Position numbers and translations under genes: made by a program
The notes under the pieces: model-generated
Told to the model about the DNA's origin: nothing
Seen by the model: only the letters and a program-made list of their open reading frames with translations
The model's database searches: none
Source: Yuukianura sp. NJ FZ-2021
Taxonomy: Eukaryota
Length of the DNA: 64,000 nucleotides
Direction of reading: 5' to 3'
Assembly (NCBI GenBank): GCA_046563655.1
Contig: CM102290.1
Location: 13,516,001 to 13,580,000 of the forward strand
In this document: positions 1-64,000 of the stretch, one piece after another
How the letters are laid out: every line of letters begins with the position of its first letter
How positions within the stretch are numbered: the first letter of the stretch is position 1

Positions 1-1108
1 TATGTTCTCTTCTTTCTTTGAGGGAGCAAGGCTATAATTTGACAGCCGACCTATGCTTAAGCTTGTAAAAAAAACTTGGAAACGCAGGGATTTTCATGAA
101 AAACTTGTGATTTAAAATACCATCTTCAAAAATAAAATTGTGACATATACCGTAAAACTTGTAATAAACTCCCGTTTATTTCAAATCTCAAATTTTATTA
201 TCGGCGGTTAAAATAAAGCCGGCATTTGTCATAGACCTGCATTTATTAGAAGCTTTACGGTATTTGCAGTTAGAAAAGGAAAAGTAATGATGAAACAGCG
301 AAATGAATCCTGTATAGAGCAGGTTTTCAACCTGGCTGGCTGAAACTGGATTTCAGCCGGGATGGCTGAAACTGCAATTCAGCCTGGTGGGAGATGGAAG
401 GTTTTTCGGCAGATTAAGTTTTAGACATGCAGTTTTTCGCAAAGAAGATCCCAAAAACCAAATATTAAAGATTAAAGTAGGATAGTTGGATTCCCGGAGT
501 TGAAAAGGGAATTATGGCGGCAGCATTTTAAAGCCAGGAGCTGCAGCATGCAATAATCCCGCAGTTAAGTTCCAGTTTGCCCCAGAAACTACAAGTATGG
601 CCATGCATCTACTGAGAGAGAAATGAAAATAGAGGCAGAGAAAGTTTGGGAGTAGGTCCTCCTCCACAGCATTTGACTATGCCAGCAGTAGTACTGTTAC
701 TATAGTAGCAGGATGCTCAATGACCACAACCTTCCTTACCTAAATCGACCTGTTTTTCTCAGATGGGAAAACATTTCCCCACCGGGAATATACTCTAGTA
801 CCATGTATAGATTGGAATTGTCCTGCAACAAGTTCAAAAACCAAAACAAATCAATTATTAAGACAGTCAGTTATTACCTAAACCGCCCCAGTCTTCGGAG
901 ATGTGAAAACATTTCACCTCCATTTACGTAATCCATCAACATGTAGAGATTTGTTGAGTCCTAGAAACAACTTGTACTCATTTACTTTGTTCCGTAGCAG
1001 GTCATTAGCAACAAAAACCATAAGCAACAATTCACAAAGTTGGCAACAATGCAACTCAATGAAATTGGGTTTCAGGTTTGTACAAGGTATGGGTTAATTT
1101 TTCATAAG

Positions 1109-1301
1109 CAGACTTGCCAAAAGTATTTAGTTCCGCCTGTAATGTTAGCAAAATCCATATTTCGGGTCTTTTCGTTACTGAATATTTATTTATTTACCAA
1201 CGCCGTTGTGTTAAGTTCGTAAATATTTCGAGCTTTTTCAGTAAATATTGTATTTATTTAAATATTTCGCTGGTTTTTAGTAAATATTTTTGACAGGTCT
1301 G
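1109..1301. mobile_element. hAT-type MITE nested in a larger palindromic element (998-1418)
   Basis: TIR CAGAC(T/C)TG(C/T)CAAAA (12/14) with an exact 8-bp TSD TTCATAAG. The host element has CAGGTCATTAGC...GCTAATGACCTG ends, also seen at 32170-32308. Confidence 0.8.
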
Positions 1302-2840
1302 TTCATAAGGTAACGGGTTAATTTTTTTTTTGAAGGACGGGGGTTTAGGTTTCATTGGTAATACAGTGTTGCCAAGTTGCTGAAAATTCGGGCTTATTGT
1401 TTTCGAGCTAATGACCTGGAACCAGCTTGTTCAGCTCAAAACGCACCAAAAGCCAACAAAAATTTTAAACAAAAAAACCAAAAAGAAAGCAAATACATCA
1501 AATCAGTAAAAAATTAAGCACTTTTTAGACATTTCAATTCAGCGAGTACTCTTTTCCAGCATATGCTAATAACAAAAAACGATGAAACTTTCGTCTGAGA
1601 AAACTTTGAGAAAGCGATACGCAAAGCAATAAAGAAGAAGTATGTCAAAATGATCAAAGTGAAAAACTAATGAGAATTTTGCTCCTTTCAACAACAAATC
1701 CGAAACCACTTGTTTTTCAAAAGCTTAAAAAAATTAACTATTGTGAAAAAAAAATAGTTTAGACGAATCATTAGACTTCCAACATCAAAAAAATATCCAG
1801 TCACTACTAGCACCAAGTACATTTTGACGTAACGTGAAGCACTAAAGCTAACTTTAGTTTAGCACCAATGACGCACATTGTAATTATTTGAACATAAAAT
1901 CTCATTTCCTCTTCGCACATCCAAAAACGGCTTGCAAAAAAAAGGCAATTCAAAGAACCAAAAAAAGAAGCATCCGCTTCTAACGCCTAAATTATGAATA
2001 ACGTTCGTTAATTTTTGTATTGAAGGAGCACCGTGTCAATAAAAGTCTGAATTAAACTTTGATTTTGAAATCAAGCCTTTCAAGTTTTTTGTAACTTTGG
2101 AAATGAAAAGACTTTTTAGTATTCAAAGCATACAAGTTGCATTTCCCAACAGGTAAAATTCTACTTCCGTATTAACGAAAGAACTTTATGAAACTTTCAC
2201 TTTCTTTTAAAAATTAAAACTTCAAGGATCAAGTTACTCAGAGTTTCTTTGTATTTCAAGCTTAATAGAAAGAAACCATAGTCAAAAGCGTGAATATAGG
2301 GAAAGCATTTCCGTCAAATAGCGCCCAACAACATTCGCCTCACACAGCACAGAGAAAGTATTAGTACAGTACATCCTCTCAAATTGTAACTCGCTGTGAT
2401 TGGTTGGTTTGATTGGCGCCTACCGTAAACTTTCTTATAGCATTGTATAAAATATTTCTTCCACCTACATGAAATTACACCGAAGCATCCATTTTTATCC
2501 AGCCATTTCTTCCGGATAAAATTGGATGAAATATATTAGCCACTGGACGAAACGTCGAAAAGTGGATATCCAGCAACAACAATAATTGTATAGGCCCAAA
2601 CTTGATTTGTTTAAAGTTTAGCTCGGTACAAAAACTTTAGGCTTTACGGTATTCCAGCCAGAAAAAAAGTTGCAATTTGAGAAGGCATACTGTACTATAA
2701 AAAAAAAGGCGCGCGCACTTGTGCGAGTTGTAACGGTGCATATAAATTAGACAGAGCACGGTGAAGTACATTTTGGAGTTTTTGTAACACCATTTCGACG
2801 ACATTAAAATACTGGCAGTACTGTGGAGTCATTGACGTAC

Positions 2841-3068
2841 CTTAAAATGATACTTTAGAGTAACTAAGAATGGGAAGTTGATGGCATGAAGAATCTTCTT
2901 CTCGTTTAGTGTATGTTCCACTTGCTTAAGTTTCACGACCTTTTGCTTGTCCAGGATCTTCATAGCGTAGAACTCTTTGCTGGACTTGTGCTGAACCAGC
3001 ATCACTCGTCCAAATGACCCTGTCCCTAAGGTCTTCAGCCGATCAAAGTCATCCAGTGTCGCTCCACT
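2841..3068 (-). CDS. Pka-C1: PKA catalytic subunit, common coding exon (Gly-rich loop, AMK lysine, helix C); the gene continues past the left window edge
   Basis: Translates [76 protein letters not shown], near-identical to metazoan PKA-C. It is 228 nt, with AG acceptor at 3070-3069 and GT donor at 2840-2839. I did not find the next kinase exon in 1-2840. Confidence 0.97.
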
Positions 3069-3226
3069 CTGGCACAAAACACAACAAAAACACAGTGTGT
3101 AACTTACTTTTGCATTAAAACTTAAAACAAGTAGGTGACAGCTCCTAACTACCAAAATTTGTCCAAAAATGAGTCTAAGGTAACATGCTACTACAACTAC
3201 TAAGTTCAAAGGTCAAATTGACTTAC

Positions 3227-3288
3227 CCCTTGGGGATTTCTCCATTTCTCTTCAAACTCTTCCTTGGCTTTCTCCAACCATTCCCTCA
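3227..3288 (-). CDS. Pka-C1: PKA catalytic subunit, common exon 2 (helix A), phase-1 acceptor
   Basis: 62-nt exon cag|TG AGG GAA TGG ... CAA GGG|gtaagt encodes (V)REWLEKAKEEFEEKWRNPQG, homologous to VKEFLAKAKEDFLKKWE of PKA-C. It splices in frame to the exon at 3068. Confidence 0.95.
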
Positions 3289-4992
3289 CTGTAAGAAAGT
3301 CAAAAGTAAAAAAACAAATGGAAATTAGCGTAAATCTACTCGTATTTAGTTGGAATCTGCAACTGTTAGCTTTAAGTCATTCAAGTTAACATGAAGGATC
3401 ATATCGGAACAATTTATATAAGAACTAAATATAAAATAAATAATCCAGCGATTTAATTTATCACCATCAAGTTATAGTTTACGTATAGGAAAATACATTA
3501 AAACCTCTCATTGCGCAACACGCTCTCATTTCTTGGTTTGACAAAGACGCAGTGTTGGTGGATATTCCATTTTTCAGCATTTTGTCAAGGGGTTACCTAG
3601 TGAATAAATCGATAAATCGGGATAAAAACCAGGTTTTGAAGAACGAAATCCAGTTTTTGATGGATGAAATAGAGTTTCGTCCGGAAGAAACCAATAAAAT
3701 CCGGATATATCCACCGTTTTCGCGAAAAGTGGAAGAAATATTTCAGCCGTTCAGCAACACTTGTCCGGGCTACCGTGCGGCTACAAATTTCAACACATCT
3801 GAGATATCGTACAACTTATAATCCCTCAAAAAAATTTACCTTTTACGGTATCCCATCGTAAAACTAAAAGTTGCACAATGAGAGGTTCTACTGTATGTAA
3901 TTTCACTGAAACTGGATAAAATGAGCGTTTTCCACTTCATTTCGGATTCTGTCGTTCCTTAAGAAAATAAATCTGTCAAAATATTGTCCTACAGATATTT
4001 TAATTTCCAGGACACAGTTTGTCCTGGACAAAACACATCAGCATGTGCCACTCATCTTCGTGGTTTCCAGAAAAACAGTAAAATGCGGTTGTCACGTCCC
4101 CAATGACAAACAACTACTAAATACTAAAGCACATATTTTGGCAGAATTATTCCAAACTAAACAAACGGCTCCATTTGGAAACACAATGTGTACTGTAAGG
4201 TTCCAGTGAAACGATGTTCCCTGGAAAGTCCAGAACGTAGTTTACATAAGATCCCTTGGCAAGACAAGGTTCTACAAATTTTAATCTCCAACGTTCTCAC
4301 TCACGTCTACATCAAACCTAGAAAGCGAATGTTGCAGCAGCGAATCCTCCTGACACGCTCCTGAACTGCGACAATAAGGAACTATACCGCCATTGCCTAC
4401 TTTTGTTGCCACACCAAAGCAGACTTGGACCGATAGAATCTTGAGTCGAGACGAACGAGAACCACCCATCAATATCCTCCAGCATCCAAATATTTGCACG
4501 CCCAGAAGGAAAACGTTTGAGTCAATAGAAATACTGCCAGTAGTCTACTGCCATTGCCAGTATAGTGACTGGAGATGAGTGTTTCAAGGTAAAATCTAAA
4601 ATCGATGCACAGTTGGTGTGTGTACCTACTGTATATTTCAAGAAAGGGAGAGGAAAAAATCAGTGTTCGATATTTCATCCACAGCTGTGGAAGAAATGGA
4701 CGAAATGGATGAATCCAAGGGGGCGAAGTTTTGCCCGCGGGGTTTGAATTTAATTAATTACAAAAAGCTTGAATAATTCAAAATACCATACAAAAATGAA
4801 GGAAATAAGGTTTTTGCATGAGTTTTAATTAATTTTAACGATGGAAGAAACTCTTTTCGATATTATTTTGTAATTTTTGATTTTTTTTTTGAATTTCGCG
4901 CTAAATTCTTAATTTCTTCCATCCACTAAAAGTTTCATCCATTTTGGGTCCATTTCTTCCAGTGGATATCCAGTGAAAATGGCAATTAACTA

Positions 4993-5109
4993 CAGGGTGG
5001 CCCCGTAAAGTCCGTACCCAAGTGAAAGAAAGAGAAACTCTCACATGAGTTTTAAATGAGAAGAGTGAGAGGAAAAGAAAGAGGGTACGGACTTTACGGG
5101 GCCACCCTG
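4993..5109. mobile_element. Tc1/mariner-type MITE
   Basis: Perfect 27-bp TIR CAGGGTGGCCCCGTAAAGTCCGTACCC with TA on both flanks, nested in the CAGTGTT element 4661-5140. Confidence 0.9.
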
Positions 5110-5149
5110 TACATGGACGTTTAGGCGTCCAGCAACACTGAAAAATACG

Positions 5150-5222
5150 TCGCTCGAGTGGGATTCGAACCTAAACCTTACCGTTCCGGGGTAATCGCTC
5201 TCACCATTGAGCTACCCAGTCA
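5150..5222 (-). repeat. tRNA-derived sequence (SINE head or tRNA pseudogene)
   Basis: The minus strand has box A TAGCTCAATGG and box B GGTTCGAATCCC at tRNA spacing, but the acceptor stem pairs poorly. Confidence 0.55.
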
Positions 5223-8200
5223 CAGTATCTTCAAACCATACAACCTGAACAAAATCTATTTACCATAAATCCATCTTTCCAAAAACTGCTAAAGTATAAA
5301 CCCATTTTCAAAAAGTAGGAAGTAATAGGACCATTTTCGCCTGCTAAAGGCCTCAGACGTCCAATTCCCAAGGAATCATCATCATCCACTTGACTATGCT
5401 CCACTTCACCCCGTAACTACCCGGCAAGAAGATTCTACCCGGGAACATTAGGCAGATCCACAAAACCGGAACTCCGCAGCAGCCCTTTTCGATTAGGCAG
5501 ATTGACTAAAAGTCTTATATGATGGAGGATCAATATGACGCCACAAGCCATGAAACGCCATTCTGGAGAAATTGCACATTTTAATTTCTAAAGTGACGAA
5601 TCTTAGAATTTAGATACGGTCCAGGATGAGATCTTTCTGGAACAGATCCACCAAATCATGAAAATTCTGTGTAAAAAGTCTTGGTCGCATGACAAAGCAC
5701 ACTGAAATCAATACTTTATTCTTCATCGCACCGTACATTTCCTGGACATTCGGTCTGGAACAACACTGTTCCACTTGAAAACGTTTTGGCAACGTTTGTG
5801 GACTTTGATTTTCTTTAACAGATTGGGTAATACCTCATGTTTTTTCTATTTTACAAAAAAAAAATGGATTTTCATTTGAGGGCATCATAGTCATCACAAT
5901 GCAGCCAATTTTTTTTAAATTTTGCGTAGAAATTGATACCAATTTTTTGGATTGGTATTAATTTTTTTATTCGTTGTTTTTGTGAATAGGCGAGGTAAGG
6001 TAGTACGTAACCTGTCAAAGTAAATTAACTTTTCGTTGTCAAGGAACCTTGAGTTTTGGAAACTTCATAAAAATGACAATTGTGAGCTACTCAACATTCG
6101 AAACTAAAATTTCTGATTCACTTTGACCTCTGCATGACCGTGTACTAGCGTATCCATTGAAGCTGGTTGTCAATTCTCATGAAATGGAACTCTCCCCGGG
6201 CGCTTATTAGAAGTTTTACGGTATCCAAGAATTTTTAAGTAACGAACAAGTTTAACTAAGTTTAGGCAGTAACATGAGGAGTTTCTAACTTCCAACTGGA
6301 GAGTAAATTGAAGAAAGTAGTTGGTGGCATGGCCAAGGGCCGTTTGAAGTCTTAGAAATCTTTAGAGAATTTGTGGCGTCTAGAAATGTTAAGTTTCCTT
6401 AAACCTGGTGGCTACTTGGAATCCAGCATTTCCCCGAACTTGGAATGCTTTCCACTCAAGCAGCTCTTGTGTGCTGGTGCTGAATGTGAGTTGCGGTTTT
6501 ATTGGGACTGGAACTCCACAAAGTACTTTGTGCCTCCCAAAATCCAACAACCTCTCATCCGCTCATCATTTTGTCCAATTGGACTCTTGTGTCATTGTTC
6601 TCCTTGGCTAGCATGGAAGTGAAAGTCTTGGAGGGAAAGCATATCCTGATGATCGATCCACCAAAGTAGCCTCCCCAGCCACGAGCCTTCACCAAACCAA
6701 AGTCTCCTTCACTTTCACTCTTCGCTGCTCCCAGCCACACTTTCTCCAGGATCCAGTCAAAACTCAATAATCCAATACTTTCTACTCTCTCAAGACCCTT
6801 CAGTCACTACTACTGCTAGGCAATCAATTCACACCAAATGAAATATTCAACCACTACTAAATGAACACCTTACTACCTCTACAGTACACACGGACTCCCT
6901 TGGTCACTCATTGGCACACTAAAATCCACTTTCTCCTTTGATCTTCCCTAAACTTAGAACATCAATCACAAAATTTACAAAAATCAAAGATCTCCAGGAA
7001 TTTCGAATTAACGGGAGTTTAATTGTCAATTACTTTTCCCGCAAAAAACAAAGTGCGAGAGTCACTTTTTACTGGGTAATTTTTAGCAGTTTGGCATGCG
7101 CTGTGCTCTGTTTAGTCCTTATTAGTGTTCTTACAATGTACTTTGCAAGTACTATTTTCGAAGTAGTACTTCCAAAATACTATTTTCAAAGTAGTACTTT
7201 CAAATGACCTTGAGACTGAGACTGCCTGAAGAAACTATAAAAAGAAACGTGAGAACTGCGGAAGATTTGAAAGTAGTGCCGGTTTGTGTACTTCTTTTGC
7301 TTTTGAATTAAACAATAGCATAAAATAATCATATTGTACAGAAAACCATTTTCGCTACAATTTACTTTTTTCCTTACATAGCTATTGCTGGTTCCTAAAA
7401 TTTTCAAAGTTTATAGTCCCGGCTAAAAAAAAAACAGAAATACTGATCCAAATCACAATTCGAAACCGGGTCAATTCAATCGATCAACTCAAAACAAAAC
7501 AAAAACGTTATCAATTATTATGCAGAAATTAGTCGAAATTAGGACAAGGTGAGCCTGAAGGAAAAGAAAGACGATTTCCAAAATCCACTTTTAGTTCAAT
7601 TATTCTCACAAAGTAGTCACAAATTGTTCGACTGACGCACCCAGCTCAGATCATGGTTGGATCGAACTGACATGCATAGTAACGTTAAACTACAAGTACT
7701 GGCGGTGACATTTACATGTACAGTATGATCCTTAGGTGGTGGATCTTTTAAAAGACAAAGATTTGAACTATCTATTTGCGTCTCATAAGCTGCCTCTTGA
7801 GGCGAATAAGTTTACTAACGTTAGACTGGTGCTGGATAATACTGGATGCGGGTGAATGAATGGACTTAACCCAGGGAGATTTATAGCAACAGTCACGACT
7901 GTAGCCAATTTAAACTTAGAAAGTGGAGATGTACGCGTCTTTTGTTCAGAATCACTGAATTCACTCCTTCCGTCCGTCCAGTACTCACTCATCATCACAA
8001 TTCTCCAGAAATGCGGACTATAAGCCGCAGAAAGTAAAACTTCGTCCTCGCAGAAAGCTAAATTTCGTCCTCGCAAAAAGCAAAAGTCCATTTATTCTGG
8101 ATTCTGCTGGAAATAGCCGTAATCTTCCCATGCGAGACAACAGTTTGAGAGGCTTATGCATTCTGGTTGCTTTTCGACGGCGCACCACTCATCTACAACA

Positions 8201-8226
8201 ACAAACTTCCCCAACCTTATTTTATC

Positions 8227-8625
8227 CAGTGTTGGTGGACGCTTAAACGTCCAGTGGCTTAATTGCCACTTCCAGTGGATATCCACTGGAAGAAACGCGC
8301 CCCAAATGGACGAAACTAAAAGTGGATGGAAGAAATCACAAATTTTGCGCGAAATTCAAATTAATTCAAATTTAAGTTTACGAAATGATATCAGAACGCT
8401 TTACTTTCGCGATTATAGTTAATATATTAGTTTAAAACGTATTTGAAAACAATATATACATAGTTTTTGAACAGTGGTTTCACGTTTTTTAGTTGTTTGT
8501 ACTCAATTAATTGAAATTCAGAGGGCAAAGCTCCGCCCCTTTGGATTCATCCATTTCGTCCATTTCTTCCACTGGATATCCAGCCGTGGATGAAATGTCG
8601 AAAAAGTGGATATCCACCAACACTG
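8227..8625. mobile_element. hAT-type MITE, CAGTGTTG family (related copies at about 3550-3762, 4661-5140, 19535-19726)
   Basis: TIR CAGTGTTGGTGGA...TCCACCAACACTG with an exact 8-bp TSD ATTTTATC. Internal GGATATCC/GGATGAAAT motifs are shared among copies. Confidence 0.85.
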
Positions 8626-10599
8626 ATTTTATCCACAACAATATTTTCCAGGCATAACAGTATGGAAATGGATCTTCTTATATTTGCAGTATTGGAGGCT
8701 ATTTTAAGATTTAAATGTGTCCGAGAAGTCCAGAATTTTAATTTGAAAATCTGATGAGGGAAAAAATCTCCCTGAACAAACAAATTTTTGTTGTAATCAA
8801 CTAATAATATTTAAGGTGAGAGAGAAAATAAAAGACGTCGACCCCTCTCCCTCTGCGAGGTCACCACATATTATATTACATTTGAATGAGGGTGTATTTG
8901 GGTGTGTAAAACGTGTTTCACAAATTCCAATTCCATGCACATAACGCATGCGCGCAACAAAACAATAAACCACTTTTTACTTACGGTTGCTTACTTATTC
9001 AAGGTGATCAGTTTAATAATTAAAGCTCGTATTCCATTGAACCATACAATAGGAATTCCACTTACTCAAAAATAAGTCAACACAGTTTATCTGTATTAGA
9101 TTAGAACGAAATGGAAACTGTAGTGTCCATATCACTATCGCCTCAATTCCAACTAAAATTACTTTTTTCAGCGTCTATTTCCATTGTTATGTACGTCAAC
9201 TTACTAAAAATACTAATTTCAAACACCGAAAAACTGCACTGACCTGCAGGTCAGGTCAGATCAGCCACTAAAATCAACTAACCTGCGCAGGTCAAATCTC
9301 TCTGACGTGAACTGTACAACGTCAAACACTGCGTAAAAATTCAGCCTGTTTTTGCATATACGGATAAACCAAAAAAAAATTCATTGCTTTTTTTTAGCAA
9401 CGAACATCAAATTTTCAGAGTAGTGGGATTACCACTTTAAATTACTTAATTTCTTGGCTTTTTTTCTAGTGGAACTAGCGGCGTCCTGGACAAAGCAGTG
9501 GGGTCAAAAGTGACGAAAGTTGGAAGATAGTAGAGCAGTGGTGGACTAAACTGGAATGACTTTTGGTCTTGGGTGACAGATAATACATTTTAAAGCGGAG
9601 TATAGAGACTCATGAGACCAATTTAGCAACTGTCATCGTCATTATTTAGCCACATCCTTCCCTCCATACTTTTTCACAAACACAACAATAGAAAACGGAT
9701 CTAACTAAACTCACAAGCTCACTTCCACACACTGTCCCCACTTCACTCCAATGACATTGACTAAGGTGAAATTGAAATTTCAAATTATAATTCATATCAT
9801 CATCTACTCATCTCTTCAGTTAGTGTCAGCCGGGGGCATATTGCACAAAATGCTTAGCAAAACTAAAAATATACTACCACACTCTAAAAAAAATTGCACA
9901 CTTTGGCTTAAAATACTCAAATTCAATTGGATTTCAATCATCATCTACCAAAATCACTCAACTAATCTGATATTCCATTTTTTTTTAAATCCAACTAAAC
10001 CCATCGCTTAACTCGTTTTTTTTAGTCAAAGATTAATTGGTGATAGAAAACTGTAAAAAGGAGACAATTTGCAAGTTTTTGGTTAACTTTTGGAGTTTGT
10101 GCTAAAAAAAATTAAGGCGATTTTCGATTTTCATTGACATATCCGCAACCAAGCAAAAATTGAAAAACTGTCCAGCAACATTGAAATATTTATGAACATT
10201 TCCTTCTGGACAAACGGAAAAAATTTATAATAAATTGGAATCTTATGAATTGTAATTTAAGAACAAGGACTAAATTGTACTTCGAACTGAACGAAACCGA
10301 CGGAACCGCACATGTCAAAGATAAATGTGCCAAAATAACAAAAAGCATATAGCCTTGGATTGGCAGTCATTTTGATTTTGTGTAGATAAACTCCATATCA
10401 TCCTACCCACTAGTAGCACTTTCCGTGGTTTGGTGCATTAATTTCGCATATATCAAAAGTCATTATGGTTCTGCTGTTTCCAAAACCTTGGGAACGGAAT
10501 TTACCTTGTTTACCGCAATTCCCTTTCAGTTAGCTTCCTCCAGCCAAAAACGGTTTAGTTAATGATATACCACTTTATAATAAGTCGGAGTATACAAAA

Positions 10600-11042
10600 G
10601 TAGCGAAAGATGTCTTCCAGGTAGCAAATGGCGCCTTACACCGGCACACCATGAACCATACCATAATTGCTTAAAGTTACCAATAGTACAGTATCTGATA
10701 TGGGCATCTGCATCTGGATGAGCGGAAAAAATTTTGTACGTGTGATTTTCCGTGTTACCAGGAAATTGTGAGGTTCAGAGCTCACATGTCTTGGGAGACA
10801 AAGAATGACAGTGCAGAAAAAATAAAGAACCGAGTGTGACTCGAACCCATACCTCTTCAATCCGGGACTACCTCTAACCATTGCGCTATCAGGTTCTAGT
10901 CAGTAATCCAACAGGATGGAATCGGAAGGCTACCGTGTTCAACCGATCCGGGAAATACCTGCGTTTCCGAAACTATAAACGGACTATTAGACAGACGGAC
11001 AGACAGACAGACAAGATCAAACTATAAAGTAGCTTTCGCTAC
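10600..11042 (+). mobile_element. Possible Helentron/DINE-1-like non-autonomous element (related 3' ends at about 52190-52283 and 47500-47680)
   Basis: 10-bp inverted repeat GTAGCGAAAG...CTTTCGCTAC around a CAGACGGACAGACAGAC microsatellite. The TAGCTTTCGCTAC end recurs at about 52272. Confidence 0.4.
10827..10896 (-). repeat. tRNA-derived sequence (SINE head or tRNA pseudogene)
   Basis: The minus strand has box A TAGCGCAATGG, box B GGTTCGAGTC and GAACC/GGTTC terminal pairing. The anticodon arm is degenerate. Confidence 0.5.
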
Positions 11043-12634
11043 TACATAGAAAAAATATCCTGGAACCAATAAAGGGAGGGGAATTCAACCCGAAGCTCAG
11101 TTTTCCTACACTTTCCGTTTTTTAAGCAATTCCATGAGGAGCCAAGTACTATAACGTACTCTTGGAGGAAAAACTGGTGACACTGACAATGGTCCCTCCC
11201 CGATTCAGGCGGCTACATTTCATCATATACTGTCTCTACATTCGAAAAGTCAATAAATCCACTAGTCACCAACCCTAGCTACTATAAATCTCTCTGTCCA
11301 TGTCGGAGTTGACCAAAGTCCTTTTAAAAAAATTAATTCAACACTCACTCAAGCCAAACTCAGAATTATTCAAGATGAGTCGCAGAGCATGGGAGGCCTA
11401 ATTATCTACAAACTTCTGCCCTTGACCTCTCATAAGTTTCTTTTTTTGGCGCTTGTGCTCCCGTTGTCGCTTTGAAAGTCAAAAGAGGCCAAAACATTAT
11501 TAGAGACACAGGTCCTGCGGCTTCTGGCTGGATCGAGATGAAGTTCTGCTGCCAAAAAATATGGCAAAGTATGCCACGGATACGAGGAGAGTCTAATTTT
11601 GCAAACCTTCTTCCTCGTTACATACTGTGTGTCTTCATCCAAGGCGTGCCCAGATAATCTTCGTATAAAATAAAACATCTCTGAATCCAGAGCACCATAC
11701 GTATTATTAGACAGTCTCTCTTGGACATAATTGATTCAAGACTTAAATAGCTTCAGCTCAAGGCCCACAGTCAAAGAATACCGTCACCTCATACGAGTTC
11801 TGCACCGAAACAAATCATTCCGAATCTACCGTATTTCCTCGCTAGGGATTCCCGTTTCAGCTCCAAATTCAAACTATTTGAAAAACGCATTACCACACAT
11901 AACAATTCAGTCATTGTTACTCACGTCGATAAAAAAACAAAACAAATCTTAAAATGGCCCTATAAAATGTGAAACTAGATAACACCAATATCACATTGCC
12001 CCAAAAAAAAACATTTTTCTCACTAAAAAGAAATAACGCGTAAGTTATACGCCGATAAATAGGGTACATCAAATTACCCTATATAAAAAAATAAAAGTAG
12101 AAGTATCCAATCTATCCTGCCATTTCTTCCGGATAAAACCGGATGAAATATATTATCCACTGGACGATACGTCAAAAAGATATCCAGCACCACTGGAAAA
12201 AAGTGATTTCCGACGTTTTCCAGTATCACACCGGTGTGTATTACTCAATTTAGCATGAAATAGGAATCTAAAATGTTTTCAAGTAATAACGTGATGTCTG
12301 TCCAAACAGAAGTTTAAGCCTTATAAGTCAATACATCTGCATTTTAACAAACATGATTTTGTAACTTTTAAATAGACACTTCAAACAGCAATTCGAGATT
12401 TTAACGGACTTGTAATTAGCAGCAAAAATGCGGAATATACCAGTACAAGTATTAAATCAAAACTAAAAATAAAATATAGGGCCCACAGACGACGTAGAAC
12501 TTAAAATCCGATTACCGGTATCAATGAACTTAAATTTGCTTTGTACACTAAATTCATAGTAAAGATATGATATCATGGCGAAGCCAAATCATCTTTACAC
12601 GAGCAATTAAAATAAAAACATTAGTTATATTTAC

Positions 12635-12677
12635 CATTCTCAGCGGGATCTCCCTTCTTCGTAGCCGCATTTCCCAT
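12635..12677 (-). CDS. Pka-C1: PKA catalytic subunit, canonical myristoylated first coding exon
   Basis: ATG GGA AAT GCG GCT ACG AAG AAG GGA GAT CCC GCT GAG AAT G|gtaaat encodes MGNAATKKGDPAEN(V), the typical PKA-C N-terminus. Phase 1 matches exon 2. Confidence 0.93.
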
Positions 12678-14640
12678 TATATTGAAGATTGATTTACACA
12701 AGACAAGAACTTGAAAGTGTCAACAATCACTCACTAAAAAAAGCAAGACTGACGATGGTTTAGGAAGACACAAAAGGATGATATTTAGGTGGAACTGACT
12801 TTGGAGCGTATTTGATGGAGCGCTTATTAGAGAGTGCTTGATGATCAAGAGGCAGAAGAGTTTAAAAAAGAGTTTTCCGCTTCCAAGAGTTGAACTTGTT
12901 TCAAAAATCACAGTTGCTTGGTGATTAATTGTAGCGAATAACTTGGGTCAGTTCCTCTCTTTACATATAATATTATATTAATATATAATATTAATTAAAC
13001 TGACTAGCAGCAGCGTTGTCTGTGATGTCTTGTACAAGTGTACTTATTAAGAGGCAGTAATTGAGAGGCTACGAAGGTGTCAAGGGTACTATAGATGTCA
13101 GTACACACTTTAAGGTTAGTAAAATTCCAGTATTCCTTATGTACTTAAGTAAGTTAAGTTAATGAACAAATGGTGAGTAAATTTGTAATTATTGAAGGAG
13201 AATTTTGAACTTAAGTTTAGTTTTGAACCTAATACGACTATTAACTTCGGTAATTATTACTGAAGAAGAGCATGACAGGAACCAATTGAGGCGGAGATGA
13301 GTTATACCGACAGTATTCGGTTACTTCTTCTGATTTCCTTATTTCCACTTTACTCCTAGTAAGTAGTGTCGCTTCCTTTCCCTTCATCATCTCATGCTAA
13401 ACATTATGTTTTAACGATTTAACAATCAGTTCAAATCTAGCCAAAATCCTTTAAGTCTCTCTCAAATCCTAATATTAGCAAACTACACTTGCTAAATTTA
13501 CTTTCTGCTTTAGGTTACTGCTGCTCCCCTGACAGAAACTGCTTAGCAAATTCTTGCTAACTGATAATACGTAACAGGAAATCCAGTATCCTTAAAATTC
13601 CGAATGAAAATTTAAGGCAGAAACTTTGGAGACGAGCAGAACTGTGAAGGAATCACCAGATTAGCAATAATCCATTATTTAGCTGCCCAGAACTTGTTTC
13701 CAATGGGGCAAAGTTATTCAGTTCTCCTGTAAAAATCAACTTTTCAGCCTGGATTGGAACGAATCCTGTAACTTTTTTCCTCTTCTTTTACAATCCGTAC
13801 AATCTTGAAATTCACTCAACCACTGAATAGCCGAACTGTGTCCAACACTGCCAAACTAAAGGTTGAGAAACAACAAAATTGAAGGAAATTGACGGTGTGA
13901 AAGTGTGCCGAAATGAAAGAGGAACGGGTATTGAGTGGACTGATTTCCTTCGTTCTAAACTTTCCTGATGAGACAGACTCCAGAACCAGAAGCCAGGACC
14001 AGCACTTCTGTTCGGAAATGTACGTCTGAAGAAGTATTGGCTGCTGGTGCTATTACGGTCGACTACTGGTAGCCTTACTATAAGATCCTGACTTTCCCAG
14101 CGCTCAATTGAGCACTACACTGCTGCTTTTCATTCGGCAACATTATAGGAACAACGATCATGGGCCTAGTCCACTATATACCAAAAACTTGATTTCGGTG
14201 TTATAGGAATGACGATCGTACGGCAGGAGCTGTTCTTGGTGTATACTAGTGGGTACAACCACTACCACTTTGGCGTAATACGAGAATGAGAATAGGGTGG
14301 GATATGCACAATCTACACAAAATCGATCAAAATGGAAGGCAGACACTAGCAGGAGAGCACAGAGTAGTAGTAGAGAGGCCTTTTCACCATTTTTACAGAA
14401 TAGTTTTTCACAGGTTCTGCGCCGACCCACCACACTCGCTGACCTTTGGTTCACCAACTCCAAAATGGTTAAAGTCCTTATCACGCCATGCCAGCAACAG
14501 CAAAACAACTCCTACAAGTAAAACCAGTCACTCAAAAACCTTCTGTTAACTATTACCAAATTGCACTTAATGTAAGTTAACTAAACACTACCATCAACTA
14601 ATACCCTCGTCAACAGCATCTCACTCTCCTTTTCTTCCTA

Positions 14641-15709
14641 CCGTATTTTCCCTAATAGTACACCATACCTAAATAGTACACCAGGTCCCTAATAGTACAC
14701 CACCCCCAGAAGTCGAAAAATTAATTAGTACACCGTCCCAAATAGTACACCAGGTCTCTAATAGTACACCAGGTCTTTGGTAATGTAGCATTTGGAGTAT
14801 AACACCCGGAGAAGTTAGTTGAGCTAATATTATAGCTCTTCATTTGTTGTGTTTATCTCCACGTTACTTCTCTAAAACTGTTCAACTAAAGTCGACTGGA
14901 AATGACAAGGCACACGCTACGCTTGTTCTAGCGGCCAAAGGTGACGGAACAAATCTGAAACCATTCATCGTTTTCAAACAGGGAATTCGAGAGGTAGCGA
15001 AGCTTCAAACCGAAACTGGGATCGTAATTCGTAGCAGTTCAAATGGTTGGATGAACGATAATCTGACCTGTGACTTGTTGAAAACTGTGTTCACACGATT
15101 TTCCTTCAAACATCGTTTGTTAGCTTGGGATTCTTACAAATGTCACTTCAGGAAATCTACTAAAAATGAACTCATTGGCTACAACACCACAATGACAGTG
15201 ATTCCCGGGGATGTACAAAGTATATTCAAGCTCCAGATTTGTGCTGGAATAAACCCTTCAAGGCTTGTATTACCGAACTTTACGATTCTTGGCTAGCAGG
15301 AGATTCCGACAAGGAGTATACAAAAGAAGGAGGGAATTTGAAGGTATTTCATAACTAATAATTTGTACTGTCGTAGGTTTCTTTTAAATATAATTTATAT
15401 AAATTCTTAATTATTAATGCTCCATCCAAGAAATTGATGACTAAATGGGTGAAGATTGCCTGGGATTCATTGTCAACTGAACTAATCAAAAACTCTGAAA
15501 GCTTCCGAAAACGAAGTGGAGTAGTTTTTAGTAATTTAGAAATTATTTTCTCCTGATTCCTAAACGTTTTAGTTAAGAATAAAATCCTCATTCTTAAAAA
15601 ATTAATTAGTACACCGTCTCTAATAATACACCAGGTCCCTAATAGTACACCACCCCCAGAAGTCGAAAACAAAATTAGTACACCAGGTGTACTATTTGGG
15701 AAAATACGG
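14641..15709 (+). mobile_element. Internally deleted pogo/Tigger-like DNA transposon with DDE_1 transposase remnant
   Basis: 24-bp TIRs (CCGTATTTTCCC[T/A]AATAGTACACC, 23/24 match), TA flanks and repeated subterminal AATAGTACACC motifs. ORF 14844-15296 has TLVLAAKGDG..LKPFIVFK, SSNGWM, LLAWDSYKCH and VIPG, followed by a frameshift. Confidence 0.9.
14844..15500 (+). pseudogene. Truncated, frameshifted pogo-family transposase
   Basis: Only the catalytic DDE_1 segment is present. The frame shifts after VIPG, and IQAPDLCWNKPFK continues in another frame. Confidence 0.85.
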
Positions 15710-16278
15710 TATTTCCAACAAAAATTATGCGAAAGCAGTATTCTTCCGAGAGACCAAAAGAGATCGTGGCATGATCAGACGTTGATCAGGTTGCTGACCC
15801 GTAAAATTAGATGCCCTAGTCAGGACGGACTAGTTGAAGTGGAAAAGCACTGACTGATTGTGTCTGTCTGTCCAAAGATACAAATCGAGTCGAGATGGTC
15901 CTCCCTGCTCTCCAAACGTCATTCTTAGATGAACTCCTAGTGAACAAGAGGAATAATATAAACAAACAATCCACTAATTAGACACTAATATTTAGCGTAT
16001 GGAGTTGATAGGTTGGTACTTGAACATGGACGGAGCAGAGTAACATTTCAATTTCCAGGTCTGTGTGGCAACATGTATTGCCGCTATACGGCAGTTTTTA
16101 TGTTAACGATAGCCAAACCTAAAGTGGCTACATCAGTTGCCACCCATGGCAGCCAGAAACACCGTGGCTACTGGCTATACTGTATGGCTACAATCACGTT
16201 TGTAAAGCCGGAAAGAAATTCAGAAATTCTTTGGTCCAATCCGTCCGTTAAGCATGCAATTCCAACGATACTACTCAC

Positions 16279-16396
16279 CTACACGATATTGACGATATCT
16301 TCTATATGAAATGACCGTATCTGTAACGGCTGAGATAAATTCGTATCCGAAACGTAGGACGTCGTACTCGAATGATCCAGACAAAAACATTGACAT
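16279..16396 (-). CDS. Pka-C1: Putative alternative first coding exon of PKA-C
   Basis: ATG-initiated open frame MSMFLSGSFEYDVLRFGYEFISAVTDTVISYRRYRQYRV ending in a consensus donor AG|GTGAGT in phase 1. A TATAAA lies at 16568-16563. Confidence 0.55.
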
Positions 16397-19300
16397 GCTT
16401 GAACTCTGTGTTGAAGCCGTTACATGCCGTCGTCGAGGTCAGGGTTGCTTGCTAATGAATTCGAGTCGTAGTAAAGTTCTAAATTCCGCGAAAACGTTGA
16501 CTTTGACGTGATGGTGGCCATTGTGAATGGCAAATAGTTTCACTAACTTACTAACTCCGCAGTTTATAAAGCTCTTTGTTTAAAACTGTTATCAGGTAAA
16601 GAATCCAAGTTAACTACAGTGCTAAATTACATTTTACAAAAAAAAATTATCCAGCAGGTTTACACACACAGGAATTATCCGTAAATCTAAATGGGAAATG
16701 GCAAGTCCGGTTTCGCCGGCATGGCGTCTTATGAAGAAAACGTTTTTGCAATTAAGATTATGACGAAACTACAAAACCAAAACATAGGATTTCCTGTTTG
16801 CTGTTTTCTAGTTTTTGTTGTTCTATAACATGTAAATTAAATTATGTAATCCAGTTTTTGACGCAAATCAAAATGAATTTCACATCATCATCACATCTGT
16901 TGTTTTAAAACTAACCAGAATTGCAGTACTTAACAAGTACACGTAGAAAGTATGATTGTGCGTATTCAGCTTAATTCAATTTGTTCACATTTCTTCTACA
17001 GCAATATTTTGCCTTTGCAGTAAAGAAAGAAAAAAACGGCAAAAGGAACGTTCTTTACGACACACTTTTAACGGCATATCCCGTCTGAGAAATCGTTTTG
17101 TCTCTAGTGTCACCTTTGCTAAGTGCAAATCATTTTAGTTTTGCAAATTCGCAAATGCCAAATGAAATTAAATTAATTTTGTTAATCCAAATTAGAAACT
17201 ACCGCCGTTCTAGAAATTCGAAATTAAATAATACGCTGAGAAAAATTGTCATTAATTCTAAGAACAATATTATCCACATATTTTTTTTTACTCCGAACTT
17301 TCACCAAATTACCACATTTTTATTTTCCGTGAAAAAGCGGATGGTGAAAGTGTGCCATTTTTATATGTAATTTCAGCAACTTTTTCGTTCGTTTCTTATT
17401 TATGTCTGGACTTGTTCTGATTGCCATTTCGTTTGCTATTAAAAAACTCAAATCGTTTTCACTACTTTCTCTCTACACACGTGGAGCTTCTCTTTGGAAC
17501 AAAGGGAGAAAAGAATAGAATTGATTCATGCTAGACATCACTTTCTCCGTTCTCAGAAATTGAAACAATTTGATCAAGACGTGTTCTCTACAAGTCTCCT
17601 CTGCTGCCTCCCGTTAAGACAGAACGTACAACGGCAGTCTCCGCTTCAGCAGCATCCCACCACCACCTTTGATGATCTCCTGAGCAGATTCGGAACAAGA
17701 AGATGCGGAAACCGCCAAGGCACGTGGAGATGCATGTCCGCCGAGTAATACGTGAAGACAAGTGAGGAACCGAAGTTTTAAAGTAGATGTCCATCACTTT
17801 TGGCACAAGAGCCTGGGAAAGGCAACTTCTTGCCAAACTTCGGCGCACGGTTTTCACGGTGCTTCTACAATCTCAAGGTTTGGTCATGGTCCTGTTTCCA
17901 AACTCCGGAAAAGTTCAATCTAACTCTTGAAATTGTAAAAGTTGTTCTAGAAATGTACAATTTTACTTTTCACTAACTACCCGAGATGCTACGGTGGTAG
18001 TAAAAAGTTGGACTTGGAATATTGACCAGGAAAAACAAGGTTGTTTAAATAGAAATTTTGTTTAGATTTTCTTAACACGTTGCACCATAATTCCTTTTTT
18101 TTTTTGAACCACTCATCTGACGCGGCTCCGTTGCGTTAGGAATTCAACATTGAGCAATGTGAAAATTAAAAAATTTCAAAGGATTATTGTGAAAATCAAC
18201 AAAATTGGTACGAAAGTTGTCTTTTCGTGTTTTTAAAAAAATCGGAGTTATGGCATAACCTGTTAGCGCATTTGGGCGCTATAGCAACCTTGGGGGAAAA
18301 AGCAATTTCAGGTCTCATCTTGCCCCTATTCTTCATTCTCCTACTTCGCTTTGGAATGTTGGTTCCGCAGAAAAGCGACTAAAGTCAAACTGTGTAAAAC
18401 AAAAGTTCCAAATATTTGATTTGTTGTGAACGGCTGGAGGCGGAGTTTAGGAAAAGTGCTTTCTCCTGGGCACAGAAGATAAGGGGAAAGCCACCGAAAG
18501 TTTCCTGGAATACGGCGCTGTCTGTTCAAAATGTAATGGAACACGAGTTATATGGAATGAATCTGAAGTTGAAGTGGACTCCCTCTCTACTCAAAGATCA
18601 ATAGAACTTGTCATTTTAATAAACAACAAATACAAACAAATGGGACCGTTTAAAACTTATTTTTGGCAACAAGAATAGCACTTGAAAGGAAACTCCGTCA
18701 CCCGTAGCCACCGTCAACAACTTCCCTCCGCAGCTATCAAACAAGCCTAAAACTAAAAATAACTTTAAAGGCGGGGCACACCAACATATAGGACACCGAC
18801 AACTTTCAAGCCGCTCAAAAACGGGAACCAAGGTTCGTAAACAAAAAACAACACCAGGTTGTCCAATAACTGGAAGTTTTAAAATTTGTTGAAAAAAAAA
18901 GAAATCTGCCTTTCTATGGTAATTTTTTGCATGTAATGTAACTGGGATTGGAGCAGAACTGGTGCAGAAATTTGTTTGAAGTAAGATTTTTTTTAGAAAC
19001 CTTGAGGTATTGCACAACCTGTTGTAAGAAATAGTTACGTTTTCTGTCACTAATTTTTTTGCATAATTTAAATCCAAGTTCGATTTGAATTTGAAATGTC
19101 CGTGATGGAAATTGGGTCAAGTTTTAACTATGAATTGGATGAGCTGAAATTCGTTTGAAACTGACACCGACCAAAGGTTTTGTTGGCAACATGTCAAGCT
19201 GTTCTTGTATAATTGAAACTCCGCGCCGCCGATCCTTTCGTTCCTGTCGTAAGTCCTGAAGTTTGTCTAATGGGAATCTGGTCTACTTTCATGAAAATCT

Positions 19301-19742
19301 AATTTCTCCTTCATCTTTACCTTCGTGAAGGACGTTGACGTAATTTGTCTCTTGGACAACATCAGGGAACCCAGTTTAGCATAGTTTGAAATCACCATTT
19401 TTTAGCCATTGGATACTGCCGGTACATTACAACTTCAAATCCCTTTGTTCTCCCCTGTTCTTCTGCTGCAAGAGAAAGCATCGGTGTACTGGCCGTACAC
19501 AAACTACGCTTCACCGTAAGCGTAACGCTGTGGCCAGTGTTGCTGGATATCCACATTTTTAACATTTCGTTTAGGTGATATCTACTGGATAAATGGATAA
19601 ATCCGGATAAAATCCAGTTTCCTATGGACGAAATTGAATTTCATCCGGAAGAAACCAATAAAATATGGATATATCCACCACTTTCCAGGATAGTGGAAGA
19701 AATATTTTGTCCATCCAGCAACACTGACTGGGCGAAGTTAGA

Positions 19743-19850
19743 CTGGACCATTGGAAATTATACTGGACAGGAATGTGCTGGACATTTGGAAATTATTCTA
19801 CACAGACGATGTGCTGGACAATTGAAAATCGTACTGGACAGGAAAGTACT
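19743..19850 (+). repeat. Degenerate 35-36-bp tandem repeat x3
   Basis: CTGGAC..TTGGAAATTAT.CTGGACAGGAATGTG units. Confidence 0.7.
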
Positions 19851-21029
19851 GGCAGTATGTGCTGGAGTGTCCAAGGCTAAAAGTCTATCAGCGTCTCTTT
19901 AAGCACTTGACACCAGAGGCGAAAAAGCCCTTATCTAGCACTTGATTCTGGATTCCCTCAAGAGGCCACTTCCAGTCTTGGGAAATAATGGGAAAAATTC
20001 TATGTTAAACCAGGACACGTCCAATTGCCTCAAATTTGAGTCAAACTTTGATAGTAAACCACATCGATTTAAAAACTTTTACTTTGGCAATTTTTTCAAA
20101 AAAATATACCGTATTTGTTCAAATATAACATCCAAAATCAAGTCAATCCTAAAATTGCATAGCGTTAACTACTTGTTTTGGTTCAACTATTCCAAGAAGC
20201 ACGAGGCAATAGACCTTGACCTTTGTTTGACCTCTCTGGACATCCAGAGAACAAAAATGATTGAGGTTTCAACAACTTGTGTAGTACAAGTGCCATGAAA
20301 GATGTTACATAAAATTAATGAAGCAAAAAACATTCAATCTCGACTTAGAATTTTGATATTACTTTTCACTTCTAAGATACTTTTAACATTACTGTTTTGA
20401 GAAGGCCGCTATTCCACGGAATTGTCAGATTTGGTTTCTGCTGTGCTGGTACAACTTAAGAGTTAAGCGTTATGGAATACAAAGGAATTGCAAAAACGGA
20501 ATCCCAGATCATGCACCAAATTGTTCGAATTCCATTGAATGTTCAATTCAATTAAGCTGATTTGGAGTAATGGTCACTGGCACACTTTCTACAAAAAAGT
20601 TGTCGTCATGCTCTCAAAGTCATAGGAGAAAAGCAACGGAACGCCAAGTGGAAACCATATTTAAAGTTTCCCAGAAAGATTTTTAGTTTGGAAAAGTTCA
20701 ACTTTTTTCCTCCCTCGTCGTCAGCCATGTCCCGACACAAGAAAAGAAAGTAAGGAGAAAGTTAATAACTCATATTTGAAAAAGTTTGTAACGTTGGTTA
20801 GAAAAGAGCAACTTTGCAACTTTCCTCTTATCAAAATTTTGCAAGAGATCGTTTCCATGCTCCTCCAAAAATAAAAAATCGTGACAGGAACTGTGTCTTT
20901 TTGGCCTCATCTTCCCATGCTGGATTTAGTACAAAGAAAAAGAACAGGATTTAGACAATCCCCAGCCGTCTGCTTCCAGAAGTCTCAAAAAGACCGTCAT
21001 TTACAATTACAACGGTTTCCAAATTAATA

Positions 21030-21198
21030 CTACCGTCAATTCCCAAATAGTGCTTCTGTTCCAAATAACGCCCCGTCTTCCTACCACGAGTACACAATGC
21101 TAGTACCCTCTGTGGGTACCCACTAATATTGCCCAGGGTACCCAACTATTCGTTAACCCTCAAAGGTACTCAGGGGTACTATTTGGAAATATACGGTA
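21030..21198. mobile_element. Short pogo-type MITE with TACCGT...ACGGTA ends (similar short elements at about 148-262, 24324-24458, 61540-61636)
   Basis: Ends resemble the TIR of the 14641-15709 element (TACCGT...CCCAAATAGT / ACTATTTGG...TACGGTA). Confidence 0.6.
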
Positions 21199-22974
21199 TC
21201 GTTTTTTTGAAATTCTAAAGAGCAGAACTCTAAAGTTTCTACAGCATGAAAGCATAACTCTGCTTATCTTAAATTTTAGCCAAACACAATTTAATAAAAA
21301 CTTTCTATGCAGTTTCTGGCTTCAAAAAGTTTTTTTTTTGTAAACTTTTGAACGTGAAATGAAATCGTCCAAAACAGAAACGGAACGGGACTTCCAAGGT
21401 CATCTAGAAACCAAGGTCGAGTGAATTCAAACAAAGTGAACTTCATGTGCCAACTTTTTCACATTGTACTCCTGGGTATTACCCAGGCTCAAAGGTGGGG
21501 ATTTTGGGGTTACTGTTTTTGTGGTTTTTTTTTTATGTAAAATCTTATTCTGAAGAACCTTATCAATTAAGCATTTGAGTCTTACAACATTTTAAGCTAT
21601 GCACAACGTACATGTCTCAAAACTTTCTTCAAAAAAAGTCAAAATGACTTTTTTCTTCACAAAAAGTCACATAAATCAAGTTAACGGCAAAAGTTGTAAG
21701 AAGTTATAAGTTGTGATTTTTGCTTAATGCATCCCTGCAAAACTTTTTTTGTTCAAAAGGAATTTCGATCAATACGTAAAATATATACCACATGAATTTT
21801 TTTTCTTCAAAACATAAATGTACCATTTAAACTTTAGTCTCGAAGCCACAGATTGAGCAATCTCAATTGTTGAGCAATTGGACTCAAAGAGTAAGCATTT
21901 GCCACATAACCTTTGACCTCTAAAATTGTTTTGGCTAAACGCAAGATGTAGATGTGTTTTTTAGTGTGAGGAGACCGGAGTCGGTTAGTGTTGGACAGGC
22001 GGGTAGTTTAAAGTGGAGTGATGCTGGAGACTGGAGTTTGTCAACAGAGATCCTTTGAACTCTGCTGCGTCTTGTGTAGCTCGAATTCTGGAGAGATTGG
22101 AACTGAATTGAAAATCAAGGCTTGTCACCAGCAGCCTCTGCTTTCACAAACCCTATTCACTTTCCTCCGTCATCATCAGAGGGAGTCTATAAATCATAAA
22201 TTGAGTTCTATGGATCAAAATACACAGAGTAGTAGCAGTGCCACGTGCCATAGGCAGCATAGTTCCACTCCCACCGGAACGGAGTTAACCTTAACCTTGA
22301 AACGCCTGTGGCCGCAAGTTCATTTTGGATTTAAGAAGAATTCGGCTAACGGCGAAGTAAAACTTTTTAAATTTTGTAAGCAAATGGTATAAATTATGCT
22401 GTTTTAAAATTTTTTAACTTCGTTCATAAGTGGATTTTCCCAAGTACAAAAGTGATAACATATCGTAATTGAGATTTTGAATGTCACGAGAGTGTAACGA
22501 ATGTTATTTGCGTTTCTATTTCTGTGATTTTTGTTCGTATTCACACGGACTTCCGTGTCGTCGGCTGCGTTTTGTCAAACATGTACTGAAACCGGCGCTT
22601 CCGTACTCTCTTTATCATTATGACTTCAATATTGCCAATTACGAACTGAACTTACTTTTAACTTGACATTTACAAAAAAAAAACGGTTAGATTTTGGTAG
22701 ATTTTTGAAAATAATTTTTGAAATACTTAACGTAACTAAACGTATTGATTCTAAGAACCTCTGGGCTTAAATCAATCATTACTGAAATGAGTAATGAGTG
22801 CAGGATTTTCCATTCTGTCTAATCTTCTCTCAACAATAAGATTTTCCTGGAAAGTATTAATCCTGAAGTGCCTAATTGTGACTTAATTAAACAAGTTATG
22901 ACTTAGTAATTGCTCCACAACCTACACCATTTCCTTCGTAAGGTGTGGCTTAATTGGGAAAACTTTGTCTTCCC

Positions 22975-23235
22975 CAAGGTTTCTTGACAACGGAAAGGGA
23001 ATTTTGTTTAACAGGTTGGGTACTCCGTCGCTTGTTCACAAAAAGAAAATGAAAAACAAAAAAAATAATACCAATCCAAAAACTTGGTATTAATTCGTAT
23101 GCAATTTTAAAAAAGTTCGGCTGTATCGTTATGACTACGATGCCATGAAATGAAAATACACTTTTTCTTGTAAAATCGTGAAAAACATGAGGTATTACCC
23201 AACCTGTCAAAGAAAATCAAAATCAACAAACCTTG
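22975..23235. mobile_element. hAT-type MITE, CAAGG family B (copies at about 5790-6051, 26774-27028, 33095-33327, partial at 31498)
   Basis: Termini CAAGGTT...AACCTTG with an exact 8-bp TSD GTCTTCCC. Internal AACAGGTTGGGTA/TACCCAACCTGT inverted motifs are shared among copies. Confidence 0.85.
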
Positions 23236-24772
23236 GTCTTCCCAATTTTGGATCTGACAAAAAAAGAAGTGAAACTAGAGAAAGTTGGGGCATGGAGAAA
23301 AAAAACCGGCGGAGAGGCCTTCCTCAAACGCTTTCTCCCGCTCAAATTTCCGGGAAAGTTCAAATCCGTCAGCACAAAGAACCACTACGCAACTGAGAGC
23401 TTTCCCTTTGACTCTGGAATAGAAAAGTCTTAAAGCCGATCCGACTCTTCCACTTGACTTTTTAATTGATTTTTATAGACATACTATGAAAAATGGATAT
23501 GGAAGGGAACGAGGCTATAGAAAAAGTACGACCGTAACAAACTTTTTTGGCTGATTTGCAATGTGGATTTTTCTAAAAGTTGAGTAAAGTTTTAAACGTT
23601 TAATTACTACGTTTTTAATAATTACCGGTGTAGACTAACTTTTTGGAACTGGATTAATAAATTATGGCATCACACTACAGCTTTTCACAAAAACAAAACT
23701 TTCTCCAGTCTACTCACTTAGTCTTAGTAACGCTGTATTTGCGTGTCAACGAGCTATTAATGATTAGTTCAAACCAAAAACGAAAAGGCGAGTGCTATCC
23801 AACAGTTTCAACATCTACACAAAGTTGTCTCTGATTTCACATTCACTTTCGTTGCTTATTTTGAACATTGAACAAAAGAAATGAGCATCTCATGTGTTAA
23901 AATTTTTAGAAAAAAAAACTTTAAAAAAAATAAATTTAAAGAAAAATAGAAAAATTCATTTGAACATGAAAACTTCATTTCAAATATTCATCTTTGGGTG
24001 AGATTGGCGTTGACAAAACTTGAATTAAAATTTAAAAAAAAAGATAAAAAACGTGCTTTTCTTTTTAAACAAAGACGCGCATGACTCATGGTCTGGATTT
24101 TTTATAATTGAAAAAGCTACAAAATTACGAAAACTTTAGCCCTGTTTAGTGTAGTGTGGTGGTTGAGCCATCACTTCTTATTATATCAGTTTCATAATTC
24201 TTAAAATACCTACACAAACTGTGTGTCTCCACTCATTTTCCACTTCGGAACGGATTGTATTCGGTGTTTATTATCCCGGAGTCAAAGCCGTTTACACGTG
24301 GGATACGAAATACAATAGGATAATACCGTAAATTTTCAAATAGAATCTGTTTGTTTCAAATAACGCGCTGTATCCCAGATACTAATACATATGTACCCTT
24401 ATTCTGAAAGTCGACGTAAGAATTTGTACAAGGAGGTACTATTTGGGGTTCTACGGTAACCGAAACCAAACTAATCATCATCATTTTGAGTACTCGCGTT
24501 CAATCTTTAGTTAAATTCAGCACTTGACACTTAAGTCAAACCACCACTTAAGTAATTAGTAAAACTTTTCACAGTTGTGAACTTAACTCCGGAAATTTGG
24601 AAAACCAAAGAAGTCAACATGTATAAAATTCAGAACAAAATTTGGAGCTAGTGACACAAATTAAGTTCAAAATTTCACCCCATTTTAAAGAGTTTTTGGA
24701 TAGCATTTGGCAAGTTTGAAACTAAAATTTCGTCTTCCATGTGAATCTAAAAGGAGAAAATAGTTTCCTTAC

Positions 24773-24941
24773 TGAACATGCCGTACGTCGATTTTCCAAA
24801 ATCTTCACTGCCGGAACCTGTTTGTTCTCCTGCCATTTGGCTATTACCAGCAGCACCAGAGATGCTACCGCTTGAACTGGTAGAAGTTGACCTCTGACCT
24901 TTGGCCAGTTGCTCAATGGCTGCCAACTCTCCACCACTCAT
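24773..24941 (-). CDS. Pka-C1: Putative alternative first coding exon of PKA-C (Ser/Gly-rich)
   Basis: Open frame MSGGELAAIEQLAKGQRSTSTSSSGSISGAAGNSQMAGEQTGSGSEDFGKSTYGMF ending A|GTAAGG, phase 1. It is GC-richer than its flanks. Confidence 0.6.
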
Positions 24942-27102
24942 GATGATCTCAAGCAAGGTTCCTTGACAACGGAATTGTATTTCCTACAATAGGTTGTCCA
25001 ATAACACAGCGTTTTCAAAAATCTTGCTTCAAACACCTTTTAGCACCAATAATTTTGTTTATACATTTTCTCTATTTTTTTCAAACTTCAAACACTTGAA
25101 ATCGCATAGAAATAAAATAAAAGTGGGAAAAAAATTCAAAAATTGTTATAGAAATGGAGGCGAAATTTAACCCGTTTGGTTTCTAAGAATTTTGGCAAAA
25201 AATTGAAAAACCCCGAGTTATTGGACAACCTGGTGTAGAAAAAATATTTTCTTTATATACGAACCTTGCTCAACAAGTTCTGAATTCAAATCAACGCACT
25301 TTCACTCCCTTGGTTCTCATGTCGCCGGTTGAACATGGACGAATACTGCCCGTCCCGACGCCATGACTAGCCTGAGTGTCTTCCAAAAGGCGGCGGAATT
25401 GAAACTTTTAAGGTAAAAGTTGGCTCGTCGAAGCAGCCAAAGCGTTGAAAGAACAATTGAAGTGGATCGTGAGAAAAGTTTGGAAGTTTGTAAGTTTAAT
25501 TTGTGTGTTGAGGGCAATGGGAGACTGAAGGAAGTCTGTTGGTGGTGGTTGATTTACCCCTGCCTCCATATTGGAAACCATTCAATTCCACAAATAAGAA
25601 TAAACAGACGTGGAATTCAATTACTACTCAACTGATGGCGGATATATTTTTAGCTGGATCTCTATAGAATTGTTCCACTTTTTGAGTTTGAGTAGAAACA
25701 AAACTTCTTTTTTGAACACAATGACTACTAGGAGATCCTGTACAGTGCTTTTGTAGTAACTTTCAAGGAAAAAATAACAAAAGGCCACTCTGCTATAAAG
25801 TCAAACTGCCAGTTGAACACAGTTGGGGAAAAGTGGGCTTAAAAATTAGTGCGAAGTCTCCACAACGTTCACACGAGCGGAGGAGAATGCTGGAAACGCT
25901 CCTTTTACTTAACGACGTGCGTTAATAGTCCGAATTTTCAGTTTGGAGTTTCGTTTATGACCAACTGCTCAACACTACTCAAAATCAAAATTCGAAACAC
26001 ATAAATACGAAACTTTTGAGAACTGAAAATGGAACGGAACGACAACTCGGTACTTGAAACGATTTGCAAACCGATCCAAAACGACGCCTGCCACTTCAAC
26101 CTAAACAGGCGCTCAAACTGTTGTTGTGTCGAAATCGCAACGGCAAAAGCCGATTTCTTTAAAACCTAACAAATACAAACTGAAAAATCAGAATTGAAAC
26201 AGCATGCAATGTCATTGCATAAACAAAAGCAAAAAAATAGCAAATTTCCACTTTCATTTTTGTTTTTGACCAAAAAAAAAAATTTCTAGCTAAAGCATGA
26301 AAATTGTGCTTGAAAATTCCGTAAATACGGAATCTTATTTTTACAATCTATTTTTTAAGCTGCTTACAAAAAGGCGAATGTTTTGAAAGTTAAAATTTCT
26401 ACAACCCGTACACATCCAATAGAAACAGAACTTAAATCCATAGCGTCTTTCTTAAAACCTGAGTGAAATAAGACGAGCAGAAGAATTTGGAAAACTTTTG
26501 GCAAATAAGTGGAATTGGACACGATTTGAGTGAAAAAAGTTTTCAATTTCAATCAGGAAGTGCTTTCAAATCACTCGTCTACTTCCATAATAGAATCCAT
26601 TCTAGGCAAATCCAACGTGGATATTCAGAAAACCGAAGTTGAGGCAAAGCGATTTGAGTGTAGAGAAAACGAGTTGAGACGAATCATTTGTTACCCGGAG
26701 AAAACGATCTTACCTTGTCACTTACGATTTTTACTACAAGAAGCATTTTAGACTTTAGCCACAATGTTTTGTCCAAGGTCTGTTGACTTGATTTTCTTTA
26801 ACAGGTTGGGTAGCACCTCATGTTTTTTCGATTTTGCAAAAAAAAAGAGTATCTTTTCATTTCGGGGCATCGTAATCATAACAATACAGCTTCTTTTTTT
26901 TTTTAATTTTGCATACGAATTGCTACAAATTTTTCGGATTTACTAATTTTTTCTTTTTTTTTTGTGGGCAAGCGAGGTAGTACCCAACCTGTTAGAGAAA
27001 ATTAACTTTCCGTTGTCAAAGAACCTTGGTTATGTGCAAGATTCTGATGGAATGACCTTTGACCTTAACTATTTTGAAAGAGTACAAAGGAAAAGGACTT
27101 AC

Positions 27103-27204
27103 TCAAGTCGACTCCCTTGTGTTTGGAAGAAGAGAGTGAAAGTTTTGAGTCAATTGTGCCTTTGCTCTTGCCGCTATGCCTTGAGTCTCCTCCATCAAGG
27201 ATAC
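27103..27204 (-). CDS. Pka-C1: Putative PKA-C long-isoform exon c
   Basis: ttttag|GT ATC CTT ... GAC TTG A|gtaagt, 102 nt, phase 1-1, open: (S)ILDGGDSRHSGKSKGTIDSKLSLSSSKHKGVDL. Confidence 0.7.
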   Translation of the reverse strand, partial: VSLMEETQGIAARAKAQLTQNFHSLLPNTREST

Positions 27205-27528
27205 CTAAAATCAATAGGTCAAATGTCATGTTGATCCTGTGACGTTTGACCCAAGGTTCATAAACAAAGAAAAATGTTTTTTTCTACAACATGTTGTCCA
27301 ATAACTCCGCGTTTACAATTTTGTGCATAAATTTTCAAAAATGAAACCGGTTAATCTTAACCTCCGTTTCCATTCCAGTTGGAATAAAAATTATAGGAAA
27401 AACTCGCACAGATTTGAGACAGAAATTTGTTTGAAGTAAGATTTTTGGAAACCCTGAGTTATTAGACAACCTGTTGTAGGAAATACAATTCTGTTGTCAA
27501 GGAACCTTGTTTTGACCGTTGACCTTAC

Positions 27529-27849
27529 TTGACCAGGTACTTAGATGACTATCGGAGTTTGAATGGTCGGATTCGTCCAGAGTAGGAAGTGACGGTTGCA
27601 TGGAATTGGGTGGATTTGAGCCATTGTACAGGGATCCCGGGGAGTGACTAGACTTGGAAATAGTTGGACTTTTATTGGCTTTGTTGCTTTCTGGAAGACT
27701 TGACCCTGACGATGAAGAGGACTTGAGCCAACTGCTGCCCCCTTTGGAAGGGGGTGGGTGGGTGGACGAGGGTGGGGGGCCGAATGAACTCCCGCCATAC
27801 ACTGGGGGTGGACGCTCTGCATCTCCACTGGAGATTTTGACACCTTCAA
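27529..27849 (-). CDS. Pka-C1: Putative PKA-C long-isoform exon b (Ser/Pro-rich)
   Basis: ttttcag|TT GAA GGT ... TGG TCA A|gtaagg, 321 nt, phase 1-1, open: (V)EGVKISSGDAERPPPVYGGSSFGPPPSS...SHLSTWS. This is the same frame as ORF 27497..27802. Confidence 0.7.
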
Positions 27850-30461
27850 CTGAAAATATACAAACAAAAACAAAATGTCATCAGTGCTCCAATCATCCGA
27901 ATTCAGCGCAAACGTAATTTTTTTTAAAACGTTTTGAATTTAGTTCCACTTTGTCAATCTATTTATTCGCCGATCTTTGTATGAACTTTGCCCGGAATGC
28001 TTAAAAGCGTGTATTGAGTTCAAATATTTTGGACCAAAGTGAAAGTTGAGAGAATGACATGGAATGGCTCATGGGAGCCACTTTAGACGCAAAGTACATC
28101 GTTCATGGTAATGGACTTCAAACGACACGTTCCACAACCCACTTTCTTTTGTTTTCCAATTCTGTTCAGTGCCCCAGAAGAGTAAAAGCGGGAGATGACG
28201 GCAAGGATCGCTGATTTTTACAAAGTCAGCGCCTCTATACAGCCTTTTGGGACTTCGAATTCTGCAAACCCTCAATGTCACATCTCCAAATTTTTTCAAA
28301 TAATCTCAACCGAATTTTTCTTTCAAAATACAGAAAAACCTCTCTTATAGCAACTCTCTCCGATACAGTAAAGTCCCTCATTTACGTCACAACAGAGGTA
28401 CCTAACTGCTCAAAGTCAATACATTTAATTTTTTAAAGTTAGAACTAAAAGTTTAAGGTTTCCCTACAAAAACGTTGTTTCACTGCCGGGAAAAAAGCAG
28501 AGCTGTCATTAGTGCGAAAACAATAAGCGCGAATTGAGCATTCTGGCAACAGTGGAACTGAACTTTATTACGGCATAGGTTACGGTTTTTAAAAAAGTTT
28601 GTTTAGGTTTAATTGTTAATGTATGTTCAGTGTTGCCAAGTTGTGGAATTCGCACTTATTGTTTTCGCGTTATTGACGTAGATAACAAGAGTTGCTATAA
28701 GAGAGGTTCTTCTGTACATTACAATGAATTCAGGGCAACATAAACAGAAGTAACAACATATCATCGCCACATCTTAGTTAATATGGAGAGTAGAGTGAGG
28801 AGACCGAGGTAGGTGGAGCCACTAATTGTGATAGTGAATCACGCATGTTGTTTGTGTCCCGTGCTCAAGTGTTAGTAATGAAATGATTTTGGTAAAACGA
28901 GTGGAAGTTTAGGATGACTGGATACATGAGATGGACTAACCTAATTGAGGCCAACACCATCATGGAGAGACTAAATCTCTAGTCAGTCGGATAAGGCAAT
29001 CAAGTTAAGTGCGATTAGATCTCAAATGAAAGATGACGCTCTCTCTCTGTTGAAGTGTACAGAGAATGACAATTCCCACAAAAAATATTGAACAAGACGA
29101 ACACTTTTTCCACTTGTCACGATGATGATGATGAGCAAGTTTTCATGGATGGGAGCATGAGAAGCAGAGTACTGTCACGCCATTTAAGTGCTAGACGGAG
29201 CAAATATTTACTCCGTGTGACTTGGACACAAAAGACATTGCCGGCGGATGCTATAACATAAGATCCACAACATCACTTGTTCGCAATTTTGGATGCTGCT
29301 GAATTTGTTGGTTGCCAAGCGACCAACTGAGGAAGTCAATTCAATTACTTTCTCTGAACAATGCTATGGAAAAACAACAAAGTCGAAAGTAAATAAAATT
29401 TGGAAACCGGTTTGGTGAAATAGGTTCCAGAACAAAAGTTTCTCACGGACTCAAGCCAATTAGTTTTGCTCTTTACTTTTATTTCAATTATTTATTTATT
29501 TATTTCAATTACTTTTTGAGTCGTGTAAAGATAGAGTATGATTTTGTGCAAATTCGCTTCATTTCTTAACTAAAATGCCATGATTACAATACTCATTTAG
29601 AATTTTTTTATAGTAAAGAACTTGCGTTTTAATAATTAATAGAATTTATACGAAGTGTAGAATTTACGCCACTTTCAAAGTTTTGGAATTTATAAAATTT
29701 ATAAATACACTCATAAGTTTCATAAAAGTCAAAAGTTTGGAAAGTGACGTCATTGATTTGAAATCGACCAATAGCGGGACCCGTAACAAAATGGATAGAA
29801 AGAGGCGGGACTTAATAAATTCTATAAATTCTATAAATTATTTATAACGCAAACTCCCTAATAAATCGAAACATTTGAGGAATTTTTTCATAAATTTTCA
29901 TTTTCTAAAATAATTATTTCTAAAACTTATTTTTGAAGTGTATTGCCGCATCAATACTTATCTTCCTGAAAACATGATGACGTATATTGGGCACGGGAAA
30001 CACTACGCCTGCGCAAGCGCATACCTAACTCATGTTACGTCGATGATGAACTTCAACTTCAAAGTGCAAACTACTGTTCATTTTTATCTTAATTTGAAAA
30101 CTGAAATTGAAGTGCGTCCAGCACTCCGACTCACGTCTTGTTCCATTTTTTCATTCATAAACCACAAAAACCATAAGGAAAATCGCTCATTATGGTCATC
30201 CCTAATTAGAACATGCCAAAAAACTTTCATTTTTTAAAAATTCCCATCTCAAAATAAACCAAAAGCGGTTTCCCGCCACAAACTTCTAAAAACCAAAAAC
30301 CATTATGAGAAACCAAACACATTTTTGTAGTTTGGAACAAGTAGAGCTTACTGCGCAGCCAACGACTCAACAAGTGCTTGCTCCAAATGAAACCACAAAA
30401 CAGGTTTTGACTTTTTTCGTAAACAAAAGTCAAAATTTTGAAAAAATCAAAAAAAGTTTAC

Positions 30462-30522
30462 CTTTGTCTTTCTTGTCCTTTTTCCTTTTAAAAAATGGCA
30501 TATTGCAGCCCAAACAGTGCAT
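30462..30522 (-). CDS. Pka-C1: Putative PKA-C long-isoform first coding exon a (Cys plus polybasic N-terminus)
   Basis: ATG CAC TGT TTG GGC TGC AAT ATG CCA TTT TTT AAA AGG AAA AAG GAC AAG AAA GAC AAA G|gtaaac encodes MHCLGCNMPFFKRKKDKKDK, phase 1. Confidence 0.65.
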
Positions 30523-32082
30523 TCCCTTTGGGACTCACAAAATCACAAAATTTTCAGCGCTGCTGCTGATTTAGCACAGAGGTCACTTTCACTTTCTGAA
30601 AAGTAAGGTCAAAGGTCACTGGAAAATAACTTTAGATGTGAAGAGATTAAGAAAACGGTAGAGCAAAAGGCTATAAGAGGTTCCTTGATGCTAAGAACTT
30701 CTTTAACTGTGCTCTTCCTAGAATTAGTTTTACCTTCAATTAACTAATTGGAGGTAAGTTGGAGATGAACTGCCGTCAGTTCCCCGGCAGTAGTGCTAAG
30801 TTTTTTTTTTAGTACAGACTAGTACTTCTATGGATAGGAGGGTGCTATTGGGTTGGAGGGACTACAAAAGCCTAGTACGGCGGCTATCGCAGCCATTTCG
30901 GCTGTAAGTAGTCGTTTAGTGAATATTGAGAGTACTGGTAAACTATGTGCTGCCACGGTGACTGGTGCTGGTTGGCTCTTTAGCACTTCACTCCCACTAC
31001 TTGATCATCTTCAATTTATTTTTGAACTGTATTCATAGTCTGTCTCTACTCTTCTAATTTGAGGCTTGGAATACTGATGAGGTCCAAGAGAATAGGAAGG
31101 GAAAGGTAGATGCAGGAGGTGGGGCCGTAAGTGGTGTATTACCTAATACACACTTGTATGGACTACGACCGGTCATCCAGGACACGGATCCTATGCGTCC
31201 CCGTCGTTACACGTACACGTACACGCACACAGTACACGTACACGTCCAATTCCTCCAAAGTCTAAACACTGCCAGTGGTTCCAGTCGTGTTAAGCGCCAA
31301 GGACGTTATGATACGCAGGCGATAGAGGCCTCAGCAGATATATAACAATGGAATTTGAGAGGTGTCAGATAAGGTGTCTTCATTAAGTGCCACTTTCCAC
31401 CTTCCAAAATAAGTAAAATGCACCGCCAGGAGACTCCACAGCTTCACACACATATTCCCGCATCACTTCCCCTCCGTCTTCTGATCACTGTTTAGTTCAA
31501 GGTTTGTTGACTTTGATTTTCTTTAACATGTTGAGTAATACCTCATGTTTTCTTTTTCAAGACACACGCTTTCCTTCTTTTAGGTCAACTTTTACAGGCG
31601 CAGAGGCTTTGTTTAGACGAAATTACAAAATTAGGCTAGTACAGAAGAGCATATAACCTAATTTTTGGTAGTTTCAAGTGAAGCAACAGCGTGGGAATTT
31701 TTTTTATTTTTTTGTGTGGAAAACTTGAATTTTTGTGGAATGTATTTAAATTAATTAGAGGTAAGTACTGCATTCTGTCCACACACAACTTTAAACCAAT
31801 TAAACCTTCTTCCACTTCCGGTCCTGCCTACGCTCTGTGAGTTTCAAATCAAGGTCAAGTTTAAAACAATAGTGAACAAGGTGGTCTTTCGTGCCAATGT
31901 TTTCTAAAATGCTAAAAAGACAATTTGAGTTGGAAATTTCAAGTCCTCAGGCTTTGTTTCTGGTCAAATTCGGAATATAAAAAAAATAAAACGATAGTAG
32001 TTTTGTTTTAAAGTACGGAAATGTTTTTGTTTCCATTTATTTAGGTAAAACCGCATTTAGAATAGGTGGTGAACTTGATATA

Positions 32083-32459
32083 CAGTAGAACCTCTCATTG
32101 CGCAACACGCTCTGATTGGTCGGTTTGAATTAGAGTTTTGCACTTATCCCACTCGCAACAAAGCCTAGAAGGTCATTAGCACGAAAACAATAATCGCGAA
32201 TTAAACAAGTTGGCAACAGTGGACGAGCGTGTTAGGTTTCAATGGCAATGTACGTTCAGTGTTGTCAACTTGTCGAATTCGCGCTTATTGTTTTCGGGCT
32301 AATGACCTGGAACAACTTAAACCGGTTTTACTTTGTTTACAAGTCAAATTGCTTCAAAAATTTAAGTTGAGTGGTAAGAAATTTAAATTTTAATTTAAGT
32401 TTCACACGTGACGGTCAAGAGGGGCGGAGCTAAAAGTTGCTCAATGAGAGATTCTACTG
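32083..32459. mobile_element. Tigger/pogo-type MITE, CAGTAGAACCTCTC family (copies at about 2367-2692, 3496-3893, 28331-28714)
   Basis: TA-flanked TIR CAGTAGAA(C/T)CTCTCATTG(C/A)GCAAC. It contains a nested palindromic element at 32170-32308. Confidence 0.8.
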
Positions 32460-35400
32460 TACTTCTACTGTAAGGCTGAAACCTATTTTTAGAACTCAAT
32501 AAATTTGTTCAAGGAGGCAATATCCATCTGCTTAATTAAACTTTGGAAAAGCGTGTGAAAAAAGGAAGAGGAATGGAATGGGACTTGGTAAATTGTGGCA
32601 AAAAACGCCCTGCTACACTACAGGTCTTCTGTACTTCTAGTCTGATCCACTTCTTGAGTTTGGACTGGTTGGAGCTGGTAACAATTCCCTTGGTGGAACC
32701 CGTAACGCCAATAACCTAATTTGCACGCCAAAGTCCATTGTGTCTTCATTCCACTTGGTCCATGTACTTTCTCTACTTCAGTTAAACATTTCCAACAAAT
32801 TACGACCTTTAGCGCACCAAAGCTAATTGACTCAGCTTCATTTTTTGGACTTCGGCTCCTCACTTTCTTTTTTTGTTCAAATTATTCTTAGCATGATGTT
32901 CATGTCAGCAGGGACAAATTGACACTAAAAAATAGTCTCTGTCATGTTCAACTTTTATTACAAATTGGCGTGGCGGCAATTCGTATGTAGCTGGGCAATC
33001 CTATTTTCTTGTACATCTACGGCAACTAACATTTGACGGTCATTAGTACAGCACGGACGGTCTCAAATTTTTAATATTTGGCGTCTGTTTCATGCAAGAT
33101 TAGTTGACAATCAAAAGTTAATTTTCTTTAACAGGTTGGGTACTATCTCGCTTGTTGACAAAAAAAAATTAGTACCAATTTAGCACCAATCCGTATGCAA
33201 AATTTAAAGAAATTGGCTGTATCGTTATGACTACACCGAAATGAAAAGATACTTTTTCTTGAAAAATTGAAAACAATATGAGGTATTACCCAACCTGTTA
33301 AAGAAAATCACAAGTCAACAAACCTTGGTGTCATGAGCGTTTTACAGCCAAAATAGTCACAAAACTGAATTTTTTTTAACAAAAAAAAAAAATTCTAAAT
33401 TTTTTTAATAATCTGATTGTCTTGAAATGTTAAACTGAAAAGCATCAACCGGCATTAAATTTTTTTGTTGTTGAAAACGTGCTTGTGTTTCTATTGTGTG
33501 CTTAGTAATCGAAGAGACGATTATAACATTATCACAGACAGTTGAATTACAAAGCGTGTAGAAAACAAACGTTTTGCTTCGCATGGGGTAGCATTGTTCT
33601 GTTTTATTTCATAAGATTCAAACTTCTATTTAGCATCTGAACCTATTTAGTTTTTTTTTTTTCAACATGAACTGTTTATTCCGCGGTTTGCTCCTCGTTT
33701 CCACTTGTTTCTTGCGTCTTTAAAACTATTCCTCTTCGGTGACTGGCAATTCAAGGTTAGTTCTAATATTTCCCATTAGAATTCAAGATCACGCATTCGG
33801 CATCATCACACATCTCACCTTCCAATTCCATCACTCCAACAATCTACTGCTCTCAAATGACTCCAAAGTCTTAAGGACGAACAAGGACGGTGATCTGGAA
33901 TGTTTCAATGGAGGCTAACATAGAACGACGCATGTCAAATGATTACGCAACGGCGCTATTCCGCTGAAATGTCGGATATCCCGCACACAATCAACGCAGG
34001 ACTAAAAACATTCCCAAGGTTTAACTTTTTAGGGACTTAAAACTCACGCCTTCTTTTTTTATTTCAGGGGATTAGTAGTTGTGCAGAGGAATTTAATGGG
34101 AACGTGTTGTCTGTTCAATTTGAAATGGAAGTGGCTATGGAAGTATCGCCGTTTAATTAGTTACCACTTGAAGTGATCGTAAATCCAGAAGAGTGATGGA
34201 GACATGCTACTCTCTCAGAAGAAACTACTCAACAATTGGATTCCAATTGAAAACTATACTATAGTAAAGTTTCGCAAGTTTAAGAACGGCGTAGTCCAAG
34301 AGATTTGCAAAAAAAATCATCAAAACCTGATTCTTTATTGCAGTTTTACATTTTTTGTGATTTGTTTTTGTTTGTTTTCTTACCTAATAATTTACCAAAC
34401 TTCGCAATTTCAAAATTGAAAATGCTTAACTTATCCTCTTCTCCAATTGGAACAACTTTGATATAGTGCTAAAATTTTCGGGTTTCGAAATGTAAAAAGT
34501 TAGCATACATTAAGAAAATTATTAATTAATCAAATGTTAATTAATGCTTAAGTCAATTTTTAGTTAGTTTTGACGCTTCAAACTTACCTGAGGAGCATGT
34601 GAAGTTATAATTTTTGGCTCCGAAGTTACGACTATCTGCTCCTGAAAACTCAAAAATTATGAAAAAATTAAGCACATTTTTCTCAAATTCACGATCTTTT
34701 AATTTCTACTTGTTTCTAATGCTGACTCCAAAGAGGCGGTAGTTATCAGAATAAAGTTTTTAAAATATAATTGAAATTTTGTGATGAAGTTGAGAACAGC
34801 GCTTGATGAGCTCGTCAGTGACAATGATTGAAGAGGTCAAATACAATGTTTGAGATGCTCTTGACAACGGACTCCTCGAGAAGTTTCAAAGTTCACCTTC
34901 AGATGATAAAAAATAGAAACCAAATGCATCTCTCAAGAGCTTCATGTTGCGAAATCGCTGCAGTTTAACTACTCAACTCTATATTTCTTCAAAATCAGTT
35001 TTTTTAATGCATTATGAAAAAAACAGAAGGGAATCCCGTTGGCAAAGAAAAAAAAAGAAAAAAGAATGCTTCAAGAATGGGAGATTATGCAATAACTTTC
35101 ATTTAAAATTCGGATCGAAGTTGCATCAATACCTGCGCCATCTACGAACTGAAACATCGACGAAGTTTAAAATTTCCAAAAAATTGATCAACTTTTTTTT
35201 TTTTTTAAATTGATTGAATTTGAATCATCGAGCGATGCTTGTAGTTGGTGAAATGTTCCTGCCGTAGAGGTCATTGAAATACTGAGGTCAACCTTGGAAA
35301 CCAAATCTAAGCGTGCCTCAAACTAAAATCTAGAAGAAACCAACATGTTTTTTTGAAAAGTGAAACTGATAAAACTGAATGAGAAGAAAAGTTGCTGATG

Positions 35401-35646
35401 CATTTTGAACAGATTGGACAAAATTGCAACTCTTTCAATTTGACTTGCTTTCCTTTCCAAAAGAAACTGAGATATCCTGAAATTATCTTCAAATGAAATT
35501 GAAGCTGCAGCATCGCCTCACGAAAATTGATGAATGAGAACAAAATTTAAGTAGTTTTTGCAATTTTGGCAAAAATTTTGAGTTGAAACTTAGTTTTTTA
35601 AGGTGATAACAATTTTTGACCAGAGTTGTCCATTGATTCAGAGAGC

Positions 35647-35684
35647 TATAAAACCGTTTGCCAGTCATTTGAACAGCATCAGTC
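35647..35684 (+). promoter_or_regulatory. Vitellogenin core promoter (TATA box plus initiator)
   Basis: TATAAAA at 35647-35653 and an arthropod-type TCAGTC initiator at 35679-35684, about 110 nt upstream of the ATG at 35792. Confidence 0.6.
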
Positions 35685-35791
35685 CAGTTTTGAGGTTTCA
35701 TTTAGATCTTCGGATTTTTTGAACCTTGAGTCTGAAAAACCATTTTCATTTTTCACTTTTCAAATTTCTTCTGACACCGAAAACCGGAATC

Positions 35792-38700
35792 ATGAAGGCA
35801 GTCGGCTGCCTCATCACCCTCTGCCTTTTGGGTAAGTTTTCAAAATTTCGAACTTGAAAAAACTTTTTGAAAATTGTCAAAATTTTATCATAATTTCTCT
35901 GTTTAGCCGGATTCATCGAAGCTTCTGACCAATATGCTTGGCAAGTTGGGAAGAGCTACAACTACAAGACCAAGGGACGACTAATGGCCGGAATTACTGA
36001 AATCAACACCCAATACGCCGGGATGGTTCTGTCTTACAGCATGGAACTCACGCCCATTGGTCCAAATCGGTTGATCCTGAAACCCGCGGATTTCAAAATT
36101 GAGGAACTCAATGAGGAACAAGATGGAGGCTGGAGAGACGTTCCTGAATTCAAGGGCGAAACTCCAGTTGAACTCAATCCTGAAATCCTCAAGTACTTGG
36201 AGTCACCCATCGAGGTATTTCTTTGCAAAATTTCATAAAAACATAAAATTTCAAATTTTGAAAAACGGAATTTCATATTTAAAAAAATATTAGGTCACAT
36301 TCGAAAAAGGTGTCGTCGAGTCCATCAAAGTTGACCGGAACATGCCAAACTACGCCATCAACATCAAGAGGGTAAGTTTTTCAAAGTAAAATTTAAGTAA
36401 ATTTTCAAAATTTTTAGCCGCGATGTTCAAAATTTGACGTTATTGTTTTTATTTTAGGCTCAAGTCAGCGCCTTCGTGCTTGACTCCACTGCTCAAAATG
36501 CCGTCATGACTGGAAACGCCAACCGTCAATTTCCAAACCAAGTGCGGCCACAAGACGCAACCACCCAAAGCGGCAGCTTCTATGAAACCATGGAGAAAAC
36601 CGTCACTGGAGAATGTAAACTCAAAATTCAAATTTTCAGTTTTGTCATTTTTAGAACCCGAAATCAAAAAATTTGATCCAAAATTCTGAAAATTTTCAGG
36701 CGAGACATACTACACCGTGAGCGAATCTGGTCCATACGACAGCCCACGTACGGATGAACTTAAGTCTCAGTTGGCCGATGACGACAACAGCGACAGTGCT
36801 GAGAACAAGGCAAGTGGAGAAAGTCGGCAACAGGATGACGAAAGCAGTGAAAGCGACGACGAAGACTGGAAACGGAACAAGTACATGGCCTACAAGGAAA
36901 TGATTCAGCGCAGCAGCGCCGAGGTAAATTCAAGCAAATTTTTCAAAAAAAAAATTTGTCCATAAATCAAAAAATTTCAAATCTCAAGTAGAAATTATGC
37001 TCAAGACTAATTTTTTTTTTGTTGATTTGTTTCCAGGAGGAAGGATTCTTGGCTCCCGAAGTTTTCCATAAGTTTTGCGATGGCAAGAACCGATTGATGG
37101 AGTTCGTCAAAACCGTGAACTACTCAATGTGCCACAAGAAGCCAGTTTTGGGCTACGCCAGCCCATCTCTCATCGTTGACAGCCGTGCTGGAGATAACAG
37201 CTTCGGATCTGCCATCTCTGTAAGAAATTCTCCATTTTGCTCAAATCGCAAAGAAAATCTGCATTTTGTCCTCAAATTTTGAAGAAATTCTGCATTTTTG
37301 TCCTCAAATTTTGAAGAAATTCTCCTTTTTTGTCAATTTTGAAAGGTCAACTTTGAAATTATTCCATTTTTTTTTAAACTTTCAGCGTGTCACCTACTCT
37401 CGCTACATTGTCTGCGGAACAGACCGGAAACAGTACACAATCCTCAAGATCGAACAAGAGGAGTACATGTACCAAGGAACTCTGCGCAAAGAGAAAGTTC
37501 TCGGCGGAACTGCCAAGAACACGACTCTGCGCAGTGTCCTCCCAACCAGCCGCACTCCCGTTGGACCCAGCAATCCAATCGAAACCGATTTGGTCTACAA
37601 GTTCAGCCCACAAGAACAAAAGATGCGCCGTGACGGAAAACTGAAAACGGGATTCGAATACCAAAGTGGGGATGATAGCTCCGAATCGAACGAAGACAGC
37701 AGCGAAACGACGCCGAAGTACCGTGCACGACGATCTGCTTACTACTATGCCCAACAGGCAGCACAGCAACCGGAAATGGAACAGAACCAGCAATACCCAT
37801 ACCAATACGCCGCAAACGGTAAGCCGAAATTTTGAAATTCAATTGATTTTGGCCAACTTTTTTTAAATTCAATTGATTTTGGCCAAATTTTTGAAATTTT
37901 GAACATTTTAGAGCCAAATGAACAAGGACTCTTGCCACTCCCAAGCTTGAACCAACCACCATTGAACCCCATGTTGGCCTCACCACTTAATGCTGACGGC
38001 ATGAAGGACCGTGTTGGAGTTCTGTTGGAGGAAGTTGTCCGTGATATCCTTGGCAACAAGCCAATCGCTGAGCAGGAAACTGTTTCAAAGATTGCCACCA
38101 TCGCCAAAATCCTTCGATACTTGTCAAATGCTGATTGCGAAGTTCTGTACCACCGTCATGCCGATAAGACGTAAGCACAAAATGCCTTAATTTCAGTTTA
38201 GCTTCTTTAAAAAAATTAAAAAAATGTTTTTGTGCAGCCAAACCGAAGAGGATCAGATCCGCCGCAAGATCTTCTTGGAAGCCGTAGCCATGGGTAAAAA
38301 AAAATTTTTTTTTTTTGAAAATTTTGAGAATTGAAAGGTTGTAACTTTTTCAAATTTTACCAATAGCCGGAACCAACCCGAACATCAAGCTTCTGATTGA
38401 CCTCATCGCTGCTCAACGTATCACCGGAGAGGATGCCAACCAACTTATCATGACCTTCTCCATGTACATCCGAACTCCAACACCCGAGCTCATCAAGTAC
38501 TGGCACGTAAGTAGTTCTTTCATCAAAACCAGAATCAAAATTTTTTCAAAAAAAGTTGTATTTTTCAAAATAATTTTCCTGTTTTTCAGGACAAACTTGT
38601 TGACTTCACTCCCAGCCCAGACAACATGGACCAACTTCACACCACTTCCTGGTTGGCTTTCACCAACTTGCTCCACGACGCCTGTGTTAACACCAAAATT

Positions 38701-41700
38701 GGTAATGTTTCAAACCTTGTTCATCTCAAATTTTTTGAAAATTTAATATTCTTTGACCAAAATCTTCAAAAATCTGTTTTTTTTTATGTGCAGCCAACAC
38801 ACGTTACCCAGTTCAAGTCTACGGAGAGTTCTGCAACCCGCAACTCGCTGGCCAGTACATTCCACACATTGTGAAGCACTTGAAATGGGCCTTGGAGCAA
38901 ATCTGCCACGACGAACACAGTGTCGGAGCCACCCATTGGGCCACCGTCTTCTTAGCTGCTCTCGGAAACACTGGACACCCACTTATCGTTGAAACCGTTC
39001 AACACGTTCTGGACACCGTGAGCGATCGCTACATCAAGAGCAAGGCCATCTTTGCTCTGAAGCGACTCGCCATCTCCCGATCTTCCCAGAATGTGCCAGT
39101 CACCGAACCAATGGCTGCTGACCGCAAGAGCCGGTACGACATATTTCAAATATTTCAATTTTTTTTTCAAATTTGAGCTGGGCGATGCAAAATCGTATGC
39201 TAAACGTATGTTTTTGCAGTGACATCTTGACTGATGAGGTTGTTGAGAAGAAGGTTCTGCCTGTTCTCCTCTCCGCTGCTTTGGACAAAACTGAAGACCA
39301 AGAAGTGCGCATGGCCGCTATCGCTATGGCTGTCCGTTGCACCCCAGCTGACATCACAATCTGGCAAACCTTGGCTTATTCAACATGGTTCGAGACCAAC
39401 CAAGAAGGTGAGTCCAATTTGTTTTCCAATTCAACTTAAAAAAAAACGAAATTTTGAAAAACGAAATTTTGAAATTTTTTTTAGTCATGTCATACATCTA
39501 CCACATGATGTCGAGCTTGTCCCACCTGAAGCACCCAGTCGATCCAACGACCTGGATTGCGTAAGTTACGAAAACAAAACGTTTAAGAAACGAAAACTAA
39601 CAACAATATTTTTTTTTAGACACAAGAAGGCTCGCGCCGTCTTCCCAATGGTCAAACCAATCAACATTGGACTTCCACGAAGCCGAACGTACCTCGAATC
39701 AGCCTGGTTTGACGAAATTCAATCCGGATTTAGGCACCAGTGGTCTCAATTTGGATCTGAAAACTCCGTTTACCCGAATTCCTTTTACTACCAAAACTAC
39801 AAGACGTACGGAAGTGGAGCCATTGCTGAGAGCCCAGTTGAATTTGCCGTCCATGGACACACCTTGAAGCACATCCTGGACCACATCGTCGGTAAATTCA
39901 CGCGTGTCACGCAGTCCGAAGCTGAAGGAAACGAACTCATCAAAATCATTTCCGACTTGCTCCACATTGTTGACCGGTAAGTTTCAAAATTTTTACGTTT
40001 CGCACTGTTTCTCGAACACTTATTTAAAATTTGTTGGTTGCAGTGAACAAGATGAGACTCCACAAGCCTCTCTCCAATTCAAACTCCGATCAGAAATGGA
40101 ACGCATCTTCTCTGTCAACCGAGAAGTCATTGACCTCTGGATTGAGCAATTGAAGAAAGAGTTCATGCCACAATTGATCACTGGATTCCCATTCAACTAC
40201 CAAAAGGCATGGAAATTGTCATCCGTCAACTACGAATTCCCAACCATCTTCGGTATTCCAATCCAAGTCAAGATGAGGTCACACAACTTGCTGTCGTTCC
40301 GTGGAGCCGTCAAGCCAATCCTGACTGAGGGCTTGAGAGACGTTCAGTTCAACATCGAAATGCACCCAATTGTGTCCTACAAGACTCATGGTCATGTTTC
40401 CATCAAATCTCCACTCACCGGAAAGGCCTACCAAGCTGGTAAGTTTCAAATTTTGGTTAATTTTCAAGAACGCGGGAATTGAATTCGAAATTTCCATTTT
40501 AGGTGTCCAACATCATGCCGTTCTCGAATTTCCATTCCGCGCTATGTTCAGAAAGACAGCTGTCGGAACCCTCGAATTTGCCATTTCCCCAACCTACATT
40601 GACGAACCAACCATCGGAGGACAAATTGACGTCTTCACCTTCCACCGTCGTGTAAGCGACCAATCAATTTAACAATTCGAAACTCGAAATTCGAAATTTG
40701 ACACTTACTTTTACCTCTTTACAGCCATACACCATCATCGTCCATGACGAGTGCTGGCCAACTTCCCACAAGGAGGGAGGCGAGATGAAGATCGTCCATG
40801 CCGTTGAGACTCCGTACAAGGAATCACAAGAATTCGGTCAGAAGGCTCTGGGATGGGCTTTTGAACTTGTTCAAGAGACGGAATACCAACCAGAAAAGGA
40901 GAAATACGCCGGATGGAGACAGTACTTCGCCAGATTCGGTGGCACTTATGGAGGATGGTTGCACCATGGATTCATGGGAGCTAAGACTCTTCGTCTTGCT
41001 GAACGCCGGTTGGTCCTGGACAGTGTCAAATCCACCACCAAAACACTCTGGATCATGGTTGCTGGAGGTAAGTCACGGGACTCTTATTCGGTAGATACAT
41101 TTCAAGGTTAATCATAACCTGTCACTTTTCCTTACCAGAATACCACCGACATGTTAAACACGCAGTTAACGAAGTATCGTCCGAAGAGGAACGAAACCTA
41201 CCGCAAGATTCTGACGAATCCGAGTCCGGAGAACAGCCCAAGTACTACCAGGTAAGCTATCAATTTTGAATTCGTTCTCAATTTCAGTTTTGATTGATTT
41301 TACAACTGATTTTTCAGGCCTACGACTCACAAACCGGTGACTACCAATCATACCAGGACAAGAAACTTCAACAGCGCCCATACCAACAGTACCATCAGTA
41401 CAAGGCTGAGCGATACCAAGCATCCCAGGAGAAAGACAGCAGCGAGGAGTCGTCCGAAGAGTACCAGGGAGAATTCAAATACTACTCTGGCAAACCCGAA
41501 AACTACCGAGCTTCATACGAACACTACGACCAAGCTTACTACCAAGCTTACCCATACCAATACCAAGGAGATTACCAATACCAAGGAGATTACCAATACC
41601 AAGGAGATTACCAATACCAAGGAGCTGAACCCACCGCTGCTCACCGTAAGTGCTCCATGTTGTAACCCATTTTCAATTCAAATCCAAATTTTACCGTAAC

Positions 41701-43904
41701 TTTTCAATTTTTAGACCACCGCTGGTATGTGATTGCCGTTCTCGGAAAGACTGCCCCACTTCACGCACCACTCAAACTCCGAAGCATGCAACTTCACTTC
41801 GAATCCTCTCCATCAACTGTCCAATACTTGCTCTACGTTGACGTCGCCAGGCAACTAACCCAAGTCAGCTGGTCTGCCGGAGAACCAACTAAGGAACACG
41901 TCGGAGAACTGCCAATGAACTCAGGCGCCGTTGAGAAGATCCGCAAGGCCATCCACTCTATTCTGACCAAGGGCCAGGAACCGTTCTGTGCTAAGTACGA
42001 AGGAAAATACCAGTTCCCAAGATGGGCTAACCGTGACAGTCTCTTGACTCTCCGTGAGAACCTCCTCCGCCAAGACCTTACCGTTAAGCTCCAGGGTGAA
42101 TTGGCGTTTGGCGACAACTGCCGCAACAAGGTCCACAATGTCACCTACACCGGAAAACTGTACCGTGACAACGACATGCTCGAGTACGCCAAGGATGGAT
42201 CATATGAAGCCCAACAGTGCAAGGAAGATGAGAAGAAGAAATTTGCATCCTCCCCAGTTTGCATCCTCAACAGCGAACAACAGGCAGCAGCTCTCAACGT
42301 AGCCGAATTCGAATTCAGGGTAAGAAATTCATTTCTTGTTCATCACAATTAGTATAATATTAATCACAATTAATGGTTGTTTGAACTTTGTTACAGTCGA
42401 CTCCACTTCCAGCTTCTGTTGTCAATGCTACTCTTCAAGTCCGAGAATTCTGCAAGGCCTGGTGGTACGAGTACATGTCTTATGACCCAATGCCAATTCG
42501 TCCAATGAGCCCAAGAATGATCGATCATTACTTGAGGGTCAAGGCCGAACTTACCCCAGAAATTGACTACTTGACACTCAAATTCTTCCGCCCTGATGAA
42601 CAAATCTTCTTTGAGGACATCAAATTGGGCCACTTCGCCAAGGCCGTATTCCCACTCACTGCCACGCAGACACTCAAGGAAAACGTCCGTGATCGCGTTT
42701 TCAAAACCGAAGGTATACCAGCGATTCTGATTCTAAATGCTAAATGTTGCTGTTGAATTCTAAACTTACCGAATTTGTTTATCATTTCAGCTTCATGCTC
42801 AGTCGAAAGCAAATATGTCAACACCTTCGACAATGTGACGTATCACTTTGACCCCGCCGCTGCCACTGGCTGCAAGCACGTCCTTATGCAAGACTGTAGC
42901 GGAGAACACGCCGTGTCCGTTTTTGCCGAAAACCTTGCCTCAGCCAACTTGATCACAACGGTTCTGCTTGAAGGCGACTTCCGAATCACGCTCATTCCAA
43001 CCATCAGACAACAGTATGCCCAAGAGTCCCGTGCCTACGTTACGGCCACGTCCGACAACGTCATCATTCCAGGCCAAGGACGAGTTCTTGTCAATGGAGA
43101 GCCAGTCAAGGAACTTCCAACTGTTGTCTACGACTCAAACGGACACTTCATTGCCCGCATTGAAGAAGCCGCTGGATCTGCCCTCCAACTGTTCTCAGAC
43201 GATGTCAAGGTCACAACTGACGGACGACACATCGTGGTCTACCCATCCAACGACCTCCGTAACAGCACTTGCGGTAAGTCTTCATCATAATACGCAGTGT
43301 TTCCTTTGAAATTGTTGAAAACGTTTGTTTTTCGTTTTCATCTTTAGGTCTTTGCGGTAACTTCGACGTGAGCAAGACGATTGACTTCCGCAGCCCAAGA
43401 GATTGTCCATTGAGCTCTGGAACGTACATGTACGCTGCCTATGCCTTCGAACTCCCAATGCCCAAGACTGATGCTGCCGCCATCCCACCAGTCAAAGTCT
43501 GCAAGATTGACGCTGAGGTGAAGAAGGAGATTGAGAAGGAGGACAGTGCCTGCCAGGGTGACGAATTCGTGCCACTGTACACCGATGATAAAGCCGGAAA
43601 CTGCAAGGAGGTATTGATCCAACAAATCGGGGATGCCGTCTACGGCATTGTCCGAAATGCTCTCAAACCAATCCCAGGCGTCAACGGAAAGAAGTGGGCC
43701 GAGAAGGCAAGAAACAAGGTCCGTGAGTTGCTCCAAGGAGCTGTCAACGCCAAGGATATTGCCGACATCATTGCCACCGGAATTGCCAGCATGATTCCGT
43801 ACGTCGGTGGAGTCGTGAAGCCCCTGATCAAGTTTGCCTGCGAGAAGATTGTCAAGGTCCTCTGCGAGAAATCTGGATGCTGTGATGCTGTCTACTACTT
43901 CTAA
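35792..43904 (+). CDS. Vg: Vitellogenin (large lipid transfer protein family), about 24 exons and roughly 2,000-2,100 aa by manual exon assembly
   Basis: Signal peptide MKAVGCLITLCLLAGFIEA. Vitellogenin_N start WQVGKSYNYKTKGRLMAG..QYAG, plus NIKR, VKTVNYSMC, LAALGNTG and EVRMAA motifs. Acidic Ser tracts with an RARR cleavage site. vWD domain (YVNTFDNVTY..CKHVLMQDC..TCGLCGNFD). GT-AG introns throughout, stop TAA at 43902-43904, AATAAA at 44122. Confidence 0.93.
41555..41626 (+). repeat. Coding 18-bp tandem repeat x4 in vitellogenin (YQYQGD)
   Basis: TACCAATACCAAGGAGAT three times exactly, plus a fourth copy ending GCT. Confidence 0.95.
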
Positions 43905-45166
43905 GCACCTAAACACAAACGGACGCAAAATCACATTTCAAAATCAATCTAAAACCTTAACTTATTAATTTCAGTTACCAAAATGTAGTAGTCTCTTCTA
44001 TCGTAGTTTGTATTGGCAGTCTTTTCCCTTCTTCTTCCGACCAGTTTTGTGTACAGCCCTCTCTTTGTCTCGTACAAACAGTTGACCTTGTACAATTTAA
44101 CATTCAGCTGAAGTTGGATTGAATAAACCCCCTGGCATTTAAAAAACATTGTTCTTCACTCTTACTTTATAACAAATACTTCATTGTTGTCCAGGGTCTG
44201 AGTAGCGGTAGGAAACGTGACCTGGTTTGGTTAAGCTTCCAGGAAGTAGTTTCTCGTGACCGAAAGGGCAGTAGGACAGAATGTAACGCCTGTGGACAAG
44301 AAATGGAAGGTCAAGTGGCACTTTTTAACTGCAAAGGTTCGAAAAATGTAATGGATTCCATTAGGAAGACAACGTCGCAGGCACTGCTTCCTATTCATTA
44401 TTTGGCCAATCTGATGCATCCTGTCTAACTTGGTAAGAAACTGTCGGAGCAAGTAATTGAGCTCGCCGTTACTTATGCAGCAGTTGAAAACGAAAGGGCT
44501 CCAGGAATTTTAGCAGTCTTTACACAGTACAGAGCACAAATGGGACCACTCCGAAAAGTTTTGTTTTCTAACACTGGTTTAAACGACATATCTGCTACGG
44601 GTTGGTAGAACTTATATTGTTTTTGTTTAATTAAAATTTCAAATTGATTCGAAAGGGTACCTAATGAAAATATGCCAGATCTTGGCACCCATTTTTAATT
44701 TATTGTTGTCTGAGTAGAACGTACCAAGTATTCAGGAATCAGCGAAGTAGCTATAAAACAGTTCTATTTGTCGGGTAAAGATATTGTGATCTTCTAATTG
44801 AAACTGATGCTTGATTACCTTCATCTTCACAGTTACAATTTTAGAAGCTTCAAATTATTGACATGTCTCATTCTGATTAGGTTAAACGTAACAGAAACGT
44901 AATGCTTTTCCCGTAAGAGCCGGGAAAAAAACTTACGTAGACTGTCCAATTGAATTTGGAAAATGTCAAGTGATGTTATTCAGCTTACAAAAATGGAAAT
45001 AACGTTAATCTGGAACAATTCGTTATTAAACTCCTTTTAAAGTCTTTATTAGATTACATGAAACTGAAACAGTAATGAAAAAGAACAATTACGAAACCAT
45101 TCTTCAAAGTGAAAATCTGTACTTGTCTGGAATAATAAAGGGAGGTAAGATGATTCGGCCTTGCCT

Positions 45167-45728
45167 TTAGACCAGCAGTTTCTCAATTTCTGTCTGGACC
45201 GATAGAATCTGTGGCTTGAGCTGCGATCCTTCGTTGGTAGTGACGGAGGCTGCAATTACTGGTCGTGAGACCCCGCATGCACGACCAAGGGCTGAAACCA
45301 AAGCAAACGTTGAATCTTTTTTCAATTTACGTCTTCTTACGTTGTTGGTGAATTGCTTAAGATTGTTTATGTTAATCCTACCTTGCTTGGATCTGACAAA
45401 GACGTATGGGACGTTCTTGTCTTCACAGAGCAAGGGAAGATGGAGAAGAATCTCCAGCGGTTCGGCATCTGCTGCCATCACGATGAATTCCGAGAGACCT
45501 CGGTTCAGCGTCTTGGTGGCTTCATTTGCCCCTTTCTTCAATTGCTGGTAGTTTGCTGCTTGCTGAACAATGTTCAGGATCTTTGTAGTCAAAGCAGCAT
45601 CAGCCAACGGGTAGGCTTTCGGATTGACCTCTTCCGTCTACAGTTTAAACAATTAATTTTAGTAATCAATTTGGTACTGAATGATAGCACCTATATAAAA
45701 AGCAACTCGAAGTTCTAGTACTTACCAT
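45167..45728 (-). CDS. SNU13: SNU13/NHP2L1 (15.5K, hoi-polloi) kink-turn-binding protein; exons 45726-45728, 45382-45637, 45167-45291; 127 aa
   Basis: The spliced product [48 protein letters not shown]...[35 protein letters not shown]...IEKLLV is the conserved 15.5K sequence. Splice sites are canonical. Confidence 0.97.
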
Positions 45729-45864
45729 GCCGTCTTACTCGTATTCTGTACGAAAGTATCTTGACTAATGGCTGCCGGTGTTAATTAATTAATTAAATTC
45801 CAACTAACAACAACAAAAATAGTTATTTATAAGCCGTTATGAAAATTCAACCACGTGTTTTTGA

Positions 45865-47291
45865 CACTGTGGCACCTTCGCAGCCTGGCGCGACCGAGTC
45901 GCAAATCGAAAAGTCGCTTCCCTGAGCGACTAGTCGCAGCTGACAGCGACCTGGTCGCAGCCTGGTTAGGAAAATCGCAAGTGGAAGCGACTTTGTAGTT
46001 TTTCGGGTTAAGGACGTATTTCCCACCGGTGAAAGTTTGAGTTCTTTAGTTTAATCGAAAGAAAATTACTTTTTTTAAATTTTCACCGTGGGGTTTCTTG
46101 CCCTTCGGACCGGTTACAAAGTTATTCGAAAAACCGTTTTCAAACCCCGAATTTTCGCTGTTTGAGGCGTTTATTTTGCATAAGCAGGGTACCACGGTTT
46201 AGGAAATTTTGTCTAGTTTTTTAATCAGTAATTTAGATTTTGGTTGCTTAAGCAGTTTCCGAGATATTCTCAAAAAAGTGAAGGGAAGTCGAGCAGGTCG
46301 CAGCTAGGGTAGGCCGGGCCGCAGCCTGGTGCGACCCGGGAATTAAAACCAGGGAACAAATCGGCAACGTTGCAATGCATTAATCTCTCATTATAACCTG
46401 AATTAATCCAATGTTATCCAGTGTTCAAATAAATGAAATAATTCGCACGAAACAAATTCCTAAACCAGATTAGTGTAATTTTAACTGGAATTTATTCTTA
46501 GATCAACTAAATATTAATCCTTATGTTTGATGAGGGTGATGAGCCACTTCATCACCCTCATCATATGTTACGCTTACCAACCTTGGTATGTTAAACTAAT
46601 TACGTAGACAGTATGAGTTTTTTTTTTGAATATTATGAATTTTGAATATTATAATCTTATTACGCTATAGTAAATTTAGTATTCCTAATTATTCATCTTA
46701 TTATTATCGCTAATATAATCTGTGCTACTAATTGATATTCGTCAATAATAACACATTCGTCATTTCATTTCAATTCGTCAACGTCAATAAAATATAAGCA
46801 AAAAACTATTTTGAGAAAAACTTAGCATATGACATTATGTGGAAATTGCAATTTTCAAATTTACTAAAAATTCGAAATTTTTGAGAACGGGTCAAAGACA
46901 TATTTTCATGGTCAGGGGTCCGAAAGTTATTTCAGAAAAATAGCTTTAAAAAAATCCGAGTTACCCGATGAAAGTACAATGTTACCCTACCAAAAATTTT
47001 ACCTAAGATAAAAATCCGCAAAAAATTTAAAAATTGTGTTTACCTAAAATGAAAAAAGTGATTTTAATCAGTATAAAATGTATAAAATGGGGGTTGAATG
47101 TAAAACTGCACAGTAAATATAGGCAACAGCGCTCTTGAAAGAAATTTGCGACAGGTCGCTTCCAGTGCTTTGGTAACAAATTCAACAGATGACTCTCGCA
47201 AGCGGTCGCTCCTGGAACCGTTTTAGTCGCAGCGTCGAGGGTCGCTCCCAGATGCGATTTGGTCGCTCCAGAATGCGAAGGTACCAGACTG
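45865..47291. mobile_element. Transib-like non-autonomous DNA transposon
   Basis: Left end CACTGTGGCACCTTCGCA versus right-end reverse complement CAGTCTGGTACCTTCGCA (15/18). TTTGA lies on both flanks as a 5-bp TSD. Many subterminal GTCGC/GCGAC repeats at both ends and no ORF. Confidence 0.6.
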
Positions 47292-48324
47292 TTTGATCAA
47301 AGTCAGAAAATGAGTGAGCGGCGAGTGGATTTTCGAATAGTTAGAAATTGGCGCGTCCGCAACAAAGCCAAAACAGAGCGTTGTTTCCTTCCAGTTATGA
47401 GTTTTAATGGAAAGTCAATATAAAATTGTCACTTATTTAAGTCGGCAAAAAATGTCAGTCAACATTTTCAACAAAAAGAAAGTCAATCTGAAATACCCGG
47501 AAGTTGTGCACTTCGGTGAAACCAGAAACCAGAAAACGCCCAGACCAGACCATATGAAGTTCATTTGTGAAGACAGATAGAAAATCGTTGGACTGACTGG
47601 TCAAACAGACGGACAGACATACAGAGAAACAAACAAAAAGTTTTAATTTTTCTGGAGCTGTCAGACAGACTTATATATAAACCATTCAAAATTTTTCAAT
47701 TTTTACACTTTTAGAAAAATTGAAAAGTTTTACGTGACTTTACGCTCAGACTCAACATTCATTGAAATACTCCGGGACAAACAAGATGCGTTTTGGTTTC
47801 GGCGAATGCTCTGAATTTTATGAATCATTTCAATTTGCCTATAATCCGGCCATTCCTTTGTGTAAGGTAGTGGTAGTGTTTTTACTGTGAAAATAAAATG
47901 CAAATTTTGATTTTTTTTTAAGATGCATTAATTTATGTTTAATTGCAGTTAATAGCAGAAGAAACTAAGCGACAAAAATTAGTCACTTTATGTAATTTTT
48001 AATTTCCGGAAACTAAGAATACATAACAGAAGAATAATATTGGATTTATATTACATATATAAAGAATCGATTTTTTAAAGAAATGACTTCAGGAGCTTAC
48101 AGAATTAGCAAAACCATGAAAATTCATCAAGAAAATTTCTAATTATATTGATGCCTAAGAAATATAATCAAGTAAGTCAGTATAATGAAGATTAATTTAA
48201 TAAGCAATGGCATAAATTACCGTTTGAAATATAGTTAATTAATCACAAAAGGGTATACCTAACTACTTCAATTTCACTGTCCTAAAAAAAATTACAGGAC
48301 TTTTAAACGCAATTTTTGTGTTTC

Positions 48325-49584
48325 TCAATCGTGCTCCATATCTTGCGATTCAAATATCTCAAAATAATCGTCAGAGCTAAAAGCTGAACGTAGCGTAGAT
48401 TTCACATCCTCTGTCAATTCCGCAGAATCCATCAACACTTTAAATTGATCTTTCGCCTCTTTTTTTGTTGTAATGTTATTTTTACAGTCATAACACATCT
48501 TTTGTGTGGGGCAACTGTGACCTGTGAAAGATATTTTTATTTCTGATACAGGAACCTTTAATTCATTTACAAATACCAATTCGGGATGTGTCCATTCGCC
48601 ATTCGCACTGTAACCTAATTCCCAATCGAAAGTATTCGTCTCAACCATTTTTAGTGGGGTTATTTGATCTCCATCATCATTAATGACTCCAAACTGTATA
48701 TGGTTAGGAGGTGAAGGAGAACTTGATTCTGGTATAAGTATGGTCTGGGAGTACTCGTACCAGAATTTTCTCGTACCAAATACATAACCTACCGGTTTAT
48801 CTCGGTCGAGGTGCGAAGTAGACTCAATTGAAAATTCAAAAATGACGGAGCCATAGCGATTATCTAGAACGTGTCTTTTGGGGTTTTCAGGTATATTGCG
48901 GACCTCATCTTCGTTGAGCACGACACCACACCAAACAAGGGGCGGCGTCGTACCCGGATTAGTAGAAGAATTGGTGAAAGTAATTTGTTGATTCTCGATC
49001 CCCTTAATAATTTGACGTGCGTTAACAGTTGATGTGGCATGCCTTAGCAGTCGTCCTTCAATTAACTTTATGTTAGTAGAATAATCGATGTCTTTTGGCA
49101 GGGTCAGTTCGTAGTCTGTTACAATATTAAGTGGACCTACATATCGTGGCCAAGATACAAAAGTTACAACTTCCGGTTCGTTAGAAAAATGGTGCTTCCA
49201 TAACTTAATCACTTCCACAATTTTTGTGATTAATCTTTGACTATTTTGTCGTCCCACTTCTTTAGCAGACGCCCATTGTGTGCATAGTTGTACAATTTTG
49301 GAAAGGCGATACTCTGGCTTCCGATTTATCATATAAAGCTGGTTGGATGTGTTTGGAGGAATTGGCGAAGTAATTCCACGGTGTATCGCTTCGATTATGA
49401 TCGTTGCAAAAAGAAACTGAACAGGCGCGGAAATTTTAGACTGCGCTCGTTGCATTGCAGCCCACAGTGTCCTTGCGTCGCCGTCGGCAATACGGACAAC
49501 GTACGTTACAGTTCGATGTTCTTCAAGTTGATTTGCAGCTGTAATCACTTGAGCAACTGTCTCCCAATCATCGACTTGCGTCAT
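48325..49584 (-). CDS. Single-coding-exon 419-aa protein; putative VHS-like N-terminal domain plus ADP-ribosyltransferase-like domain
   Basis: Longest uninterrupted ORF in the window, in AT-rich DNA. An acceptor (tttag at about 49600) just upstream of the ATG suggests a spliced 5' UTR. Domain calls are by motif resemblance only (see findings). Confidence 0.75.
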   Translation of the reverse strand: MTQVDDWETVAQVITAANQLEEHRTVTYVVRIADGDARTLWAAMQRAQSKISAPVQFLFATIIIEAIHRGITSPIPPNTSNQLYMINRKPEYRLSKIVQLCTQWASAKEVGRQNSQRLITKIVEVIKLWKHHFSNEPEVVTFVSWPRYVGPLNIVTDYELTLPKDIDYSTNIKLIEGRLLRHATSTVNARQIIKGIENQQITFTNSSTNPGTTPPLVWCGVVLNEDEVRNIPENPKRHVLDNRYGSVIFEFSIESTSHLDRDKPVGYVFGTRKFWYEYSQTILIPESSSPSPPNHIQFGVINDDGDQITPLKMVETNTFDWELGYSANGEWTHPELVFVNELKVPVSEIKISFTGHSCPTQKMCYDCKNNITTKKEAKDQFKVLMDSAELTEDVKSTLRSAFSSDDYFEIFESQDMEHD

Positions 49585-49832
49585 CGTTCAATCGGCTTTC
49601 TAAATTGTGTTCCAGTAAAAATAAAATTACACAGTTTTTAGCAGGGTGTCGGTGGTATAAACCATTTGATTTAAACCATGGCTTAAACCGCGGTTTCAAC
49701 CAATTGTTTGTTTGTTTTTCTTCGAAAAAAGCTTACAGTAACTCCATAACCGCCACATTGCTTTCCAAGCGGTGTTCTTTAATTAGTAACTGCCGACTAA
49801 CTTCGAGAAAAATATGCTTTATCAATGACGAC

Positions 49833-50094
49833 CAAGGTGCCTTGACAACCGAAATACAACAAGTTGTATTTGCTACACCAGGTTATTCAGTAATTCGGGG
49901 TTTGCAAAAATCTTCCTCCAAACAACCCCCCCCCCCCAATTTCCCCCCAATTCCTATTCAATTACATACAAATCATTACCATAGAAAGGCACGGCGACGC
50001 AAGTTTTGCAAATTATTTGAGAAAATTAAAAACACCGACTTACTGAATAACCTGGTGTAGAATAAACAATTTGTTTGTTTGTTTGCCCACCTTG
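49833..50094. mobile_element. hAT-type MITE, CAAGG family A (copies at about 18829-19030, 24954-25268, 27252-27509, 61286-61509)
   Basis: Termini CAAGGTG...CACCTTG with an exact 8-bp TSD ATGACGAC. A CTACA(C/A)CAGGTT / AACCTG(G/T)TGTAG internal inverted motif is shared among copies. Confidence 0.85.
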
Positions 50095-50396
50095 ATGACG
50101 ACGTTACGAAGCGGCAAAAGTTTCTGCTCAATGGCACAGTGCTCCTTATGATCACTGTGCCTTACCCTTTTAAATAGATGAATCCGTCCAAAGTTCATGA
50201 AACCACGAAGGAAGCGATTCCCTAATATTGGTTATGCAAGGCTGTATTTACTCTCAATTTAACGTTTAGTCCAGTTTCTCGTTTGACGTAGGGCTTTCGC
50301 TTTTACATTTACCTTCGTGGAATTCAATTGAAGAATTTGACTATCATTGCTATTTATGAAGTGATAAAAATTGTTAAAACTAACGTTGTAACTGTA

Positions 50397-51038
50397 AGTA
50401 GTTAGCACGTAAGTACCCGTAGTCAAAAATACGTCCTTGAACGGTCGTAAAACAATGTTTGTATACAAACAAGATCTCGACCAGAATTTTATGTTGAAAT
50501 GTGGTCGTTCAATAGCACTAAAAGTGTCGGTAAATGAGACTGTGACATCATCATACAGTTCGTCATGTTTCATCACTCTTTCTCTTCAGTGCAGTTGAGT
50601 AGAAAAGAGCGCACGCGTGCGAATTAACAAAAGCCGTCCTAAAAATGAGAAAAATATTGGGTTATACTTTGCCACATTTTCCTCCACTCTTTGTTGGAAC
50701 GAATGACTAGGAACACGAGGTGCGAGTGAGGACCCCGTTCTGGGTTGTGCTTTGAAACATTCCCCTCCCGTCCGCACTGGAAGGAGGATGAATGCTGGAA
50801 GGAAGGAGGAGATGAGAGCGTTCAACTGCTCCTTTCTGCTCAACTGCACTGAAGAGAAAGAGTGATGAAACATGACGAACTGTATGATGATGTCACAGTC
50901 TCGTTCACCGACACTTCTAGTGCTATTTAACGACCCATTTCAACAAAATTCAGGTCGAGATCTTGTTTGTTTACAAATATTGTCTTACGACCTTTCAAGG
51001 ACGTATTTTTGACTACGGGTACTTACGTGCTAACTACT
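50397..51038. mobile_element. Non-autonomous Polinton/Maverick-like element (mini-Maverick)
   Basis: Inverted arms of about 210 bp (50397-50610 and 50827-51038), termini AGTAGT...ACTACT, and an exact 6-bp direct repeat ACTGTA on both flanks (50391-50396, 51039-51044). Confidence 0.75.
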
Positions 51039-52339
51039 ACTGTAATTTGATATTTGCACAAATACCGTCGGTGATCCGGCTTACACGCGCAAACGAATGT
51101 TGCAATCGATTTCAATGAATTTGGGATGAGAAGATCACTAACAAACGAAATATCAATAATTTCCGGAAGTGAAGAATTTTTTGTCAGTAATGTTATGTGC
51201 GTATTCAGAAAATAATATAACATTTAAACGTCCCATACGGTTTAAAAGTGCATTCATCTAAACTAAATAGTACGACTAGAATTAAAAAATGGTTTCAAAC
51301 AATTGCTCCCATTTGTTGTTTTGTTGCTTTAAGATCAGTTAGATGGCAACAACTGCGGTCACCTACTCTACGGAAGATTAAACTTAATTTTAAGGAAATA
51401 AACTAAGCCTTACCTTCACTACGTTGGCACACGTAAAGCTGTTGTAAATTCACAAGCTTGAGAAAACGAAACGTCCGCAGCGTTTATATGCGAATTCAGC
51501 CGCTGTTTCCAACCTGCAATCACGAAATTGTATTGTCTCTCAGCAATCTCAACAACGGTGACGCAAACAAGATAAACTTCCAAACTAATCTACAATAAAT
51601 GAGAGTGACCTCCAAATTGTACTTTGAATAACACTGTGAAACTTTTGTTCAGGATGCATGGAAACTGAAAACTCGAATTCTTGTATTTATCACTACTTGA
51701 TGATAACGATCTCACACATTTAGCAGTTGTCCCACTTCAACGGAATTCTTATCGCTCATGCCCGTGCCTTTTACCAGTTGCCGCGATCTACACAATGGAA
51801 TAATGGTTATTGTTTTTGTATACCGGTTTCATAGAAGCGCGTTTTCACCCAAAAACATCCTCAGAAAGACTTCCTAGAAATGACTTGAGCATTTGAAGAT
51901 TTGAGTGACGGTGTCACTGGCGATTTCTCACTAGTTTCTAGAAGTGTGGAAAAAAAAAATCGCATTTACCGACATACTAGAAGAAAAGTTTCTAGGAACT
52001 AGTTGCTAGGACCTTCGGGTGATTTTTTATTGTTCGAGGTCACTGTTCTATTCTACAAAAAATTTTGCGGAACTTTTCCGCGGGGAACTAGGTTAAATTT
52101 TTTATTTAAACAAGATATCGTATGTACGAAATGACGTTGCAGACGAACCGGCGTAAACTTAAAGATAATAAGCAGGGTGTAACCAGGGTGTAGGTAAGTA
52201 GCGGAAGCCGTTTTCGAGATAATCGCCGCTGACGGCCGGAACAGACAGACAGAACAGGTAGATGTATTCAATAGCTTTCGCTACTCAATAAACTAACGAC
52301 ATTAAAAAAATGTTAATACACAAAATCAGAAACGTCTGT

Positions 52340-54735
<2,396 letters not shown>

Positions 54736-56060
54736 GCTTCTGAACTGAACTTATACAGAATGCCCAATAGGACTTGTTCAGCGTCCCACGCTACGCTGAA
54801 GTAAAAGTGAAAAGTGCAACGGGCAGAGTGATCGCTGGACTATTTATACTAATGCCCACTATCGCTTTCACACGGCACACCCCCACTTTCACAACATACG
54901 ACGCTGCTTTTTCATTTTAGCGTTCACAACCGTCGTGCGTTAAAGTTCACCCACCAGCCCTTAGCCCATTTTTCGTACACTTCGGATTACGACCGGATTT
55001 ATTATAACTAAGCAGATTTATTGGAAACAAAATAATACCTTTGTAGTAATTTAACGTAGAGTTAGTAATAAATAATTGATTTTTTACCTATAAATCTAAT
55101 AAGGTTTTGATAACATTGTTTTCACAAAACTAGTTAACTATAAAGAAAAAAATAAAATTAACAGCTACCATTAACTATGAATACTTATGACTAAATTGAC
55201 AAAATAAATTTAAAAACTAAAATTTTAGCAGCGGTTTAACGACTTAAGTATACACGCTAATAAATTACAGTCACAAATACATTGGGCAAGACTCTGCGTT
55301 GGATAACCCTTGACATGTAAATTCTTCATTGACAACACCATTTTAAACATTCTTCTGTTTTTAAATATGGGACGGAATACAGACGACATTTCCCGAAGTT
55401 TTTTCATTCTTTATGATCACACTCCTAAATCTTGTTATTACCAACAGTGAACAGCAGTTTTTACATGCAAAACTAAAAATATGAACTGGGAATGTTATCA
55501 AATGTTATCGAACGTGTATAATTTCTAAATAAAAGGCGGACGTGACCTTAGTCATGTACGCAATCAACATATGAATTGCTACTTCAAAATTGCTGACGAC
55601 ACGACAATCAGAGACTAACTCAAACCTCTCCACTTTCGAGTGTCTTTTTTAAATTTACACGGATATCATAACCTTCCTTCCTACTCGACATTAAAACAAT
55701 CTTGTTAGTTAATATTCATCACAATTAGGGTAAACACTATAGTATACATTAATAACTAAACTAAACTAACAATTCAGTAGAGTAGAACCTATCGGCAAGA
55801 TTACAATCACCTAAACAATTCTTCCTAATTTCAAATTTCCTAAAACTTTTACTTTCATTTCGAAATTCTGACGAAGAAAAGTCACCCCTGAGGCAGAGAT
55901 TAAGTCTACAATTGTTAGAAGTTCTAAGAATTTTGCTAAACTTGAAAACTAAAACTACAGAAAAATCTTAAAAATAAATTTTTTTTTTTTGAAAGACTTT
56001 ATGATGGAAGGGCGACAAAAATCTCATTCAAAGCACTTAAAATAGTGTTAAGGCCTGTCT

Positions 56061-59000
56061 TTAGAGGTAAAGAATCCTGGACGAGTCATCGTCATCTTCA
56101 TTTTGACTGTAATTACTCTGTGTATATGGAATTCTCACTTGGTTTTGACCGTATGGAAAACCAGAATTAGTCATTGGAACTGGACTGCTTCCGGAACGAC
56201 GGTGAGCGACCTGCAGATTGCCATAACTGACTTGACCACGGACGGAATGCTTGTCCAGCACAGTCTCGTCTCGACCACCGTCCAAATCTAAGTTTTTGTA
56301 GTAGTTGCTCATCCTATCTGTCGCTCCAGGGAGGTACTGGGGCGAATTAAATCCTGAATTCGACGTTGGAATACTTGTACTCGACTTGCTATGGTGTAAA
56401 TGTGCTCGGGAATTTCGAGCAGTTACGTTTCCATTGGAACTGTCTAAGGACGGTTGTTTCATATCTGAAGCAGTCTTGGGACCTACGCCACGCGGGAGGC
56501 TAGAAGCCTTTTGAGCAGCTAAACCTTCACTGAGGCGGAGTGGCAGTACTTGCTGAATACTTGGTGAACTGGATCCTGCAGAGGATAGTCGTGTAACTCT
56601 TCCCACCGGATTTCTGCTGCTTTCGTTTGGACTTTGCGTTGGCACGGGAACATTAGTCGGACTTCCCTTGGATACTGGAACTGTCGAAGTTTTTGCCAAT
56701 TGCTTAAGGTTTTCCGGAGTAATCAAGCTGCTCGTGGTGTTGCTCCTGACGAGCTGCGAAGATGCGAGGTGTAATGGTAATTGTTGCTTGGTTCCAGTTG
56801 ACACGGTGGCTAAATTGGGTGGAATGGTTGGTTGAGGCACTTGGGACGGAGATCGTCTAGCTGTGACTGCAGGAGCAGCCTTGTCAAAGTTAGTGGTAAC
56901 AGATATCGGTGAAATCGTCACAGAGTCTAAGAAAGGTTTGATTCCTTGGGACTCAAGCTTTTCCAGTTTTCTGAAAAATCAAAATCAGTTAGCCATAAAC
57001 CGTGCCATGCGTCCACAAAATATAGTGTTTTTAGTGATCCTGTACCTGTAAAGTTGTTCGCGCTGATGGCTAATATCAATTTCCTGTTTTTGCAAAGCCT
57101 CTTTGCGTGAATTCAGCTCCTGTCGCTCACGCAGAATCTCTTGCTTCTGACGTGAAAATGACTGCTGCCAGCTCCCTTTGTCTGATTCGAATCTTTGTTG
57201 TGCTTCTCTTAGTTCCTCCATCCTTCGCTGGTGTCCATTATTTTGAGAAACATTCAGCGACAGATTTGGAACCATTTGTAAGAACATTTCTCCACAGACA
57301 TCAGATAGCTGAATGACAAGCTAAAACAAACGGATAACATCAGTTAGACTCAGCTTATCTCCAAAGTAAGCAAAATCACATGATCATGTGAGGAATTTTA
57401 CCTGCGATAGGATTTTGCTGCTTGTTGTTCCATTGGCGTCGAGGGAAGATCTCTGCTGACTGTCGAACCCGCCAAAAGTATCTGCACGACGCGGCAATCC
57501 TAATACAGTCGTAACATGCTCGCTGACACAACTTGCGCTTCTATTCACCGTGTTTGAATTGACATCCATAGTATTAATAGTTTTCTGAACTTCCTGTAAC
57601 AAAATAAGGAGAAATATCTTGCTTAAACATTGTTACTAACACAGGGTACTGCCAAGTATTGAATTGGAAATCTTACAGTAACGGCTTCCGATAAAGCACT
57701 CAGCACTCTATCTTTTCCTTCAAAAGAATTAGATGTCCAGTAATATGGTTTATCTGCTCTTAAAGACTCAACCAATTTCGACCGTGTCTTTAGTAGATGT
57801 AAGATTTTCTTGTCGTGTTCATGTAGCTCATCTAGTCCTCGCAGAGCCCTGTACTCTGCTCCCTCCACAGATTCCGCAAGATCATCATCGAGATCAGAGA
57901 AAAGATCCAACTCTTCTTCAAACAAAATTTGTGCATCCCTAAACACCAAATTCACAAATGAACACAAGAAATTCGCTAAAAGTCAAATAATAGAAGAACA
58001 ACTTACCTCAAGGCGGTTAGCCAAGTCGGCCGATTTGCCGGGTTCTTGATATGGAGCTCAATCATCTCAGGCTTTTTGGATCCCGTGCCCATTACAAGAT
58101 ACAATGACATTTCATGTCCAGCGTTTTCCCTTACAATGATATTGTTGAGCATCACAAGTCCAAGCTACAAATTACACAAAATATTAATCAAAATTAATAA
58201 ATAGATAAATATTTATAAAAAATAATAACTTCATTTTCAAGACTTACGGGTGACACAAAGCAAACTTTCCCGCCAACATCCTGGGTGCAGACCATTGAAT
58301 CAGTGAGGAGGAGGACATTACATACTCCAAGAGACGTAATATTTCCGTTCACAATTCTGCTAACTACGGCAACTCCGTTGAAGAGGAGCCGTCGGTTTGA
58401 CAGTGTGAGCAGATCATTTGCTCGGATCCTACGCTGCCCATCGTAAATAATACTTTTGGGATCAATTTTTGAGCAGGCTTCGGCGAGACGTTCTCTTTCT
58501 GCAACTCGCTCATTCACACGAGAATTCAGTTCTTTGCAAGACGTCAACGCTTTCCGCAACTCCTCCCTTTCCAGTGGACACACATTGGTTTTGATGAGAG
58601 GTTCCAGCAGGAGAGGATACTTGGTGATTCGCTGAGCAACTAGCAACAGACATTCTGTCACATTCTTCCTACCCAGCAAAGACTGAAAGTAAAAACAAAC
58701 AAAAAAGTTTAGAATTAATTTTTTTTTAAATAACAAAAATGGCTCTTATCATAGTTTTGCTGAAATCCAAAATATAGATTGAAAGATTACTCACTTCCTT
58801 GTTCCAACCTGATACCAAAGTGGCAAACTTTTGGTCTTTCTGTTTCATGACCTTGAAAGTTTCGAATGACTTTTCCAATGATGAGCACAAAAGGCCATAG
58901 AGACGAATCATCTGTAACCACTGATCTCCGGAAAATTGTTCCATCAACACATCAGCCAAAGTATCCAGAGGTTCATCTCGTGTCCAAAAATCCAGTTGCT

Positions 59001-60705
59001 TTTGTTTTAGTCGTCTGAAGAAGTCAATGTGAACCTACAAAGTATACATGCATTATAGTTCAGGAACGCGTAAAATCACAATACTTATGAAAATGTTATA
59101 CCTGAAGCAAATCTGTAAGTCCTGGAAACAGTAGGCGAGCTTCACGACCATACCCAGAATTCTTCATATCCGTCAGGAAGAGGTGGTGCATCAAAGCAAG
59201 AGCCAGACAGTGGTGCTTCTCCGTTTGTATCATCTCGTACCTAAAGTTAAACAACAAAAAACGTTTACCATGTAATACTAAACGTTTTAGCTAAAATAAA
59301 ACTTCTAAGAAATTCTTCTTACATGTGTTCTTGGCGCTTTACTTCCTTCTCAGTCAGCATCGCCACAACTTCAGGCTTCATAAACTTCGCCCAGCATTCC
59401 ACGTCTGCTTCCTTCAATCCCAGAAACGAATCTGAGAGAGCCGTCATCCCTAAGGACTCTATGTACGAATCTGCACTACCATTCATCTTGTCTCTGCTGC
59501 CAAGGCGATGTCCCTTGGGGTGACTTGATCTTTTTCTTTTCTGTTTCCGTCCAAAGAAACTCCGTTTACTCGTGGATGGAAGATCGTCGGACTTGGCTTG
59601 ACTCAACTGCAGCAATTTCGGACCAACATTTTGAACAGGCGGAGAAATGCTGCAATTAGAACAAAAATTTTAGTCGAAACCTCCGATCAAACACTGGAAT
59701 CGGAAAAGATGAGGAAACGTTCAATATTGTAGTTAACGCCGTTTCCTTCTACGCTGGAGGATCAAAAGGCTAGTATCGCCAATCACTAAAATATTATCTA
59801 ATCAAAACGTGTCATTATCAATTTTGCAGTCTGTAACTTCAATAAAGTGACAAGATCAATAAATAGGACCCAGAACAAAGCGGAATGACCCTGAAAGTTA
59901 TATCATAGGGTATGAGTCATACGGGAGCTGCCATTGCTACGAATGAATTGTTCCGAATCTGCGTTTCGGATCAATTTATCCTTCGGAGTAATTGGTTTCG
60001 TGGCAATTCATTCGGAGCAAGGCGCTTCGGAGGAATTCATTCGGATCAAGGCGATTCGGAGAAATTCATTCGGAGGAATGCCTTCGGAATAATTCATTCG
60101 GAGTAATGGCATGGAATGGATTCATACCTCTGCATGGAAGGACTAGAAACTGATTTATGGAAGAATCCAGGAGCAATATACGAAAACCGATTGGTTGATC
60201 TGGAAAACTCAGTAGGATTTTGAATACGGCGAGATTGGTCAGCCTGTAACGCATGCTCCAACATCCCAACGCCATTGGCAACCGTCCCAGTCTGCAGTAC
60301 TCCGGCAACATTTCCATCTACTGTGCTCCCGCTCTCTCTGCCATAGTTATCCGCTTCCAAACTGTTGAGGCTGGTGCTGAAATACATAAATTACATAATG
60401 TAATGTTAATGTAATGTAAAACATAGAAGTTATGTCATGTCTAACCTTCGTCGGTACCCAAGCGGTACTTTGGCCGGTATGTAACCATCTGAGATCGTCT
60501 TTCCATCAGAGACATTTGACTTTTTGATGTCGTTGGCCCTTTGAGAAGCAACGACTGAAGGCTCTACTTGGCCCGACGTGAGCAGCGGCAGGTCAGGACA
60601 CGAATTCGTCAGTAAATCGTATTCATTAGCGTCAAAACTTTCGTCTTGGCCTTCCATATTCGGGATTGTCTGTGACTTCAGCGACTCGAATCCATGACTC
60701 AACAT
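56061..60705 (-). CDS. DH-PH Rho guanine nucleotide exchange factor, ARHGEF18/ARHGEF2/AKAP13 (Lbc; Drosophila cysts) type; the 5' end may extend upstream
   Basis: DH motifs EKEVKRQEHM|YEMIQTEKHH and ECLLLVAQRITKYPLLLEPL, a PH region (RRLLFNG, VLLLTD, IIVRENAG), a coiled coil (LREAQQRFESDK...ERQELNSRKE) and a C-terminal acidic-then-hydrophobic end (DDDDSSRILYL). The upstream exons I checked (60446-60716, 60128-60376, from 59649) are phase-consistent. A probable non-coding exon has its donor at 62529. Confidence 0.88.
59913..60124. repeat. MITE-like element with 15-bp-period internal repeats in a RhoGEF intron
   Basis: Inverted ends TGCCATT(G/A)CT(A/C)CGAATGAATT (19/21) and seven or more TTCGGA-containing units at about 15-bp period. 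Confidence 0.7.
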
Positions 60706-63700
60706 TTTCTTCAACTCTGTAAATCAAAAAGTATACATTCCAATTAGTTTTCAGAGGCAAAAGCTATGACTTTTTAAATTATTTCAAACACTTAGTTCTG
60801 ACTTGTCATGAAACTGTGACTTCTTTTAATTTCCTCTGAAATTAACAACACGGGCATTTCCTGAAACAGGATTTTTTCTTGGGAAAAAAATGAAGTTACA
60901 CCGCCACTTCAATCAGCAGCAGTAATTCAAAATTGAGCACACACTTGAAAGGTAAATGGGGTGTTTATTGATGAAAAAAAAACAAGAAGGTCACCAAGTG
61001 CCAGCCTCATTTAGTAGTCACTACAAAACACTAAAGTACTAAACATAAGCGGAAATGAGAGTACAATTGGATTAGCAGTTGGAAAAAAGTGGCTGCCATT
61101 ATACTACATGGAAGTTGCAAAGGGCGTAAGAACAGGAACTTGGCTTTTGATGAAGTGTAGTTAATAGTCCTAATTCTCACAGTAATTTCAGTTACACTGG
61201 GATTATTACCGTAAACTTCCAAATAGTACTCTTGTTCCAAATAATGCCCCCAATTCAAACCCCCTCCCCAAGGAGACCTAGCCCCCAAGGTTCCCGGACA
61301 ACAGAATTGTATTTCCTACAACAGGTTGTCCAATAACTGAGGGTTTTCAAAAATCTTCTTGAAACAACTTTTAGCACCAATCCCATTTAGATTCCATGCA
61401 AAAAATTACCATAAAAAGGCAGATTTGTTGTTTTCAAACAAATTTTAAAACTTTGAGTTATCGGACAACCTGGTGTAGAAAAAGTTTTCTTTTTGTTTAC
61501 GACTCCTTGAAAGCCCCTGTGCAATACTAATAAAAAGCGACCGTAAAAGTACCCGCCGGCCTTAATTAGTACCCCTCCCCTGAAGGTCGACGGAAGAATT
61601 AGTACCCCGGGGGTACTATTTTGGAAATGTACGGTATTAGTCACTCTACGTAAGAAACCCAGATGGAAATGGAACATTTGTGTCAATACGGGGAATTGAA
61701 GGAATTTCTGTTATGTTGCCTTCAAATTGTGAGTAATATTCCATGACTCTTCGGGCTCATCTGCATTACTAAATCCATAAAAATTAAAATATCATCACGT
61801 TTGATTTATGCTGAATCCTGACTAAAACGAAAACACATCAGCACGCACTGCCTTTAGCCTGTAGAATTTGATATCGACTATACAAACCTAATCAATCAGG
61901 GTCAAACAATCGATCTGACTTACGCGCGTTTCGAATCGGCACCATTTTTACCTGATAGGCTCGCAGGGCACAGATTGGAATAAATCCATTATGTTATAAC
62001 ATAAACTTTCATTCTATTAGTGTTGTAAAATCAAGTTTAATAGGTTAAGGTTAATGATGCTTAGCGATTGACTTTCTAAAATTAAATACCACGAGGCTTA
62101 ACAATATTTAATACGCCGCAAATTAAATCTACATGTGGGCGGCACAAGTGAAACAAAAAGCAAAAGAATCTCGTCTTTGATTTGTCTAGATTTTCGCTGG
62201 ATTTTTTTTTTGCGTTTGATCTACAACAAAAATCGTTACATGCTTGAAGCAACTTGATTCTAAAATTCATTCAACTCATGCTGAAATACACTTAAGATTT
62301 TGCAGTTGCTGTTGAGGGTGCCATACAGTTACCGTAACCACATTCTAATGCACACTTTGAGGGGGGGAGTATGTAATAATTTGTTTTAACATGATTTCCG
62401 TAGTCACATCACGCAGTCAAGAACCTGTCCGCCACTATCATCAACTGTGTTAATTCATTTCGAATGACTCAGGTATAGAAATAAACAGAACCAAGGAATT
62501 TAAATTTTAAATTAAAAAAAAAATCTTACCAAAACCGCATCCATTCGATTTCGTCAACAATCAGGATGACACATTGATTCGCAAACAGTTTCCGCACTTC
62601 ACAAATCGTAGCCCAACACACAATCACAAATAATACTCGGAGTTAAACTGACGTCGAGAAAACGAAGTCCCCAGCGGAATGGAGATGGATCCACTGAAAC
62701 CGATTCCAACGTTGACAAGTATCACGAACGATCGTTAGCAGACGGATTTTCCTGAAGCGATATCCGAATCAGCGCCAAGGAAGACGTTACACGGCAACAG
62801 CTGAACTGAAATTGAACGAATATTATTACTAGGTTAATGAGAACGGATGATGGTAATTGAGTAAAGGAGGACTCCATACAGTAGTAATAGTTTTGTTTTT
62901 CCGTGGATACTTGTTGGGGATGAGGGGATGACAGACGACGGAACTACACTATTCTACATGTAACTTTTAGAATGACTGAGGAGATGATGGAGGCAGTAGA
63001 CGTTATGGTAAGTGCAATGTAAGACGATTTACCTGCATCTGGTTAGTACCTGTTGTAGTAGGATGAATTAATGGAGCTCCTTGGATGGAGGAGTGAAGGG
63101 AATTAAGTGGAGGCAGTAGTACTGAGGACGTTGTTGTTACGGTGATGGTGGTTACTGTAAGTTATGGTGGTGGTTACTGCTAAGTTATGGTGGTGGTGGT
63201 TACTTGTAACCTTGGATGTTGATGGTATTACACCTGATTATGTCATCATAACTCCTCAAATTCTCATCTTTAGGAAAAAGACAACACGAGAACCAAATTC
63301 CAAACATTCACCCTCCCACCCCTCTATTCTTCCCTCTGCACATTCCGTCAACTACGATTGGATCAACACCCATTTCAGACACAACTTTTGGTTAAAATTA
63401 TGTAGAGGAAAACACTGTGAAGCACATCTTCTAACGCTGTATTTCTAACAATATAAATAATATTCTATCAACAACGATTGGATCAACACCAGTTTCAGCC
63501 ACTGCTTTTGTTATGTTAACGTTACGTTGTTACAGGAAAATACCGTAAAGCACCTCACTTTTCAAGAAGTAATTAATTTAGGAACAACTCACTCTTTAGC
63601 TGATAGTCACTGCTATTTCATGTTTTACATAGTAAAACTAAATTATTCGAGCAAAATCTACTCTGGTTTGTAAGATATTGAGAATTGAGTGAAAGTGAAG

Positions 63701-64000
63701 AGGGTTTGGGGCCAAAATTGTGTCATTACGGTATACTCCCGGTATCGGAGCAACTTACGTAACTTGGTAGTTTCAATCAAGGCAAGGATACTTTAAGTGG
63801 TTGAATAAAACCATTTACAAAATCTTAATTAAAGACGCTCATTTGCAAGGCCTCAAAGAATGCTTGCATATAGAACCCCTGTGGTTATTCCGTTCTTCAA
63901 TGTCCATATGGGTTTACTGTGTGTGAACTAACGGTATTTGGACCACGCCTCCCCGCCAAAACATGACTTTGTATTCTTGTATTTTCCTTCTTTTTTGTAT

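Follow-up and report, generated by a model that had tools for sequence, protein, structure and literature searches.

The vitellogenin gene that we analyzed ends in a basic, predicted helical domain of 102 amino acids in the place where vitellogenins usually carry a Cys-rich terminus. The best explanation is that this tail belongs to a domain family that has not been described before, is restricted to one lineage, and carries the signature C-x(85-105)-C-x4-CC. The gene lies within a 64,000-nucleotide stretch of contig CM102290.1 of Yuukianura sp., here called the window, and all nucleotide positions below are those of the window. An earlier reading made from the letters of the window, here called the sequence-only reading, had described the usual C-terminus as missing and a helical, basic module as standing in its stead, and our analysis bore out this replacement.

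The vitellogenin gene of the window

The window gene is an intact, expressed arthropod-type vitellogenin (Table 1). The gene model, obtained by heuristic guided splice-site chaining, has 23 exons and 1958 amino acids with no internal stops; what it treats as a 608-nt intron (41107-41714) is probably coding low-complexity sequence. The N-terminus (MKAVGCLITLCLLAGF..) is a signal peptide at the vitellogenin start, and no SOD-like domain follows exon 1 in this gene. Among single exons, Pfam matched Vitellogenin_N at 35909-36214 (38.2 bits) and 38796-39131 (35.7 bits; cut-off, 24) and the open beta-sheet domain (Vit_open_b-sht/DUF1943) at 40045-40437 (36.5 bits; cut-off, 23.7), with a second stretch at 39621-39974 reaching 21.7 bits against the same cut-off. 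VWD matched at 42793-43272 (34 bits; cut-off, 22.9), and the start of the last exon encodes this domain's GLCGNFD motif. [quoted passage not shown] The N-terminal lipoprotein domain, the open beta-sheet, the vWD domain with GLCG, and the signal peptide together with an R-x-K/R-R site, all of which we looked for as marks of a vitellogenin, were thus present. Rfam gave zero matches on the whole window.

Transcription is supported by an RNA contig from metatranscriptome run X1 in which 43272/43273 is connected with 43347/43348 and a single mismatch occurs over 257 nt (99.6%). A second X1 contig, of 92% identity, spans 43531-43711 and reaches 116 nt into the tail. RNA coverage consists of these two short contigs of one run and ends at 43711; the bare stretch 43712-43904 speaks neither for nor against transcription there.

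Table 1. Positions of the vitellogenin gene, its C-terminal domain, and flanking signals in the window.
Feature	Position	Strand	Evidence
TATAAAA box, ~140 nt 5' of start codon	35647..35653	+	sequence reading; putative function
Vitellogenin gene, ATG 35792 to stop	35792..43904	+	tblastn with P0005 and P0009; guided splice-site chaining
Exon 1, MKAVGCLITLCLL..., signal peptide start	35792..35831	+	matches P0009 N-terminus MKAVGCLVGLCLLAG
Exon with most of vWD domain	42791..43273	+	Pfam VWD 34 bits, E 4.6e-08, profile positions 1-136 of 156
Last intron, 74 nt, GT..AG	43274..43347	+	RNA contig junction
Last-exon part before tail, including linker	43348..43595	+	translation; alignment A1
C-terminal domain of 102 aa, predicted helical	43596..43901	+	translation, alignment A1, AlphaFold2, hhalign
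Predicted helices H1 / H2 / H3 / H4	43602-43664 / 43686-43730 / 43749-43787 / 43806-43874	+	AlphaFold2
Conserved Cys codons	43602-04 (C3), 43863-65 (C90), 43878-83 (C95, C96)	+	alignment A1
C82, Cys without conservation	43839-41	+	alignment A1
Stop codon TAA	43902..43904	+	sequence reading
AATAAA polyadenylation signal (putative use), ~220 nt past stop	44122..44127	+	sequence reading; same layout in L001

A basic tail in the cystine-knot slot

As the sequence-only reading had it, the tail continues in frame from the GLCGNFD of the vWD domain: one open reading frame runs from 43278 to 43904 and ends in the TAA, and the 100-aa peptide quoted there is identical to residues 3-102 of the + strand translation of 43596-43901. 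Its count of 15 K/R against 9 D/E also proved correct, giving a net charge of +6, and the tail has a pI of 9.17 versus 6.34 for the remainder of the gene model. The two motifs that had been singled out, IPGVNG (residues 26-31) and IPYVGG (residues 67-72), are both present and both fall in predicted turns between helices. Four of the five cysteines (at residues 3, 82, 90, 95, and 96) are conserved, namely, C3, C90, C95, and C96. The longest uncharged run spans 17 aa (residues 58-74). Because this run is broken by K, E, or R in P0003, P0006, and P0007 (three of the four other tails that align there without gaps), a conserved hydrophobic hairpin is, on the aligned sequences, absent from the tail.

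Vitellogenins usually end in a CTCK domain that sits on a flexible linker and whose function is described as unresolved (PMC12214520; bioRxiv 10.64898/2026.05.25.727680). The honey bee study proposes the CTCK as a candidate for dimerization (PMC12214520), whereas the CTCK of Aedes is reported to be monomeric and to lie outside the intermolecular contacts (bioRxiv 10.64898/2026.05.25.727680). We found no relic of a CTCK downstream of the window gene in a relaxed tblastn search (best + strand matches, E > 7), nor did any sequence in the vicinity of the gene resemble the Cys-rich ends of P0004 and P0005. The tail resembles the insect CTCK in being a small, Cys-stabilized domain that follows the vWD domain and a linker. 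However, beta-strands and paired cysteines make up the cystine knot of the CTCK, whereas the tail is predicted to be all-helical (four helices and no strand), has four conserved cysteines, and has no sequence similarity to the knot. The linker that leads from the vWD domain to the tail is also kept in vitellogenins with Cys-rich ends.

Conservation and relatives of the tail

Among 1,835,955,588 representatives searched, four proteins matched the tail at an E value of ≤0.001, and all four also did so at ≤1e-10. Their tails are 73, 58, 51, and 39% identical to that of the window gene, and in three of the four, a vWD end precedes the tail. A scan of metagenome DNA added L001, an intronless, mRNA-like contig of 6550 nt with a vitellogenin open reading frame of 2097 aa; it ends in the same C-terminal domain (48% identity to the tail), followed by AATAAA. 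The Logan-derived protein P0010 is 100% identical to the L001 protein over the 448 C-terminal residues searched. All relatives found come from environmental JGI or Logan data and are labeled "hypothetical protein" or are unnamed.

Judged by identity, conservation of the tail equals or exceeds that of the vWD region upstream: P0003 is 73% identical in the tail versus 63% in the vWD region, and the vWD region of P0009 is 42 to 44% identical, versus 48% for the tail (L001). Invariant residues in alignment A1 are C3, C90, C95, and C96, together with W34, R39, P27, and P68. Net charge is positive in 19 of 20 modules of the family, but it is not obligatory, as the tail of the orthologue P0007 is acidic (net charge, −5; pI, 4.95).

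We propose to recognize the family by its position after the vWD domain and a two-Cys linker, an N-terminal Cys, a basic helix containing W, the C-x4-CC end, and four predicted helices, and the tail has each of these features. An HMM built from 6 tails matched P0015 at 2025-2135 (29 bits) and P0021 at 1053-1151 (22 bits). With hhalign, the tails aligned to module 1 of seven longer vitellogenins (97.1%; E value, 6.3e-11; 97 columns), and module 1 aligned to module 2 (75.7%; E value, 2.4e-5). The modules of these longer proteins (P0012-P0016, P0019, and P0021) have the N-terminal Cys, the W-containing basic helix, and the C-x4-CC end in common with the tail. The longer proteins differ in carrying two modules with acidic linkers between them, long Q/N-rich spacers before them, and two extra cysteines in module 1, whereas the window gene has one module, a short linker, and one of the two extra cysteines (C82). 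These alignments are best explained by a module that occurs once in the clade of the window gene and twice in its sister group of longer vitellogenins.

The single-module vitellogenins formed one clade with a support of 100/100. The split between helical and Cys-rich ends needs only one change on the unrooted tree, with a support of 70/41 and presence in 68% of bootstrap trees. A Cys-rich tail ends ten other relatives, a label given by eye, and Pfam finds no CTCK model in P0005. The vitellogenins nearest to the helical group also have a Cys-rich end. The objection that the tail might simply be the standard vitellogenin C-terminus of its lineage is half right: it is the standard end of its own clade and homologous to module 1 of the sister group, but not the end of the nearest vitellogenins beyond.

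On the metagenome contig L002, the domain may be encoded by itself: a candidate stand-alone gene there has a TATA box, an N-terminus that is hydrophobic and starts from an ATG at 2802, and AATAAA, although the stretch might instead be the last exon of a larger gene, spliced in at about 2851. Such a gene suggests that the domain may work free of vitellogenin, which fits effector and binding roles alike. As far as sequence searches go, neither Pfam nor the PDB contains the tail family, which has so far been met in environmental data only. Our searches of the full-text literature did not find a published description of a helical C-terminal domain on a vitellogenin, which is not proof of absence.

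Predicted fold

The AlphaFold2 model of the tail (m01a1e457f668; alignment depth, 5 sequences) has four helices at residues 3-23, 31-45, 52-64, and 71-93 and no strands, with a mean pLDDT of 86.4 and a pTM of 0.80. On this model, the tail is best explained as an independently folding, up-and-down four-helix bundle of ~100 aa, and the helical character ascribed to it earlier is backed by the prediction. The accompanying claim of amphipathicity applies to two of the helices. The hydrophobic moment was 0.63 for H2 (36 of 2000 shuffles as high) and 0.48 for H3 (52 of 2000), whereas shuffles were as high in 189 of 2000 cases for H1 and in 573 of 2000 for H4. An internal duplication, which had been suggested from the two turns, was not borne out: hhalign gave the two halves a probability of 2%, and their Smith-Waterman score was matched by 318 of 2000 shuffles.

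Foldseek comparisons of both tail models with the PDB gave nothing at an E value of ≤0.001. In VIA-align (a wide search and a second look), the best Z scores, 8.2 to 8.6, belonged to the helical subdomain of phenylalanine ammonia-lyase and lie in the noise range for helical bundles, as do those of spider egg-case silk domains (6.2 to 6.5). The best 50 of the two structure comparisons included no chain of a saposin, NK-lysin, AS-48, or a colicin, a result that does not exclude them.

Comparison with membrane-active and lipid-binding proteins

In Pfam, the tail matched neither SapB nor bacteriocin families at an E value of ≤10, including the circular bacteriocin profiles PF09221 and PF16942; the only match was eIF-6 (E value, 0.098). 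A profile search of the PDB gave matches only in the vWD part (von Willebrand factor and honey bee vitellogenin, 9ENR), and a word-index search at near length found 0 of 4 candidates. A PDB sequence match to a designed repeat protein (8vd6) was rejected as a summation artifact, as it consisted of five stretches with i-Evalues of 17 to 190 each. By language-model features in the ESM Atlas, unnamed Bacillota clusters scored best (0.83) and circular bacteriocin clusters scored 0.76, but scores below 0.9 serve only as leads, shuffled proteins attain 0.8 in a third of cases, and 0.76 is below the meaningful range.

Saposins, NK-lysin, and amoebapores (SAPLIPs) have six conserved cysteines in three disulfides, with two cysteines close to the N-terminus, two close to the C-terminus, and two midway, and NK-lysin is cationic. 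The tail is like them in being a small helical bundle, presumably disulfide stapled, with its first and last helices tied. The ending that had been called saposin-like was not supported by this comparison, as the tail has one N-terminal and three C-terminal conserved cysteines in place of the six-Cys, three-disulfide pattern and lacks a SapB match. Circular bacteriocins are bacterial, leader-cleaved, head-to-tail cyclized, and Cys-free proteins of ~58 to 70 aa. The tail shares with AS-48, circularin A, and carnocyclin a compact (by prediction), cationic, helical character, but it forms the last 102 aa of a ~2000-aa protein from a eukaryotic, multi-exon gene and carries cysteines presumed to be disulfide bonded. 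Colicin pore domains are bundles of about 10 helices that bury a hydrophobic hairpin of ~35 to 40 uncharged residues; the tail has 102 residues, four predicted helices, and the much shorter uncharged run described above.

A bacterial origin of the tail found no backing either among the 1.84 billion representatives or in a scan of prokaryote genomes. The lone match of that scan (L003) was rejected: it comprised 43 pattern-anchored residues of a doubtful, overlapping open reading frame in a GC-rich genome.

Apolipophorin III and the N-terminal domain of apoE are up-and-down amphipathic bundles on lipoproteins, and a basic helix of apoE does the binding. The tail resembles them in its possible mode of working, with no match in sequence or specific fold, and unlike these bundles, it is covalently fused and, as predicted, disulfide stapled, which would limit opening of the bundle. 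Daphnia offers a further case of a lineage-specific domain added to a crustacean vitellogenin, namely, an SOD-like fusion (PMC2678069), but that domain is N-terminal and has a known enzyme fold, whereas the tail is C-terminal and belongs to no known family.

Possible functions of the tail

We propose, with middling confidence, that the tail is a tethered, disulfide-stapled, basic binding domain in the CTCK slot. Disulfides between C3 and the C-x4-CC cluster would close the four-helix bundle, with C3 presumably bonded to C95 or C96 and C90 to the remaining one, and because no convertase site precedes the tail, the domain would stay covalently attached to the large yolk-protein subunit. The conserved, basic, amphipathic helix 2 (GKKWAEKARNKVREL; W34 and R39 are A1-invariant) would probably bind an anionic surface, with phospholipid or lipid cargo, or acidic yolk or microbial surfaces, as the most likely partner. 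The domain would thereby take over the CTCK's accessory role, which is still undefined, and it would not form pores. As a separate point, which speaks against tethering, cleavage by yolk cathepsins could free the domain in the embryo although a convertase site is lacking.

Two other readings would give the tail a different task. The sequence-only reading saw in it a membrane-permeabilizing, antimicrobial, or anti-predator domain in eggs, similar to NK-lysin and saposins or to AS-48 and either released or attached. The positive charge of the tail and of most modules fits this reading, although the acidic tail of P0007 does not, and the compact, disulfide-stapled bundle predicted for the tail has two clearly amphipathic helices but neither a conserved hydrophobic hairpin nor the cysteine pattern of saposins. 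The resemblance to circular bacteriocin clusters is weak, in a range of scores that shuffles also attain, and is joined by no Pfam match and no bacterial homologue. L002 may hold a secreted, stand-alone version, whereas the tail itself has no cleavage site to release it. Immune roles are known for vitellogenins (PMC4632452; PMC7949091). On balance, we regard this reading as unlikely. A role in protein-protein interaction, in which the domain replaces the dimerization proposed for the CTCK or adds a receptor-binding site, is only slightly less improbable. Basic residues are what LDL-receptor-type receptors recognize in apoE and RAP, and helix 2 of the tail is basic and conserved, but receptor binding is usually assigned to the N-terminal region of vitellogenin. 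The presence of two modules in the sister group is as expected of an interaction module. The tail is also tethered at the position of the CTCK, the dimerization candidate of the honey bee (PMC12214520); the Aedes CTCK is reported to be monomeric, however, so the replaced role is itself doubtful (bioRxiv 10.64898/2026.05.25.727680).

It is also conceivable, but quite improbable, that the tail has no specific function and replaced a dispensable CTCK after a rearrangement at the 3' end. The CTCK has no proven function, and fish type-C vitellogenins are described as entirely lacking both vWD and CTCK domains (PMC12214520). Against this stand the conservation of the tail, which equals or exceeds that of the vWD region, the retention of four invariant cysteines and a confidently predicted fold down to 39% identity, and the persistence of the family through a duplication. 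That the tail is an artifact (read-through into noncoding sequence, a misassembly, or a pseudogene end) is hardly credible, as the frame is open and conserved in the independent JGI and Logan data sets, RNA covers its start, a proper stop is followed by AATAAA, and the upstream gene is intact.

A whole clade appears to have exchanged the cystine knot for an unrelated helical domain with a confidently predicted fold, which has stayed under constraint and in the sister group has even been duplicated, and this makes these vitellogenins a natural experiment. The exchange indicates that the C-terminal slot has a function but is not bound to a single fold. The domain is small and easily expressed, and its binding partner can be determined. 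A bolder and doubtful view is that the family consists of maternally provisioned, cationic host-defense or lipid-active domains that were recruited by a clade of arthropod vitellogenins in place of the cystine knot, duplicated in the sister group, and also occur as a free secreted protein, as on L002. If that view were true, the yolk protein would at the same time carry a membrane-active or microbe-binding effector into eggs, and if the effector proved antimicrobial, mothers would have a new way of protecting their eggs.

A vitellogenin gene ending in a helical domain

A single vitellogenin gene was mapped by tblastn with two environmental vitellogenins (P0005 and P0009). Guided splice-site chaining, a heuristic procedure, gave a model of 23 exons and 1958 aa with no internal stops. 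The 608-nt 'intron' of this model contains a perfect tandem repeat encoding YQYQGD within an open Ser/Glu/Tyr/Gln-rich frame, and the skipped segment is probably coding low-complexity yolk-protein sequence, comparable to the Q-rich stretch of P0009. The exons exceed the Pfam cut-offs for Vitellogenin_N, Vit_open_b-sht, and VWD, and the closest full-length relative has honey bee vitellogenin 9ENR as its sole PDB match (E 4.9e-43). The SOD-like domain known from Daphnia vitellogenins (PMC2678069) is absent from the gene in the window.

Features of the vitellogenin gene and its surroundings (window positions)
Feature	Position	Strand	Remark
DDE_1 transposase fragment	14823-15293	+	36 bits
TATAAAA box	35647-35653	+	5' end of vitellogenin gene
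Vitellogenin gene	35792-43904	+	
ATG start	35792	+	encodes MKAVGCLITLCLL, then 75-nt intron
Minisatellite	37222-37330		32 nt x 3.5; in or beside vitellogenin intron
Minisatellite	37830-37898		30 nt x 2.3; in or beside vitellogenin intron
Modelled 'intron'	41107-41714		skipped by model
YQYQGD repeat	41555-41624		18 nt x 3.9
Antisense open frame	43344-43937	-	197 aa; spans entire last exon
Tail	43596-43901	+	102 aa
Stop codon TAA	43902-43904	+	ends tail
AATAAA	44122-44127	+	downstream of stop
L7Ae/L30e/S12e-family ribosomal or snoRNP protein exon	45170-45637	-	Pfam 77 bits; ~1.3 kb downstream of vitellogenin stop, convergent
Long ORF	48328-49587	-	no Pfam match
Long ORF	56064-56978	-	no Pfam match
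RhoGEF domain fragment	58197-58745	-	30 bits

The GLCGNFD motif closing the vWD domain shares exon and frame with the tail, and residues 3-102 of the tail match exactly the peptide quoted in the sequence-only reading. The charges counted there (15 K/R, 9 D/E) are correct and correspond to a pI of 9.17, and both IPxVxG turns are present. The internal duplication that these turns had suggested was not borne out: hhalign of the two halves gave 2%, and their Smith-Waterman score was reached by 318 of 2000 shuffles. No second copy of the tail was found within the window by tblastn. The antisense frame, for which there is no coding evidence, probably just reflects codon composition.

Even when given just the last exon, AlphaFold2 placed helices over the tail (block means up to 86), and with a five-sequence alignment the 102 residues reached a pLDDT of 86.4 and a pTM of 0.80, with predicted helices at residues 3-23, 31-45, 52-64, and 71-93. 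We describe the tail as a predicted four-helix bundle with no assignable family because Foldseek with the tail models returned nothing at E <= 0.001 and the best VIA-align Z (8.2-8.6, to the helical subdomain of phenylalanine ammonia-lyase, among 48,161 chains plus Foldseek's best 577) is uninformative for helical bundles.

Relatives and expression of the tail

No Pfam family matched the tail, and the only PDB sequence match was rejected as a repeat-summation artefact. An exhaustive phmmer search of 1,835,955,588 representative proteins returned four matches (E 2.8e-43 to 9.9e-15), all unnamed singletons from JGI or Logan data; the end of vWD precedes the domain in three, P0008 being the exception. 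Bacterial homologues, for which the sequence-only reading had proposed a check, were found neither among these representatives nor in a prokaryote genome scan, whose sole, pattern-anchored match was rejected (43 residues only, doubtful ORF). Invariant residues in the five-sequence alignment include C3, C90, C95, C96, P27, N30, W34, R39, and P68. The tail is 73, 58, 51, and 39% identical to its four relatives and 48% identical to that of the metagenome contig L001; because its identity at least equals that of the vWD region, we consider it to be under constraint.

A 257-nt RNA contig from one metatranscriptome run joins 43272/3 to 43347/8 with one mismatch, removing a 74-nt GT..AG intron. A second contig from that run, 92% identical, spans 43531-43711, and RNA cover of the tail in this run is confined to the first 116 nt reached there, a gap that carries no weight in either direction. 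Thirteen of its 14 differences from the window are listed; all lie within 43588-43645, in the linker and where helix 1 begins, and most of them change the amino acid, with none listed over the remainder of the span. The contig thus resembles a paralogue, or an allele, that has diverged in one local patch. Independent support for expression comes from L001, a 6550-nt intronless, mRNA-like contig whose ORF encodes a 2097-aa vitellogenin with Vitellogenin_N, open beta-sheet, and VWD domains and the same helical domain at its end, followed by a stop and then AATAAA. Over the 448 C-terminal residues of this vitellogenin used for searching, a Logan-derived protein shows 100% identity.

With these 448 residues as the query, 18 vitellogenins were returned, all environmental: one ended in a single helical module, seven in a long two-module extension, and ten in a Cys-rich, non-helical end of the ..C..VP..CVRGY type, a class assigned by eye (Pfam found no CTCK in P0005). 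The two-module proteins (P0012-P0016, P0019, and P0021; six of 1926-2307 aa, P0021 of 1304 aa) carry a long Q/N-rich spacer, then modules split by an acidic Ser/Glu/Asp linker. Their Cys spacing is constant in all seven (0, +66, +83, +102, +107, +108). An HMM from six tails matched P0015 with 29 bits and P0021 with 22 bits, each where expected, and the tail alignment matched module 1 in hhalign with 97.1% probability (E 6.3e-11, 97 columns); modules 1 and 2 are weakly similar (75.7%, E 2.4e-5). C82 of the window tail, which is not conserved, is the counterpart of one cysteine of module 1's extra pair.

A maximum likelihood tree of 22 rows was built on stretches of at most 600 residues that stop 80 residues past the vWD G-x-C-G motif and so exclude the helical and Cys-rich ends. 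Left out were P0007 (too short), P0008 (lacking any vitellogenin part), and P0010 (the same as P0009 wherever the two were compared). The four single-module vitellogenins form one clade (100/100). A single switch between the helical and the Cys-rich type of end suffices, on a weak branch (70/41); as the tree is unrooted, gain is indistinguishable from loss.

A homologue of 39% identity lies in an ORF in the region 2650-3440 of L002, a genomic metagenome contig (6779 nt, 39% GC) with no vitellogenin exons anywhere along its length. A TATA-like box accompanies this ORF, its ATG at 2802 opens a hydrophobic N-terminus, and AATAAA follows downstream; it may be a stand-alone secreted form. We grade it a candidate stand-alone gene because a run of pyrimidines closed by AG near 2850 may instead mark a 3' splice site.

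Possible roles of the tail

The sequence-only reading proposed that the tail is a membrane-active module with which the yolk protein could deliver an antimicrobial or anti-predator effector into eggs. Its cationic character holds for 19 of 20 modules, which are net positive, but not for the P0007 tail (-5); amphipathicity, a trait expected of any helical bundle, is clear in helices 2 and 3 only. The proposed saposin-like ending lacks the saposin cysteine pattern in the five-sequence alignment, and there is no hydrophobic hairpin of colicin type, since uncharged residues run on for at most 17 aa, in a stretch that is not conserved. Release of a fragment would find no R-x-K/R-R or RxxR site between vWD and tail (the gene model has a single R-x-K/R-R site, RARR at residue 454), and the ESM-Atlas score against circular bacteriocins, 0.76, is below the meaningful range. 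We regard such an effector as distinctly unlikely, and a protein-protein or receptor role for the conserved bundle as rather unlikely. That a tail with this level of identity lacks a specific function seems highly improbable, and that a domain recurring on an mRNA-like contig is an artefact, extremely so.

The usual vitellogenin C-terminus is, according to the honey bee cryo-EM (PMC12214520) and Aedes CTCK (bioRxiv 10.64898/2026.05.25.727680) reports, a flexibly linked cystine knot, its function unresolved. The vitellogenins of this clade carry in that position an unrelated, basic, predicted helical bundle, probably stapled by disulfides; a full-text literature search, judged from its result entries, returned no description of a helical C-terminal domain on a vitellogenin. 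We give about an even chance to the tail being a tethered module that binds anionic surfaces. The structural and evolutionary side of this statement has good support, and its function is what we infer. The tail would stay tethered to the yolk protein, and its conserved basic helix 2 would bind an anionic surface, candidate partners being lipid or phospholipid cargo, acidic yolk surfaces, and microbial surfaces. What is new is an undescribed C-terminal domain family, and its carrier is an ordinary vitellogenin.
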